Source: Candidatus Multivoradales bacterium
Lineage (GTDB): Bacteria; Acidobacteriota; Thermoanaerobaculia; Multivoradales; J023
Length of the DNA: 64,000 nucleotides
Direction of reading: 5' to 3'
NCBI GenBank assembly: GCA_965248925.1
Contig: CBDFLE010000006.1
Span: 3,936,001 to 4,000,000 of the forward strand
Made by a program: the position numbers and the translations under genes. Within the stretch, counting starts at the first letter, position 1, and the number at the start of each line of letters is the position of its first letter. Shown piece after piece: positions 1 to 64,000 of the stretch. The notes under the pieces were generated by a model. The model was given only the letters and a program-made list of their open reading frames with translations. It was not told the DNA's origin and did not search any database.

Positions 1-852
1 GACTTGCTCGGTGAGATCGTCGGGGTGCTCAACGAAGGCGGTTCGAATCGCGTACTCGGTGATCGACTGGCCTTCTGGGGGCTCGAGATCACGCAGAAAC
101 GCCCCCTCTGGTTGCGAGTTTCGGTTGCAGGCGCTGGTGGGCACGCCTCCGGCTTTCACCCCGACAGTCCCCTCCATCGCCTGCTAGCCGCCTTGGCGCG
201 CTTGACGGAGCGACCGCCGCGGCTGCGGGTGAGCGCGGCGGCTCGAAACTATTTATCTGGTCTGGCGCGGCTCGAGCACGCCTCTCCAGAGCACGTCTAT
301 TTCCATCTCGACCAGATCGTCAAAACCGGCGGAGCCCAAGCCGCTCTGCCAGTCGGAGTGATGAGCTATTTGCTCGACTCGCTGCAAGTCACCACCATCG
401 AAGCTGGCGAGAGCATCAACGCAGTGGCTTCGAGGGCGACCGCCACGCTCGACATTCGCTTGCTGCCGGACACGGACGCCGCCGCTTACCTCTCCGAGTT
501 GCGGCGAGTGCTAGGTGATGGGTTCAATGTCGAGGTGCTGCTTTCCGCTGGCCCGACCCCGGCCTCGCCCACCCGCGGTGAGGTATTCGATGCCCTGCGG
601 CGTACTCTCGAAGTGCGGGCGCCGCTGTTGCCGACCTTCATGGTTGGTACCACGGATTCACGCTACTTTCGTCAGCGAGGAATCCCCGCCTATGGTTTCT
701 CGCCCTTCGCCTTGCCCTCCGGTCGACGCTATGGCATCCACGGAATTGACGAGCATTTGCCGCGCACCGTTTTTCTACGTGGCGTCGAAACGCTGTGGCG
801 GGTGGTGCAGGCTTGTACCGGCCCTGCTCGGCCGGCCCCGTCTGCGAATTGA
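1..852 (+). CDS. M20/M25/M40 family metallo-hydrolase (5'-truncated at window edge)
   Basis: NEGG, GHAS, dimerisation-domain N...A.LDIRLLP, GTTDSRYFR and HGIDEH motifs typical of M20 peptidases. Confidence 0.85.
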   Translation, partial: DLLGEIVGVLNEGGSNRVLGDRLAFWGLEITQKRPLWLRVSVAGAGGHASGFHPDSPLHRLLAALARLTERPPRLRVSAAARNYLSGLARLEHASPEHVYFHLDQIVKTGGAQAALPVGVMSYLLDSLQVTTIEAGESINAVASRATATLDIRLLPDTDAAAYLSELRRVLGDGFNVEVLLSAGPTPASPTRGEVFDALRRTLEVRAPLLPTFMVGTTDSRYFRQRGIPAYGFSPFALPSGRRYGIHGIDEHLPRTVFLRGVETLWRVVQACTGPARPAPSAN

Positions 853-896
853 GCGGCGATCGGATTTTGCTGATCGAACACGATATATTCCCTCCC

Positions 897-1811
897 ATGG
901 GTAAGAAGTGGAGAGCGTGTTGCGGGCTGACGTGGATGATTTTTGCAAGTTTCGTCGCCGGTGGGCCGGCTTGGGGTGAGGATCCGCAATCGGCGTCGGG
1001 CGCTCCCTCGGGTGGGCTGCGCGCAGCCTGCGAGAGCATTGCCCGCAAGCTGGCCAGTGTACAACTGCAAGAGTGTCTGTCGCTGGGGCTTGAACTCAGC
1101 GGCGGCCGTTCAGTGCTCGGTACGCCGATATTGCACAAAGAATATCCGCCACTGGCGGGCCGCAAGCCGCTTGGCCGAGTGCTTTTATTCGGCGGAATTC
1201 ACGGTGACGAATACTCCTCGGTGACGATTGTCTTGAAGTGGATGGCGATCCTCAATCGCTTTCACTCCGGCCTGTTCCATTGGCAGATGGTGCCCTTGCT
1301 CAATCCTGATGGCTTGTTGCGTCGTCGGTCGCAGCGCATGAATGAGCACGGTGTCGATCTGAATCGCAACTTTCCGTGCCCCAATTGGCTGGCGGCGACA
1401 CAGGACTATTGGATCCGGCGCACCGGCCGCAATCTTCGGCGTTATCCCGGCAGTGCTCCCTTGGTCGAGCCGGAGAGTCGCTGGCTGGCGGATGAGATCG
1501 AGCGCTTTCGTCCCGATGTGATCGTCTCCGTGCATGCTCCCCACGGCGTGGTCGACTTCGACGGACCGCCCAAGGCGCCGGCACGCCTCGGTTCCCTGGA
1601 ACTCAAGCTGCTGGGAACCTATCCTGGCTCCTTGGGCCGCTATGCCGGGGTCAAGTTAGAGCTGCCGGTCGTCACCCTGGAGCTGCCCTCCGCTGGCAGT
1701 ATGCCGAGTTCCACCGAGCAAATCGGCATCTGGCGGGACCTGGTGCGCTGGTTGCGCCACCGCCTGCCCGCCGACCGGGCTCGCCGCGCCGCAGCGGCAA
1801 AGTCGGACTAA
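897..1811 (+). CDS. M14 zinc carboxypeptidase, murein peptide amidase A (MpaA)-like, with signal peptide
   Basis: GGIHGDE, NPDG, R.N..GVDLNRNFP, EPE, SVH, TLELP motifs; start inferred at ATG 897 (ORF track opens at 795). Confidence 0.85.
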   Translation: MGKKWRACCGLTWMIFASFVAGGPAWGEDPQSASGAPSGGLRAACESIARKLASVQLQECLSLGLELSGGRSVLGTPILHKEYPPLAGRKPLGRVLLFGGIHGDEYSSVTIVLKWMAILNRFHSGLFHWQMVPLLNPDGLLRRRSQRMNEHGVDLNRNFPCPNWLAATQDYWIRRTGRNLRRYPGSAPLVEPESRWLADEIERFRPDVIVSVHAPHGVVDFDGPPKAPARLGSLELKLLGTYPGSLGRYAGVKLELPVVTLELPSAGSMPSSTEQIGIWRDLVRWLRHRLPADRARRAAAAKSD

Positions 1812-1829
1812 GATCAAAAGCCTGTCTTC

Positions 1830-1878
1830 CGTCCCCGCGGGGACGTTATGACATAGCGAGGGGTTTCAACCCCTCGCG
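1830..1878. repeat. REP-like double hairpin between convergent genes
   Basis: CGTCCCCGCGGGGACG and GCGAGGGGTTTCAACCCCTCGC palindromes; related inverted copy at 54189-54237. Confidence 0.75.
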
Positions 1879-1882
1879 GAGT

Positions 1883-2953
1883 TCAGACGCCGCCTTCGAG
1901 CACGATCTTCCAACTCCCGTCCTGGCGCCGCCAATATTGATGTTTGAGCCGCTGCTGCTCAAAGTTGTTGCTGCGGTAGTTCTGCTCGAAGGTCACCAAA
2001 GCTAGCCCCTTCTCAGCTGGATCGAGATAGAAGCCGATCTCTTCTAGACTTACTTCAATGAAGTTCTTGCTCGCATTGACCCGCTTTTTGTGCGCCGCGA
2101 ATCGGCGCCGTGACATCGAGCCGCTCCGAAAGTCCTCGGCGTAATGCGACAAATAGCGCTCGGTCGCGCGGCTTTCCCAGTCGTGTCGCCAGCTCTCCAG
2201 CGTCGCGGCTAGGGAGTGGCGCAGCGGGTCGAGATCGCTCGCCGGCAGCCAGCGCAGGGTCCTACTGATCACCACCGGAGTGTGGGAGATCTCGACTTCT
2301 TGAGACAAGCGCAGGAAGTCCTTGTTGCGCAGGGTCAAGCAACCGCGGCTCGACTGCGGTAGCAGCTCTTCAGTGGTCTTGTCCGTTCCGTGGATCCAGA
2401 TGCCACTGCCGCTGTGTTCGCGTCGTTGGTCGAGGCTGTTCGGATAGTTGAGTGGCAAGGCACCCGCGCCATAGATCTCGGGTAATTCGTCGCCGGGAAT
2501 GTGGGCGACGATGAAGTAAATCCCTACTGGCGTCTTTTCGTCGCCCTCGACTTTCTTGGCGGCGCCGGCCTTGCCGATCGAGACGTAAAAGCTAGCGACG
2601 ATCTCCAGGCCCTGTTGGCCAGCGCGCAGGAGGTGTAACTTGTTGTTCTCTAGGTCGACCGTGATCGCGGTTTTGGTGTTGGGTGGCAGCTGCAGCACGG
2701 CGGCAGGGAACTGGTTTAGGGGTTGGCTTGCCCGCTTGGCAGCGCCTTGGCTGGTGCCTTCCTCGGCGCTGACTAGGCGTGGTTGGGCGGCTGGGCCCTC
2801 GGGCGGTGGCGTTCCCCAAATCGTTGCGGTCAGCAGCCAGCCGAGGGCGGCTAGCCTGGCCACGGTGGCATGTTTCGCGCGCACCGCTCGCCCACCCAGC
2901 GATGCGGGTTGAATCTTGCCACGGGTTGGCACGGGCTGGAGACGGCTCAACAT
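1883..2953 (-). CDS. L,D-transpeptidase (YkuD) family protein with C-terminal NTF2-like domain (Csd6-like)
   Basis: GDEKTPVGIY, LNYPN, GSGIWIHG and SRGC catalytic motifs; C-terminal W..DWES...YLSHY...WKIVLE; true start uncertain. Confidence 0.85.
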   Translation of the reverse strand: MLSRLQPVPTRGKIQPASLGGRAVRAKHATVARLAALGWLLTATIWGTPPPEGPAAQPRLVSAEEGTSQGAAKRASQPLNQFPAAVLQLPPNTKTAITVDLENNKLHLLRAGQQGLEIVASFYVSIGKAGAAKKVEGDEKTPVGIYFIVAHIPGDELPEIYGAGALPLNYPNSLDQRREHSGSGIWIHGTDKTTEELLPQSSRGCLTLRNKDFLRLSQEVEISHTPVVISRTLRWLPASDLDPLRHSLAATLESWRHDWESRATERYLSHYAEDFRSGSMSRRRFAAHKKRVNASKNFIEVSLEEIGFYLDPAEKGLALVTFEQNYRSNNFEQQRLKHQYWRRQDGSWKIVLEGGV

Positions 2954-3058
2954 GTTGCAGGCGGACTCACTTCGGGCGCAGGCGATTGGCGTGGCTCGGA
3001 GCGTCGATCCGTGTGACCGATCTTAGCGCGCGCGGGCCGCTTAGGGGGCCGCCGGACT

Positions 3059-3922
3059 TTAGAAGTTGATCACCAGGGCGGCGGAGAACAACGAGTCGAG
3101 ATCGTCGAGCGGAACTGGAACCAAGAGGCCGTCAAACTCCGGGAGGCTCGACTCAAGGGCGATCAGCTGGGCCGAAGGCAGATTGTCATATTTAAGCTGT
3201 AGGCTGAGCTTGAGCGCCAGGTGGTCGGTCATGTTCACCGCCAGCCAGTTGTCCATGTCGGCGCGCCAATCGTCGGTCTGGTCGAGGTTGTAGTCGACGA
3301 TCAAGTCGTTGCCGTAGTCGGTGGTCTGGTTGAGCTTGCGGAAGTACAGCCAGGTGAATTGCAGCCCGGCGAACTCGTTATCCACGCCGCTTAGGTCTTC
3401 CTGGCGGGTGAAAGTAACGCCATAGGTGGTCTTGAACCGCCGCGCGTCGTTGTCGAAATGGGTCCGGCCGATGCCCGCCCCAGCGCTGTAACGACTGTCG
3501 ATGCCTGCGAAGCGGTTGCGCTCCCAACCGCCTCCGGCGTACCAAAACAGCTGCTCGGTGAAGTTGCGATCGTAGCGCGCGCGCAGATAGTAGTTCTCGG
3601 CAGTGGCTTCAGTGGATTTGTCTTCGATCAGGGTGAAGTCGTCGGGGGTGCCGACCACCCGCCGTCCGACGGTGGTCGATTCGGCACGGATGCCGCCAAT
3701 CTTGAGCGAGAACTCGGCGCCATCCCACAGTCGGGTCAGATCGTTCTTGAAGCCTAGCGTACTGATCTCGGCATTGCCGCTGGTGAAGACATAGGTCAGC
3801 TCGGTGGTGTCGAACCAGCCGGTCTTGGGCTCTTCTTCTGCGGCTCTAGCGGTCGCGGGGAAGAGCGTTATGCAGGCGGTGGCGAGCACCGTGGCCAGCG
3901 TTGTTCGGATCTCAAGTTGCAC
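3059..3922 (-). CDS. DUF481-family outer-membrane beta-barrel protein
   Basis: Signal peptide, TSGN motif, alternating beta strands, terminal Phe; GGAGG RBS before GTG 3922. Confidence 0.8.
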   Translation of the reverse strand: MQLEIRTTLATVLATACITLFPATARAAEEEPKTGWFDTTELTYVFTSGNAEISTLGFKNDLTRLWDGAEFSLKIGGIRAESTTVGRRVVGTPDDFTLIEDKSTEATAENYYLRARYDRNFTEQLFWYAGGGWERNRFAGIDSRYSAGAGIGRTHFDNDARRFKTTYGVTFTRQEDLSGVDNEFAGLQFTWLYFRKLNQTTDYGNDLIVDYNLDQTDDWRADMDNWLAVNMTDHLALKLSLQLKYDNLPSAQLIALESSLPEFDGLLVPVPLDDLDSLFSAALVINF

Positions 3923-3946
3923 TCTATTAACCTCCATCAAGTGATT

Positions 3947-3972
3947 GGACAGACCACTCGTGGCAAAGTCAC
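3947..3972 (-). promoter_or_regulatory. Putative ECF sigma promoter GTGACTTT-N14-GTCC upstream of the DUF481 gene
   Basis: Same motif and spacing as at 30912-30937 (-) and 31009-31034 (+). Confidence 0.7.
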
Positions 3973-3990
3973 ACCGGCCCCATTGGCCGG

Positions 3991-4213
3991 CTATTGTTTG
4001 ACCGTTTCGCGCAGAAATCCAGTATTAGCGACCGACACCGTCTTGGTCGAGCAGAGTCAAGGTTGGGGTAATCGCTTTCAGCGTGCCGCGCTGGCCTTGA
4101 ATCTCGATTGGCTGACCGATGATAAAGAGCCGGCGGGCGTAGGAACCGTTCAGGATGCTGTGGGTGTCTTCGCGGCCGCAGAGGCCGAAAGACAGCCCGA
4201 AGGCCAACGCCAG
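3991..4213 (-). pseudogene. Displaced 3' fragment of the MscS-like gene (left island boundary repeat)
   Basis: Colinear with 29083-29313, with a 9-bp deletion and substitutions. Confidence 0.9.
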
Positions 4214-4227
4214 CGCTTAGAAGGTGA

Positions 4228-4491
4228 AGTTCTTACTATTCCTCCCCCGGCCGTCAGTGAATTACCCACAAGTTCTGACGCTTCAATCATAGCGCAATTT
4301 CTGGGCTTCGCCGTTGGCGCCAGGATCTATAGATCCGGCAATTCAAGCCAATTCTTGGCCAGATGAGGTCCAGTCCATAGATCGACCTGTTGAAACTTGC
4401 TGGTCTGGCGGGCTCAACCTGTGGCCAGGGTGCGGCCCGTGAGTGACGAAGCACCTGCCCTGGTCGCTGCTTCGCAGAATCAAATCGAGGC
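4228..4491. promoter_or_regulatory. Diverged copy of the regulator/small-ORF divergent intergenic region placed upstream of rhs
   Basis: Aligns colinearly with 13036-13298, 14036-14299 and 28339-28601; contains GATCTATAGATC palindrome and a second ATAGATC. Confidence 0.65.
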
Positions 4492-4562
4492 ATCAGGAAC
4501 CAACGCCCGCTATACAGAGTCTAAGAGGACGTGGGTAGCAGCTAGAAACAAGGAGAATTATT

Positions 4563-7500
4563 GTGATCCGATCCATCAGCCTCTTCCTTCTCATCAGTCT
4601 CCTTATCCTTCTAAATCTGCCAGCGGCACTGCAAGCCGGCACCGCCTGCAGCGGCGTCCTCACCTACCTCGAACAAGGATTCTCCGCTGACCAACCCTCG
4701 AACTGCTCCACCGGCTCCCGCTGCTACACGCCGGTCATCTCCGGCGCCACCTTCACCCCCGAGGCTGGCTGCGACCCGGCGATCGAATCCTGCGTCATCA
4801 CCATCGAAGTGCCGATCGACTTCGCCGGCAACCACCAAAACGACCCCAGCGCGTCGGGCTTCCTCTACAGCTTCGCGACCGTCACGGTGACCCCCAGCGG
4901 CGGCGGTACCCTGGGCACCTGCGGCTTGTCGGGCGCGGTGATCGAGGAAGATCACGGCACCTTGAGCTGGGGCATCACCAGTTCTTGCAGCGACCTGATG
5001 GCCAGCTACACCATCACCGCCACCGCCTGCCCTTGTGCCTTCGGCCTCTGTCCCCATTGCCCGAAAGAAACCACCCAAGTAGTCGACTTCAGCCTGTCGC
5101 CCCTCTGCCCACCTCCGCCCCCGCCCAGCGGCTGCCCGGAAGATGAAGATTGCCCCTCGTGCGTCGGTGGTGGCAGCGGAATAGGCGGTAGCGCCGGTGG
5201 TGGAGGCGGAGGCGCCTCGCCGCCGCAGAGCGGCCCCGGCGCCCTACTGCGCTACCACGCGGGAGGCGTTGGCCATCCGACCTACCCCGGCTCAGCCGGC
5301 ATCACCGCCGAGTTGGGGCGCTATTGGAGCCACGATTACGCCGAGAGAATCGCTCGCGACCCCGACGACAGCAACGTCTGGCTGCTCACTCGCTACGCTA
5401 CTTTCCGTCGCTTTACGGACTTGGACATGGATGGGGATTACGACCGCACGATTCCCAGCGATGAGTACCGCACCCTGACCAAGACCCCGACCGGCTGGAC
5501 CCTGCTCGATCTAGACGGCACCCTGATGCAATTCGACAACACCGGCCTATGGTCCTCGACCACCGACCGCAACGGCAACGCCAAGACCGCCAACCGCGAT
5601 GGCACCGGCCGGCTGACCACCGTCAGCTTCCCCGATGGTCGCTCGGAGACCTTCACCTACTCGGTGGGCGGCAGGCTGGACTCGATTACAGAAGTCGGCA
5701 TCGACAGCGCCACCGCCAGAACTTGGGGTTACACCTACACCGGTCAAGACCTCACCCGCATCGACCGACCCGACGGCACCGCCTGGGTTTTCCTCTACGA
5801 TGATCCAACTTTGCCGGGCTACATGACTCGAATGAGTCTGGCGGGTACAGACGCTAGCGAGCGGATCGCGGGCTCCTGGGCCTATGATCCCTTCGGCAAT
5901 GTAGTGCAAATGTGGAAAGGCGCAGCCAACTTCAACGATGCCGGCGCCGTCGATCGCTGGTCGATGAGCTTCGACGATACCCAGCTGCCCATGGTCACCA
6001 CGGTCACCGACCCCATGGGCGAGATCTCCACCTACACTCTGGGTCGCGACTCCGAGAGTCGCAAGCCTCGTCTGGAGCAGCTCGAAGGCTCCTGCCCGAG
6101 CTGCGGCACCGGCCCCAACAGCCGGCTGTTCTATGAAGATCCGGCACACCCCCTGCGGCCCACTCGCCAGATTGACGGCGGCGGCACCACGACGCTAACC
6201 ACCTACGACGCCAACGGCCAAGCAATCTCCCGTGTCGAAGCTCTAGGCACGGCGGAGGAGCGCGAGACCACTTGGCAGCGCGACCTCACCTACCCGGCCC
6301 TGATAACCGAGATCGAGCGCCCCTCGACCACCGGCAACCCTCTAGATTTCCGCCGTACAACCTTCACCCTCAGCGGCCAAGGCAACGCCACTGATCGGAT
6401 CGACGAAGGAGTAGAAGACGGCCAGGTCTTCAGCTACACCACCACGACCACCTACACCGCCGAGGGCCAACCCGAAGACCGCGACCCACCCGGCTACGGC
6501 ACCGCCGATGTCACCACCAGCGCCTGGGACGCTGCCCGTGGCGGCCTGGTGTTGGCCAGTCGCACCGATCCGCTGATCGGCAGCACCCTGTTCGGTTACG
6601 ACCCATTCAACCGCCGAACCTCCGTCACCGACCCCAACGGCGTAGCCAGCGAAACGCAGTACGACCCGCTCAATCGTGTTCTGTTCAGCCTCCAGAAAGG
6701 CGCGGTACCGGCCGAAGACCTGATCACCGAGCAGCGCTACACGGTCTTTGGCGATCTCTTCCAAACCGTCCTGCCGCGCGGCAACGTGATCGAATATTCC
6801 TATGATTCCGCAGGCCGACTTGTCTCGATCGAGCGCAAGCCCGATGACCTGCCCGGCAGCCACGTCGAGCGCACCTTCTACACCCTCGATGGCTTTGGTC
6901 ACCGGGTCCGCGAAGAGCTGCAAGGCTGGGACGGCGCGAGCTGGACGAGTGCGTCGACTACCGACTACCTGTACTCGACCCGCTGCCATCTCGACCAGAT
7001 GATCGAAGGCGCGGGCAGCCCCGAGCAGGCGATCACCGAATATGGCTACAATTGCGATGGCGACCTCGAACGCCTCTGGGACGCGAACCATCCATCGGCG
7101 GGCCAGACTGCGGCAGCCAGCACGGTCTACGGCTACGATCCACTCGACCGATTGACCACGGTCAGCCAGCCATTCGGGGGCGCGGCCGGCGGCCAAGCCG
7201 TGACGACCTACGGCTTTGACGTTCAGGATCATCTGACCACGGTGAGGGACCCAGAGGGCACGGTCACCAGCTACGTCCACAGCGATCGAGATCTGCTGAC
7301 CCGCGAGACCTCCGAGGTTGCCGGCGTGACCAGCCATCTGTACAACGAGCACGGCGAGCGCACAGAGACGACCGATGCACGCAGCATCTCCACCCTGCGC
7401 ACCCTCGATGAGCTGGATCGGGTGACCCTGGTCGACTACCCCGACGACACCCTCGACGTGACCTACACCTACGATGACGCGCTGGTGCCCTTCAGCCTCG

Positions 7501-9332
7501 GCCGGTTGACCCGGATCGAGCGTGACGGTCAGCCGATCGACTACCAATACGATCGATTCGGGCGGATGACTCAAGACGGCGAGCTGGCGTACAGCTTCGA
7601 CACTAACGGCAATAAGAGCGAGATCCTGTACCCTGGTGGGGTGAGAGCGCTCTACGGATTCGATCACGCTGACCGTCACCTGACCCTCGATGCCGAGGTG
7701 CCTGGCCAGGGCATCCAAGTGATCGTCACGGGAGCCCTCTACCAACCCATCGGCCCACTGCGCCACCTGACGCGCGGCAATGGCGTCACCGAAAGCCGCC
7801 AGCACGACAGCCGCTATCAGCCCGCCAGCATCACAGCGGTCGGCCCTGGCAGCACCTTGCTCGACTGGGACTACACCACCGATGGGGTCGGCAACATCAC
7901 CGCCATCGGTGATCTGCTCGATTCGCTGAACAACCGCACCTACGCCTACCAGGACTACCAGTATTTCCTCACCCAGGGCGACGGCCCTTGGGGTGCTCTG
8001 GCCTGGGACTACGACAAAATCGGCAATCGGCTCAGCGAAACGCGGGACGGCGCTACCGACATCTACCAGTACCTCGCCAACGCTGCCGCGAGCGGCAATA
8101 CCGCGAAACTCGACCAGATTGCACTCGGTGCAGGCGGCAGTCGCGTCTACACCTTCGACGCAGCCGGCAACCAGACCGGGGTCGACGAGAACGGCGACCC
8201 CGTGGCTTACACGTTCGATGATGCTGGGCGCCTGTCGGCCATCGACCACCCTTCGGCACAGACCAGCTCGACGATGTTCTACGACGGTCGCAGCTATCTA
8301 CGCCAGGCAGTCGGCCGCGAGCCCGACACTTCGGGCAACGCTCTCTTCTGCGATGGCTTTGAAAGCGGTGACATCAGCGCTTGGGGTGATCCGGGGGCCA
8401 GTAGCTGCACAGCTGAGGCCGTAACCGAAGCGGCCTACAGTTCCGACGGTGTGCTGCAACGGCGAGCCGGTGCCACCGGGGCCAATGCAGTGCTCTACTT
8501 CGGAGGGCAGCCTGTAGCCCAGACCGGTGGGACCGGTGTAACCCACCTCACGGCAGACCATCTTGGCACACCGGTGCTAGCTTCTAGCAGTGTCGGCGGC
8601 TCGAACTGGAGTGGCGGATTCGAGCCCTTCGGCAGTGACTTCGCAAATGCCGAAGACGCAGGCGTTTTCCTGCGCTTTCCGGGGCAGTGGGGGGATCTTG
8701 CTTGGAGCACAGCTGGCGAAACGTTCTTCTACAACGTACACCGCTGGTACGAAGCGGGGGCGGGGCGATATAGCAGAATGGACCCGTTGGCCCCGGTCAA
8801 CACTGCGACCTTCAGTGGATCTCCGTTCGCGGCCGACCTCGAGCAAGCCTATGGCTATGGGAAAATGAACCCGCTGTCCCGGACCGATCCCCTCGGCTTG
8901 AAATCACGAATATGTTGCAGGCAGATTCCGGCGGTACCAGCATCTCACTGCTTCATAGAGATCCAGAGAAACGGGAAAAGTACGAAATGTGGCTTGCAAG
9001 GCGGCCGGTTCTCCCCTGGGGAGAAGCCCGGGACGGGCGCGATCAGAAAAGATCACAGTTTTGACGACCCGAAATTCTCCACCTGTGGCAACTGGGTTGA
9101 GGGGTGTGGCACGGATGAGTGCGTTATCGGGACTGCGGGCAACTATGCTAATCCGAGCAAGTACAACGCTGCAAAAGGCCCGAACAGCAACACGTTCGTG
9201 GGTGTGATTGCTCGGCGGTGCGGCCTCAAGCGACCCGAGGGTGCCGGGTGGACTCGTGGTTGGCGGAGGACAAACCCAGCCCAGAGGAAGAAGGGACTAG
9301 AATCTGAGGTGTCGCCATGCAAGCTTCCGTGA
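4563..9332 (+). CDS. Rhs/YD-repeat polymorphic toxin 1 with Sec-type signal peptide
   Basis: AAGGAG RBS, hydrophobic N-terminus, Cys-rich head, many YD repeats, DHLGTP core, NPLSRTDPLGL cleavage motif, tip with HCF...GPNSNTF. Confidence 0.95.
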   Translation: MIRSISLFLLISLLILLNLPAALQAGTACSGVLTYLEQGFSADQPSNCSTGSRCYTPVISGATFTPEAGCDPAIESCVITIEVPIDFAGNHQNDPSASGFLYSFATVTVTPSGGGTLGTCGLSGAVIEEDHGTLSWGITSSCSDLMASYTITATACPCAFGLCPHCPKETTQVVDFSLSPLCPPPPPPSGCPEDEDCPSCVGGGSGIGGSAGGGGGGASPPQSGPGALLRYHAGGVGHPTYPGSAGITAELGRYWSHDYAERIARDPDDSNVWLLTRYATFRRFTDLDMDGDYDRTIPSDEYRTLTKTPTGWTLLDLDGTLMQFDNTGLWSSTTDRNGNAKTANRDGTGRLTTVSFPDGRSETFTYSVGGRLDSITEVGIDSATARTWGYTYTGQDLTRIDRPDGTAWVFLYDDPTLPGYMTRMSLAGTDASERIAGSWAYDPFGNVVQMWKGAANFNDAGAVDRWSMSFDDTQLPMVTTVTDPMGEISTYTLGRDSESRKPRLEQLEGSCPSCGTGPNSRLFYEDPAHPLRPTRQIDGGGTTTLTTYDANGQAISRVEALGTAEERETTWQRDLTYPALITEIERPSTTGNPLDFRRTTFTLSGQGNATDRIDEGVEDGQVFSYTTTTTYTAEGQPEDRDPPGYGTADVTTSAWDAARGGLVLASRTDPLIGSTLFGYDPFNRRTSVTDPNGVASETQYDPLNRVLFSLQKGAVPAEDLITEQRYTVFGDLFQTVLPRGNVIEYSYDSAGRLVSIERKPDDLPGSHVERTFYTLDGFGHRVREELQGWDGASWTSASTTDYLYSTRCHLDQMIEGAGSPEQAITEYGYNCDGDLERLWDANHPSAGQTAAASTVYGYDPLDRLTTVSQPFGGAAGGQAVTTYGFDVQDHLTTVRDPEGTVTSYVHSDRDLLTRETSEVAGVTSHLYNEHGERTETTDARSISTLRTLDELDRVTLVDYPDDTLDVTYTYDDALVPFSLGRLTRIERDGQPIDYQYDRFGRMTQDGELAYSFDTNGNKSEILYPGGVRALYGFDHADRHLTLDAEVPGQGIQVIVTGALYQPIGPLRHLTRGNGVTESRQHDSRYQPASITAVGPGSTLLDWDYTTDGVGNITAIGDLLDSLNNRTYAYQDYQYFLTQGDGPWGALAWDYDKIGNRLSETRDGATDIYQYLANAAASGNTAKLDQIALGAGGSRVYTFDAAGNQTGVDENGDPVAYTFDDAGRLSAIDHPSAQTSSTMFYDGRSYLRQAVGREPDTSGNALFCDGFESGDISAWGDPGASSCTAEAVTEAAYSSDGVLQRRAGATGANAVLYFGGQPVAQTGGTGVTHLTADHLGTPVLASSSVGGSNWSGGFEPFGSDFANAEDAGVFLRFPGQWGDLAWSTAGETFFYNVHRWYEAGAGRYSRMDPLAPVNTATFSGSPFAADLEQAYGYGKMNPLSRTDPLGLKSRICCRQIPAVPASHCFIEIQRNGKSTKCGLQGGRFSPGEKPGTGAIRKDHSFDDPKFSTCGNWVEGCGTDECVIGTAGNYANPSKYNAAKGPNSNTFVGVIARRCGLKRPEGAGWTRGWRRTNPAQRKKGLESEVSPCKLP

Positions 9333-9925
9333 AATTCCAAGCCGCTTTGAGCTTATCGTCATGCCTGCTCTGCGTCTCATGTCTTACAGGAATTAGAGGG
9401 CTGAAGAAGGATCCGAAGTGGGTCAATGCCGTTGTCTCTCAATTGTACTGCGGACAGTCGTTAGGAGAAGTTCAACTCTTGACAGAGCGGCGTATTGAAA
9501 ACACGACGACTCAGCCAGACTTTGGGTCTTTTGTAGTAAGCTCAAAATTCGCCACGATATGGTTTGACTTCCAGAGTTCCAAGCTAGTGAGTGTTACTAC
9601 TGGAAGGATAGACGGGCTTGCGTCTATACGCACATCGCCCAAGACGAATCTCTGTACTGGGGAATTGACTTTCTGGGTGAGTCTCGGATGGATTGTTCCG
9701 CTTGAAGGCGCAGACGTGTACCTGGATGGCGACCTTGTAGAGGCAAATGCCTCCGCCGGTGTCGTGTTTTCGTTCTCTACCGGCAGGCATGAGCTGCGGG
9801 TGGTAAAGGAAGGGTTTGAGCCCATCGTCAAGATTTTTCACTTTGGCCCCGAGGATATGGGCCATGTGTGGCTGGACCTGACGGAGCCGGATGTCCAGCT
9901 GGTCAACACGCAGCCGGAGTCATAA
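9329..9925 (+). CDS. Putative cognate immunity lipoprotein with C-terminal PEGA-like domain
   Basis: GTGA overlap with rhs stop (ORF track start 9317), lipobox-like Cys, GADVYLDG...GRHELRVVKEGF, lower GC. Confidence 0.7.
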   Translation: MKFQAALSLSSCLLCVSCLTGIRGLKKDPKWVNAVVSQLYCGQSLGEVQLLTERRIENTTTQPDFGSFVVSSKFATIWFDFQSSKLVSVTTGRIDGLASIRTSPKTNLCTGELTFWVSLGWIVPLEGADVYLDGDLVEANASAGVVFSFSTGRHELRVVKEGFEPIVKIFHFGPEDMGHVWLDLTEPDVQLVNTQPES

Positions 9926-9939
9926 TGCCCAGGGCGGCG

Positions 9940-10545
9940 ATGAAAACCTGAGGTCTTCCAGCTCCCGCAGTGCTCCTGGCAATGCTCATTGTTGCGATAA
10001 CACAGGCCTGCTTGTCCCCGCCCTTTGTCGGTAATTTCAGGCCGTGGCCAAGATCCACTGCATTCGTCAAGGGCCTACGTTGTCAGATGACAGAAGCAGA
10101 CCTGAGACAGTACGCAGAGCAGTTTCCCAAGATACTCCTCCACATGCCTGACAGCTTGAGGCATGTGCTTATTGCTCAGAAAGGCGATACGCTCATTCGA
10201 CTAGGGTTGCAAGACGATCTTCTGGAGACATATCACGTATCGTGAACTAGTGGATTTACTAGAAGCTCTTCACTCCTGAAGTATGATCTGTGCAAGAAAC
10301 GCTATTTAGTACACATGAGGCTCGTGAGTTCTAGGGAATACGGCGGCGCCGCCGTGTTGCTGGACGGTGTACTCGTGAGTAAGCTCGACGGATCGGGTGA
10401 TTTCGTGCGCGACATTCCCTTGGGAGTCCACGATTTCCGGATCGAGAAACCCGACCTAGGCACCTGGGTATTGGAGCTGCGCTATGACGAGTCTAGTCCA
10501 GGCCGTGATCGGATCCCGATTGAGGTGATGACCAAGCTGGACTAA
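9940..10545 (+). pseudogene. Orphan immunity lipoprotein paralogue with PEGA-like domain, two nonsense codons
   Basis: In-frame TGA at 9949-9951 and 10243-10245; joined frame resembles 9329-9925. Confidence 0.75.
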
Positions 10546-10604
10546 CGGCAACGAGCTTCCAACTTCGGCAATTCTCGGACCAAGAATGTTCGCGACAGCG
10601 TGGT

Positions 10605-10990
10605 CTAGGCCGCCAGCCGCGCGGCCCTGGACCGTAGCACGTCGCCGGCCTGGTGGTAGCGCATAGCCAACGCGCGGGTGCGGTGCCCGGACAGCTGCAT
10701 GACCTCTTGCAGGCTGACCCAAGCCCGCCCAGCCGAGGTGACAAATCCCGACCTCAACGAATGCCCGCTGTAGTCGGCCGGATCGAGTCCGGTGCGCAGC
10801 GCCCGGTACTTGACGATCTCGGCCAGAGTGCGCGCGGACATGGCGCGGCCGGCGTGTTGGCCATGGCGATCACTCTGCGAAAGATCGCCACGGCCGAGGT
10901 TCCGGCGATCTGGAGCCAAGAATGGAGAGCGTCATGATGTCACTGAGAAAGCCAAATATCGGCATCCACCGGCCCGTGGGCCAGCTTCGC
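10605..10990 (-). pseudogene. Tyrosine recombinase C-terminal remnant (frameshifted)
   Basis: YSGHSLRSGFVT, SGHR and Tyr motifs; upstream frame WLQIAG...IFRRV; no N-terminal half seen. Confidence 0.85.
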
Positions 10991-11472
10991 TTGTGGCATC
11001 GATCGAACTTTCCCTCTTGAGTGGTAACGAGAATATTCTCTAGCTGCTGGGCAGCTTACCTTGAACTGATCGGCCCCTCTTATAGCTGGGCCGATTCCAT
11101 GCATTCACGACTTCCAACCACCGCGAGCACTTGGCATGCAGCCATGTCTCAGCGGCAACCGTCGATGGGCCTGACGCCGTACAAGCGGCGCTGTGGATAA
11201 CGCTGCTTCGCGCGCCGATCTATTGCCGCCCAAGGCACCCTTGCCACCAAGCCCGCCGCTGGCCACCAAAACCCGCCTCGGTAGACTGCCCGCTTACAGG
11301 CCACTCGGAGCGAGCACTTACGCGCGCGACGCGGAGGCCGGGGGTAATCTGTGATGCCAACCAAGACAGTTGCAAAAACGACACTGAATCCTTGGAGCAA
11401 CGGCAGCGAACCGAGCGGCTTCCGCAGCGTGATCAAGCCAAGCGGCTGGAGCACCGCGATCTTGCCGAACGG

Positions 11473-13050
11473 CTAGTGCCTCAGGGGCGGGCGGATTCCG
11501 TAGGTCCGTTCGCCTTCTACAGCCTTTCTTGCCGCCTTGATTATCTCGGTGGTCAGCTCGCCTTTGCGCACGAGGCTGGTGAAGTGAGTCACTGCGGCGG
11601 CGGCGATTGCATCGTGGCGGAATGGTTGCAGAAACCTCGCCATTTCTTTCGCGCGCTCTGTAGCCGCTCTTGTCTGGCCGCTGGTGAGCAGCAAATCGAC
11701 GAAATCGAGTGTGGCGAGAGCGGCGCTGAATGGGTCTGTGACGATCAGCCCCTCGATCGCCAGCACTAGGAGTGGCTCAGCGTTGTCAGGTTTCCCGCTG
11801 GCCTTCGCGATCGCTCCGGCCGACCATTGGGCCATCGCTCGTGGGTAAATCGCGTCCTGGGGAATCAGCGCCAGCGCTTGCAGAAGGTATCCCTCGGCCC
11901 GGTCGAATCTCTTGGCCTGCTCATCGATGCTAGCTAGCCCCTGATAGGCTGCCGCTCGGTTGCTCCCCTCGCTATCTGGCAGCAAGGCCAGGGCAGTCCG
12001 ATAGGAATCCGTCGCGGCCGCCGGATCGGGCGCGAGCAAGTACGCGCCTTGGTCTACGAAAACCCTCCCCATGCCTATTCTGTCGCGTTGCGATGCGCAA
12101 ATGGCCATAGCCATATCGGAGACTGTCAAGGCTGCCTCGACTTCGTTGTGGCCGAAGAGGACAACGCTGGTCCTTTGCAGCAAGTCGGCTCTCACCCCTG
12201 GCGGTGCCCAGCATCCGATTACTAAGACTGTCTCCAGGCAGAAGGCGGCGCATTCCAATGAGGCCGCGTGGCGGTGTGCAGAGCCAAGGGCGCCGGCTGC
12301 TCGGCAGAATGCCTCGCCCGCGTCTGGTCCCGTGATCTTGGTGGAGATCTCGACGGCGAGGATCTGCGCTAGCGTTATTGCATCTTTGGGCGCGCGCAGT
12401 CGCAGCTTGTCGATCGCCAGGGCGGCACTCTTGACGCCCGCCAGGCTGCGCCAGCGAGGCTCCACCCGCAGCACCTGCCGGCGGTGGTTGAGTGGCGCGT
12501 GGAGCAAGCAGGCGAAGGCTTCCTCGGTAGTGGGCGCGGAATGTTGCTGGGCCTGGGCTGGGTCCAAGCGGTTGCAAGCGACTTGCCGCGCTGCGGATTG
12601 GAGTCTGAGAATGGCGCTCGGTGGAGTCTTGAGAACGATCTTCGTTGCTTCGCTCTTCGTCTCGGCAGTCTCCGCACCACCCTCGGCCGCTGCCTTGGTC
12701 TTGCCGCTCTGTGTCTCGATCTTGGACTTGGTCTTGATCGTGGGCAGCTTCGCCAGAGTGTCTTGCCGCTTGCCGTGGGTGGCCTCGCGGACTCTGCGGA
12801 GCAGCTCAGCAGGGTCGGGCTTGGTGTTTTCGCTGAGCAGCTCGCCAAGATCGAGGCCCATTCCGCGGGCGCAGGAGAGTAGTTGGTAGCCGGTCAGCTT
12901 GAACACTGGCCGGGTGAGTGCCTCTCGAGTCCAGCCCCGAGCGTGGCCGCTGGCCCGGTCGACAGCAGGTTGGCGGCCGCGGTGCAAAGCGAAGTCGCGG
13001 AGCAGAGCCCGACGCAGCTGCTCAATCCGCTGCTTGTTCTCGCTATTTAT
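11473..13050 (-). CDS. Putative HTH (XRE-like) plus TPR-like regulator, copy 1; start codon is ATA
   Basis: Helical Ala-rich repeats; the position equivalent to ATG 28353 of copy 2 reads ATA (13050-13048); next in-frame start TTG 12987. Confidence 0.6.
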   Translation of the reverse strand: MNSENKQRIEQLRRALLRDFALHRGRQPAVDRASGHARGWTREALTRPVFKLTGYQLLSCARGMGLDLGELLSENTKPDPAELLRRVREATHGKRQDTLAKLPTIKTKSKIETQSGKTKAAAEGGAETAETKSEATKIVLKTPPSAILRLQSAARQVACNRLDPAQAQQHSAPTTEEAFACLLHAPLNHRRQVLRVEPRWRSLAGVKSAALAIDKLRLRAPKDAITLAQILAVEISTKITGPDAGEAFCRAAGALGSAHRHAASLECAAFCLETVLVIGCWAPPGVRADLLQRTSVVLFGHNEVEAALTVSDMAMAICASQRDRIGMGRVFVDQGAYLLAPDPAAATDSYRTALALLPDSEGSNRAAAYQGLASIDEQAKRFDRAEGYLLQALALIPQDAIYPRAMAQWSAGAIAKASGKPDNAEPLLVLAIEGLIVTDPFSAALATLDFVDLLLTSGQTRAATERAKEMARFLQPFRHDAIAAAAVTHFTSLVRKGELTTEIIKAARKAVEGERTYGIRPPLRH

Positions 13051-13245
13051 CCCCCAGGCTCCATTGAATTGATCTCAAGCTCTCGCGCTTCGATCATAGC
13101 GCAATTCCTGGGCTTTCCGGCTGACGCCAAGGTATATAGATCCGGCAGTACAGGTCACTTCTCGGCAAATTGGGGTGCCGTCTATAGATCGATCCGATGA
13201 AACTTGCTGCTCTGGTGGATTCCTTCGCTGACTAAGGTGCGGCCC

Positions 13246-13362
13246 ATGAGTGACAAAACACTGATCCGGGACGCCGCTTCGCGGGATCAAATCGAGGCGA
13301 AGGCGCGGGCGCTGATGCTAGGGGTCGCTAGGTGGCTAGCGCGCCGCGGTCGGGGCACATGA
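13246..13362 (+). CDS. Small 38-aa ORF divergent from the regulator
   Basis: MSDKTLIRDAASRDQIEAKARALMLGVARWLARRGRGT; ATGA coupling to next ORF; open in both units. Confidence 0.45.
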   Translation: MSDKTLIRDAASRDQIEAKARALMLGVARWLARRGRGT

Positions 13363-13520
13363 GCGCTCCAGCGGTCGCTCCGATCGTGCTACAGCAGGCC
13401 CGCGCAGCACTGCTTGAAGTCGCGACGCACTTGGTTCAGTTCGGGCTCAAGTCCCTCAGCTTGCTGACTACAGAAAACGCCGCCTCCCTCGCGGACAGTC
13501 GGTCAGCTGGGTGGATATAG
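13359..13520 (+). CDS. Small hypothetical ORF
   Basis: ATGA overlap with the previous ORF; conserved at 28662-28823. Confidence 0.4.
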   Translation: MSAPAVAPIVLQQARAALLEVATHLVQFGLKSLSLLTTENAASLADSRSAGWI

Positions 13521-13684
13521 GACCGACCGATTTAGGATCTGGCGAGGGAATCAGCCCTCGCTTTGACCCGCGCCGGCTGGCGACCTTCTGCTGTTGGCAG
13601 TTCCCCCTGCCGCGGTCGCTGGTCGGCTGTTTTGTCCGCAGTAAGACTCGAACCAGGGGGCCGCCCTCCAAGTGGGTGGCGTTG

Positions 13685-13760
13685 GCCCGGCCGGTGGGGT
13701 TCGGAGCGTGAGTGCTTGGACGCTCGCGCTTTCCCCTCACAGCCACCGGCCGGGCTTCTT
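13685..13760 (+). terminator. Long GC-rich hairpin, likely terminator
   Basis: GCCCGGCCGGTGG...CCACCGGCCGGGC 13-bp stem with inner pairing, followed by TTCTT; copy at 28988-29062. Confidence 0.5.
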
Positions 13761-13778
13761 GTTGGGCGTGGCTGCGAC

Positions 13779-14010
13779 TTATTGTTTGACCGCTTCGCGC
13801 AGAAAGACAGTATTGGCGACCGACACCGTCTTGCCGTCTTGGTCGAGCAGGGTCAAGGTTGGAGTGATCGCTTTCAGCGTGCCGCGCTGGCCTTGAATCT
13901 CGATTGGCTGACCGATGATAAAGAGCCGGCGGGCGTAGGAACCGTTCAGGATGCTGTGGGTGTCTTCGCGGCTGCAGAGGCCGAAAGACAGCCCGAAGGC
14001 CAGCGCCAGC
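13779..14010 (-). pseudogene. Second 3' fragment of the MscS-like gene (junction between units)
   Basis: Colinear with 29083-29313 and 3991-4213. Confidence 0.9.
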
Positions 14011-14370
14011 GCTCGCCAGCGCTTAGAAGGTGAAGTTCTTACTATTCCTCCCCCGGCCGCCTCTGAAATACCCACAAGCTCTAACGCTTCAATTATAGCG
14101 TAAATTCTGCGGCTTCGCCGTTGGCGCCAGGATGTATAGATCCGGCAATTCAAGCCGGTTTTTTGGCGGGATGAGGTCCGGTCCATAGATCGACCTGTTG
14201 AAACTTGCTGGTCTGGCGGGCTCAACCTGTGGCCAGGGTGCGGCCCGTGAGTGACGAAGCACCTGCCCTAGTCGCTGCTTCGCAGAATCAAATCGAGGCA
14301 TCAGGAACCAACGCCCGCTATACAGAGTCTAAGAGGACGTGGGTAGCAGCTAGAAACAAGGAGAATTATT

Positions 14371-17300
14371 GTGATCCGATCCATCAGCCTCTTCCTTCTC
14401 ATCAGTCTCCTTATCCTTCTAAATCTGCCGGCGGCACTGCAAGCCGGCACCGCCTGCAGCGGCGTCCTCACCTACCTCGAACAAGGATTCTTCGCTGACC
14501 AACCCTCGAACTGCTCCACCGGCGCCCGCTGCTACACGCCGGTCATCTCCGGCGCCACCTTCACCCCCGAGGCTGGCTGCGACCCGGCGATCGAATCCTG
14601 CGCCATCACCATCGAAGTGCCGATCGACTTCGCCGGAAACCACCAGAACGACCCCAGCGCGTCGGGCTTCCTCTACAGCTTCGCGACCGTCACGGTGACC
14701 CCCAGCGGCGGCGGTACCCTGGGCACCTGCGGCTTGTCGGGCGCGGTGATCGAGGAAGATCACGGCACCTTGAGCTGGGGCATCACCAGTTCTTGCAGCG
14801 ACCTGATGGCCAGCTACACCATCACCGCCACCGCCTGCCCTTGTGCCTTCGGCCTCTGTCCCCATTGCCCGAAAGAAACCACCCAAGTAGTCGACTTCAG
14901 CCTGTCGCCCCTCTGCCCACCTCCGCCCCCGCCCAGCGGCTGCCCGGAAGATGAAGATTGCCCCTCGTGCGTCGGTGGTGGCAGCGGAATAGGCGGTAGC
15001 GCCGGTGGTGGAGGCGGAGGCGCCTCGCCGCCGCAGAGCGGCCCCGGCGCCCTACTGCGCTACCACGCGGGAGGCGTCGGCCACCCGACCTACCCCGGCT
15101 CGGCCGGCATCACCGCGGAGCTGGGGCGCTATTGGGCCCACGACTACACCGAAAGAATCGCTCGCGACCCCGACGATAGCAACGTCTGGCTGCTCACTCG
15201 CTACGCCACCTTCCGCCGCTTTACCGACCTAAACATGGACGGGGACTACGACCGCACCATTCCCAGCGACGAATACCGCACTCTGACCAAGACCCCGACC
15301 GGCTGGACCCTGCTCGATCTAGACGGCACCCTGATGCAATTCGACGACACCGGCCTATGGTCCTCGACCACCGACCGCAACGGCAACGCCAAGACCGCCA
15401 ACCGCGATGGCACCGGCCGGCTGACCACCGTCAGCTTCCCCGATGGTCGCTCGGAGACCTTCACCTACTCGGTGGGCGGCAGGCTGGACTCGATTACAGA
15501 AGTCGGCATCGACAGCGCCACCGCCAGAACTTGGGGTTACACCTACACCGGTCAAGACCTCACCCGCATCGACCGACCCGACGGCACCGCCTGGGTTTTC
15601 CTCTACGATGATCCAACTTTGCCGGGCTACATGACTCGAATGAGTCTGGCGGGTACAGACGCTAGCGAGCGGATCGCGGGCTCCTGGGCCTATGATCCCT
15701 TCGGCAATGTAGTGCAAATGTGGAAAGGCGCGGCCAACTTCAACGATGCCGGCGCCGTCGATCGCTGGTCGATGAGCTTCGACGATCCCCAGCTGCCGAT
15801 GGTCACCACGGTCACCGACCCCATGGGCGAGATCTCCACCTACACCTTGGGTCGCGACTCCGAGAGCCGCAAGCCTCGTCTGGAGCAGCTCGAAGGCTCT
15901 TGCCCGAGCTGCGGCACCGGCCCCAACAGCCGGCTGTTCTATGAAGATCCGGCCCACCCCCTGCGCCCCACTCGCCAGATCGACGGCGGCGGCACCACGA
16001 CCCTGACCACCTACGACGCCAACGGCCAAGCAATCTCTCGCGTCGAGGCCCTCGGCACGGCGTTGGAGCGCGAGACAACCTGGCAGCGAGATCTCACCTA
16101 CCCGGCGCTGATCACCGAGATCGAGCGCCCCTCGACCACCGGCAACCCTCTAGATTTCCGCCGTACAACCTTCACCCTCAGTGGCCAAGGCAACGCCACC
16201 GACCGCATCGACGAAGGGGTAGAAGACGGCCAAGCCTTCAGCTACACCACCACGACTACTTACACCGCCGAGGGCCAGCCAGAAGATCGCGATCCACCCG
16301 GCTATGGCACCGCCGATGTCACCACCAGCGCCTGGGACGCTGCCCGTGGCGGCCTGGTGCTGGCCAGTCGCACCGATCCGCTGATCGGCAGCACTCTGTT
16401 CGGCTATGACCCTTTCAACCGCCGAACTTCAGTCACCGACCCCAACGGGGTAGCCAGCGAAACGCAGTACGACCCGCTCAATCGTGTTCTGTTCAGCATC
16501 CAGAAAGGCACGGAACTGGCCGAAGACCTGATCACTGAGCAGCGCTACACGGTCTTTGGCGATCTCTTCCAAACCGTCCTTCCGCGCGGCAACGTGCTCG
16601 AATATTCCTACGATTCCGCAGGCCGACTTGCCTCGATCGAACGCAAGCCCGATGACCTGCCCGGCAGCCACATCGAGCGCACCTTCTACACCCTCGATAG
16701 CTTCGGTCACCGGGTTCGCGAAGAGCTACAAAGCTGGGACGGCGCGAGCTGGACGAGTGCGTCGACTACCGATTACCTGTACTCGACCCGCTGTCATCTC
16801 GACCAGATGATCGAAGGCGCGGGCAGCCCCGAGCAGGCGATCACCGAGTACGCCTACAACTGCGATGGTGACATCGAACGCCTCTGGGACGCCAACCATC
16901 CATCGGCGGGTCAATCTGCGCCAGCCAGTACGCTCTACGCCTATGACCCACTCGACCGATTGATCACCGTCAGCCAGCCATTCGGCGGCGCAGCAGGTGG
17001 CCAAGCCGTAACGGCCTACGGCTTTGACGTTCAGGATCATCTGAACACGGTCACTGACCCAGAGGGCACGGTCACCAGCTACGTCCACAGCGATCGAAAT
17101 TTGCTGACCCGCGAGACCTCCGAGGTCTCTGGCGTGACCAACCATCTGTACAACGAGCACGGCGAGCGCACAGAGACGACCGATGCACGCAGCATCTCCA
17201 CCCTGCGCACCCTCGATGAGCTAGATCGGGTCACACTGGTCGACTACCCCGACGACACCCTCGACGTGACCTACACCTACGATGACGCGCTGGTGCCCTT

Positions 17301-19110
17301 CAGTCTCGGCCGACTCACTCAGATCGAACGTGATGGCCAGCCGATCGACTTCCAATACGATCGATTCGGGCGGATGACGCAGGACGGCGAGCTGACCTAC
17401 GCCTTCGACGCCAACGGCAACCAGAGCGAGATCCTGTATCCTGGTGGCGTGAGGGCTATCTACACATTCGATCACGCTGACCGTCACCTGACCCTCGATG
17501 CCGAGGTGCCAGGCCAAGGCATCCAATCGATTGTCACGGGAGCCTTCTACCAACCGATTGGCCCACTGCGCCAGCTGACGCGCGGCAATGGTGTCACCGA
17601 AAGCCGCCAGCACGATAGCCGTTACCGGCCCGCCAGCATCACAGCCGTTGGCCCCGGCGGCACCCTGCTCGACTGGGACTACGCCACCGATGGGGTCGGC
17701 AACATCACCGCCATCGGTGATCTGCTCGACCCGCTGAACAACCGCATTTACGCCCACCAGGATTACCAGTATTTCCTTACCCAGGGCGATGGCCCTTGGG
17801 GCGCTCTGACCTGGGCCTACGACAAAATCGGCAACCGTCTCAGCGAAACGCGGGACGGCGCCACCGACAGCTATCAATACCTCGCCAACGCTGCCGCGAG
17901 CGGCAACACCGCGAAACTCGATCAGATTGCACTCAGTGCAGGCGGCAGTCGTGTCTACACCTTCGACGCAGCCGGCAACCAAATCGGCGTCGACGAGAAC
18001 GGCGACCCCGTGGCTTACACATTCGATGATGCTGGCCGCTTGTCGGCCATTGATCACCCTTCGGCACAGGCCAGCTCGACGATGCTCTACGACGGTCGCA
18101 GCTATCTACGCCAGGCAGTCGGCCGCGAGCCCGACACTTCGGGCAACGCTCTCTTCTGCGATGGCTTTGAAAGCGGCGACATCAGCGCTTGGGGTGATCC
18201 GGGAGCGAGTAGCTGCATGGCCGAGGCAGCTACTTTGGCCACCTACAGTTCCGAAGGTGTCTTGCAGCGGCGGCTCAGCGCAGCAGACGAGAGCGACGTG
18301 CTTTATTTCGATGGGAGGGTCGTGGCGCAGTTCGCTGGCTGGGCGGCAAAACACCTGACCGCTGATCACCTCGGTACGCCAGTACTCGCCTCAGGCGCAG
18401 CCGGAACGGTGAACTGGGTTGGGGGATTCGAGCCCTTTGGCACTGACTATTCAAACGCAGGAGATCAAAGCGTGTTCATTCGGTTCCCTGGCCAGTGGGA
18501 GGATGCGGCTTGGAGAGCTGGCGGCGCCTACTACTACAACGTTCATCGTTGGTACCAACTAGCTTCTGCCAACTACTCACGCGCAGATCCGCTTGGATAT
18601 GAAGGCGGGCCGAATATTCTTGTATATGCAGCAAGTCAACCTCTGAAGTTCTTCGACCCTAAGGGGCTCTCGATTGAACTCTTCTGCCATCCAATCGGCG
18701 CAGGTGGAAATGATCCAATTCGAAAAGCAATTGGTAGACAAGGCTTTGGCCACTGCTTTGTGCGAGTGAAGTGCGACTGTGAAAGCGAAGGGGGGCCATT
18801 TGACCTGAGACTTGAAGTCCGTGGTCGTTCTGGGGGGATGGGCGAGATACCAGAGAGCCCTCCTACTTTTCACCATGGCAGCGCTGCTCAAAGAGTCGCC
18901 TTTCTCCCAGCGGACACCGATAGTTCAGACTGTCAGCGTGAGCAGTGTGTTGTAAAGAAGTATCATGAGATCCGAAAAAATGGGTTCAAGTACCCACTAA
19001 CAGGATTTCTCAATGGACCAAACAGCAACACATTTGCAGCCGATCTTGTAGAGTCGTGCGGAGGCATGAGAATTTTCTGGCCATCTGGCATACCGCCGTT
19101 TACCCCGTAG
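14371..19110 (+). CDS. Rhs/YD-repeat polymorphic toxin 2 with Sec-type signal peptide
   Basis: Near-identical to 4563-9332 up to GASSC, then divergent; QPLKFFDPKGL cleavage motif; tip with HCF...GPNSNTF. Confidence 0.95.
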   Translation: MIRSISLFLLISLLILLNLPAALQAGTACSGVLTYLEQGFFADQPSNCSTGARCYTPVISGATFTPEAGCDPAIESCAITIEVPIDFAGNHQNDPSASGFLYSFATVTVTPSGGGTLGTCGLSGAVIEEDHGTLSWGITSSCSDLMASYTITATACPCAFGLCPHCPKETTQVVDFSLSPLCPPPPPPSGCPEDEDCPSCVGGGSGIGGSAGGGGGGASPPQSGPGALLRYHAGGVGHPTYPGSAGITAELGRYWAHDYTERIARDPDDSNVWLLTRYATFRRFTDLNMDGDYDRTIPSDEYRTLTKTPTGWTLLDLDGTLMQFDDTGLWSSTTDRNGNAKTANRDGTGRLTTVSFPDGRSETFTYSVGGRLDSITEVGIDSATARTWGYTYTGQDLTRIDRPDGTAWVFLYDDPTLPGYMTRMSLAGTDASERIAGSWAYDPFGNVVQMWKGAANFNDAGAVDRWSMSFDDPQLPMVTTVTDPMGEISTYTLGRDSESRKPRLEQLEGSCPSCGTGPNSRLFYEDPAHPLRPTRQIDGGGTTTLTTYDANGQAISRVEALGTALERETTWQRDLTYPALITEIERPSTTGNPLDFRRTTFTLSGQGNATDRIDEGVEDGQAFSYTTTTTYTAEGQPEDRDPPGYGTADVTTSAWDAARGGLVLASRTDPLIGSTLFGYDPFNRRTSVTDPNGVASETQYDPLNRVLFSIQKGTELAEDLITEQRYTVFGDLFQTVLPRGNVLEYSYDSAGRLASIERKPDDLPGSHIERTFYTLDSFGHRVREELQSWDGASWTSASTTDYLYSTRCHLDQMIEGAGSPEQAITEYAYNCDGDIERLWDANHPSAGQSAPASTLYAYDPLDRLITVSQPFGGAAGGQAVTAYGFDVQDHLNTVTDPEGTVTSYVHSDRNLLTRETSEVSGVTNHLYNEHGERTETTDARSISTLRTLDELDRVTLVDYPDDTLDVTYTYDDALVPFSLGRLTQIERDGQPIDFQYDRFGRMTQDGELTYAFDANGNQSEILYPGGVRAIYTFDHADRHLTLDAEVPGQGIQSIVTGAFYQPIGPLRQLTRGNGVTESRQHDSRYRPASITAVGPGGTLLDWDYATDGVGNITAIGDLLDPLNNRIYAHQDYQYFLTQGDGPWGALTWAYDKIGNRLSETRDGATDSYQYLANAAASGNTAKLDQIALSAGGSRVYTFDAAGNQIGVDENGDPVAYTFDDAGRLSAIDHPSAQASSTMLYDGRSYLRQAVGREPDTSGNALFCDGFESGDISAWGDPGASSCMAEAATLATYSSEGVLQRRLSAADESDVLYFDGRVVAQFAGWAAKHLTADHLGTPVLASGAAGTVNWVGGFEPFGTDYSNAGDQSVFIRFPGQWEDAAWRAGGAYYYNVHRWYQLASANYSRADPLGYEGGPNILVYAASQPLKFFDPKGLSIELFCHPIGAGGNDPIRKAIGRQGFGHCFVRVKCDCESEGGPFDLRLEVRGRSGGMGEIPESPPTFHHGSAAQRVAFLPADTDSSDCQREQCVVKKYHEIRKNGFKYPLTGFLNGPNSNTFAADLVESCGGMRIFWPSGIPPFTP

Positions 19111-19118
19111 AACTGAAA

Positions 19119-19541
19119 ATGCTAAGGTTCGCACTAATCGTAAGTGGCTCGGCGTTACTCCATGTTGGGGTGCTGGTCGGCCTTACGCTTCTATTGCCAC
19201 CACTAGTAGGCGCCAAGTTTTCCTGGAGCATCGTCCTTTTCTTGGTTGCCGTAACACAATTGGCATCTGTGTTCGCGTTCCGCCTTCGAGCAGCGACTGC
19301 GGTATTTTTCGGCGGTGTCCTGGCATCTTTGTTTATACTGTTGTGGTTGCCTCTCTTAGAGTTTCTGGTCAGCGGAACATCAGATCCCTATGCTGATTAC
19401 TTAATCCATAGTGTCGTCGAGATCTTCACTTCCTTCGAGACAGTGTGGTTTGCCTTGAATCCCTCCGTAGATTTTTGTCTCTCCGCAATTTCTGGCTTTC
19501 TTCTGGGCCAGCTCTTGAAGCGACTGCGACACGCACCGTAG
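19119..19541 (+). CDS. Putative cognate immunity protein, multi-TM membrane protein
   Basis: Starts 9 nt after the rhs2 stop; about four hydrophobic segments; lower GC. Confidence 0.6.
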   Translation: MLRFALIVSGSALLHVGVLVGLTLLLPPLVGAKFSWSIVLFLVAVTQLASVFAFRLRAATAVFFGGVLASLFILLWLPLLEFLVSGTSDPYADYLIHSVVEIFTSFETVWFALNPSVDFCLSAISGFLLGQLLKRLRHAP

Positions 19542-19699
19542 TTTTCTGCCATTGATCGAGAGTCCAGATGTCGCCTGCTGTCTGTACTCCCCCGACAACA
19601 ATAAACCTCGCCCCAGCAGACGGGGTGGGCCTCAGCTCAGCTAAGGAAACGGTTGGCATGAATGCTGTGGAATCTAGAACTCGATATTTCTGTGTTGGT

Positions 19700-20092
19700 A
19701 TGCGCAGACTGGCCAAGAGCACAGTCGCGCTCGTCTTAGCTTTCGTCCTGCTCGTATTTCTGATCTGGGCGAGTACGGCAGTGTATTTTTCTCCACTGAC
19801 TTGGCCCAGAAGAGACTTCAGCATTTCCGAATGGAGTGAAGTCTACAGCACCGGCAACAGATATCAGCTTTGCAGTAGCCTCCTGTCGTCAGGGACCTTT
19901 CTGGAAGCGAGCCGCCTTCGCGTTGAAGCCGCCTTGGGCCAGCCAGATTTCGAGGTCGGTTCTAACTTCTTTGTCTATGAGGTGAAAGAGACGTCTCTGT
20001 TAGGATTCGTTGTTTCCCACCGGTTGATTATCGAATTCGATTCTAGGAATACTGTCTCCAGAGTGTTTCTTGATAGTGATTTAAGGTGGTAA
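19700..20092 (+). CDS. Putative orphan immunity protein, N-terminally anchored
   Basis: TM anchor, then F...W...R...L...V...LGQPD pattern (SmpA/OmlA-like); start inferred (ORF track 19568). Confidence 0.55.
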   Translation: MRRLAKSTVALVLAFVLLVFLIWASTAVYFSPLTWPRRDFSISEWSEVYSTGNRYQLCSSLLSSGTFLEASRLRVEAALGQPDFEVGSNFFVYEVKETSLLGFVVSHRLIIEFDSRNTVSRVFLDSDLRW

Positions 20093-20097
20093 AGATC

Positions 20098-20211
20098 ATT
20101 TCCAATTTTTCTAGCTCTACTCTAACCGATCGCTGCGGCTTAGAGCCTCCACCTATGGCGCGACCTCGCAAGGCCCCCGGCTGGGGCGATGCCCCTCCCT
20201 CGAACCCATGA
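20098..20211 (+). pseudogene. Remnant of an orphan Rhs toxin C-terminus
   Basis: ISNFSSSTLTDRCGLEPPPMARPRKAPGWGDAPPSNP* aligns with NSNTFVGVIARRCGLKRP of Rhs1; stop overlaps next ATG. Confidence 0.6.
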
Positions 20212-20555
20212 GGACGATAGGACTAGTCTTGGTTGCGATTTGGATCACCGGATGCGCGGCATACCGAAACCAGGAGACATTCCGGGCAGCTTTGGTATGT
20301 GGCCTCAGCGTTGAAGAGGTTAGCGCTCTTGCTGAGAATTCGCACGCAAGGCACATCGCGTGCTCTCGGCCTGGCGGAAGAGCCTTGACGTGTGGTGTCG
20401 GATGGGGTCGGAGGGGGTATAGCTGCGAGTTTGATTCGAATGGCGACTTGGTTTCCTATAGGCACTTCCTACTTAAACCGCTAACCGTGTTGGAATTTTC
20501 AGAGGTCGAGGTGTTGTGTACCTTTCCTTCATCTGGCGACTCACCGCAGGAATAG
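20208..20555 (+). CDS. Orphan immunity lipoprotein (Cys-rich)
   Basis: Lipobox ITGC; paralogue of 21268-21618. Confidence 0.7.
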   Translation: MRTIGLVLVAIWITGCAAYRNQETFRAALVCGLSVEEVSALAENSHARHIACSRPGGRALTCGVGWGRRGYSCEFDSNGDLVSYRHFLLKPLTVLEFSEVEVLCTFPSSGDSPQE

Positions 20556-20646
20556 AATGTAAACTGAAACTGCCAAAGGGTTGCTGGGGGATGGCGTACG
20601 CCGGGGTGGAATAGGCCTCCGGCGTCCCCTGAACCGGGGACAGGGA

Positions 20647-21222
20647 ATGGGCAATAAAATCCTCTTTTCAACCAGGGCTAAGATCTGTCTAGTCGCTGTC
20701 GTGGTTACAGGGTGTGTCTCCTCGGGAGAGGTCTGGTCCAGGCACGTTGCTGGTCAGCTCCAATGTGGTATGACAATCGGCGAAGTTTCGGATCTTGTAC
20801 AGCCGACTCGGAGCGTCGTTCCCTACAAACATGCCTGGCTGGGCGATCTTATGATCGAGAAGGGGCGTAGCACCGTCTGGTTTTCGATGGGGCCAAGAGG
20901 TGTTGAGGCTTTTCGAATTGCGACGGACGAAATCCTACCTCTGAAATCCGTACGACTTTCGCCCCGGGCGAATCTCTGCACTGGTTAATCGACGCTGATG
21001 CTCGAAATCCTCACGAAACGGGAGTTCATAGGTGCATCGGTTTTCTTGGACGGAAAGCAGACGGCTGGGATTGACGAACTGATGTTTGCTCGCCTAGAGA
21101 TTCCCTTGGGCGAGCATGAAATCCGTACCGAGAAAGAGGGTCTTGATCCGTTCGTGAGACACCTTTCGTACTCGGGAACGGACCGAGGTGACCAACGACT
21201 CGACCTCTCGGGTAGAAGTTGA
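20647..21222 (+). pseudogene. Orphan immunity lipoprotein with PEGA-like domain, one nonsense codon
   Basis: Lipobox VTGC; NLCTG then TAA 20986-20988 where the 9329 paralogue has NLCTGE; frame continues. Confidence 0.75.
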
Positions 21223-21267
21223 TGTGGCGCGACCTCGCAAGGCTCCAGGCTGGAGAGATGCACCGCC

Positions 21268-21618
21268 GTGATAAAGCAGACACAAGCCGTACTAGTTGCC
21301 TTGGTAACTACTGGGTGTTTCTCCAGTGGATTGCAGAACAAGTTTCGAGAATCCCTAGGATGCGGCCTGACGGTTGAAGATGTTCGGGTAATAGCTGGGA
21401 ATTCGAGTGTGCGCCACTTCGCTTGCTCTTACGCAGGTGGCCGGCCTCTGACCTGCTCCGCTTCCTGGGGGCGGCGAGGCTATGATTGCAAGTTTGATTC
21501 GAAGGGCGGCCTGATTTCCTACAGACACGTCAAATTAAGGCCGCTAACCGAGGTGGTGTTCTCAGAGTCAGTGATGCTCTGTACTGCACCATCTATGGAT
21601 GACCACTCAACGAACTAG
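21268..21618 (+). CDS. Orphan immunity lipoprotein (Cys-rich)
   Basis: Lipobox TTGC; shares CGL.VE.V, GGR.LTC, WGRRGY.C.FDS, SYRH with 20208-20555; preceded by toxin-tail remnant 21224-21271. Confidence 0.7.
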   Translation: MIKQTQAVLVALVTTGCFSSGLQNKFRESLGCGLTVEDVRVIAGNSSVRHFACSYAGGRPLTCSASWGRRGYDCKFDSKGGLISYRHVKLRPLTEVVFSESVMLCTAPSMDDHSTN

Positions 21619-21729
21619 AAGAGCATCTTGGACCAGCGGGGGCATTTGAACGAGATCCTACGGTTTCAAGCGCTGGCAGCACCTAGCCTTCGACAATCCT
21701 CGAACCTAGAAACTACGCTACCCAGCCAC

Positions 21730-22124
21730 CTACCCAGCCAGCTTCACGGCCCTGGACCGGAGCACGTCGCCGGCCTGGTGGTAGCGCATAGCCAACGCGC
21801 GGGTGCGGTGCCCGGACAGCTGCATGACCTCTTGCAGGCTGACCCAAGCCCGCCCAGCCGAGGTGACAAATCCCGACCTCAACGAATGCCCGCTGTAGTC
21901 GGCCGGATCGAGTCCGGTGCGCAGTGCCCGGTACTTGAGGATTTCGGCCAGAGTGCGCGCGGACATGGCGCGGCCGGCGTGTTGGCCATGGCGATCACTC
22001 TGAGAAAGACCGCCACGGCCGCGGTTCCGGCGATCTGGAGCCAAGAATCGAGAGCGGTGTGATGCCACTGAGAAAGCCAAATATCGGCATCCACCGGCCC
22101 GTGGGTCAGCTTCGCTTGTGGCAT
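21730..22124 (-). pseudogene. Tyrosine recombinase C-terminal remnant, copy 2
   Basis: Near-identical to 10605-10990 with the same frameshift. Confidence 0.85.
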
Positions 22125-24005
22125 CGATCAAACTTTCCCTCTTGAGTGTTAACGAGAATATTCTCTAGCTGCTGGGCAGCTTACCTTGAACTGATCGGCC
22201 CTTCTTATAGCTGGGCCGATTCCATGCCTTCACGATTTCCAACCACCGCGAGCACTTGGCATGCAGCCATGTCTCAGCGGCAACCGTCGATGGGCCTGAC
22301 GCAGTACAAGCGGCGCTGTGGATAACGCTGCTTCGCGCGCCGATCTACTGCCGCCAAAGGCACCCTTGCCACCAAGCCCGCCGCTGGCCACCAAATCCAA
22401 CCTCGCTAGACTGCCCGCTTACAGGCCGCTCGTTGCGAGCAATGACGCCCGCGACGCGGTGGCCGGGGGTAATCTGTGATGCCAACCAAGACAGTCGCAC
22501 AACCGACTCTGAATCCTTGGAGCAACGGCAGCGAACCGAGCGGCTTCCGCAGCGTGATCAAGCCAAGCGGCTGGAGCACCGCGATCTTGCCGAACGGCTA
22601 GTGCCTCAGGGGCGGGCGGATTCCGTAGGTCCGTTCGCCTTCTACAGCCTTTCTTGCCGCTTTGATTATCTCGGTGGTCAGCTCGCCTTTGCGCACGAGG
22701 CTGGTGAAGTGAGTCACTGCGGCGGCGGCGATTGCATCGTGGCGGAATGGTTGCAGAAACCTCGCCATTTCTTTCGCGCGCTCTGTAGCCGCTCTTGTCT
22801 GACCGCTGGTGAGCAGCAAATCGACGAAATCGAGTGTGGCGAGAGCGGCGCTGAATGGGTCTGTGACGATCAGCCCCTCGATCGCCAGCACTAGGAGTGG
22901 CTCAGCGTTGTCAGGTTTCCCGCTGGCCTTCGCGATCGCTCCGGCCGACCATTGGGCCATCGCTCGTGGGTAAATCGCGTCCTGGGGAATCAGCGCCAGC
23001 GCTTGCAGAAGGTATCCCTCGGCCCGGTCGAATCTCTTGGCCTGCTCATCGATGCTAGCTAGCCCCTGATAGGCTGCCGCTCGGTTGCTCCCCTCGCTAT
23101 CTGGCAGCAAGGCCAGGGCAGTCCGATAGGAATCCGTCGCGGCCGCCGGATCGGGCGCGAGCAAGTACGCGCCTTGGTCTACGAAAACCCTCCCCATGCC
23201 TATTCTGTCGCGTTGCGATGCGCAAATGGCCATAGCCATATCGGAGACTGTCAAGGCTGCCTCGACTTCGTTGTGGCCGAAGAGGACAACGCTGGTCCTT
23301 TGCAGCAAGTCGGCTCTCACCCCTGGCGGTGCCCAGCATCCGATTACTAAGACTGTCTCCAGGCAGAAGGCGGCGCATTCCAATGAGGCCGCGTGGCGGT
23401 GTGCAGAGCCAAGGGCGCCGGCTGCTCGGCAGAATGCCTCGCCCGCGTCTGGTCCCGTGATCTTGGTGGAGGTCTCGACGGCGAGGATCTGCGCTACGGA
23501 ATGTGTCAATGAAAGTGAGACACTTTCTTCTGGGAATTAGTACGGAATCGGTAGTGGCTCCGGCACCATCGCTTTCAGCGAGGGCGCGCAGCCAGGGGTC
23601 TCGCCTGGTGCGTCGTTGTGTACGCGGTGTGTCACTACGTTCTCGGTATCGACTGGGTCAGTGCTGGCGGCGGTGGTCGGCGGGTTGATCCAGACCTTGT
23701 CACTGGGCTCCGGCAAAGCCGGCGCTCGCCGCTTGAAGCGGCTTGGATGAGCGGCTGAGGCGGCGGCGAGGACTTCTCGACGTTGCTCCAGTACTGAGGC
23801 CGTGAGGCCGTAGTGGACGGTCTCTGGCGTCAACAAGCCGAGTCCTGTGTGGTAGTGCTGCGTGTTGTACCAGCCGATGAACGAGCGGCAGAATGCTCGT
23901 GCATCTTCCAGTGATCCGAAGCGGTCGGGAAAGCTCGGATGGTACTTGAGCGTCTTGAACTGGGCCTCAGAGAACGGATTGTCGTTGCTCGTGTAGGGCC
24001 GGTTC

Positions 24006-26534
24006 CAGACCTCCTGACCTACCCCTCCTAACCCTCTGAAAACACAGGACCGCCCCTCAGAGGTGGTGCGGACCCAAAACTGTCCGCTTTTTTCGGTGCC
24101 GAGGCATGATCGAGCATGGCACTGACGAGCGAGCACACCGTCCTGTTCCCAGACCACGCCGGGGTCCCCGATGGGGTTGTGGTGATCAACGACCGCTGCC
24201 GCCTCCAGCAGAGGGGCGGCTATCGGGTGGTGGTGGTCAGCGGCATGCCGCTCGCTCACTTCGCTGCCGGCGACAGGACAGGCGAGGCCCACGCGATGGT
24301 GAGTCTCGTTGAATTGGGCTGGGCACAGCAACGCGAGGTGGCCCTTGCGTTCGCTTGTGATGTGCGGACTGTGCGCCGGAATCAGCGCCGCTTCGAAGAA
24401 GGTGGGCTGGCTGCTCTGGGCCGGCCGCGCGGTTTTCCCCGGGGTCAGTCTCGGGTAGCGCAGGGCCGCCTGGACGCGGTCAACGGCTGGAAGGCCGAGG
24501 GTGTGTCGAATCGCGAGATTGGCCGGCGGCTGGGCATCGATGAGAAGGCCGTTCGCAAGCTCGCCAAGCGCCTGGGCTGGAAAGAGCGGTCGGTAGTGCA
24601 GATGACGATGCCCTTCGAGAGTGCGGACCCAAAACTGTCCGGCTCTGATGAGCAGCAGGTCGACGGCCCCCTGAAAACTGCGGATCTTGCGCTCGACGCT
24701 GAGGGTGGCGGTGACCCAGCGGCTGCGGACCCAAAACTGTCCGCTTCTGCGTCCGAGCAAGATCAGGTTCCCCTCTCGCTGGACCTCGATCCAGCGGATC
24801 GCGCCAGCGATCGGCTGCTGGCGAGGCTGGGATTCCTCGATGATGCGGCGCCGATCTTCGGAGCGGCGACCCAGCTACCGGGCGCCGGTGCTCTGCTGGC
24901 GATTCCCGCCCTGGTGGACAGCGGCGTGCTCTCCATCGCGCAGGAGCTGTACGGCAGCATCGGGCCGGCCTTCTATGGGCTGCGCACCACTCTGGTAACC
25001 CTGCTGCTGATGGCACTGTTGCGGGTCAAGCGACCCGAAGGGCTCAAGGAGCGCTCACCCCGGCATTTGGGTCAGCTTCTCGGGCTCGACCGAGCGCCGG
25101 AAGTGAAAACCTTGCGCAACAAGCTCGCTCGGCTGGCCGCGCATGGCCTGGCCGCGGATCTCGGTCGCGCCCTCGCTCAGCGCCGGGTCGCCACCAGGGG
25201 CCATGCCATGGGCTTCCTCTACGTGGACGGGCATGTGCGCGCCTACCACGGTGGCCGAGAGATTCCCAAGACACACGTAGCGCGGATGCGGATCGCGATG
25301 CCGGCCACCACCGACTACTGGGTCAACGATGCTGAGAGCGAGCCTCTCTTCGTGGTTCCCACCGAGGCCAACAAGGGGCTTGCGACGATGCTTCCCCTCA
25401 TTCTCGAAGAGGTACGAAAGCTACTCGGAGACCGGCGAGTCACCGTCGTCTTCGACCGTGGGGGTTGGAGCCCGAAGCTGTTTGCGAAGCTCATCGCCAA
25501 GAAGTTCGACATCCTCACATACCGAAAGGCCCCCTTTCGTCCGGTGCCGTTGAGCAAGTTCGGGCAGATCAAGGACACGATCCACGGGCGGAAGCTCGAG
25601 TACCTCCTCGCCGATCAGCGTATCTACCTCGAGTATGGCCCGAGGAAGAAGCGCAAGCGGCTGTACCTGCGCCAGGTCACCCGCCTCTGCGACAACGGCC
25701 ACCAGACGTCCATCATCACCTCCCGCCGCGACCTCTCCACACTCGAGGTCGCCTACCGCATGTTCGATCGTTGGAGGCAAGAGAACTTCTTCAAATACCT
25801 GCGCGAAGAATTCGCACTCGATGCCCTGGTGGACTATGGCACCGAGCCAGCGGACGCCGCCCGCGATGTGCCGAATCCCGAGCGCGGCAAGATCAATGCA
25901 GAGCTGCGCAAAGCTCACGCACATCTCGAGCAGCTCCGGGCCCACATCGGGATCGCTGCTCTTGAAAACCGCGAGGATCGGCGGCGCACGATGCGCGGAT
26001 TCAAGATCGCCAACGCCGCCATCTCCGCCAGGGTCCGGGCAGCGATAGAGCAGATCACCGAACTCGAGAACCAGCGCGCGACCCTCCCCGTCCGCGTCCC
26101 CGTCCAAGAGGTCGTCGAAGCGGATGTCATCAAGCTGTCCGTCGAGCGCAAGCACCTCACCGATATTCTCAAGATGGTCGCCTACCAGGCCGAAGGTGAT
26201 CTTCTCCGGCTCCTATCACCCCACTACCGCCGCACCGAGCAGGAGGGACGCACCCTGATCCAAAGCGCTTTCGCGGCCGGCGGCGATATGGAGGTTACCG
26301 ACACCGTGCTGCTCCTTTCCATCGACCCGCTCAGCTCTCCCCACAAGACGGCGGCGATCGCCGCCGTCTGCGAAGAACTCAACGCTACCGCCACCCACTT
26401 CCCCGGCACCGAGCTACGGATGCGGTTCGCGATCAAGAAGGCGCCACCCCGGAGCCTGGCCTTCCCAGGGCCTCGGAACACCTCCGGAGAGGCTCAACCG
26501 GACATTTGAGAAAAAGGGTATGTCAGGAGTTCTG
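24006..26534 (+). mobile_element. Intact 2.5-kb IS with single large DDE transposase (family not assigned)
   Basis: 19-bp TIRs CAGACCTCCTGACCTACCC / CAGAACTCCTGACATACCC; 5-bp target duplication GGTTC at 24001-24005 and 26535-26539. Confidence 0.92.
24116..26509 (+). CDS. Transposase, 797 aa, two N-terminal HTH regions plus IS4-superfamily-like DDE domain
   Basis: YVDGH, VVFDRGG, RWRQENFFK motifs; fills the interval between the TIRs. Confidence 0.85.
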   Translation: MALTSEHTVLFPDHAGVPDGVVVINDRCRLQQRGGYRVVVVSGMPLAHFAAGDRTGEAHAMVSLVELGWAQQREVALAFACDVRTVRRNQRRFEEGGLAALGRPRGFPRGQSRVAQGRLDAVNGWKAEGVSNREIGRRLGIDEKAVRKLAKRLGWKERSVVQMTMPFESADPKLSGSDEQQVDGPLKTADLALDAEGGGDPAAADPKLSASASEQDQVPLSLDLDPADRASDRLLARLGFLDDAAPIFGAATQLPGAGALLAIPALVDSGVLSIAQELYGSIGPAFYGLRTTLVTLLLMALLRVKRPEGLKERSPRHLGQLLGLDRAPEVKTLRNKLARLAAHGLAADLGRALAQRRVATRGHAMGFLYVDGHVRAYHGGREIPKTHVARMRIAMPATTDYWVNDAESEPLFVVPTEANKGLATMLPLILEEVRKLLGDRRVTVVFDRGGWSPKLFAKLIAKKFDILTYRKAPFRPVPLSKFGQIKDTIHGRKLEYLLADQRIYLEYGPRKKRKRLYLRQVTRLCDNGHQTSIITSRRDLSTLEVAYRMFDRWRQENFFKYLREEFALDALVDYGTEPADAARDVPNPERGKINAELRKAHAHLEQLRAHIGIAALENREDRRRTMRGFKIANAAISARVRAAIEQITELENQRATLPVRVPVQEVVEADVIKLSVERKHLTDILKMVAYQAEGDLLRLLSPHYRRTEQEGRTLIQSAFAAGGDMEVTDTVLLLSIDPLSSPHKTAAIAAVCEELNATATHFPGTELRMRFAIKKAPPRSLAFPGPRNTSGEAQPDI

Positions 26535-27188
26535 GGTTCAGCGACCGTGTCATCCCGAGATCGGCCAGCAGTAGAGCCACTGGCTTGGATGTCATGCTCG
26601 AACCGCGGTCCGAGTGCAAGGTAAGTCGATCTCGCTCAACACCTTGCTTCTCAACACTGTCGGCGATCAACCGCTTCGCGAGCCCTCCGGACTCGCGGCA
26701 GGCGAGCATCCAGCCGACGATGTAGCGGCTGAAGACGTCCAGAATTACGTAAAGGTAGTAGTGGGTCCACTTCACCGGGCCCTTGAGCTTGGTGATGTCC
26801 CACGACCACACCTCGTTCGGCCCTGTGGCCAGCAGTTCGGGCTTGGTGTAGTTGGGATGACGCCGCTGACGGCGTCGCTCGCGCAGCTCGCCCTCAGACT
26901 CCAGGACCCGGTACATGGTGCGCACCGAGCAGATATGGCGCTGATCCTCGTCCAGCAGCGCCGCCCAGACTTGACGCGGCGAGCGGTCGACGAAGCGCTC
27001 CGAGTGCAACACATCGAGGACCTCCTGGCGTTCAGCGGGCGTCAATGCCAGCGGCGGTCGAGGCCGCGTTGATAGCTGCGGCCCTGCGCTCTGCTGCCGA
27101 CGGCGGCGATAGAAAGTGGCTCTGGGGACCGCCAAGGCGACGCAGGCTGCTTGCACCCCCACCGTCTCGGCCAGCGGCGCCACAGCGC

Positions 27189-27602
27189 TCATGGCTGGCT
27201 CTCGCTCGGCTCGATCCCTAGCAGCCGGGAAAGTTTTTTTTGGACATCGATGATCGTCTCGGCTTTGTACAGCTGATGCTTGAGCCGGGCATTCTCACGC
27301 TCAAGCTCCGCGACGCGGCGGGCCTCGGCAGAGACCGGTCGACGCTTGCGACCGCGCTTCTTCGACAGACCGGCCAGAGCTCCCGTGTCGCGCTGACGGC
27401 GCCACGTCGACAGTAGCGAGGAATACAGACCCTCCTGGCGAAGCAGGGCGCCAATCTCGCCGGGCTTGCTACAGGCGTCGGCGGCCTGGACGATGCGCAG
27501 CTTGTACGACGCGCTGTACCGCCGCCGCTTCGCCTTCTCAGCTACCTCGGGATCTGGTCGGTCAGCACCCATATCTCGCAGCTCGTGGCTTGGACTCGCC
27601 AT
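27189..27602 (-). CDS. IS3 OrfA (HTH)
   Basis: RRRYSASYKLRIV...GLYSSLLSTWRRQ; A8 slippery run (27234-27241); ATGA overlap with orfB. Confidence 0.85.
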   Translation of the reverse strand: MASPSHELRDMGADRPDPEVAEKAKRRRYSASYKLRIVQAADACSKPGEIGALLRQEGLYSSLLSTWRRQRDTGALAGLSKKRGRKRRPVSAEARRVAELERENARLKHQLYKAETIIDVQKKLSRLLGIEPSESQP

Positions 27603-28548
27603 GGTGATTGCTCTCCACACCCTCACTAATTTCTCGGTACTTGAGTGTCTCACTTACATTGGCACAGAGGGATCGCGCTATTGCATCCTCGGGTGCGCGC
27701 AGTCGCAGCTTGTCGATCGCCAGGGCGGCACTCTTGACGCCCGCCAAGCTACGCCAGCGAGGCTCCACCCGCAGCACCTGCCGGCGGTGGTTGAGTGGCG
27801 CGTGGAGCAAGCAGGCGAAGGCTTCCTCGGTAGTGGGCGCGGAATGTTGCTGGGCCTGGGCTGGGTCCAAGCGGTTGCAAGCGACTTGCCGCGCTGCGGA
27901 TTGGAGTCTGAGAATGGCGCTCGGTGGAGTCTTGAGAACGATCTTCGTTGCTTCGCTCTTCGTCTCGGCAGTCTCCGCACCACCCTCGGCCGCTGCCTTG
28001 GTCTTGCCGCTCTGTGTCTCGATCTTGGACTTGGTCTTGATCGTGGGCAGCTTCGCCAGAGTGTCTTGCCGCTTGCCGTGGGTGGCCTCGCGGACTTTGC
28101 GGAGCAGCTCAGCAGGGTCGGGCTTGGTGTTTTCGTTGAGCAGCTCGCCAAGATCGAGGCCCATTCCGCGGGCGCAGGAGAGTAGTTGGTAGCCGGTCAG
28201 CTTGAACACTGGCCGGGTGAGTGCCTCCCGAGTCCAGCCCCGAGCGTGACCGCTGGCCCGGTCGACAGCAGGTTGGCGGCCGCGGTGAAAAGCGAAGTCG
28301 CGGAGCAGGGCCCGACGCAGCTGTTCAATCCGCTGCTTGTTCTCGCTATTCATCCCCCAGGCTCCATTGAATTGATCTCAAGCTCTCGCGCTTCGATCAT
28401 AGCGCAATTCCTGGGCTTTCCGGCTGACGCCAAGGTATATAGATCCGGCAGTACAGGTCACTTCTCTGCAAAATGGGGTGCCGTCTATAGATCGATCCGA
28501 TGAAACTTGCTGCTCTGGTGGATTCCTTCGCTGACTAAGGTGCGGCCC

Positions 28549-28823
28549 ATGAGTGACGAAACACTGATCTGGGACGCCGCTTCGCGGGATCAAATCGAGG
28601 CGAAGGCGCGGGCGCTGATGCTAGGGGTCGCTAGGTGGCTAGCGCGCCGCGGTCGGGGCACATGAACGCTCCAGCGGTCGCTCCGATCGTGCTACAGCAG
28701 GCCCGCGCAGCACTGCTTGAAGTCGCGACGCACTTGGTTCAGTTCGGGCTCAAGTCCCTCAGCTTGCTGACTACAGAAAACGCCGCCTCCCTCGCGGACA
28801 GTCGGTCAGCTGGGTGGATATAG
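28549..28823 (+). CDS. Unit 2 copies of the two small coupled ORFs (28549-28665, 28662-28823)
   Basis: Near-identical to 13246-13520. Confidence 0.4.
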
Positions 28824-29082
28824 GACCGACCGATTTAGGATCTGGCGAGGGAATCAGCCCTCGCTTTGACCCGCGCCGGCTGGCGACCTTCTGCTGTTGG
28901 CAGTTCCCCCTGCCGCGGTCGCTGGTCGGCTGTTTTGTCCGCAGTAAGACTCGAACCAGGGGGCCGCCCTCCAAGTGGGTGGCGTTGGCCCGGCCGGTGG
29001 GGTTCGGAGCGTGAGTGCTTGGGCGCTCGCGCTTCCCCCTCGCAGCCACCGGCCGGGCTTCTCTGTTGGGCGTGGCTGCGAC

Positions 29083-29904
29083 TTACTGTTTGACTGCTTG
29101 GCGCAGAAAGACAGTATTGGCGACCGACACCGTCTTGCCGTCTTGGTCGAGCAGGGTCAAGGTTGGAGTGATCGCTTTCAGCGTGCCGCGCTGGCCTTGA
29201 ATCTCGATTGGCTGACCGATGACGAAGACCCGGCGGGCGTAGAAACCGGCCAGGATGCTGTGGGTGACTTCGCGGCTGCCGAGGCCGAATGACAGACCGA
29301 AGGCCAACGCCAGTCCAGCCAGCGAGCAGAAAGTGACGATGCGGACGATGTCGGTGTCGATTCCCAACTGGCTGAAGGCCATGATGCCGGCGATGAACAG
29401 GATCAGGCCGGAGATCGCACTGCCCATGGCCGAGCCGGCATCGAAGCCAGAACTTTTCGCCGCCTGGCCGACCGCGCGGCCGGCAAAGGGACCCGCCAGG
29501 CTGCCAAGCAGCAAGATCAGGAGGGCCGAAACCAGGTTGGGCATGAAGGCAAGGAACGATCCCAGGGCTTGCGATACCGCTGTCAGGCCGAGTCCGTCTG
29601 CGGCGGTGCGGGCAAACAAGAAAAGCAACAGGAAGTAAACCAGCCGCGGTAACAACTGACTCATTGGCTGGCGGATGCCGATCCGGCTTACCGCCTGGTC
29701 GATGCCCACTTTCTGCGCCAGGGAGTCGACTCCGACTCGACTCAGCAAGCCGCGCAGCAGGCGCTCGACGAGTTTGGATACCACCAGGGCGACGATCAGC
29801 AAGATGAGGCCGGTGAGCACCTTTGGGGCGGCGCCGATCACCGAACTCACCAGCTGCTGGTAAGTCTCGATCAGCTCGCTCTTGATCAGCAGGGTCGTTT
29901 CCAT
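29083..29904 (-). CDS. Small-conductance mechanosensitive channel (MscS/CmpX-like) protein
   Basis: TM_helix-type repeats, ALAFGLSFGLGSRE, C-terminal MscS beta domain. Confidence 0.8.
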   Translation of the reverse strand: METTLLIKSELIETYQQLVSSVIGAAPKVLTGLILLIVALVVSKLVERLLRGLLSRVGVDSLAQKVGIDQAVSRIGIRQPMSQLLPRLVYFLLLFLFARTAADGLGLTAVSQALGSFLAFMPNLVSALLILLLGSLAGPFAGRAVGQAAKSSGFDAGSAMGSAISGLILFIAGIMAFSQLGIDTDIVRIVTFCSLAGLALAFGLSFGLGSREVTHSILAGFYARRVFVIGQPIEIQGQRGTLKAITPTLTLLDQDGKTVSVANTVFLRQAVKQ

Positions 29905-29910
29905 GGGTTC

Positions 29911-30234
29911 CTACCTTGGGTTCTGTGGGTTCTGTGGGTTCTGTGGGTTCTGTGGATTCTGTGGGTTCGAAGGATGCTCATCGACGTTGGCGTCTGGGTC
30001 GCTGCCAAAAAGCGCGCCTAGCCACTCCATCAAGACCAGAATCGGACCGTGCCAGCCCAGCTCGACCACTTGGGTGCCGAGATCGCGACGCTCGATCCTC
30101 CGTCGGATCCGGCCGAAAAATCCTTGGTGAGGGACTTCGCGCAAGCTGGCCAGCTCGGCGATTGGCTCGCCGGTGTCGATGTCGTCGTTGTCATTCGTCG
30201 ACAGCTCGTCCGCTCGGTCCTTGCCGGTGCTCAC
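29911..30234 (-). CDS. Putative small anti-sigma factor with (NPQ)n tail
   Basis: GTGA-coupled to the ECF sigma; one hydrophobic segment. Confidence 0.55.
   Translation of the reverse strand: MSTGKDRADELSTNDNDDIDTGEPIAELASLREVPHQGFFGRIRRRIERRDLGTQVVELGWHGPILVLMEWLGALFGSDPDANVDEHPSNPQNPQNPQNPQNPQNPR
29918..29968. repeat. 9-bp tandem repeat GGGTTCTGT, about 5.5 copies
   Basis: Directly visible; encodes NPQ repeats. Confidence 0.95.
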
Positions 30235-30848
30235 TTGGTGGCCCTCATTGGTCCGGCGCCGTAGCGCTGGCGAAACTCTTCCCGCGCCCGCTTGATCCGC
30301 ATCTTCACCGCCGACAGCCCAAGGTCGAGGATCTCGGCGATCTCTTGGTAGGTCATGCCGTCGACATCGCGCATTACCAGGGGCAGGCGGAGGTTGTCGG
30401 TCAGTTGGTCGAGCACTTGCTGAATGCGTAGTCGGGCGCGTCCGGCCTCTAGATCACGTTCGGCATGCGAGCGAGTGCGCAGTTCAGGGGCGATTTGCAG
30501 GCCCTCTTCTTCCAGGCTGACCATGGTTTGGCGGCGCTTCTTCTCAAGATGATTCAGGCAGTGATTGACTTTAATGCGCTGTAGCCAGGTGCGGAACTTT
30601 GCCCGCCCTTCGAAGCTGGAGAGATGAAAGAACACTTTGACAAACACTTCTTGCGACAGATCCTCGGCGTCATTTGGTGAACGGGTCAGGTAGCGGCAAT
30701 TGGCCAGTACTCGCTGCTGGTGGCGGTGGACCAAGGCTTCGAAGGCTCGCAGATCCCCTTTCGGGGAGCCGCAAGCCGCCACCACCAACTCCTCGTCGGT
30801 GAGCGCCTGGATCGTTGGGCTGTTGAGCGTCTGACTGTCAGGCGTCAC
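30231..30848 (-). CDS. ECF RNA polymerase sigma-70 factor
   Basis: AEDLSQEVFVK, FRTWLQRI, region 4 TYQEIAEIL...AVKMRIKRAR. Confidence 0.92.
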   Translation of the reverse strand: MTPDSQTLNSPTIQALTDEELVVAACGSPKGDLRAFEALVHRHQQRVLANCRYLTRSPNDAEDLSQEVFVKVFFHLSSFEGRAKFRTWLQRIKVNHCLNHLEKKRRQTMVSLEEEGLQIAPELRTRSHAERDLEAGRARLRIQQVLDQLTDNLRLPLVMRDVDGMTYQEIAEILDLGLSAVKMRIKRAREEFRQRYGAGPMRATK

Positions 30849-30911
30849 GGAAGGCTCCTGTTACCCCAGAGATCGAGATCGCCGTTGGCCGCTCAATAGC
30901 ATCGGTTTCAC

Positions 30912-30937
30912 AGACCGGCCTGGGAGCTGAAAGTCAC
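30912..30937 (-). promoter_or_regulatory. Putative autoregulatory ECF promoter GTGACTTT-N14-GTCT
   Basis: Motif found three times with identical spacing. Confidence 0.7.
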
Positions 30938-31008
30938 TCTGAATGAGAGTAGGGCAGAGGATATAGGAGTTTGGGCGACTCCCAAGTGAGGCGGCTGCTA
31001 GATTCGAT

Positions 31009-31034
31009 GTGACTTTATCTACCAGCCGAAGTCA
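31009..31034 (+). promoter_or_regulatory. Putative ECF promoter GTGACTTT-N14-GTCA
   Basis: Divergent partner of 30912-30937. Confidence 0.7.
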
Positions 31035-31172
31035 GTAGGTACATTCGATAGCAAGTTCTGCTCGCCATAGAGTGGGTACGTTCTTGGGCTGGTTCTGCAG
31101 TCGGACTTGCAGCGGTCTCTCGGTAGAGAGACCGCTGCAAGACGGCAAATCACCTGTGAGGAGAAGAGGAAG

Positions 31173-33020
31173 ATGAGGAGCATAGAGAACATTAGATTGC
31201 GGCGGAGATGGGTATTGGCCGTAGGTTTGGCGATGGTCATTGGCCTGCTGCCGGCGACCTTGAACGCCCAAGAAGGCGAGGCGAATGAGGCACCGGCCGC
31301 TACCGAGGTAGGGACCTCGCCAGCCGAGCCGGAGGTCGCAGCGCCAGGCGCTGAAGAGCAGGCCACCGACGATGTGGCGGAGGTCGCCAGTGGTGCGGTG
31401 GCGACCTCCGGTGCGGTGTTGCAGGCCAGCGGTGAAGCGGTGACCTCGGCGGCGGTGGAGACCGCCGACACCATGGTGGCTGGCGGCGAAGCGGTGCTGG
31501 CAACTGGCGACAAGGCGGTCAATGATTGGTTGATACCGATTTGGGCGCGGTTCGCCGCCGCCTTTCCGTCGGTGCTCAAGGCTTTCTTGGTCTTGCTCGG
31601 TTTCTGGATCGCAGCCATCCTGGTAAGCCGTTCGGTCGCCTGGCTGTTGGGCAAGACGACACTCGATCAACGGCTGGTCAAGGAGTGGGGAATACAGAAC
31701 CTGTTCGAGTCCAAAGAGACCGGACGCACGGTCGAATCGACGGTGGCGACGGTGGTCAAGTGGTTTATTCTGCTCTTTGGTTTTGTTGCTTTTTTCGATG
31801 CTCTGGAGTTGGGCATGGTCGCCGGGCCGTTGCAGAACATCCTCAATCAGATCACCAGCGCGGTGCCCAAGCTATTGAAGGCCGCGGTCATCTTGCTCGG
31901 CTATTGGGTGCTGGGCTCGATCCTGCGAGTGCTGGCCACCAAGGGCCTGCAAGCGATGAAGTTCGACGACCGTGTCGGACGTTTTATCGCCAGCCGCAAG
32001 ATCAAGGGTGAAGATGTTGGCCCCAGTGGCATGGTCGGTCGCTTATTGTTCTACGTCGTGCTGCTCTTCGGCTTGCCGCCGTTCCTCGACGCTCTGGGTC
32101 AGCAGGCCATCGTCTCGCCGATGCGTGACATGCTGGGCAAGGTGCTCGATTTTGTGCCCAACTTGGTGGCGGCTTTGATCTTGCTGCTGATCGGTAAGGT
32201 CGTGGCCACCATCGTGCGGGAGGTGGTCACCAACTTCTTAGCTGCGACCGGGGTCGACCGCTTTGCCGCCAAATGGGGATTCGGCGGTGATGACAGCCGC
32301 CAGTTGTCAGCGATGATTGGCTCGGTGGCCTTCTTCTTTGCCTTCATCCCGATCATTGTGGCGGCGGTGGATGCTCTGCGCATCGAAGCGGTTTCGGGGC
32401 CGGTCAAGGGCACTCTCGAGCAGGTCATGCAAGCGATTCCGCTGATTTTCGTCGCTCTAGTGATCATGGCGATTGGCTACTACGTGGCCAAAGCGATTCG
32501 TGGCTTGCTGGAAGCGTTCTTGAACGGCGTCGGCTTCGATGAGTTGCCGAGCAAGCTCGGTCTGGCTTTCCTCACCCCCAAGGAAGGGCAGCTGGGGTTG
32601 TCGAGCATCGCTGGTACGGTGGTGATGGCAGTGATCTTGCTGCTCACCGCACAGCAAGCGTTAGCCACCTTGCAGCTGGGCCAGCTCTCCGAGTTGGTCG
32701 CTGGCCTGCTCGGCTATCTGCCGCAGCTGCTGGTGGGTCTGGTGATCATCTTGGCAGCGCTGAGCTTGAGCTCTTACGCCGCCGACCTGCTGAACTCGAT
32801 GTTGGCTGGCTCGCAGCACGGCCGGATGGTGGCGATGGTCGCCAAGTTCGCGATCATCTTCCTCGGCTTCAGCATGGGGCTGAACCAGCTCGGCGTGGGC
32901 GAGGAGATTGTTCGCCTGTTGGTTGCCGCGGTGCTCTTTGGCACCGCCCTGGCGCTCGGCTTGGCCTTCGGTCTAGGTGGGCGTGACAAGGCCAAGAGCC
33001 TGGTGGATAAACTCGAGTAG
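31173..33020 (+). CDS. Large CmpX-like / mechanosensitive-channel TM-helix repeat membrane protein
   Basis: Repeated P.L..A..ILL.G TM units; C-terminal ALGLAFGLGGRD. Confidence 0.8.
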   Translation: MRSIENIRLRRRWVLAVGLAMVIGLLPATLNAQEGEANEAPAATEVGTSPAEPEVAAPGAEEQATDDVAEVASGAVATSGAVLQASGEAVTSAAVETADTMVAGGEAVLATGDKAVNDWLIPIWARFAAAFPSVLKAFLVLLGFWIAAILVSRSVAWLLGKTTLDQRLVKEWGIQNLFESKETGRTVESTVATVVKWFILLFGFVAFFDALELGMVAGPLQNILNQITSAVPKLLKAAVILLGYWVLGSILRVLATKGLQAMKFDDRVGRFIASRKIKGEDVGPSGMVGRLLFYVVLLFGLPPFLDALGQQAIVSPMRDMLGKVLDFVPNLVAALILLLIGKVVATIVREVVTNFLAATGVDRFAAKWGFGGDDSRQLSAMIGSVAFFFAFIPIIVAAVDALRIEAVSGPVKGTLEQVMQAIPLIFVALVIMAIGYYVAKAIRGLLEAFLNGVGFDELPSKLGLAFLTPKEGQLGLSSIAGTVVMAVILLLTAQQALATLQLGQLSELVAGLLGYLPQLLVGLVIILAALSLSSYAADLLNSMLAGSQHGRMVAMVAKFAIIFLGFSMGLNQLGVGEEIVRLLVAAVLFGTALALGLAFGLGGRDKAKSLVDKLE

Positions 33021-33046
33021 TAGCTGCTGGTTTGGAATGAGTACCT

Positions 33047-33078
33047 AGGGCTCGCCGGAGGACCGGCGAGCCCTTCTT
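33047..33078 (+). terminator. Intrinsic terminator
   Basis: AGGGCTCGCCGG-AGGA-CCGGCGAGCCCT-TCTT. Confidence 0.75.
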
Positions 33079-33093
33079 GAGTTTAGCGACCGA

Positions 33094-35379
33094 CTACTGA
33101 ATTGGCGCTACGGCCGGGTTCGACTTCCACAGCCGGCGCCTTGGCGGCATGGCTCCACGACGAAAAATCTCTTCAGTGCTACCACGGCGCGAGGCTGCTA
33201 CGCGCAAACCGCTGCGAGCTTCGATCCAATGCTGCTCTAAGTCTGTCGGTGGCGCGCTCTGCCGTTGGGGTCGGGTGGGTATGGCCTGCGCCATGAATCG
33301 GCGCCAGATAGGCGCCGCCGCGGCGCTGGCCGATAGGCCGATCTTGCCATTGTCGTCCAGGCCCAGCCAGACCACAGTCACCAATCCGCCGCCACCACCG
33401 ACCAACCAGGCGTCGCGTTGGTCTGAGGAGGTACCGGTCTTGGCCCACACTTCGAGGTCGCCGGGGCGGGCGCCGCGGGCGGTGCCACGCTCGGCATTGT
33501 CGCGCAGCAAGTCGCGCACCAAGTAGGCGCTAGAGGGGCGGGACAGGCGGCGCGCTCGGCTGCCGCCACGTTCGAGGGTGCGGCCTCCGGGGCGGCGCAG
33601 GCGAAGAATGGGCACCGCTTGGCGCACCTTGCCCGGATCGCTGAAGACGGTGTAGGCCGCGGCCAGCTGCAACGGCGAGGTTTCGATAGCGCCGAGCACG
33701 AAAGCCGGAGGTGTGGCTGGTGGTAGGTCTAGGCCCGCTCGGCGCAGCCGTTTGGCGGTAGCCTCGAATCCACACCAGCGGGCGATCCGCACGAAGGGGA
33801 TGTTGAGCGAGCGGACGGTAGCTTCGCGCAAGCTCACCTGTTGCCGGTGCTTGCCATCCGGGTTACGCGGCTCCCATGCACCCGCGGGCAGATCGAGCCG
33901 CAGGGGCTGGTCGGAGACCTGCCGTGCGGGATACAGCGGTTGGCGATCGCCGCAGTCATCGAAGGCTTCGAGCAGCACCAAGGGTTTGACCGTCGAACCG
34001 GGTTGGCGACGAGCCCGGCGAGCGCGGTCGAAGGCATCGCCGGCTTGCGCCGGATCGCCGCCAACATAGGCCAACACCTCCCCCGAGGCGCCATCGAGGG
34101 TGACCAAGGCAGCGTGCAGGGGCCGGCCGCGGAGCTGGCGCTGAGTGCGACGAAGTTCTGCCAGGCCCCGTTCGACGGCTTCTTCTGCCAGATCTTGCAA
34201 CTCCGCATCGAGGGCGCTTTCGACAATCACCCCGCGGCCTTGCTCGGTATGGCGGGGAGCTTCTCGCTGGATTTCATCGCGCACCAGGTCAAGTAGGTAA
34301 GTCGGACCGGCGGCAGCTGGCGGTTGCAGCTTCAAAGGCGGCAGGCCGGCACGCCGGGCCGCCTCGACCTCGGCCCATCCAAGGGTCTCCAGACGGTCCA
34401 AGACCAGCCGCTGCCGGACTAGGGCGCGTTCTGGATGACGGTTGGGTGAGAGGCGGTTGGGGCCTTGGATCAGGCCTGCAAGAAGCGCCGCTTGGCCGAG
34501 TTCGAGGGAATTCGCCGAGCGTGAGAAGTAGGCTTCAGCAGCAGCGCCGATGCCGTAGATAGCCACCCCCCCGAGGTGACCGAAATACACATGGTCGAGA
34601 TAGGTCTGGAGAATCTCTCGCTTGTCGTGCTCGGCTTCGAGGGCGACCGCCCGCATGGCTTCTGAGACCTTGCGGCCGAGAGACCTCTTGGGGCTTAGAT
34701 CGCGCATCTTGATCAACTGCTGGGTGATGGTGCTGCCACCCTGGGTGATGCGACCCGCTTTGAAGTTGCGTAACAAGGCTCGCGCCACCGAGCGTCCGTC
34801 GACCCCGGAGTGCTCAAAGAAGCGGGCGTCCTCGATCGCGAGCACCGACTTCCAGACGTACTCCGGCAATTCGTCGAAGTCGATCGGCAGCCGCCGGGCG
34901 CGGTCGGCCTGTAGGGATTCGGCCAGCAGACGCGGCGCGAGCCGCGCTTTGGGAAGGTTTTTTTCGCCGCCGTCCTGGTGGGCGAAAATGCGCTCGATCC
35001 GGCCGTCGCTGCGACGAAGGTCGAGGCCCAGCAACAGGGCGGCCCGGCGGTGCCCAGGCCAGGAGTTGGCCCGGCGGTGAATCCAAAAACGCTCGTGGCC
35101 CCAGAAGAACTCCCCTGCATTCTGCGGCTGTCGATGAACGCGGCGATAGCCCCGAGCTTCGAGGCGTTGGGGAAGTCGGCTGCCAACGATGGTGGCGCCG
35201 GGCAGGATCGGCCACGGGGCGGCAAAGACCCTGATCTCGTTGCGCCCTAGTTGGTCAGCGAGTGAGTCGCCGACGACCCGCGAGCTGCAAACCAAGGCGC
35301 CGAGCAGCCAAGCGCAGCAGGCTACCAGGCAGCGGCGGCGGTCTACTCGCCGCTGTCGCTGGAGATAGAGGCCACCCAT
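33094..35379 (-). CDS. Class A penicillin-binding protein (PBP1b-like)
   Basis: EDARFFEH, GGSTITQQL, STVK, SLN and KTGT motifs. Confidence 0.92.
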   Translation of the reverse strand: MGGLYLQRQRRVDRRRCLVACCAWLLGALVCSSRVVGDSLADQLGRNEIRVFAAPWPILPGATIVGSRLPQRLEARGYRRVHRQPQNAGEFFWGHERFWIHRRANSWPGHRRAALLLGLDLRRSDGRIERIFAHQDGGEKNLPKARLAPRLLAESLQADRARRLPIDFDELPEYVWKSVLAIEDARFFEHSGVDGRSVARALLRNFKAGRITQGGSTITQQLIKMRDLSPKRSLGRKVSEAMRAVALEAEHDKREILQTYLDHVYFGHLGGVAIYGIGAAAEAYFSRSANSLELGQAALLAGLIQGPNRLSPNRHPERALVRQRLVLDRLETLGWAEVEAARRAGLPPLKLQPPAAAGPTYLLDLVRDEIQREAPRHTEQGRGVIVESALDAELQDLAEEAVERGLAELRRTQRQLRGRPLHAALVTLDGASGEVLAYVGGDPAQAGDAFDRARRARRQPGSTVKPLVLLEAFDDCGDRQPLYPARQVSDQPLRLDLPAGAWEPRNPDGKHRQQVSLREATVRSLNIPFVRIARWCGFEATAKRLRRAGLDLPPATPPAFVLGAIETSPLQLAAAYTVFSDPGKVRQAVPILRLRRPGGRTLERGGSRARRLSRPSSAYLVRDLLRDNAERGTARGARPGDLEVWAKTGTSSDQRDAWLVGGGGGLVTVVWLGLDDNGKIGLSASAAAAPIWRRFMAQAIPTRPQRQSAPPTDLEQHWIEARSGLRVAASRRGSTEEIFRRGAMPPRRRLWKSNPAVAPIQ

Positions 35380-35738
35380 TGCTGGATCTTGTCCTGGTCG
35401 ACGCCTTCGATTTCGATGAATTCGATACCCACCCCACGAGGTTTACGCCAGCGGCTGCGCCAGCGCACGATGGCCTTGGCCTGGATCGACTGGGTCGAGT
35501 CGTCTGAGTGCCGGCGGCCGAAGCTCAGCTCCAGCACCACACCCTTAGGTGGTGGCCGTTCGGTGACCAGAAGGAGGCCGCCCAGACTGACGTTCTGAGC
35601 AATCCCCTCGAGATAGGCGCGGGTCGGCCGATCGACTCGATAACCGCGGTAAAACACCGAAATACCAGAGGTCAATCGGGGGAAGCGGCGCTTTTCCTGG
35701 ACAATGGTCCCCACCGGCACAGCATACACGAGCGGCAC
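35343..35738 (-). CDS. PilZ-domain protein
   Basis: EKRRFPR and NVSLGG motifs. Confidence 0.8.
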   Translation of the reverse strand: MPLVYAVPVGTIVQEKRRFPRLTSGISVFYRGYRVDRPTRAYLEGIAQNVSLGGLLLVTERPPPKGVVLELSFGRRHSDDSTQSIQAKAIVRWRSRWRKPRGVGIEFIEIEGVDQDKIQQWVASISSDSGE

Positions 35739-35803
35739 ACTCAGGGAGCGTTCCGCCGCGGTCCAGAGGACCGCAGTCCAGGCCTCAGCGAAGGCTCGCG
35801 AAC

Positions 35804-36022
35804 TCAGACCGGATCGGCCCGCCAGAGCATCAGATCGACTCCTTCTAGTTCGGCGATAACGTCTTTGGGGGTTACCGGGTCACCGTCTTTAGAGCGCCGG
35901 GCGATCTCTAGCTTGCCCTGCGGTGTCACTAAAAATTGTAGATCATTCCCATAGCGCACCAGGGCGTGCTCAGCGATGGTAATGGCTGCTTGGATTTCGT
36001 GGATCGTAGTCTGTTCTGGCAT
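35804..36022 (-). CDS. Small hypothetical protein
   Basis: Protein-like composition; fills an intergenic gap. Confidence 0.55.
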   Translation of the reverse strand: MPEQTTIHEIQAAITIAEHALVRYGNDLQFLVTPQGKLEIARRSKDGDPVTPKDVIAELEGVDLMLWRADPV

Positions 36023-36509
36023 TTGGTACCCCAGTTCTGAAAAGTAAAGAGCCGAGCTGAAATCGCCCGAGCCCGCTCCTCGAACCCGCCTTCTTGCCCC
36101 ATCTGGGCCGTGGATTCGAATTTCTACCCCAACTCTCTAAATAGAAGAGATTTATTGGTTTCGGTGCAATGCTACCCTCTGCGTCTACCGACTGTAGTGC
36201 CGCGTTTGGGTGAGCTGTGTGGCTTGGTAAGAATAGATCGCCGCCTAGATCCACAGAAAAATGCTCAAAGTAATTGCCGATGTTGTCCATGGCGATCTCA
36301 GGCATCTCTGTTTTCATCGCTCGTTTCAAAGTTTTTTCGCGGTATTTGCAATTCTAGGTGGCTCGAAATAGAGATCATTCACATATTGAAATGACCTATT
36401 TAAGGCTACCTTGAAGCACTCGGTTGTCTGCCCTTGGAGTAGGGACGAATATAACATAAGCGATAGAGAGGGGGGCTCGGCGGAGCCTCTGTGCCTTTCT
36501 TCTGAGCCG

Positions 36510-37349
36510 TCAAAGTTGGTGCAAGAATGCACCGTAGCCAGCGCGGTAGGAGGGGAATCGGAATTCGAAATCGGTCGCCAGGAGCCTTCGGTTAGAGCAG
36601 CGTTTGCCGCGATTTGGTTTGGCGACTGGGGGTAGCGGCGGCGGCGGTGGTTGTCCGAGTTCAGCGCACAGCCAGTCGATGACCTCGGCGATAGGCACCG
36701 GTGCATGGTCGACCCCGAGGTAGATCGGTGCCGGTCGGTCGAGGGCCAGCAAGTGTTCCAATGCTCGCGCACAATCCTCGATGTGGATGCGATTGCTGAA
36801 GTGGGCCGGTTGTCGCTGAATCGGCTGGCCCTGGCAGGCGCGATCGACCAGCTGTTTGCGACCGGGGCCGTAGATTCCACCCAGTCGCAGGCTCACCGTC
36901 TTCCAAGGTGCGGCCGCAAGCACTTGCTCAGCTTCAAGCAGGCGCCGGCCAGTGAAGTGCCGCGGCGCGGTCGCGGAGTCCTCGTCCAGCCATTCACCTT
37001 CATTCTGGCCATAAACGGCGGTGCTGGAGGAGAAGAAGAAACTTGCCAGCTGCTGCCCACCATCGTCGAGTTCGCTGATCAAATGCTCTAGGGAGTTGAC
37101 GTAGGTGCGGCGATAGCAGAGGTCGGTGCGTTGGTCGGCAGCGGCGGTATAGAAAACGCTGTCAAGCGAGCTGGGCAAGCAGTGGCGATAGGACGCCGGA
37201 TCAGTCAGGTCGGCGGCCAAGGGCAAAATGGTTGCAGGCAAATGTTCGATCTGGCGGCGCAGTCCCCAAACCTGATGGCCCGCAGCGGCCAGCCGCCGTC
37301 CCAGACTACTGCCGAGTTCACCGCAGCCGGCGATTAGAATTCTTGCCAA
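36510..37349 (-). CDS. NAD-dependent epimerase/dehydratase (atypical SDR)
   Basis: IAGCGELG, SSTAVYG, RLGGIYGPG, NRIH. Confidence 0.9.
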   Translation of the reverse strand: MARILIAGCGELGSSLGRRLAAAGHQVWGLRRQIEHLPATILPLAADLTDPASYRHCLPSSLDSVFYTAAADQRTDLCYRRTYVNSLEHLISELDDGGQQLASFFFSSSTAVYGQNEGEWLDEDSATAPRHFTGRRLLEAEQVLAAAPWKTVSLRLGGIYGPGRKQLVDRACQGQPIQRQPAHFSNRIHIEDCARALEHLLALDRPAPIYLGVDHAPVPIAEVIDWLCAELGQPPPPPLPPVAKPNRGKRCSNRRLLATDFEFRFPSYRAGYGAFLHQL

Positions 37350-37352
37350 TTT

Positions 37353-38750
37353 TCAAATTTCCGTGTTGCAGCCATTTAGTGAGTGCGCCCGCTGCTGTTG
37401 GTTGAGGTCGAGGCGTAGACTGCTGGCATTCACTTCGCACATCGATACCATTTGTTCGCCTACCGGCAAGCGGAAAGTGCAGGCCGCCAGGCGCTCTTGC
37501 CCCAGTTCGGTCTCGAGTTCTGCCGCGCTCATGAATTTATGCACGATCAAGGCTAGAGGGCGCAGGCGCAGGCGGCCACGGGCCAGGCTGGTGAGGGCAT
37601 GGCCAAGCCAAGCTCGTTCTCCCCACAGTCGATAGACAAGGTAGGGCATCAGCTCCGCCGCCAGCAGAGGGTGGCGACAGAGCAGGCCAACCAACTTAAG
37701 GCTGTTCTCCCAGGGTGCCGCGCCGAGCGACGAGAACCCTCCCAGAGCACCGAGCAGCCGGTCGAGGAATCGCCGGTCCCAACTCTTGTCGCCATGCTGG
37801 TCAGCGCGCACCAGCTCGACGATGCGGCGCTGCTTGCCAAGTTCGACGACTGTGATCGGAGTGACGATGTTGCACTGTGGATGACCGAAGTGAACGGCGC
37901 GAGGATTGATGCTGTGGCCGAGGCCGTCACTGACTCGCTGCCACACCTGCTCGATGCTGACGTCCGCCAAGGGTTGATCCTGGGTCCGCCCCACCGCCGC
38001 CACCGGCTGCAAGCTGAGCATGCGGAAGGCGTCGGCGTGGCGCGCCACCCAATCGATCACTTCGGGCACTTGCGGCAGACTTTCCGGAGTTACGGTCATG
38101 GTCATGGCGGCGTACAGCCGGCGGCCGGTCTCGCGGCGTACTCGGCGGATCAGATCGGCGTAGCCCAGCCGGATCGGGTGCAGTTCGCTTTCGCGAATTC
38201 GCGGCCGCCAGCCGCGGCGGCCGCGCTGGGTCGAGTCGATGTGGATTGAAATCTTACCCAGGCCATAGGTGTCGACCAGTCGCAGCAAATACTCGGGACG
38301 GTCGAGCAGGCGCTGACCGTGGGTCATCAGCATCGGATCGAGGCCGATCTGGTGAGCGTAGCGGAAGTAGCCGCCGAGGGTTTCAAGGGGCAGAAGGGTG
38401 ACCTCGCCAGAGGTGATCTGAGCCTTGCCCCAGGGGCCTAGATAGGCTCGCAGCTGATCGAGCTGGCGGTATACCTCGGCGGCTTCGAGCGGCGGCGTGG
38501 AGTTGGCTGATCGTGACAGGTAGCAACTGGTGCAAGCGAAGTCGCAGCGCTCCATGACGCTGTGGGTGGCACCGCAGGAGATGTGCCAACGACCGCTGAG
38601 CTGGCCGGGTAGGCGGAGATCCTTGGGCAGCTCTCGCCAGTGTTCGCGGTTGAGCCGCAGGCGCTCTGCCGACAGCGGCTGGTGTAGGGCCTGCAGAACG
38701 CGGCTCAGCAGCGAGTGGGGCACCGGCCTCATGGTCTGGTGCTGCTTCAC
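37353..38750 (-). CDS. Radical SAM protein
   Basis: CDFACTSC motif, ITSGEVT; start uncertain. Confidence 0.85.
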   Translation of the reverse strand: MKQHQTMRPVPHSLLSRVLQALHQPLSAERLRLNREHWRELPKDLRLPGQLSGRWHISCGATHSVMERCDFACTSCYLSRSANSTPPLEAAEVYRQLDQLRAYLGPWGKAQITSGEVTLLPLETLGGYFRYAHQIGLDPMLMTHGQRLLDRPEYLLRLVDTYGLGKISIHIDSTQRGRRGWRPRIRESELHPIRLGYADLIRRVRRETGRRLYAAMTMTVTPESLPQVPEVIDWVARHADAFRMLSLQPVAAVGRTQDQPLADVSIEQVWQRVSDGLGHSINPRAVHFGHPQCNIVTPITVVELGKQRRIVELVRADQHGDKSWDRRFLDRLLGALGGFSSLGAAPWENSLKLVGLLCRHPLLAAELMPYLVYRLWGERAWLGHALTSLARGRLRLRPLALIVHKFMSAAELETELGQERLAACTFRLPVGEQMVSMCEVNASSLRLDLNQQQRAHSLNGCNTEI

Positions 38751-38893
38751 ATCGATGGGTCGCGGAGGGGGGTGAGACGAGCTGGGTGGTAGCGATCGGG
38801 CATTGAGACTCCTGGGTTGGTTGCGCGGCGGTATCGGTGCTGGTGATTCTAATTCCTTGCTCCGGCCCGATGGGTCTGGCACGATGCAGCCCC

Positions 38894-40123
38894 ATGGCGA
38901 AATCCGAGTCTGACATCGATGGCCTGGCCGCCGGCCCGCATCGCGCTTCTTTGGCTGTCGTTTACGCGACGGTTTTTCTCGATATCCTGGGCTTTGGCAT
39001 CATCTTGCCATTTCTGCCTTACTACGCCGAGCACCTCGGCGCTACCGGTCTTGGTTTGGGCTTGCTGTTCACTGCATACTCGGCAACCCAAATGGTCGGC
39101 GCGGCGGTTCTTGGCCGCCTGTCGGATCGCTTTGGGCGGCGGCCGATCTTACTGCTCAGCTTGCTGGGCTCGGCCCTATCGATGGCCCTTTGCGGCTTTG
39201 CCCAGACTTTGGTCGGGTTGTGCTTGGCGCGCGCCCTGGCGGGGTTGTTCGGCGGTAGTATCGCCACTGCTCAAGCCTACGTCGCCGATGTTACCGAGGA
39301 TCACGAGAGGGCCAAATATATGGGCCTGGTCGGCGCTTCGATCGGCCTCGGTTTCGTTGTTGGACCTGCTCTGGGGGTGGCGATTCGCGGACTTGGCTAT
39401 AGTTTTGCCGGCGCCGCCTTCACCGCGGCCGGACTGGCTTTGGTCAATTTCTTGTTCGGCCTGGCGCGGTTACGCGAGTCGACGACAGTGCGTTCTGCGA
39501 TGAGCGCCCGTCGGCCAGGTCCTGCCCAAATGCTGCGAGCGCTGGCGCGACCTGGCTTGACGCAGGTGTTGTTGGCGGCTTTTCTGACCACTTTTGCTTT
39601 TGTCGGAATGGAGACAACCTTCGCTTTTCTTGGGGCTGTTCGTTTTGCTTTCGATGAGCGCAGTTTTGGGCTGGTGCTGGTCTATGTCGGGGTGGTGATC
39701 GTCATCGTCCAAGGGGGCTTGATCGGGCGCTTGACCCGGCGCTTTGGCGTGCGGCCGATAGCGGTGGTCGGTGGCTCGGCGATGGCTCTGGCCCTGGCTG
39801 GTATCGGCTTGGGCACCACCTTGCCGGTGGCCCTTGCCGCCCTCGGCTTGCTCGCTGTCGGTCAGGGGCTGGTCTCGCCTTCTCTTTCGACGCTCAACTC
39901 CCTCACCGCCGCAGCCGGCGAGCAAGGCTGGAGCCTCGGCGCGGGCCAGTCGTTAGCCGCTGCTGCCCGTGGGGTCGGGCCGGTGATGGCTGGCTGGCTC
40001 TACGACCAAAGTGGCCGTATCGGCGGGCTGCCGGCGGGGGCCTTGCCCTATCTGCTGGCTGCCGGGGCGGCATTGCTGGCGGCAATTTTGGTAGCTAGTA
40101 TTCGGCTCGCTGAGCCGGCTTGA
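38894..40123 (+). CDS. MFS transporter (TetA/DHA1-like)
   Basis: GRLSDRFGRRP motif A; many TM helices. Confidence 0.92.
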   Translation: MAKSESDIDGLAAGPHRASLAVVYATVFLDILGFGIILPFLPYYAEHLGATGLGLGLLFTAYSATQMVGAAVLGRLSDRFGRRPILLLSLLGSALSMALCGFAQTLVGLCLARALAGLFGGSIATAQAYVADVTEDHERAKYMGLVGASIGLGFVVGPALGVAIRGLGYSFAGAAFTAAGLALVNFLFGLARLRESTTVRSAMSARRPGPAQMLRALARPGLTQVLLAAFLTTFAFVGMETTFAFLGAVRFAFDERSFGLVLVYVGVVIVIVQGGLIGRLTRRFGVRPIAVVGGSAMALALAGIGLGTTLPVALAALGLLAVGQGLVSPSLSTLNSLTAAAGEQGWSLGAGQSLAAAARGVGPVMAGWLYDQSGRIGGLPAGALPYLLAAGAALLAAILVASIRLAEPA

Positions 40124-40182
40124 CCCTGAGAGATCCTTGATATTGCCATCCAACCGCAACCCGCGAACCCTGAGAGAGAGAA

Positions 40183-41196
40183 ATGCCGAAAACAAACCTA
40201 CAGATTCGCCTCGCAGCGCGCCCCAAAGGGTTGCCCAAGGCGAGTGATTTTGAAGCCGTCGAGGCGACGGTGCCGGAGCCCGCAGAGGGACAGGTGTTGG
40301 TACGCAATATCTTGCTGTCTCTCGACCCGGCTATGCGTGGGTGGATGACCGACCGTAAATCTTACGTTCCGCCGGTGTCGATCGGCGAAGTGATGCGTGG
40401 TTTGGCTTTGGGGGAAGTGGTGGCGTCGCGGGCTGTGGGCTGGGACTCGGGCGACTTGGTGACCGGACTGCTCGGCTGGCAGCAATACGCGATCCTCAAA
40501 CCCGAAAATCTGGATCGCCTGCCTGCCGGCACCCCACCAGCACTGGCCATGGGGCCGTTGGGGATGACCGGGTTGACGGCCTATTTTGGCTTGCTCGATA
40601 TTGGCCAGCCGCGGGAAGGCGAGACAGTGCTGGTTAGCGCAGCGGCCGGGGCGGTGGGTTCGATTGTCGGGCAGATCGCCCGCATCAAGGGCTGCCGGGT
40701 GGTGGGCATCGCCGGTACCGATGACAAATGCCGCTGGTTGACCGAAGATCTCGGTTTCGACGCGGCGATCAACTACAAGACTTGCGATGATCTGCACGCC
40801 ACGATTTATCACCACTGCCCGAAGGGTATCGATGTCTATTTCGATAACGTAGGCGGCGAGACTTTAGACATTGCCCTGCGCCTGCTGCGGCGCCAGGCGC
40901 GGGTAGTGATCTGTGGCGCTATCTCGCAATATAATGCCACTGAGCCGGCGCCAGGGCCGATCAACTACCTTTCGTTATTGGTCAACCGGGCACGGATGGA
41001 AGGGTTTATTATTTTTGACTATCAGCCCCGTTACGCCGCGGCCCAAGCCGAGCTGGCGAAGTGGCTGGAACAGGGTAAGCTGAAGTTCCGGGTCGACATC
41101 ACCAAGGGGCTCGAGAACGCCCCCCAGGCTTTGCTCAAGCTGTTCGATGGTGGCAATACCGGCAAGTTGCTGGTGCAGATCGGCCCTGAACCTTGA
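40183..41196 (+). CDS. NADP-dependent oxidoreductase (CurA/prostaglandin reductase-like)
   Basis: SLDPAMRG, GLTAYFG, AAAGAVG, YFDNVGG. Confidence 0.92.
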   Translation: MPKTNLQIRLAARPKGLPKASDFEAVEATVPEPAEGQVLVRNILLSLDPAMRGWMTDRKSYVPPVSIGEVMRGLALGEVVASRAVGWDSGDLVTGLLGWQQYAILKPENLDRLPAGTPPALAMGPLGMTGLTAYFGLLDIGQPREGETVLVSAAAGAVGSIVGQIARIKGCRVVGIAGTDDKCRWLTEDLGFDAAINYKTCDDLHATIYHHCPKGIDVYFDNVGGETLDIALRLLRRQARVVICGAISQYNATEPAPGPINYLSLLVNRARMEGFIIFDYQPRYAAAQAELAKWLEQGKLKFRVDITKGLENAPQALLKLFDGGNTGKLLVQIGPEP

Positions 41197-41279
41197 GTAG
41201 CGAATGGCCTAGAAAGCCGTGGTAAAAGTCAGACACCAGCGAAAGCGCGTTGCTTGGGGCAAGGTCGCTGCCATAGCAA

Positions 41280-41642
41280 TTATCGGCGGTCGAGGGTAGA
41301 GGCGATCGTCGCCGCCCAGCTACCGTCGGCATCTTCGTTGAACTCCCAAGCCATAAAACCACCGAATTGATCGCCGTAGTCGGCTACCAGCGGGTCGAGC
41401 AGGTCGGTCACCACTTGGGCCAGTGGCTCATAGCCGCTGACCTTCGAGCTGTAGGGTTTGCCCAAGACCACCACCAAGCGTGGGGCAACGACCGCTGGCG
41501 GCGGTGGCGGGGCGGGTTCGGTGGGTGGATCCTCGGGGGCCGCTAGCGGGGCATTGGATTGTTCGGTTGGAGTTTGCCGGGTCGAACAGGCCAGCGTCGA
41601 GCAGATCGTAAGGGTCAGAGCGATCAGCAAGAACTTGTTCAC
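41280..41642 (-). CDS. Small lipoprotein with Pro-rich linker and GH18-like tail
   Basis: GGAGG RBS, lipobox TLAC, GGFMAWE. Confidence 0.55.
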   Translation of the reverse strand: MNKFLLIALTLTICSTLACSTRQTPTEQSNAPLAAPEDPPTEPAPPPPPAVVAPRLVVVLGKPYSSKVSGYEPLAQVVTDLLDPLVADYGDQFGGFMAWEFNEDADGSWAATIASTLDRR

Positions 41643-41688
41643 GACACCTCCTGGTGGTTTCTGGGTTAGCAAAGTCGGCTGGTCTTGA

Positions 41689-42141
41689 TCAGCGATACTC
41701 GCTACCACCGTGGCGGATGTAGCCGCCACGATGGCGACCCCGGGGGTCGTGGTGGGTCCAGTGGATAACCCCGCCCCGCTCACTCCACTCGTATTCGCCG
41801 CCGATCTCGACCTGGTCGCCGCGGGCGAGTGGAACACGCTCGGCTAGATCGATGTTGTGGGCGACCAGGACTGTATGGCCGCTCGCCAGCTCGACGATAA
41901 AGCGCTGGTGGCGCGAGCCCGCGGTGTCGTCGGCTAACAGGCGCCGGACGACACCCATGACCTCGACCTCGAGGTTAGAGGTGTGCTGATCGAACGCTTC
42001 GAGGATGGCTGCTTCATCGGCCGTCGCGGCTGACCCCCTACCGGGCAGCTGAAGGTCGAACCGCTGCGCGGCCCAGATCGCCAGCGCCACCAGAAGGTAG
42101 GCGATGCCGCGGAGCAGCTTACGGTGCCTGCGGTTTCTCAT
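41689..42141 (-). CDS. DUF3465-domain protein
   Basis: GSRHQRFI, AHNIDLA, GEYEW...GGVIHWTHHDP. Confidence 0.88.
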   Translation of the reverse strand: MRNRRHRKLLRGIAYLLVALAIWAAQRFDLQLPGRGSAATADEAAILEAFDQHTSNLEVEVMGVVRRLLADDTAGSRHQRFIVELASGHTVLVAHNIDLAERVPLARGDQVEIGGEYEWSERGGVIHWTHHDPRGRHRGGYIRHGGSEYR

Positions 42142-42289
42142 TTTGCCCCAACCAGATCAACAATCAGTGGCAAGTGATCTTCCCCTGGACAGTTTCCGAG
42201 CTGCCAAAGCCGCTTCTCAAGGTGAGCCGAGTCACCTCCGACCGGGCTAGGGAAGGTCCGGAAGTCAGAGTGAGAGCTTTCTGTACCCC

Positions 42290-43990
42290 TCAATATCCCG
42301 CCGCCTGGCCGTCTTTGCGCGATTCCGAAGCGCCGTAGTAGACGTCGTTCTCAGCGTCGTAGAGGATCGCCTGGTAACCGCCGTACGGGCCGCGGGCGAA
42401 GCCTATCTGGTGGCCACGGCCCATGAGTTCACGAACGGTTTCGTAAGGGAAGCCGCTTTCAAGCGTCACTCTGCCACCGTTGGTCATGCGCTCGCCGGTG
42501 GGTTGAGACGAGCCTTGGTGCAAGATTCGCGGTGCGTCGCCAGCCTCTTGCAAACCCATGCCGAAGTCGACCATGTTGATGATGATTTGCGCTTGTCCCT
42601 GGGGCTGGGTGGCGCCGCCCATCACACCGAAGCTCATGTAGGGCTTGCTGTCTTTGGTGACGAATCCTGGAATAATAGTGTGGAAAGGGCGCTTGCCGGG
42701 AGCGTAGACATTGGGGTGGCCTTCTTCGAAGGTGAACAGCTCGCCGCGATCCTGGAGGATGAAGCCGAGACCGTCGGGGGTCATGCCCGAGCCCATGCCA
42801 CGGTAGTTGCTTTGGATCAGCGAAACCATGTTGCGGTCTTGGTCAGCGACGGTGAGGTAGATGGTGTCGCCTTCTTCGAGTGCCGGGTTGCCAGCGGTGA
42901 GAGTCTTGGCGGCGCGCCGTGGGTCGATCAACTGGCGGCGGTGCCCGGCATAGGCCTTGGAGACCAGACCGCGGAGCGGTAGCTGGCTGAATTCGGGGTC
43001 TGCATACCAGCGGGCGCGGTCTTCAAAGACCAGCTTCTTAGCTTCCAGGAAATGGTGGACGTAGTCGGCGCTGCCAAAGCCCATCGCTCTCAAGTCGAAA
43101 CCCTCGAGCAGGTTGAGGATTTGCAGAACGGCGATGCCCTGGCCGTTGGGTGGCAGCTGCCAGACTTCGAGCCTACGGTAAGTGGTCGACATCGGCTCGA
43201 CCCAGGTCGAGTGATGGGCCGCCAGATCCTGGTAACTCAGGAAACCGCCTTGCCGTTTCATGTAAGCGGCGATAGTGCGGGCGATGTCTCCCGTGTAGAA
43301 GGCGTCGCGACCGCCGCTGGCGAGCTGCTCCAGGGTGTGGGCCAGGCCGGGATTGCGGAAGATCTCGCCCTTGCGCGGCGCCCGCCCCTCGGGCATGAAG
43401 GTCTCGGCGAAACCCTCGAACTTCTTCAGGATCGGCACGCTGCGGTCCCAGTAGTAGGCGATCAGCTCGCTGAGCGGATAGCCCTCGCGGGCATAGCGGA
43501 TAGCCGGCGCCAGTACCTCGGCCATCGGCAGGCGGCCAAATTTCTGGTGCAGCTCAAACCAACCGTCCACCGCTCCGGGCACAGTGACCGGCAAGGGACC
43601 GTGGCTGGGCATCTTATCGAAGCCGCGGCGACGCAACTCCGCCAGGGTCAGGCTGGCGGGCGAGCGGCCGCTGGCGTTGAGACCGTGCAGCTTGCCCGAC
43701 TCACTATCCCAGACGATAGCGAAGAGGTCGCCGCCGAGACCGCTGCCGGTAGGTTCGACCAGCGCCAGCATGGCGTTGGCGGCTATCGCCGCGTCGACCG
43801 CCGATCCGCCGGCCTGAAGAATGTCGAGCGCCACTTGGGTGGCCAACGGCTGACTGGTGGCGGCCATGCCGTGGCGGGCAATCACCTCTGAGCGTGTGGC
43901 AAAGTCGCGGCCGGTGATCCGATCGCCGGCATCGGCAGCGGGGGCCAGTAGCAGAGCCAGAGCTAGAACGAAGGGTGAGATGAATTTCAC
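42290..43990 (-). CDS. ggt: Gamma-glutamyltransferase
   Basis: GGSAVDAAIA, GDTIYL cleavage site, PGKRPFHTIIP, RKDGQAAGY. Confidence 0.95.
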   Translation of the reverse strand: MKFISPFVLALALLLAPAADAGDRITGRDFATRSEVIARHGMAATSQPLATQVALDILQAGGSAVDAAIAANAMLALVEPTGSGLGGDLFAIVWDSESGKLHGLNASGRSPASLTLAELRRRGFDKMPSHGPLPVTVPGAVDGWFELHQKFGRLPMAEVLAPAIRYAREGYPLSELIAYYWDRSVPILKKFEGFAETFMPEGRAPRKGEIFRNPGLAHTLEQLASGGRDAFYTGDIARTIAAYMKRQGGFLSYQDLAAHHSTWVEPMSTTYRRLEVWQLPPNGQGIAVLQILNLLEGFDLRAMGFGSADYVHHFLEAKKLVFEDRARWYADPEFSQLPLRGLVSKAYAGHRRQLIDPRRAAKTLTAGNPALEEGDTIYLTVADQDRNMVSLIQSNYRGMGSGMTPDGLGFILQDRGELFTFEEGHPNVYAPGKRPFHTIIPGFVTKDSKPYMSFGVMGGATQPQGQAQIIINMVDFGMGLQEAGDAPRILHQGSSQPTGERMTNGGRVTLESGFPYETVRELMGRGHQIGFARGPYGGYQAILYDAENDVYYGASESRKDGQAAGY

Positions 43991-44265
43991 GGTCGAGATC
44001 CTCTTGGCGAGTTCTGCCCGGCGGCGGCTTCCGAGCGGGAGAGCAGTGATGAGTTTGGCGATGAATTTTAAGCCTGCTAAGTATACAAGGCCAGGGCTAA
44101 GGGCTTGCGGTAGGCTAAGGTCATCCTTGGACCCTCGGCGAGGGCGCTGTGGGCGGCTTTCTTTGGCGCGGCCTAGCTGGGCTGACGGTCTCTTATCTTA
44201 GATGTATCTGTAGGGGGATCGGCCGTTCACTGAGGAGCGGTCGGATCAAGTGGAGAGTACCGGCG

Positions 44266-45888
44266 TTGTCGCAGAGCTACGATCCTCATCGAGCGAGTCA
44301 GAAGCTGGCGCAGCTGCGGGCTCGCTATGCGGCACAGATTCCCGGCGCTGTCGCTGAGATCCGTGAATTGCTCGGTCGGTTGGCGGAGGATTGGCAGTGC
44401 GATCTCGCGGCCGAGATCCGTGACCGGCTGCACCGCTTGGTGGGTTCGAGCGGCACCTTTGGCTTCGAGCAAGTGAGCATCGAGTCGCGGCGGCTCGAAC
44501 GAGAAGTAGGGCGTTGGCTCGAAGCGCCTCCGGACCCGCAAGCACAACAGCAGTTGGCAGCGCTTGGGCGCCGGCTGGCCCACGTCTCCCCGCAGCGAAC
44601 GCAGTCACCGCAGGAGCCCGTGCCCGCTCGCCGTACACACCGGCACCCGGAGCAAGGCGCTAGCGATCTAGTGGTCTTCGAAAGCACCCCACCTAGTCAG
44701 TTCTTGGCCATGACCCAAGTGCTCGGAGCGGCCGGATATCGTTTGCAGACCCGCCAGGAGTGCGACTCGGGAGCGGACCTGTGCCCGACGCCAGCGGCCT
44801 GTATTGTGCGCTTGCTGGAAGCCGACCCGGCGCGGTCTATATTGGCCGGCTCGCGACCCTCACCTACCGTGGTGGTTTCTGAGGTCGATGACTTTGCTTC
44901 CCGGTTGCAGGCGGTGCGCCTTGGCTCGAGCGCTTTTCTCACCGAACCGATCGATGCCGAAAGCCTGGTCGAGAGTCTCGATCGATTGACCGCCCACCAT
45001 GCAGAGCAACCTTTCCGAGTGCTGGTGGTGGACGATGATGTCGCGGTTGCTGAGCACAATGCCCTGCTGCTGCGACAGGAGGGAATGCAAGTCGAGCTGG
45101 TGACCGAGCCGCAGCAGGCGGTCGAGCTGCTGGTCGAGCTGCAGCCCGACCTGGTGTTGATGGATCTCTACATGCCGGACTGTGATGGCCTCGAGCTGGC
45201 GGCGGTGATCCACCAGCAAGCATCCTTCTTCAGCTTGCCGATTATCTTCTTCTCTGTCGAGTCGGATCCCAATCTACAGTTTGGCGATATGTTGCGCGAC
45301 GGCGACGATGTGCTGACCAAGCCGATTCCTCCTGAGCAGTTGGTTTCGGCGGTCAGTCATCACGCGCGGCGTTCGCGACTGGCGCAGTCGCTGATGACCC
45401 GCGACGGCCTGACCGGATTGATCGGCCACAGCTTGCTGCTCGAACGCCTGGATCAGGAAATTAGTCGGGCGCGTCGGCGTGGGGTGCAAGTGGCGTTTGC
45501 GATGGTCGACCTCGACAGCTTCAAGAAGGTCAATGATACCTACGGCCATGCGGTTGGCGACCGTCTGTTGCGGGGATTTGCGCGTTTTATCGAACACACT
45601 CTGCGCCGCTCGGACTCGGTCGGTCGCTATGGCGGAGATGAGTTTGGCATTGTACTTCCGGGGGTAGACGCCGCCGGCGCCCAGAGGATTCTCGATCGTG
45701 CCCGGCAGCGCTTCGTCGATCAACCGCCAGTAGTGGTCGGGGAGGGGGCGGTGGTGAGCTTCAGCTGCGGGGTGGCTGATTTTCCCAGCCAAGGTAGCGC
45801 TCGTGCCCTCACCGCCAGCGCCGACCAGGCCCTATATCTGGCCAAGCGCGCCGGCCGCAACCAAGTGCTGGTGGCGGCCGGGACCTAG
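44266..45888 (+). CDS. Hpt-REC-REC-GGDEF diguanylate cyclase
   Basis: LHRLVGSSGTFG (Hpt), REC DLYMP, RRSD I-site, RYGGDEF; start inferred. Confidence 0.9.
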   Translation: MSQSYDPHRASQKLAQLRARYAAQIPGAVAEIRELLGRLAEDWQCDLAAEIRDRLHRLVGSSGTFGFEQVSIESRRLEREVGRWLEAPPDPQAQQQLAALGRRLAHVSPQRTQSPQEPVPARRTHRHPEQGASDLVVFESTPPSQFLAMTQVLGAAGYRLQTRQECDSGADLCPTPAACIVRLLEADPARSILAGSRPSPTVVVSEVDDFASRLQAVRLGSSAFLTEPIDAESLVESLDRLTAHHAEQPFRVLVVDDDVAVAEHNALLLRQEGMQVELVTEPQQAVELLVELQPDLVLMDLYMPDCDGLELAAVIHQQASFFSLPIIFFSVESDPNLQFGDMLRDGDDVLTKPIPPEQLVSAVSHHARRSRLAQSLMTRDGLTGLIGHSLLLERLDQEISRARRRGVQVAFAMVDLDSFKKVNDTYGHAVGDRLLRGFARFIEHTLRRSDSVGRYGGDEFGIVLPGVDAAGAQRILDRARQRFVDQPPVVVGEGAVVSFSCGVADFPSQGSARALTASADQALYLAKRAGRNQVLVAAGT

Positions 45889-46604
45889 GGTAGGAAGGCA
45901 TAGCCGACACCACGCTGTGTTACCAGGTAGCGTGGGCTTGAGGGTTTGGGCTCTATCTTGTGTCGCAGGCGGTGGATGTGAACCCGCAGGGCGTCTTCGA
46001 ACACCTCTTCCATCGGCCACAGACGACGCAGCAAATATTGCGTCGACACTGGCCGGTGGGCGCTGCGGATCAAGATGTATAGCAGCTTGGTCTCGGTGGG
46101 GGTCAAATCGACGGTGCCCTTGGCGACTTCCGCCGATTGGTGGGCGAAGTCGACTGCCAACTGGTCGTCGATGACGGTTTTCGGCGCCAAGGCGTAGTTG
46201 AAGTCGCCAAGCCGGCGCAGGACTCGCTTGACCCGGGCCGCCAACTCGCGAGGATTAAAGGGCTTGGTGATGTAGTCCTCGGCCAATTCTTCGATGGACT
46301 GCACCACGGTGTCTTCATCGTCGACAGAGGTCAGTAAAATCACGGGTAAATCAGAGAATTTCTGCACTCGGCGGCAGAACTCCAGGCCATCCATGCCAGG
46401 CATCATCACGTCGACGACCGCCAGATGGGGCAGGCCGTGGCGGCTGATCCAGTCTAGGGCTTGCTGGGCGGAAGCAACTTTTGAGACGTCAAACCCTTCG
46501 GTCTCCAGGCTGAGACCGACTACGGTGAGGATGTCTGGCGCGTCGTCAACCGCCAGGATGCGCTGCTGGTCGGAGGAGGGGTCCGGCAGAGTCAGTCGGC
46601 TCAC
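45885..46604 (-). CDS. OmpR-family response regulator
   Basis: REC plus winged helix LTPTE...RGVGY. Confidence 0.92.
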   Translation of the reverse strand: MSRLTLPDPSSDQQRILAVDDAPDILTVVGLSLETEGFDVSKVASAQQALDWISRHGLPHLAVVDVMMPGMDGLEFCRRVQKFSDLPVILLTSVDDEDTVVQSIEELAEDYITKPFNPRELAARVKRVLRRLGDFNYALAPKTVIDDQLAVDFAHQSAEVAKGTVDLTPTETKLLYILIRSAHRPVSTQYLLRRLWPMEEVFEDALRVHIHRLRHKIEPKPSSPRYLVTQRGVGYAFLP

Positions 46605-46752
46605 CCCACACCTCCGTCAGGTCGGGGGCAGCTCTGCTGCCGGCCCGAAAACCTGATGGACAGCTTGGCGGGGACGACACGCACCGGCGAAGATGCTGAG
46701 TCCATAGGGCGAGTATACTGGAATCTGCTAAACTACTCCGCGAGGCGCTGTC

Positions 46753-47154
46753 TTGGAAGCCGCAGAAGCCAATACTGAGCTACAAAGAATCCTCTTGGTC
46801 GAGGATGACCCGGACATTCAGCTGGTGGCGAGGCTGTCGTTGGTGGATATCGGTGGCTTCGTTGTCGAGATCTGCGGCTCGGGCCAGGAGGCGTTGGCAA
46901 AAGTTGGCGAATTCTCGCCGCAGCTGATCTTGCTTGACGTGATGATGCCTGGCATGGACGGCATCAGCACTTTGCAGGAGCTGCGCTTCATTCCCGATCT
47001 GGCCCATACCCCGGTGGTTTTCATGACCGCCAAGGCGCAGCCCAACGAGGTAGCCGAGTATCGCCGCATCGGTGCGGTGGATGTCATCGCCAAGCCTTTC
47101 GATCCCCTCGGACTGAGCGCCGAAGTCGAAGCGATCTGGCGCCGGTGTCGCTGA
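46753..47154 (+). CDS. Single-domain response regulator
   Basis: VEDD, DVMMPGMDG, KPF. Confidence 0.92.
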   Translation: MEAAEANTELQRILLVEDDPDIQLVARLSLVDIGGFVVEICGSGQEALAKVGEFSPQLILLDVMMPGMDGISTLQELRFIPDLAHTPVVFMTAKAQPNEVAEYRRIGAVDVIAKPFDPLGLSAEVEAIWRRCR

Positions 47155-47347
47155 GCGCCGCTGTCGCTGAGAAACGCAGGGTTGGCGGGCGAGCCGGCCA
47201 ACCCCTGCTCCAGTCGCGGTGTAATCTCTGACGTAATCTGCGGTCGCTAGACTCAGTGGCCGGTGTTTTCTGTCAAGCACGTCGGCAACTCATGCCTGAA
47301 ATCCGCTCGCGAGCAGAGGGGGCGAAAGAGGTAAGAGCACCGAGGCG

Positions 47348-50248
47348 ATGATCGATAAGAGACTCAAATGGGGAACGTTCTGGGGCCGGCACCTGGGTGG
47401 AGTCTCGCTGCCGTCAATGCTGGCGCTGATCGTGTTGGTGCTGACCAGCGTCCTGGTTTTCGTCGCTGGCCTGCTGCCGGCCGGCGGCCAGCCGACCCGC
47501 GAAATTCGCCTGCTGCGCTTGCTGCTGGAATGGAGCGCGGTGTTGGTGGCCTGGGGTTTGGCCGGGCTGGCGGCGGTTCGCTATCGGGTGCGCCGTGATT
47601 CCGAGTTGATCGGCCTGGCGTGGGTGTTCGCCTTTCTCGGCTCGATCGATGCGGTGGCTAGCATCGGCGGTTGGTTGCAGGGTGGCGGCGAGGCGTCTTG
47701 GTCGTTGTTTGGCTGGACCCTCGGTCGGATCTACTTGGTGGTGGCCTTGCTAGCTACGGCGACCTTGGCGACCGCGGTTGCCGATCGGCGAATCGCCGCC
47801 CGCTGGATCTCTTTGATCTGTGGCTTGTCAGGTTTGGCGGTTTTGATCGCGGTGGCGACCGCAGCGGCCGGGCTGCATCCTGGTTGGCGGTTGTCTGGAT
47901 TGGCGCTGCCACGACCCTGGGAGCTACCGCCGGCATTCTTGTTGCTGCTCGGGGCGTTCTTCCTGTTCCCCCAGCTGCACCGGCTGCGACCGACCCTGCT
48001 GAGCCATGCCTTGATCCTTGCCAGTGTGCCATTTATCTTGTGCCATCTGCTGCTTGCCTGGGGCTCCCCCGATCCCTTCAGCCCGGCGTTGCTGTTTTCC
48101 TTGGGCCTTCGTTTGTTGGGCTACGTTGCTTTGTTGGTCGGCTTGGCGATGGAGTTGGTTCAGACTTCGAGTCAAGGTCAAGACGCGGTGGTGGGATTGC
48201 AGACCGCGCAGTTGGAACTCGACAAGAGATCGCGGGAGATTGAACGCATCGATCAGCAGTTGGTGGTCAAGGAGGTCGAGCGGCGGCGGGCGGCTAGTTC
48301 GTTGAGAATGCTCGAGAAAGCGGTCGAGACGATGTCATTGGGGGTGACCATCACCAATCTCGAGGGCAAGATCCTCTACGTCAATCCGGCCGATGCCGAA
48401 ATGCACGGCTACAAGGTCGAAGAGCTGCAAGGTAAGAGCGCCCGCACCTATGCACCCCAACGCAGCAAGACGGTGTCCCCGGACTCGCCCCCTGAGACGT
48501 ACCAAGCATGGACCCGTGAGCGCATCAATGTCACCCGCAGCGGGGAGGAATTTCACGTCCGACTAGTGTCTGATGTGGTGCGCGGGCCGGAGGACGAGTC
48601 GCTGGCCGTGGTGACTCTCTGTGAAGACATCGGCGAGCAGCTGGCTATCCGCGAGGCTCTGGAGCGTCGCGAGCGTATTTTGGAAGTGATCGGCTTGGCT
48701 ACCGAGAGTTTTCTCGGCACCTCGGCCTGGGAGCAGAAAGTCGAGCAAGTGCTCAAGCGACTGGGAGAGGCAACCCGTGCCGATCGCGTCTACCTGAGTC
48801 GGTTCGACGATCCTGACGACATTCCCACCGTTCCTAGTGGTCAGAGCTGGATGGCGCCCGACAGCGGCGTCGAGGACACCCGCACCGGCATGCGGCACTT
48901 GCCTCCGCGGGGGGGGTTATTCGAGCGCTGGCGAGCACGGCTCGAGGATGGCGGCATCCTGGAAGGAGCGGTGAAAGACCTGCCAGCAGAAGAACGCGAA
49001 GTGTTGGAAGCTAGGGGAGTCCAATCCTTGGCGGTGGTGCCGATCTTTCGCCAGTCGCGCTGGTGTGGTTTTCTATGCCTCGAAGACCGTCAGCCGGGGC
49101 GTCATTGGTCGCCGGTCGAATTGGAGGCGCTACGGGTGGCGGCACGGGCTTTCGGCGCGGCGATCCAGCGGCGTCAGACCGAGGAGGCGTTGGCGGCCAG
49201 TGAGGCCAAGTACCGCGACCTGTTGGAAAGTGCCAACGATTTGATCCAGAGCATCAGTCCCGGTGGCCACTTCGAGTTCGTCAACCGTGCCTGGCTGACG
49301 GCTTTGGGCTATCAGCGGCAAGAAGTCGAATGTCTGAGCGCTTGGGACGTGATCCATCCGCGTCACCATGAGCATTGCCGCAAGATTATGGAGAGGATCA
49401 TGCATGGCGACAGCGCCGAGCGGATCGAGGTCGACTTCGTGACCAAGGGAGGGGAGCTGATTTCGGTCGAGGGCAGCCTGACTCGACGTCTCGAAGACGG
49501 CCGCACGGTGGCCACCCTGGGCATCTTCCGCGACATCACCGAGCGCAAGCAGGTCGACCGGATGAAGCAAGAGTTCGTCTCGACGGTCAGCCACGAGCTG
49601 CGCACTCCCCTCACCTCGATCGTTGCTTCGCTGGGATTGTTAAGCAGTGGTCGGCTGGCTGAAAAACCCGAAGCGGTCAGCGACTTGCTGGTCGTGGCGC
49701 GGAGAAATAGTGATCGCCTTTTGCAGCTGATCAATGATCTGCTCGATCTGCAGAAGCTGGCCGCCGGCAAGATGCGCCTGCGGATCGAACCGCTCGATCC
49801 AGCGCCGTTGCTACAGGAGGTGTTGGAAGATATCTCGACCCTTGCCGAGTCGTTCAAGGTACGACTCCAGCTGACGCATCCTGGAAAGCCGCTGCAAGCG
49901 TTGGCTGATCGCGACCGGCTGATGCAGGTTTTCAACAATTTGTTATCGAATGCGATCAAGTTTTCACCCGCCGGTGAGGTAGTGTTGGTTAAAGTCGAAC
50001 CATGCCAGGATAAGGTGCTGTTCTCAGTCGCAGATCACGGAGAGGGAATTCCGCCCGAGTTCCAGCACCGGATATTCGACAAGTTCACCCAGGTCGACTC
50101 GTCGCCGACTCGCAAGGCCGGTGGCTCGGGGCTTGGCCTGAGCATCGTCAAAGGTTTGGTCGAGCAAATGCAAGGCCAGGTATGGCTCGAGTCCCGGCCG
50201 GGAGAAGGCACCACCTTCTTCGTCGAGCTGCCGGCGCTACCCAACTGA
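47348..50248 (+). CDS. Membrane sensor histidine kinase (multi-TM, PAS, GAF, PAS)
   Basis: SHELRTP H-box, N, G1 and G2 boxes. Confidence 0.92.
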   Translation: MIDKRLKWGTFWGRHLGGVSLPSMLALIVLVLTSVLVFVAGLLPAGGQPTREIRLLRLLLEWSAVLVAWGLAGLAAVRYRVRRDSELIGLAWVFAFLGSIDAVASIGGWLQGGGEASWSLFGWTLGRIYLVVALLATATLATAVADRRIAARWISLICGLSGLAVLIAVATAAAGLHPGWRLSGLALPRPWELPPAFLLLLGAFFLFPQLHRLRPTLLSHALILASVPFILCHLLLAWGSPDPFSPALLFSLGLRLLGYVALLVGLAMELVQTSSQGQDAVVGLQTAQLELDKRSREIERIDQQLVVKEVERRRAASSLRMLEKAVETMSLGVTITNLEGKILYVNPADAEMHGYKVEELQGKSARTYAPQRSKTVSPDSPPETYQAWTRERINVTRSGEEFHVRLVSDVVRGPEDESLAVVTLCEDIGEQLAIREALERRERILEVIGLATESFLGTSAWEQKVEQVLKRLGEATRADRVYLSRFDDPDDIPTVPSGQSWMAPDSGVEDTRTGMRHLPPRGGLFERWRARLEDGGILEGAVKDLPAEEREVLEARGVQSLAVVPIFRQSRWCGFLCLEDRQPGRHWSPVELEALRVAARAFGAAIQRRQTEEALAASEAKYRDLLESANDLIQSISPGGHFEFVNRAWLTALGYQRQEVECLSAWDVIHPRHHEHCRKIMERIMHGDSAERIEVDFVTKGGELISVEGSLTRRLEDGRTVATLGIFRDITERKQVDRMKQEFVSTVSHELRTPLTSIVASLGLLSSGRLAEKPEAVSDLLVVARRNSDRLLQLINDLLDLQKLAAGKMRLRIEPLDPAPLLQEVLEDISTLAESFKVRLQLTHPGKPLQALADRDRLMQVFNNLLSNAIKFSPAGEVVLVKVEPCQDKVLFSVADHGEGIPPEFQHRIFDKFTQVDSSPTRKAGGSGLGLSIVKGLVEQMQGQVWLESRPGEGTTFFVELPALPN

Positions 50249-50268
50249 CCGGCCGCTGGGAGACACGC

Positions 50269-52221
50269 GTGAAATTCGTCCGATCACCTTCGCAGAGGAA
50301 CCATCTCGCCGGCTTGTTGGCCGGCATAGTCTGTAGCTGGTGGCTACCAGCAATAGTGCTAGCGATGCCCCCAAGCGTTGTCACCTCAGACTCAGACAAG
50401 GCCGCGGATTCTGGTAAACGGCAGGTCGGCTTGCATATCGTTCGGCCTGGGGACACGCTGATGGATATCACCGAACTGTACCTGGGTGACCCACAGTTTT
50501 GGAAGCAGAACTGGCAGCTCAACCCGGCCCTGGAGGATCCTAATCTGCTGACTCCGGGGGCGCGGTTGCAAGTCTTGCTGCCGGCCGAACTGCCACCGCG
50601 AACCGCCTTGCTGGTCGGAACGACCCGCCGCGTCGACGACCGCCCGGCACCTTCGCCTTGGGCCTCGGCCGAGCAGAATGATCTGCTTTTTCCCCAGGAC
50701 AGCGTGCGCACCCATCGGGCGTCTTCGGCGGAGCTGGTCTTTCCCGATCGGACCCATTTGCTGCTGACCGAAGATTCTCTGGTTTTTCTTGGTGCCACCC
50801 TACCCATGCGGCGGGGGGTCGAACGGCGGTTGATCGAGATCGTCGCCGGCCAGGCTGAGTTGCAGGGTAGCTCACCGACGAGCATTTCGGAGGAGATCGA
50901 GATCGTCGTCGGCCACGCCCGGGCGATTCCACGGCGTGACCAGGAGGGAAGTCTCAAGACCCGTGCGCGGCGGGTAGGTGATGGTGCTCGGGTGATGGTC
51001 TATCGCGGCCAGAGCGAAGTCGAAGCGGCCGGGAAGACGGTCGAGGTCGAGCAGGGCATGGGCACTGCGGTGGAGCCGGGAGCGCCTCCCTCGCCGCCTG
51101 AGAAGCTGCTGCCGGAACCCGTGATGTTGGCTCCTCTGGCTGGCGCCGAGCGCGTCGAGCGACGGCCGGAGCTGCGCTGGCAGGCCCTCGAGGGAGCCAG
51201 CTCCTACACTGTCGAACTCTGCCTCGATCGCCGTTGCGGCGAGTTGGTGCAGCGGGTGACGGAGTTGCGGCAGGCTTCGTGGCAAGCCTCGGAGGAACTC
51301 GCTCTCGGTGCATATTTTTGGCGCGTTACTGCCCACAGCAGTTCGGGCTTAGACGGCTTTCCCAGCTCGGCGATCGGATTCCAGATCAACGATCTGCCGC
51401 TGGACGAGGTGCCGCCGCGCCTTGGTCTCGAGTGGGTCAATGGCCCTACCGCCGCCTTGGACGGGCAGCTGATCGTCGGTCGCGAGGTGCGCCTGCGGGT
51501 TGTTGCCGAGGACGATGAGAGTGGCCTCGATCATTGGACCGGCCTGCTTGATGACCGGCAGGCGCAGGCCGAGCAATGGCACGGGCCTTGGGCTTCGGGA
51601 CCACACCGGCTAGCGGCCTTGGCGGTCGATCGGGCGGGCAATGAGACCCGTTCCGAGACTCTTGAGATGGTCTATGATCCTGATCCACCGAAGATTTCCT
51701 GGGGCCTTGAAGGGCAAGGTGCGCAGGGGCGGGCGCAGGGCACGGTTGCCGCGGCGGCCAGTGGTTTAACCGGCGGTGCGGCCGGCGGTACGGTGGAACT
51801 GCAGTGGAGCGGAGACCTGCGGCAGTGGCTGCCTACCGGTCGCCAGCGCTGGACCTACCACGCGCAGAAACCGTGGGTGATGGTGCGCAAACATCGGGGG
51901 CGAAATCGTTGGGGAGTGTGGAGCGGTGACCGGGCGCGTCTGCGCCATCGCAACGAGAGGCGGCAAACCGTGCGGATGGAATTCGCTGGACCGCGGACAA
52001 CGTTGCGGCCGCCGGCCGGCGAGGTTGGCTTGGGCGACTCGGGCTTGATACTCACCGCGACTCGAGGTCTGTGGATTGAGGCTGACGATGCGCTTTCGCG
52101 GGTCGAGCGGCTGAGCTTCCAGGTATTGCCGCCGACCGTGGGTTCGCCGGCCCGGTTGGTGGTCGAGGCACGGGATACGGTGGGCAATCTCAGTCGGCTG
52201 GAGTGGGCACTATTGCCCTGA
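50269..52221 (+). CDS. Exported LysM plus FecR-like plus Ig/FN3-like protein
   Basis: HIVRPGDTL (LysM), D.VRT...SAELVFPD.T (FecR-like), AVDRAGN beta repeats. Confidence 0.75.
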   Translation: MKFVRSPSQRNHLAGLLAGIVCSWWLPAIVLAMPPSVVTSDSDKAADSGKRQVGLHIVRPGDTLMDITELYLGDPQFWKQNWQLNPALEDPNLLTPGARLQVLLPAELPPRTALLVGTTRRVDDRPAPSPWASAEQNDLLFPQDSVRTHRASSAELVFPDRTHLLLTEDSLVFLGATLPMRRGVERRLIEIVAGQAELQGSSPTSISEEIEIVVGHARAIPRRDQEGSLKTRARRVGDGARVMVYRGQSEVEAAGKTVEVEQGMGTAVEPGAPPSPPEKLLPEPVMLAPLAGAERVERRPELRWQALEGASSYTVELCLDRRCGELVQRVTELRQASWQASEELALGAYFWRVTAHSSSGLDGFPSSAIGFQINDLPLDEVPPRLGLEWVNGPTAALDGQLIVGREVRLRVVAEDDESGLDHWTGLLDDRQAQAEQWHGPWASGPHRLAALAVDRAGNETRSETLEMVYDPDPPKISWGLEGQGAQGRAQGTVAAAASGLTGGAAGGTVELQWSGDLRQWLPTGRQRWTYHAQKPWVMVRKHRGRNRWGVWSGDRARLRHRNERRQTVRMEFAGPRTTLRPPAGEVGLGDSGLILTATRGLWIEADDALSRVERLSFQVLPPTVGSPARLVVEARDTVGNLSRLEWALLP

Positions 52222-54167
52222 GTGTAGCTCGGAGTCCATGGTTGAAGCCTCTTCGGCTACCGCTGCTGGCGCGTTTGGCACTGACTTTGTCGGTGATTGG
52301 GTTGCTGCCGCTGCTGATCGGCTTTTACCAGCTGCGCAGCAACGAGGATGGGTTGCTAGCGCAAGTCCAGCGCTCGCACATCATTGCCGCCGCTAGTTGT
52401 GCCGAGCGGGTTGCCGCGCACCTTGATGGGCTGCGCACCTTGGCGCAGAGCACCGCCAACCAACCGGCGATTCAGTCCGATCCGGGATCGCCCACCGCCG
52501 GCGAGTTGTTGGCCGGTCTGCTGCACGCCCGCGCGGATGTGGTTTTAGTCGCTACCTACAATCTGGCTGGAGAATCCTATCTGGCGGCTCAGCGGCGCGA
52601 CTTGCGAGCTGAGATCGAGCCCGCCTTGAGCCGTGTCCTGGAATCCACGGAACCGATGGGCCTGGTTGCCGGCAGCAGCGCAGAGTGGCTGTTTTTTCGC
52701 GTTGCCTTGGTCGAGGAACAGGGCTATCTCATTTTGCTAGCCGAAGGAGAGCCGCTGGCTGGCATGGTGCAGGTGATCGAACTCGGTGAGGAAGCGCACT
52801 TGGTCTTGGCCGACCGCGATGGCGAGGTGTTCTACGGTGGTCTCGATGATCTGGCCGAGTTCCCGCCTGGCGCGGTCGAGCTAGCGGCTAGTGGCAAGCT
52901 CACTTCCAGTTGTCAGCGCTATTCATTCGCCGGCGTCGAGCAGTTGGTGGTGGCTCATCATTTAGTTCATGGCACGCCTTGGTTCGTACTTTCCCGGCAG
53001 CCGGCGCGGCAGGCGGAGATCGCCCGTGCGCGCATTGATCGGGCCCGCTGGTTAGCGGCAGGGCTGGTCCTGGTGCTCAGTGGAGTGGTGCTGGCATTGG
53101 CCTACTTCAGCGTCGTTCGGCCCTTGCGCCGGATTGTTGGTGCCCAACGCGAGCTGGCGGGTAGCGCCGCAAAGGTGGTGGCGGGCTCGGAAATTGAGCA
53201 GCTTGAGGAGTCCTTCCGGCTGCTCGAGCAAGGACAGCGCGATCGCGATGAGCTCGGCCAGGTGTTTCTCGGTCGCTACCAGGTGATCGAGCTGGCGGGC
53301 TCGGGGTCGATGGGCAACGTTTTTCGTGGCTGGGATCCCCGGTTGCGACGATCAGTGGCACTCAAGACCATCCGCCTTGACAGTGCCAAATTCGATCGCC
53401 AGAAACTCAGTCAGAGCTTGGTCGAGGAAGCGGTTGCCTACGCCCGCTTCAACCACCCCAACATCGTTACTGTTTATGATGTGTTGGAAGGTGGAGATTC
53501 GACCTGTATCGCGATGGAGTTTGTCGACGGCCCCTCTCTCGAAGCCCTGTTGGCCCGGCATGGGCCGCTAAGTCCGGAGCGGGCTCTGCATGTCGCCATG
53601 GCAGTGGCGCGGGCGCTGGTCGAAGCTCATGCCCATCAGCTGGTTCACCATGACATCAAGCCCGCCAACGTCTTGATCGGTAAGGACGGCGAGATCAAGG
53701 TGACCGATTTCGGCATCTCGGAGTTGCTCTCCTTCGCCACCCGCGACAAGCGGCAGATTCGCGGTACGCCTGGCTACATTCCTCCTGAGAGTCTTGAAAG
53801 CGGCCAATACGACACCCGTAGCGACCTCTTCGCTCTCGGGGTGGTGATCTACGAGTGCTTAACCGCGCGCCAACCCTTCGTGGGCAAGAATCTCCGTCAA
53901 ACCTTGCTGCGCACGGCCACCGAGACACCGGAGGAGCCCAGGGGCCTGGCGCCCAGGGTGCCGCAGCGGTTCTCCGATCTGGTGATGCAGCTCTTGGCCA
54001 AGGAACCTGCGCAGCGTCTCGATTCGGCGCTGGCGGTGGTGGAGGTTTTAGAAAGCTTGGCGGTCGGTATCGAGGACTCGCCCTGGTTGCCCGGTGATTT
54101 GGATCCTGAATTGGTGGCGTCTCCGCGGGACACCCGACACGGTACGCAGTGGGTCGGTCGTGGCTAG
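52203..54167 (+). CDS. Membrane Ser/Thr protein kinase with periplasmic Cache-like domain
   Basis: Two TM helices; GSGSMG, VALK, HHDIKPAN, DFG, GTPGYIPPE. Confidence 0.9.
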   Translation: MGTIALSVARSPWLKPLRLPLLARLALTLSVIGLLPLLIGFYQLRSNEDGLLAQVQRSHIIAAASCAERVAAHLDGLRTLAQSTANQPAIQSDPGSPTAGELLAGLLHARADVVLVATYNLAGESYLAAQRRDLRAEIEPALSRVLESTEPMGLVAGSSAEWLFFRVALVEEQGYLILLAEGEPLAGMVQVIELGEEAHLVLADRDGEVFYGGLDDLAEFPPGAVELAASGKLTSSCQRYSFAGVEQLVVAHHLVHGTPWFVLSRQPARQAEIARARIDRARWLAAGLVLVLSGVVLALAYFSVVRPLRRIVGAQRELAGSAAKVVAGSEIEQLEESFRLLEQGQRDRDELGQVFLGRYQVIELAGSGSMGNVFRGWDPRLRRSVALKTIRLDSAKFDRQKLSQSLVEEAVAYARFNHPNIVTVYDVLEGGDSTCIAMEFVDGPSLEALLARHGPLSPERALHVAMAVARALVEAHAHQLVHHDIKPANVLIGKDGEIKVTDFGISELLSFATRDKRQIRGTPGYIPPESLESGQYDTRSDLFALGVVIYECLTARQPFVGKNLRQTLLRTATETPEEPRGLAPRVPQRFSDLVMQLLAKEPAQRLDSALAVVEVLESLAVGIEDSPWLPGDLDPELVASPRDTRHGTQWVGRG

Positions 54168-54188
54168 TGGGATGCGACTCGAAGAGAC

Positions 54189-54237
54189 CGCGCAGGGTTG
54201 AAACCCCGCGCTAAGTGATGACGTCCCTGTCGGGACG
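54189..54237. repeat. REP-like double hairpin, inverted relative of 1830-1878
   Basis: CGCGCAGGGTTGAAACCCCGCGCTA...CGTCCCTGTCGGGACG between convergent genes. Confidence 0.75.
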
Positions 54238-54273
54238 AGGAAGCAGGAGATCGGGGCTAGTAAGGCGTCTAGA

Positions 54274-57105
54274 TCAGTCGGTGGTGGATTTCTCTTTTGC
54301 CTCCTGACGCGATTGTTCGAGGATTTCGTCGAGTTCCTGGTTGGTCGCCTGGTAAGCGGCGAGGGTCGGGGTGAGCAACTCCTGGCAGTCCTCGGCCCTG
54401 CCTTCTCGGGCTGCCTTCTCGAGCTTGCCGAGGTACTGGGCCAAGGGCATCGCGCCTAGATTGGACGAGCTGCCGCGCAGCGAATGGGCGGCTTGCCTGA
54501 CCGCCGGCAAATCACCTTCTTCTACCGCTTGGCGCAGTTCGTCCAATCGTTCGTGGCTCTGCTCAAAATAGAGGTCAATCACTTCGCTGAGCACATCACG
54601 GCCGGTGCGCTGGCCGAGGGTGCGCAGAATGTCGAGCCTCTCGCTCTCGATCGCCTTGCGGTTGCCGTGGGGCGTTTCGCTCTCATCCACTGGTGCGGCC
54701 GCGAGCCACCGATCGATCAGGGCCGCTAGCTGTTCCTCGCGAAAGGGTTTCGAAAGGTAGTCGTCCATCCCCGCCGCGAGGCATTTGTGCTTATCGCCTT
54801 TCATCGCGTGGGCGGTCAGGGCGATGATCGGAAGGTGCTCTCCAGCACCCTCTCGGTGGCGGATGCGGCGGGTAGCCTCGTAGCCGTCGACTTCTGGCAT
54901 CTGACAGTCCATCAATACCAGATCGTAGGTCCTGCGGGCGACCGCATCGAGAGCTTGCTGTCCGTTCTCGACGCATTCGACGCGATAGCCCATGAATTCC
55001 AGCTGGCGTCTTGCTACTAGTTGATTGACCGGGTTGTCTTCTGCCAACAGGAGGAGGAACCGGGCGCGCTGAGCTTCAGCGGCTGGCATGAGGGCGGTAT
55101 TCGCGGCAGTGGAGTCGCGGGCGAAAGCCGCTGACGAGCTGGCGCGGCGCAAGTAGAGGTCGAACCAACAGGTCGTGCCGCTCCCCGAGGTACTCTCCAA
55201 CTCGATGTCGCCGCCCATTAGCTGCACCAGCCGCTTGGAGATCGCCAGCCCGAGACCGGTGCCGCCAAAGCGTCGGGCGGTGCTGCTGTCGGCTTGGGTG
55301 AAGGGAGCAAAGAGGTGCTCTTGGGCCTCGGGTGGAATGCCGATTCCGGTATCGCTGACCGTGAACCGCAGCAGGGGTTGCAGTGGATGGTCTTGCTGCA
55401 GGGAAATCTTCACCCGAACCTCACCCTGGCGGGTGAATTTGACCGCGTTCGACACCAGGTTGATTAGCACCTGGCGCAATCGAGCGGGATCGCCTTCAAG
55501 TTCAGTCGGTATTCCGCTAGCTGCCTCCAGCCGCAACTCGACCCCCTTCGCCTCGGCCCGCGGCGCCAGCAGCGAGGAGATGCCGCTGAGCAGATCACTG
55601 AGTCGGAAAGGCACGATGTTCAACGACAGCTTGCCGGCTTCGATCTTGGAGAAGTCGAGAATGTCGTCGATTACCTCTAGCAGACCGTTGGCCGAAGAGC
55701 GGATCACCCTGATGTACTCAGCATCCTGAGGTGGCAGCCGGCTCTTGCTGAGCAGCTCGGCCATGCCGATGATGCCCGCCATCGGTGTCCGGATCTCGTG
55801 GCTCATGTTGGCCAGGAACTGGCTCTTCGCCTGATTGGCCTGTTCGGCGGCTTCTTTCGCCAGGTGCATTTCGCGGGCTCGGCGTTCGGCGGAGATGTCG
55901 CGGTTGATCGACAAAACCGCGTCCCTACCGTGGTAGCGGATCGGAGTGGCGAGGATCTCCAGCGCCACCTCGCTACCGTCCTTGAGAAATTGCACGGTCT
56001 CAAATCGCTGGTGTTCTCCCCGGCGCAGGGTATTCGGATCGTACAGTCGGCCCTGCTCGACTTGCTGAGAAATATGGCCCAAGGGCTGGCCGACCAACTC
56101 CTCGCGGGTGAAGCCGAAGAGGGTGCAGGTGCGCAGGTTGACGTCGAGCACGATCTCACTCTCAGCTTCGAAGATGATGATGGCGTCGTGGGCACTGTCG
56201 ATCACCCGCCGATAGTCCAGTTGTCGCTCACGCAGTGCTTTCTCGGTTCGCCGGCGCTCGGTGGTGTCACGGACGATGGTCGAGAAATAGTCCAACGCGC
56301 CGCTGGCGGTGAGATGCGCCAAAACCACTTGCGAGGCGGGTAAACCGCGGCCGTCTCGGCGTACGAACTCGGTATCGCCAGACCAGGTACCGTCGTCGGC
56401 GGCGGCGGGCAACACTTGCTCCTCCATCCGCTGGGCGATCTCTGGCGGATGAAAATCGGCCAGCTGGGTCGACGATAGATTCTCCCGAGCGGCGATGCCG
56501 AGCATTCCGCGGCCGGCCTGGTTGAGATGCAAGATATAGCCCTGGGGATCAAGCATCGCCACCAGGTCGGTGGTGGCATTGAGAATCGCCAGATGGCGTT
56601 CCTGCGCCCGCTCCAAGCGTTTGCGATCGCTGATGTCGACGTACATCGCCCAGGTACCGATCGTCTTGCCGGAGTTGTTGGTCTGCGGCACGGCGCGCAA
56701 CAGGGTCTCGATTACCCGGCCGTCCGAAGCCACCAAATGTCTTTCTTCGGCTTGCATGCTACCGGCCAAGGATCGTTGGTAGTCACCCTTATCGAGCAGC
56801 AGCTCGCGCGATTGGGCGGTGTAGAAGTCGGCCAGCGGTTGACCGATCACCTCATCGCGAACGTAGCCCAGTGCCTTCAGGAACGGGCGGTTGCAGTCGG
56901 TGATTTCCGGCACCCCCTGGTCGAGGCGGGTGATGACAAACATCGCCGGAGCTTGTTCGAAGAAGTCGCGGCGCTTCGCCGCCAGCGCCCCCTCGCTCTC
57001 GGTGTTTGGGGCCGCCGCCAGCGTTGCTTCGAGTTCGGCCACTCGGGCGCGGAGCTCGCTAGCTTGCGCGGCGAGTTCCTTCTCGATCTTTGTTTGCTCG
57101 CCCAT
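54274..57105 (-). CDS. Hybrid sensor histidine kinase (3 PAS, HK, REC, Hpt)
   Basis: [28 protein letters not shown]. Confidence 0.93.
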
Positions 57106-57266
57106 CTAGGATTCCATCACGGGGTACGCGGGCCATTGTATCCGTTGCTCGCCAGCGGCGTTGCGGGTCCTTGATCGGCGGGACCTCGTGCTAGATTCTA
57201 GCGACGATCAAGACCCTTCGGTGCGCTGTAGAAGCTGAACCAGAGCGCGCCGAGACGCCGCACGAC

Positions 57267-57695
57267 TTGCTGGTCGCAGCAATGTTGATTGCCGGATTGC
57301 AAATGCGCATTGTCCGCGCCACCACCGAGGGTGACGACGAGCCGCCCGACTGGCCCGAGTTCAACGGCGGTCAGTTGCTGCGCGACCTGCTGACTTGGGT
57401 CGTGGTCTGTTTGATGCAGTTCGGGCCGGCGGTTCTGCTGCTCTCGCTGGTTGGCTGGCGGCTCTTGGCACGAGAACCGAACCCGTGGTTCTGGCTTGCC
57501 TTTGCCGTTTGTTCATGGCTCGGTAGCGGCTTGGCGACGGTGGCCTTCGGCGCCGCTGCCCACATTGGACGGTTGCGGGTTTTCAGCTTGCTGGGCCATC
57601 TCGAGACCTTCGTCGCCGCTGGCGGCGAGTCGAGGCGATCTACAAGCCTTACCTCTGAGCCGCCGTGCTCCTTGAGCGGCAGTCTTGCGCATTAG
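57267..57695 (+). pseudogene. Probable truncated membrane protein (DUF4013-like fragment)
   Basis: IVRAT..GDDEPPDWPEF plus TM helices; poor start and degenerate tail. Confidence 0.4.
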
Positions 57696-58231
57696 CCCTC
57701 ACCGCTGTCCCGGTCCTCTCTCGGTGCGATTTGCTCGATCTGGCGCCGTAGGCTTTGTTGATTTTTCTGATTCAGCTTTTCCTCGACATCCATCGGTACC
57801 CCTTGTTGTCTGATCTGTCGCCCCATTTCGAGCAGCGCCTCGCGGGTTTTCGGATCGAGTTCTTCTATTGCTTCACCGAGCCTCTCGGTCATCTCATTGA
57901 TTCGATATCGGTACTCCACATCGGATTGCGGCGGCCTGTCGACTCCCAGGATGGCCCGGCCCTGGCTCCAGACCTGGGCGTGAGCCCAATAAAAAGCAGT
58001 GCCCGCCAGCAAGATCAGTAGCACCGCCAGGCCAATGGCGGCGGCCATCGGTGCGCGATTGCCGCCACTCGGTGGTGCTGGAGCGGGGGTCTGAGAAGCC
58101 TTGCCGATCTGCTCGCCAGCTTCTTTGCGACAGCGGGCGCAACCCGGATGGACGGCGGCGTTGAAGCGTAGCCCGTGGGTTGGGCAGGTCTCGATGCGGA
58201 TCTCTGAGCCTTCGTTGTCGGGCATGGGCAA
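57692..58231 (-). CDS. Hypothetical membrane-anchored protein with N-terminal CxxH...CxxC motif
   Basis: CPTHG...GCARC, one TM helix. Confidence 0.6.
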   Translation of the reverse strand: MPMPDNEGSEIRIETCPTHGLRFNAAVHPGCARCRKEAGEQIGKASQTPAPAPPSGGNRAPMAAAIGLAVLLILLAGTAFYWAHAQVWSQGRAILGVDRPPQSDVEYRYRINEMTERLGEAIEELDPKTREALLEMGRQIRQQGVPMDVEEKLNQKNQQSLRRQIEQIAPREDRDSGEG

Positions 58232-58395
58232 ATTCCCGGAGTGTCGAGCGTGATGATCTACCGCCCGCTTCCCCCGCGGCGAGTTGACGAACGGTAGTGG
58301 TCAGTATAGAACGGGTCCAACAACGGCCGAATCAAGGCTTCGGCTGGCTCCTATTCGGCCCGGCGTGGGCTCTTTGATCAGGACCGCGACTAGAC

Positions 58396-59136
58396 GTGAA
58401 CAATCCGCAGCTCTACGAGAGCCAGGCCGAGCTGATCGAGCAGATTTTGGCGTTCACCTGCCGCCGCCGGGGCTTGCGCCCGCCAGCGTCAGAGGATTTC
58501 GCTAGCTGGACGCGGATAAAGCTGCTCGAGGACGGCTGCGGCCGGCTGCGCAAGTGGGCGGGTCAAAGCCAGCTCAGCACTTTCTTGGTCTCCGTGGTCC
58601 AGCGGCTGTACCTCGACTGGCAGAACCACGAGCGGGGCAAGTGGCGGCCTTCGGCCAAGGCCAAGAGCTTAGGGCGCGAGGGTTGTTGGCTCGACCAACT
58701 CATCCACCGTGACGGCCTGGGGGCGGATGCTGCGGTCGAGGAGCTGAAACAGAATCGCCGCGTCGAGCTATCGCGGCGGCAGCTGCACCGCATGGCGGCT
58801 GGGCTACCGGCCCACCCTCCTCGTCGCCAGGTGGGAGAAGAGCCCTTGGCCTTCCATTCCGCAGCGGGTCCGAATCCTGAGCAGCAGATGCTGGCCGAGG
58901 AGCGTCAGAGCCAGCGCGCCGGACTGCTGCGGGCCTTGGCCGAGCTGCGTACCGAGTTGCCGATAGAAGATGGACTGATTTTGCGCTTGCGCTACGAGGA
59001 GGGATTCCAGGTGAAGCAGATCGCTGCTCGCCTCGGCAGCGAGGTACGGCCCCTCTACCGGCGCTTGGAGTGGCTCAAGAAGCGCTTGCAGAAGGCTCTG
59101 CAAGAGCTGGGGTACAGTGGTGATGATCTGGACTGA
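58396..59136 (+). CDS. Sigma-70 family (ECF-like) sigma factor
   Basis: Region 2 STFLVSVVQRLYLDW, GKWRPSA insertion, region 4 LRYEEG...IAARLG. Confidence 0.85.
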   Translation: MNNPQLYESQAELIEQILAFTCRRRGLRPPASEDFASWTRIKLLEDGCGRLRKWAGQSQLSTFLVSVVQRLYLDWQNHERGKWRPSAKAKSLGREGCWLDQLIHRDGLGADAAVEELKQNRRVELSRRQLHRMAAGLPAHPPRRQVGEEPLAFHSAAGPNPEQQMLAEERQSQRAGLLRALAELRTELPIEDGLILRLRYEEGFQVKQIAARLGSEVRPLYRRLEWLKKRLQKALQELGYSGDDLD

Positions 59137-59249
59137 CCCTGCCTCGCGGCGATTGGCGAAGACTGGTGCCTGGGTCCGTCCGATAGTTACGGGCGAGAAC
59201 CGCGCATCGCTGGGGCCACCGCGATGGGCAGAATCTTGGAGAAGACGTC

Positions 59250-61175
59250 GTGAACCCTGAACTAGGCCCCGACCTGGACGAGAGCGATCTAGAGGAGATC
59301 GCTGCCTTGCTCGATGGTCGGCTCAAAGGCGCTGCTCGGCAGCAGGCTTTGCAGCTTCTCGACCAGAACGAGCAGGCATACCAGATCTACGTCGAGAGTG
59401 CCCGCTTCCTCGATTGGCAGCAAGAACAGGAGCCAGTGGCGCCGCTGGGCGAAGCTCTGCCCTCAGAATCGCGAACTCGCTGGCGGTGGCTCGCGGCAGT
59501 GGCTGCGTTGGCGCTGCTCGGCATGGCGCTTTGGTTGGCGAAGTTGACCACCCCACAGAATTCGGAGGAGTTCTTGGCCGGCGCCAATTATGCTCAGCAA
59601 AACAAGCTGCTGGCGCGCCAAATTTTCTCTGGCCTGGAAGGCGGTTTGGTGGCGAGTGATGATTGGCCCGCCTGGTTGCGGCCGCTTCTGGAGCCCTTGG
59701 CAAGTTGGCGCGCGTCTTCGCTCAACGACCTCGTGGCAGCAATGGAGGTGGGCACCGAGCACCACTATCAGATGGCTGGGTTGAACCTTGACCCCGATGT
59801 AGTCGCCGAGCAGAGCGAGCGCTTGGTCATGGGCGTGGTCGTGGGTCGCCAGCGTCAGCGGCTCCGATTGTTGCTCGAGGGGAGACTCGAGCCATCGCTC
59901 AAGAAACTCGATCAATTCGATCTCGCCTTCTACCTCTTCGCCCTGGGCAGCCCGGATTTGGCGGTGCAGCAATTCGCAAGTCTGAGCTCTGAACGCGGGT
60001 CGGGTTTCCAGGGTCAGAGTCTGGCGGTAGCGAATAACCTGGGTCTGGTGCAGCTGCTGCGGGCGCATGAAGGGTTGAATCGCTGTAGTTCGAACCTGGC
60101 AACTGCGGTCTTGCCACCGATGGCCTACGACCTGCGACGCCCATTCAGCGTCAAGCGGGGACTCGGTGAGGAATGGGCCCCATGCGAGGCGATCTTCGCT
60201 CCCCTACTCGACGAAGTTCTCGTCTCTTTCGTCGAGTTGATCGCTCGTGATCCATCCTACGAGCCGTCGCAGATCAACTACATGGCGGCACAGCTGCTCG
60301 GACATCGTGGCGATGAGTTGGCTGCCCATCTCGAGCAGCTACCGGAGGGCCTGCGGCGAACAGCCGCGGTCAATATATTTGCCGCTCTGGCTCCATTGGC
60401 CTTGCGTTACGACGTTTGTGAAGAGGACGAGTCTCTCTGTGCCAGTGCCTTGAAGCAGCTGGACGATTTGCGGGCCACGGCCGTGTTGCCGGGCGCCCTC
60501 GAAGGGCCGCTGAGTTACAACCGGGCGATGATCCTGCGACGGCTGGGTCGAGTCGATGAGAGTGAGTTGGAGTTGCGGCACTTTCTTGAGCTAACGGCGG
60601 GTGGGATCTACGAAGAAAGCGCTCGCTCGAAGTTGCGAACAAAGCAGGTGCCAACGCCACCGCTTGAAGACGCTGAGTTGCAAGCAGCGATCGTTGAAGC
60701 GCTGGACCGCATCGACCCGAATCAGCTCGACGTTCTTCGTCAACAGCCAGTTGCAATCGGTTCGTCGAGCTGGCGATTGCTGCGCCCGGGACCTTCGACT
60801 TCGCTCTCGCTGGTAGTTGCATCTGAGACTCAGACCGTTCTGGCGGTGAGGCTCCTCGACGTACCAGCTAGTCCAGCCAAACTTGGATTCGGCACCGGCG
60901 GTGAGCGCCCAAACTTGCTAGCTCCTCTTCGCCTTGATCTTGGCGAAGGGGACGAACTGTTCGGGTTCCGCCGTCTATCCACCTTGGTCCACGGTCAATC
61001 CGGGTTCGACAACGAAATCTGGATGCGCGGCGGATTGGGTTATCGGGTGATGCGCGGAGCCGACGGCAGACGGCAGGTTCAGGCTCAGATCTTGGTGCGT
61101 CCGGGGTTTATGGAACGGGCAGTCGAGGAAATCGCCGCCGAAGTAGTGTCCGAGGTGGCGTCGGGCACGCTCTGA
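59250..61175 (+). CDS. Putative anti-sigma factor with TM and TPR-like periplasmic region
   Basis: EEIAALLDGRL N-terminus, RWRWLAAVAA TM, NNLG and YNRA TPR-like motifs. Confidence 0.65.
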   Translation: MNPELGPDLDESDLEEIAALLDGRLKGAARQQALQLLDQNEQAYQIYVESARFLDWQQEQEPVAPLGEALPSESRTRWRWLAAVAALALLGMALWLAKLTTPQNSEEFLAGANYAQQNKLLARQIFSGLEGGLVASDDWPAWLRPLLEPLASWRASSLNDLVAAMEVGTEHHYQMAGLNLDPDVVAEQSERLVMGVVVGRQRQRLRLLLEGRLEPSLKKLDQFDLAFYLFALGSPDLAVQQFASLSSERGSGFQGQSLAVANNLGLVQLLRAHEGLNRCSSNLATAVLPPMAYDLRRPFSVKRGLGEEWAPCEAIFAPLLDEVLVSFVELIARDPSYEPSQINYMAAQLLGHRGDELAAHLEQLPEGLRRTAAVNIFAALAPLALRYDVCEEDESLCASALKQLDDLRATAVLPGALEGPLSYNRAMILRRLGRVDESELELRHFLELTAGGIYEESARSKLRTKQVPTPPLEDAELQAAIVEALDRIDPNQLDVLRQQPVAIGSSSWRLLRPGPSTSLSLVVASETQTVLAVRLLDVPASPAKLGFGTGGERPNLLAPLRLDLGEGDELFGFRRLSTLVHGQSGFDNEIWMRGGLGYRVMRGADGRRQVQAQILVRPGFMERAVEEIAAEVVSEVASGTL

Positions 61176-61190
61176 CACCCGCTTGACACC
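61173..61190 (+). promoter_or_regulatory. Putative enhancer 1: TGACACC-N4-TGACACC
   Basis: 11-bp-period direct repeat about 93 bp upstream of a -24 element; repeated at 61480-61497. Confidence 0.65.
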
Positions 61191-61280
61191 TCCTGCCGGT
61201 CTCTTGCCCCGTTGGGGTCATTCTGCATCAAACTGTTCATAAGAAGGATCTTAGGTAATTCCTGGCGCGCTTTCTCGAAG

Positions 61281-61297
61281 CTGGCGCAAGCCTTGCT
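61281..61297 (+). promoter_or_regulatory. Sigma54 promoter 1 (CTGGCGCAAGCCTTGCT)
   Basis: GG at 61283-61284 and GC at 61295-61296, canonical -24/-12 spacing. Confidence 0.8.
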
Positions 61298-61307
61298 TTA
61301 GTCCTTC

Positions 61308-61416
61308 TTGTCTGGCAGCAAGATCCCCAGAACGGGATCGCCGGGCAGCACAAGGACTCCAGCGGAGAACCGCGCACTTCCGCTTTCGAGGACCGCTTCG
61401 GCGGTCCTTCTTTTTT
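61308..61416 (+). ncRNA. Predicted sigma54-dependent sRNA 1 (~109 nt, three stem-loops)
   Basis: Starts at the predicted TSS; ends GAGGACCGC-TTCG-GCGGTCCTT-C-T6. Confidence 0.65.
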
Positions 61417-61479
61417 GCTCTACTGCATCCCTCACCGGTTGTGATGCCGGCCGAGTGTCCGACACTCTACGCACCTGTC

Positions 61480-61497
61480 TGACACCATGCTGACACC
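61480..61497 (+). promoter_or_regulatory. Putative enhancer 2: TGACACC-N4-TGACACC
   Basis: Same motif, about 78 bp upstream of the second -24 element. Confidence 0.65.
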
Positions 61498-61572
61498 TTC
61501 GCGGGCGCTGGCGAGTTTTCTGGAAAAGTTGATAACTCGTTTGTGTGCAGCAGTTAAGAAAATCATGCAAAA

Positions 61573-61590
61573 CTGGTATGAGGCTTGCTA
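61573..61590 (+). promoter_or_regulatory. Sigma54 promoter 2 (CTGGTATGAGGCTTGCTA)
   Basis: GG at 61575-61576 and GC at 61587-61588. Confidence 0.75.
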
Positions 61591-61599
61591 CTAGAGAAT

Positions 61600-61740
61600 C
61601 CCAGAGACCAAGCAGTCGGTGCCCGGCGCGGGCCGGGTACCAAGCCAGACGCGAACGAGTCTCTTGCCGGAGATCTCCCTTTGCGGACTCTCCGCACTTT
61701 CTCTCTCTCCAGGGGTCGCTCTGCGACCCCTGCTTCTTTT
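61600..61740 (+). ncRNA. Predicted sigma54-dependent sRNA 2 (~140 nt)
   Basis: 5' nested hairpin, TGCGGA/TCCGCA hairpin, CU-rich tract, terminator CAGGGGTCGC-TCT-GCGACCCCTG-CTTCTTTT. Confidence 0.6.
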
Positions 61741-63365
61741 CAGGGAAGTTCGAGCCCGGTCATCCGCATCCGCAAGCCGCTTTTCGAGACTTCGAGTTCG
61801 TCGACCATGGCGTCGAGGTCGCCGGCACAACTCTGCCATGAGGCCATGATCTCGGTGCGGTCGAGGTCGACCGCCTTGCGGACCTGCGCGCATCTTTCGA
61901 TCAAGGTGTAGAGAGAAGGTCTCGAGATGCCCAGCTGCTGGGCGGTGGGCTTGAGTTGCCAACGGTTGTTCCGCAAGGCGGTCCGTAGCTCCTCCTCGTC
62001 GACCTCGGAGGGTTTGCGAAAGCTGCTCGGCTTACGCCGTGGCGCGGCCGCTGCGGTCTCTAGCGCGGTGACCTCTGGCGCCCGTTGGCGGGCCAGGCTG
62101 GCTTCGGCCTCGCGCAGCATGCGCTCGATCTGGGGGCTGATCCTGACTTCCGCCGAGCCCCGGTTGGCCACCACCAGCTGGCGGGCCACGTTGCGCAGCT
62201 GGCGTACATTGCCGGGCCATGGATGGTGGGTCAAGCGGGCAACGATCGATGCCGGCAGCCAGGGGTTGTCAGAGTGAGCGAGTTCCCCCAGACGGTATTC
62301 CTCGCCAGTGCCTCGCAGTTCCTGGCGTAGGAAATGAACAAGCAGGCGGCCGATGTCTTCGCGGCGCTCGCGCAGCGGCGGTACGTTGATCTCGTAGCCC
62401 GACAAGCGATGCAGCAGAGGCTCACGGAACTTGCCGCTGCGGATCGCCGCTTCGAGATCGGCATCGGTGGCGGCGATCAAGCGAACATCGACCCGGTGGG
62501 CTTCTTGGCTGCCGACCCTCTGCACCTCACCGGATTCGAGCACCCGCAGCAGCAGCACTTGCACCTCCGAGGGGGCGTCGCCGATCTCGTCGAGGAAGAG
62601 GGTGCCGCCGTGAGCCCGTGAAAAGTAACCCACCTGATTGCGCACCGAACCGGTGTAGGCACCCTTGGCCGAGCCAAAGAGTTCAGCGGTGGCTAGGGAG
62701 GCCGGGACTGCCGCCAGGTTGACGCTGAGGAAATCTTGCCGCTGGCGCTTGCTGCTCTGGTGAATAGCCTGTGCCACCAGTTCCTTGCCGGTGCCGGTTT
62801 CGCTGCGCAGCAACACTGGCACTTCTAGGTCGGCGACGCGATCGATCTCCTCGCGAACTCTAACGATCGCGTCGCTTTCGCCGATCAGGCCGAATCGGTC
62901 TGCCTTGTAGACCGCTGCCTCGCGGGTCAGATGGAGCAGCAAAACCACTCGGCTGGCGAGCAGCAGCACCACCCCGCGTTGCAGATCATAGGCTGAGATC
63001 AAGTGTTCGTCCTCGATCTCCAGGCCATCCAGCAGCACGTCGCTGCCCCTGGACTCAAGGGTCAGGCGTAGGCCGTCGGTGCGCGTGCTGCGGCTCAAAC
63101 GGAGGGGAGTTCGGCTGAGATAGGGGGATTCCAGCGGCCGCGCCTCGCGCTGCCCGGGGATCGAGAATTCCGGAATCAAACGCGAGACCAAGGCGGGCTT
63201 GCTTTCGGTTAGGCCGTGCAGAAGGGCGCGTTCGCCGACGCGATCGATCTGCGGATGGTAAATAACCGTCAGGACAGGGATCTTGGCCCGCGCCCTGGCG
63301 CGACGCTCAGCAAACTGCGCGCGCAGCTCGGGCGTCAGCTTCTCGACAGTCTCATCTGGTGCCAT
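61740..63365 (-). CDS. Sigma54-dependent enhancer-binding protein with non-REC (possibly FHA-like) N-terminus
   Basis: ETGTGKE, ELFG, GAYTGS, FLDEIG, WPGNVRQL, C-terminal HTH. Confidence 0.92.
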   Translation of the reverse strand: MAPDETVEKLTPELRAQFAERRARARAKIPVLTVIYHPQIDRVGERALLHGLTESKPALVSRLIPEFSIPGQREARPLESPYLSRTPLRLSRSTRTDGLRLTLESRGSDVLLDGLEIEDEHLISAYDLQRGVVLLLASRVVLLLHLTREAAVYKADRFGLIGESDAIVRVREEIDRVADLEVPVLLRSETGTGKELVAQAIHQSSKRQRQDFLSVNLAAVPASLATAELFGSAKGAYTGSVRNQVGYFSRAHGGTLFLDEIGDAPSEVQVLLLRVLESGEVQRVGSQEAHRVDVRLIAATDADLEAAIRSGKFREPLLHRLSGYEINVPPLRERREDIGRLLVHFLRQELRGTGEEYRLGELAHSDNPWLPASIVARLTHHPWPGNVRQLRNVARQLVVANRGSAEVRISPQIERMLREAEASLARQRAPEVTALETAAAAPRRKPSSFRKPSEVDEEELRTALRNNRWQLKPTAQQLGISRPSLYTLIERCAQVRKAVDLDRTEIMASWQSCAGDLDAMVDELEVSKSGLRMRMTGLELP

Positions 63366-63386
63366 TGTTGACAGTCTACAGCACCC

Positions 63387-64000
63387 TCAATCGAACAGCG
63401 AAGCCTCGGTCTGTTCGTACCAGTCGACAATACCGGCCCACACCTGCTCGGCGGTTTCGGCGAATTGGAAGAGGTCGACATCCTCCGGGTCGATCACCCC
63501 TTCCGCGGCCAGGAACTCGGCATCGAAGACGCCGCGCCAAAAAGACTCGCCGACCAGGAAGACCGGCAGAGGGCGGACCTTGCGAGTCTGGATCAAGCAA
63601 AGAGTCTCGAACAGTTCATCGAGGGTGCCGTAGCCGCCGGGGAAAGCCACCAGCGCCTTGGCGCGCATCAGAAAGTGCATCTTGCGCATGCCGAAATAGC
63701 GAAATTGGAAGCACAGGTCGGGGGTGATGTAGGGATTCGGGTACTGCTCGTGGGGCAGGGTGATATTCAACCCGAGAGACTCGGCGCCGACATCGTGAGC
63801 GCCGCGGTTGCCGGCCTCCATAATGCCCGGTCCGCCGCCGGTGACCACCATTAAGCGATTGTCCTCGGGGCCGCCGCCGGCTTTGCTCACCAGCTGGCCT
63901 AGGCGCCGCGCCTCGTCGTAGTAGCGACATTTGGCGAGCACCCGCTCGCGGATCGATACCTGGCGTTTCAGGTTATGGTTCTGCGGTTCCTGGGTGAGAG
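63387..64000 (-). CDS. LOG family protein (5'-truncated at window edge)
   Basis: TGGGPGIMEAGNRGA, RKMHF, PGGYGTLDE. Confidence 0.92.
   Translation of the reverse strand, partial: LTQEPQNHNLKRQVSIRERVLAKCRYYDEARRLGQLVSKAGGGPEDNRLMVVTGGGPGIMEAGNRGAHDVGAESLGLNITLPHEQYPNPYITPDLCFQFRYFGMRKMHFLMRAKALVAFPGGYGTLDELFETLCLIQTRKVRPLPVFLVGESFWRGVFDAEFLAAEGVIDPEDVDLFQFAETAEQVWAGIVDWYEQTEASLFD

Follow-up and report, generated by a model that had tools for sequence, protein, structure and literature searches.

The stretch of DNA that we analysed (64,000 nucleotides, hereafter the window) carries a gene for an ECF-type sigma-70 factor, followed on the same strand by a 641-aa ORF, and a convergent gene for a sigma-54 activator (bEBP) (Table 1). 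The ORF and the activator gene are separated by a gap of 564 bp (61176-61739), between which, according to an earlier note on this DNA, one architecture is present twice. Upon inspection of the sequence, every element of both cassettes was indeed found where that note had placed it. The TGA stop codon of the 641-aa ORF (61173-61175) doubles as the TGA of the first TGACACC. The same note called this ORF an anti-sigma gene, and while the presence of an ECF sigma factor before it is confirmed, its own identity is less certain: a search with Pfam returned no family, and the match to NF052375 (E 1.8e-4, 21.6 bits) stays below the cut-off of 100. By its position and this match, it may encode an anti-sigma factor.

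Table 1. Genes and predicted elements at the locus, in coordinates of the window.
Feature	Position	Strand	Basis or content
Ser/Thr protein kinase gene	52203..54167	+	Pkinase, E 1.1e-51
ECF-type sigma-70 factor, 246 aa	58396..59136	+	TIGR02937, 49.5 bits, above the cut-off of 42.9
641-aa ORF, possible anti-sigma factor	59250..61175	+	Position and sub-threshold NF052375 match
Putative enhancer (UAS) 1	61145..61190	+	GTCCGAGGT, GTCGGGCAC, perfect TGACACC at 61173-61179 and 61184-61190
AT-rich spacer 1	61200..61281	+	GC 0.43 (61200-61259)
Predicted sigma-54 -24/-12 promoter P1	61282..61297	+	TGGCGC-N5-TTGCT, TGGCGCAAGCCTTGCT
Candidate small RNA 1, ~109 nt	61308..61416	+	5' stem-loop, C/U-rich stretch CGCACUUCCGCUUUC, terminator
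Putative enhancer (UAS) 2	61454..61497	+	GTCCGACAC, degenerate unit, TGACACC at 61480-61486 and 61491-61497
AT-rich spacer 2	61500..61573	+	GC 0.40-0.50; TTGAT core at 61529-61533
Predicted sigma-54 -24/-12 promoter P2	61574..61589	+	TGGTAT-N5-TTGCT, TGGTATGAGGCTTGCT
Candidate small RNA 2, ~140 nt	61600..61740	+	Hairpins 61618-61641 (GC-rich) and 61682-61696 (small); C/U-rich CGCACUUUCUCUCUCUCC; terminator
Sigma-54 activator (bEBP), 541 aa	61740..63365	-	Sigma54_activat PF00158, E 8.7e-60; converges on small RNA 2

Enhancer arrays and sigma-54 promoters

Each cassette opens with about four direct-repeat units of 10-11 bp that are GTCYGACAC-like, the two promoter-proximal units being perfect. 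The element AGTGTCCGA, at 61145-61153 and 61454-61462, belongs in our reading of the sequence to this array, rather than standing apart. The perfect pair TGACACC-N4-TGACACC (61173-61190 and 61480-61497) has no other match among the 7,980,589 bases of the genome, where by our own estimate ~0.06 matches would be expected by chance, and the two-copy architecture is far beyond chance. At a spacing of 3-4 bases the genome has three TGACACC pairs, and each of them is followed by a sigma-54 promoter at a distance of 77-92 nt, within the ~70-150 bp that one expects for the binding sequence of such an activator. Of nine looser GACAC pairs, none is followed on its own strand by a sigma-54-like motif, and for two a weak motif occurs on the other strand. 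Together with the motif recurring beside the activator homologue of another genome (G010, see below), these counts support the claim that the TGACACC repeat acts as a putative enhancer for the adjacent activator.

The third TGACACC array lies 3.65 Mb away, at C6:281735-281700(-), and is the sole array in the genome of at least three GACA[CT] cores at 9-12-nt spacing. It is followed by a 79-nt AT-rich spacer, the sigma-54 promoter TGGCCCGCGGGTTGCA, and a leader of ~80 nt up to the ATG of a 390-aa protein with a signal peptide, whose gene lies at G000:C6:280363-281535(-). The geometry of enhancer, spacer and promoter is thus found three times in this genome, and once more beside the G010 homologue.

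The spacers in the window are AT-rich (Table 1; GC of 0.40 for 61530-61589) compared to a GC of ~0.62 for the contigs, and spacer 1 contains ATCAA-N4-TT at 61227-61237, which we take to be an IHF-like core. Both promoters retain the GG and GC dinucleotides at the correct spacing, P1 and P2 departing from TGGCAC-N5-TTGCW at one and two positions, respectively. The genome also holds rpoN (one copy, as for hfq). The -24/-12 promoters described earlier for both cassettes hold up. From the usual distance between promoter and start, transcription is predicted to begin near 61308 for P1 and near 61600 for P2. Sigma-54-like promoter matches number 229 in this genome (G000), and a terminator-like hairpin of any kind lies no more than 320 nt from 12 of them; in a manual reading of these 12, only P1 and P2 are both intergenic and linked to a long, GC-rich stem with a U-tract.

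Candidate small RNAs

Terminator 1 has its stem at 61388-61409 and the tail CTTTTTTGCT, terminator 2 a stem at 61710-61732 (10 pairs, 8 of them GC) and the tail CTTCTTTTCA, both on the + strand. Between 60000 and 64000 there are nine terminator-like sites, against an expectation of 3.2, and these two rank highest. Both candidate RNAs fold better than most or all of their shuffled versions, with an MFE of -47.4 kcal/mol for small RNA 1 (z -2.99; 2 of 200 shuffles equally stable) and of -66.1 kcal/mol for small RNA 2 (z -4.39; 0 of 200). Neither predicted transcript contains an ATG, and the frames opening with GTG, TTG or CTG all run past the terminator free of stop codons, none of them with a Shine-Dalgarno motif. 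This agrees with the earlier description of 109-140 nt of hairpin-rich sequence that lacks an RBS-led ORF and ends in a terminator.

Alignment of one cassette to the other was poor outside the control elements, which do align, and the two RNAs have just a 15-nt stretch at 80% identity in common, confirming that the transcribed parts differ while the control elements are kept. An Rfam covariance search of 60500-62300 returned only two microRNA noise matches (E ~5), and for the whole window there was no match at gathering score in the cassette region, so that neither RNA corresponds to a known Rfam family. The 606-bp region had no match in any of 23 other genomes of the same family, nor were homologues of either RNA found among metagenome contigs. 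Four sequencing runs, all from a single study, contain the stretch, and none of the four is recorded as RNA.

A duplex-based search for targets among four candidate mRNAs, at their 5' regions, gave pairing within background. Whole-molecule duplex energies proved uninformative for target prediction, and local windows of 24 nt were used next. The leader of the ECF sigma gene was considered as a target of both RNAs and rejected: its pairing was beaten by 0/30 and 2/30 shuffles, yet against random genomic windows it came only at 13/230 and 28/230.

The activator and its family

The modelled fold and the sequence matches together indicate that the activator is an FHA-AAA+-HTH protein, with an FHA-fold N-terminus (~28-150), an AAA+ Sigma54_activat domain (160-326) and an HTH_8 (454-486; 22.1 bits against a Pfam cut-off of 22). 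Its AAA+ loop reads GAYTGS in the translation, the consensus for bEBPs being of the GAFTGA type, and a search against NCBIfam gave no equivalog above cut-off. Pfam did not detect the FHA domain by sequence, as it is too divergent, and it was recognised by its fold: the AlphaFold model has a pLDDT of 86.3, nearly all matches listed by Foldseek against the PDB are titled FHA-domain proteins, and the target-normalised TM reaches up to 0.78 for chains of the GarA/OdhI type. There is furthermore a profile match to 3gqs_A (E 9.5e-4). By its proximity, the Ser/Thr protein kinase encoded in the window (Table 1) is a candidate input to this domain.

The activator is the single full-length member of its family in this genome, 31 of 32 tblastn matches beginning at residue 148 or later, whereas five related genomes carry 6-17 full-length copies each. 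The best homologue, at 55% identity, is that of G010, where 4-5 TGACAC units, the promoter TGGCACGCGGCTTGCT and a secreted-protein gene lie directly upstream of the activator gene. In G041, a TGACAC array and promoter (L183) precede a gene whose product is a homologue (E 1e-24) of the G010 target, and none of the seven family members in that genome has a TGACAC array in its flanks up to 1.5 kb. A scan of metagenomes gave 499 activator relatives, with 45% identity at best.

The activator's nearest homologues are those of G010, G019, G033 and G041; any targets visible beside them are secreted proteins, and a unit of promoter, hairpin and terminator was found at none of the four. The earlier note had regarded such an absence beside orthologues as refuting its proposal of a sigma-54 circuit with multiple small RNAs run by the adjacent activator; the sequence features and the enhancer motif speak for that proposal, while the missing layout counts against it. 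The only mitigating cases are L130 and L005, two paralogues from other genera, found in a survey of 71 family loci, 26 of which carry a strict sigma-54 promoter no more than 1.5 kb away. In both, the activator stop codon is followed by a direct-repeat array, a promoter, 100-130 nt without an ORF, and a terminator, all on the strand of the activator gene; the transcribed units fold with a z of -4.59 (L130) and -4.37 (L005). Outside their own genomes, the two RNAs gave short matches only, to coding sequence in those inspected for L130, and to its repeat array for L005.

We also scanned one genome per species for the pattern TGACACC-N3-4-TGACAC-N70-100-TGGY-N7-TTGCW, which resulted in 25 matches, against ~17 that we estimate to occur by chance. 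In our reading, no more than two of them, L183 and the G010 site (L180), are matches of this system; L189 and L199 show repeat arrays too. Downstream of the 25 matches, no ORF-free unit was found.

Discussion

As far as can be read from the DNA, the two units show every sequence feature of non-coding RNA genes that depend on sigma-54 and its activator, the class to which Qrr, Pxr, CrcZ, GlmY and NrsZ belong. We are fairly confident that both exist as transcription units dependent on the activator, and find it probable, to a lesser degree, that their products are functional non-coding RNAs. Our preferred explanation, to which we assign a rough probability of 0.6, is that two independent sigma-54 units, switched by the adjacent FHA-type activator, would yield structured non-coding RNAs of ~109 and 140 nt. 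The distant gene for the 390-aa secreted protein would, in this explanation, be run by the same activator, and the regulon would then comprise at least three promoters.

How would such a switch operate? The signal is probably a phospho-threonine ligand provided by a Ser/Thr kinase, which would be read by the FHA domain and thereby free the AAA+ ring. The C-terminal HTH would bind the arrays of 10-11-bp repeats that were observed, with their core (T/C)GACACC, 77-92 nt ahead of the promoters. The AT-rich spacer would then bend, possibly aided by IHF, and bring the ATPase to the sigma-54 holoenzyme at the -24/-12 promoters, and transcription would proceed from near 61308 and 61600 to the two terminators. 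That the products are base-pairing RNAs acting in trans is a tentative proposal, to which we would give somewhat less than even odds; most likely, both would pair through the C/U-rich single-stranded stretch that precedes the terminator, for which Hfq is available.

We must however take into account that the promoters could be genuinely dependent on the activator, while the protein-coding targets behind them have decayed and the short transcripts are functionless. Most promoters in the survey do drive ORFs led by a Shine-Dalgarno sequence (25 of 28 outside the window in a scripted test, the one at L005 being judged spurious), the orthologues of the TGACAC type drive secreted proteins, and the RNAs lack homologues in the 23 same-family genomes and in metagenome contigs. 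After decay at both units, however, one would not expect each of them to have a strong terminator at 109-140 nt and to fold better than shuffled sequences. Furthermore, tblastn of three known targets of TGACACC-type promoters against 61101-61800 gave noise only (best E 0.45), and a stop codon is present in no frame of the transcripts, all of which makes such relics unlikely. Transcription from P2 (and P1), which converges on the activator gene, might instead act in cis, giving negative feedback through antisense pairing or collision of polymerases. The activator stop codon (61740-61742) does sit inside the tail of terminator 2, and the hairpin on the - strand is followed by GGAGAGAGAGAAAG and no U-tract; having no U-tract terminator of its own, the activator mRNA would have to read into the gene of small RNA 2. 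Nevertheless, the strength of terminator 2 leaves little read-through to be expected, cassette 1 sits 320 nt further off and has its own terminator, and the RNA units of L130 and L005 share the strand of their activator genes, so that convergence is not general. We deem this mode of action quite unlikely.

Three further explanations are less probable still. The motifs could be coincidental or non-functional, with the hairpins merely ending the upstream ECF sigma operon, as sigma-54-like strings are common (229 in this genome) and terminator 1, at 213 nt past the 641-aa ORF, could close that operon. The operon would need no second terminator, however, and coincidence would have to account for a geometry of enhancer, spacer and promoter that the genome shows at three sites and that recurs beside the G010 homologue, making this very improbable. 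CrcZ, a decoy RNA that depends on sigma-54 and CbrB, is encoded just after cbrB, and one could imagine the present RNAs to titrate a protein likewise, in the manner of CrcZ or CsrB/RsmZ, rather than to pair with other RNAs. Small RNA 1 has four GGA triplets, one of them in ACAAGGAC, but at the local GC content we estimate that ~2 would occur by chance per 110 nt, repeated A-rich Hfq/Crc motifs are absent, and this 96.9% complete genome has no match to the CsrA family, which leaves decoys a faint prospect. Least of all do we expect the transcripts to encode small peptides from non-canonical starts: the sole point in favour is the open frames from TTG at 61308 and GTG at 61619, and these have neither a Shine-Dalgarno sequence nor a stop codon before the terminator, and ATG is absent.

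The preferred explanation, of activator-dependent units that yield non-coding RNAs, has well-known counterparts. In Vibrio, the sigma-54-dependent Qrr1-5 RNAs are controlled by the response regulator LuxO, one of them having its gene next to that of LuxO; they are scattered over the genome, have a conserved seed in common, and pair with their targets by means of Hfq. The likeness is in several sigma-54-dependent RNAs under one activator, whereas the RNAs described here have no Rfam match. CrcZ and CrcY of Pseudomonas (CbrB) and GlmY (GlrR) have a sigma-54 promoter and enhancer located after or beside the activator gene, and CrcZ and GlmY serve as decoys, in which protein-binding motifs recur. 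The layout of L130 and L005, with an RNA gene just downstream of the activator gene, resembles these, but the RNAs in the window carry no such protein-binding repeats, and CsrA was not found. As for the activator, Jelsbak et al. reportedly described FHA-domain enhancer-binding proteins in Myxococcus xanthus in 2005, composed of FHA, AAA+ and HTH and presumed to receive input from Ser/Thr kinases. The order of domains is the same, whereas here the FHA domain is Pfam-negative and found by fold only, and the family has expanded within an Acidobacteriota-like lineage, each copy having a local direct-repeat enhancer.

A close parallel to the layout in the window is Pxr, a Myxococcus sRNA whose gene adjoins that of the sigma-54 activator nla19 and has its own sigma-54 promoter (PMC5568312). 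Cystobacter carries tandem pxr paralogues at a distance of 14-23%, each with its own sigma-54 promoter (PMC5568312). The present locus agrees with Pxr in having sRNA genes in the spacer beside the activator gene, with sigma-54 promoters and multiple stem-loops, and with Cystobacter in their tandem arrangement. It differs in that the RNAs have no sequence or Rfam similarity to Pxr and do not align to each other, unlike the recognisable paralogues of Cystobacter, and in that the activator has an FHA domain instead of a receiver domain and is encoded convergently. Thus, the suggestion that the circuit might be undescribed applies to these RNAs, for which Rfam has no match, and not to the design: with Pxr, Qrr, CrcZ and GlmY already known, this locus is a further example.

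Should the RNAs be real, an uncultured, Acidobacteriota-like lineage would join those in which an sRNA gene is paired with a sigma-54 activator of its own. Our search of the literature gave no record of a sigma-54-dependent sRNA for Acidobacteria, and no paper on this FHA-type activator family. A small regulon of three promoters and one enhancer motif would make this uncharacterised family directly testable. More speculatively, and with a good deal of doubt on our part, each copy of the family could be a private switch from Ser/Thr kinase to sigma-54 with a local enhancer and interchangeable outputs, be they secreted proteins or newborn sRNAs, of which the single surviving member in this genome would run one secreted protein and two unrelated sRNAs. 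If so, the route from kinase through FHA domain and sigma-54 to sRNA would be new for this phylum, and the family would offer a natural series of sRNA genes arising behind pre-existing modules of enhancer and promoter. The pattern within the family, in which a direct-repeat enhancer lies by each paralogue while protein and RNA outputs are swapped, does suggest such a birth of sRNAs behind existing promoter modules.

Two candidate sigma-54 cassettes beside an activator gene

The earlier note on this DNA had described two tandem sigma-54-driven small RNA cassettes converging on the gene of an enhancer-binding protein, and every element that it listed is present, at the coordinates it gave, in the sequence of 60900-62000 (see table). 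Within G000, the genome holding the window (G000:C6:3936001-4000000), the 606-bp cassette region exists in one copy. Terminator-like sites in 60000-64000 number 9 vs 3.2 expected, and between repeat and promoter the GC content falls to 0.43 and 0.40, against 0.62-0.64 for the contigs. AGTGTCCGA most plausibly belongs to the enhancer array. GTGTCCGAC is also the repeat unit adjoining the paralogous activator gene of L005, a locus from a related genome. Both AT-rich spacers hold an ATCAA/TTGAT core (61227-61237 and 61529-61533), as do the spacers of a third TGACACC site on contig C6 and of locus L183 from another relative; this core may be an IHF-type bending site.

Features of the cassettes, their neighbours and similar units in relatives (window positions unless a locus is named)
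Feature	Position	Strand	Basis or composition
Array element AGTGTCCGA	61145 and 61454	+	sequence
TGACACC-N4-TGACACC	61173-61190 and 61480-61497	+	sequence
-24/-12 motif 1, TGGCGCAAGCCTTGCT	61282-61297	+	sequence
-24/-12 motif 2, TGGTATGAGGCTTGCT	61574-61589	+	sequence
Terminator-like stems	61388-61409 and 61710-61732	+	two strongest + strand sites in 60000-64000
Candidate sRNA 1	61308-61416	+	
Candidate sRNA 2	61600-61740	+	
Sigma-54 activator	61740-63365	-	Sigma54_activat (E 8.7e-60), AAA lid, HTH_8
Ser/Thr kinase gene	52203-54167		
L130 unit (G020:C31)	L130:3023-3268		activator stop, three CGGACGTCCG units, TGGCATCTTCTTTGCT, ~115 nt
L005 unit (G012:C266)	L005:3083-3322		four GTCCGACrT units, TGGCACGAGCCTTGCT, ~100 nt

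As had been proposed, the control elements are alike and the transcribed parts differ: the cassettes align only in the former, and the sole stretch common to the latter (CGCACTTCCGCTTTC vs CGCACTTTCTCTCTC) lies directly before each terminator. Compared with shuffled sequences, both predicted RNAs have the better folds (sRNA 1, -47.4 kcal/mol, z -2.99; sRNA 2, -66.1 kcal/mol, z -4.39). Searched against Rfam with matches allowed up to E 10, 60500-62300 returned two microRNA noise matches only, and at gathering score the whole window yielded no match in the cassettes. Its sole match, at 54191-54237(+), is an Acido-Lenti-1 RNA (RF01687; 38.3 bits vs a gathering score of 37) between the Ser/Thr kinase gene and one for a hybrid histidine kinase.

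The 541-aa activator exceeds no NCBIfam equivalog cut-off, and its residues 1-160 match no Pfam family. A profile of 55 family members matches FHA structure 3gqs_A (E 9.5e-4), an AlphaFold model has pLDDT 86.3, and nearly all of the PDB fold matches listed are titled FHA-domain proteins (target-normalised TM <=0.78); profile, model and fold matches point to an FHA fold. A second stretch resembling a helix-turn-helix, LEVSxxGLRxRM, is retained by the family after HTH_8 (activator residues ~490-541; 61740-61900(-)) and may bear on direct-repeat recognition. The label of an anti-sigma gene for the 641-aa ORF upstream (59250..61175(+)) is weakly supported, by a sub-threshold match. The 246-aa gene before it scores above the TIGR02937 cut-off and is an ECF sigma factor.

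Elsewhere in G000 there is a C-rich element of 57 nt (CACCCCGACC...CCCCGACTTCT), present in 12 copies plus one shorter copy (C5:924276-976564, C6:3501093-3516676, C6:3627146, C4:73407). Some of the copies recur at intervals of 7.5-12 kb, suggesting that a gene cassette is repeated there or that the element is mobile.

The TGACACC repeat as probable enhancer

Three independent sequence results agree with the prediction that the repeat is the enhancer of the adjacent activator. Arrays of at least three GACA[CT] cores at 9-12-nt spacing have one site in the genome, C6:281735-281700(-), reading CGACACC...CCGACACCCTTTGACACCCTTTGACACCC and followed by a 79-nt AT-rich spacer, a TGGCCCGCGGGTTGCA promoter, ~80 nt and the ATG of a 390-aa signal-peptide protein that matches no Pfam family. 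This third site overall (G000:C6:280363-281735(-)) lies 3.65 Mb from the window, and the gene is probably the protein-coding target of the activator. With it added to the two cassettes, all three TGACACC pairs 3-4 bases apart have a sigma-54 promoter 77-92 nt downstream of them; looser GACAC pairs have a same-strand downstream sigma-54 motif in 0 of 9 cases.

The best activator homologue among 40 related genomes (G010:C684, locus L002; 55% identity, E 8e-177) has, directly upstream of its gene, the array CCGACACC-TCC-TGACACG-GCC-TGACACC-CTC-TGACACG, followed by 79 nt, a TGGCACGCGGCTTGCT promoter and a 146-aa secreted protein. When one genome per species was scanned for the pattern, this array and promoter turned up again at L183 (G041), before a 1224-aa secreted protein built of repeats, at least seven of which are homologous to the 146-aa target (42% identity, E 1e-24).

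The activator family in related genomes

The full-length activator is unique in G000, where the remaining 31 tblastn matches cover only the AAA+ and HTH part. Full-length FHA-AAA+-HTH homologues, 41-57% identical, number 17 in G016, 13 in G020, 17 in G009, 6 in G012 and 7 in G041 (loci L102-L154 and L204-L210); the best metagenome relative is 45% identical. Of 71 loci surveyed with flanks up to 1.5 kb (L001-L020, L102-L118, L121-L154), 26 have sigma-54 promoters that match the strict pattern and lie beyond the activator gene, 30 promoters in total. Tandem direct repeats with a period of 10-12 (such as GTCCGACrT, GTCCGACATT, CGGACGTCCG and TCGACAT) stand before many of these promoters, the majority of which drive SD-led ORFs whose products frequently have signal peptides.

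ORF-free units resembling the cassettes stand at two loci, L130 and L005, directly after paralogous activator genes and on the same strand. Both end in a strong terminator, the former in GCCGCCCGG...CCGGGCGGC and six T, the latter in a long stem and eight U; folding z is -4.59 and -4.37, respectively, and neither RNA is conserved across genera. The earlier note had made conservation of the layout beside orthologues a measure of its idea; no RNA unit stands beside the closest homologues (G010, G019, G033, G041), which by that measure counts against it. Downstream of a sigma-54 promoter at L117 (G016:C22) come first a terminator (+175 to +210) and then an SD-led ORF (+236), predicted to be either a leader of attenuator type or an sRNA with a gene behind it. 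Just downstream of the activator homologue of L003 (G033:C5), a 48-nt repeat stands in three tandem copies (3140-3290).

Discussion

The best reading of the cassettes is that they are two activator-dependent sigma-54 units yielding non-coding RNAs, and as far as sequence goes the case for candidate sRNA units is solid. Chance assembly of the motifs is one alternative; TGACACC-N4-TGACACC occurs twice in the whole 7.98-Mb assembly, both times in these cassettes, and the arrangement is confirmed as real. The predicted transcripts might instead encode small peptides, yet neither contains an ATG, as the claim of cassettes lacking an RBS-led ORF had it, and their GTG/TTG/CTG frames have no Shine-Dalgarno motif and no stop before the terminator end. 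Another alternative has the cassettes as functionless relics of lost target genes; a test of this detected no trace of the known target proteins in the spacer.

Other alternatives concern what the RNAs do. One is a role in cis, as antisense feedback on the activator gene, which is convergent; in its favour, the activator stop codon lies inside the tail of terminator 2, and that gene has no U-tract terminator of its own. Predicted pairing of the RNAs stayed within background for the 5' region of each gene tested, namely the third target, the activator, the ECF sigma gene and the 641-aa gene. The RNAs could also be protein decoys; no CsrA was found in G000. The genome has one rpoN and one hfq.

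Qrr/LuxO, CrcZ/CbrB and GlmY/GlrR match the locus in design. In an Rfam search, the candidate RNAs fall outside the Pxr, Qrr, CrcZ and GlmY families. A literature search, supplementary material excluded, turned up papers neither on this activator family nor on sigma-54-dependent sRNAs from Acidobacteria. According to PMC5568312, pxr adjoins nla19, a gene for a sigma-54 activator, and is transcribed from a sigma-54 promoter, and in Cystobacter tandem pxr paralogues each have their own; the locus here is of matching design. Of the suggested 'possibly undescribed' circuit, the RNAs stand, having no Rfam family, whereas the regulatory design matches Pxr as described there.

If the activator-dependent reading holds, phospho-threonine recognition by the FHA domain would probably be the input, and the RNAs would probably act together with Hfq, by base pairing of the C/U-rich stretch that precedes the terminator. 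The regulon would comprise three promoters, those of the two candidate RNA units and of the distant secreted-protein gene. The shared enhancer and homologous targets of G010 and L183 look like a conserved regulon across genera, and, given the ORF-free units of L130 and L005, predicted RNA-only output recurs in the activator family, with a different sequence each time.
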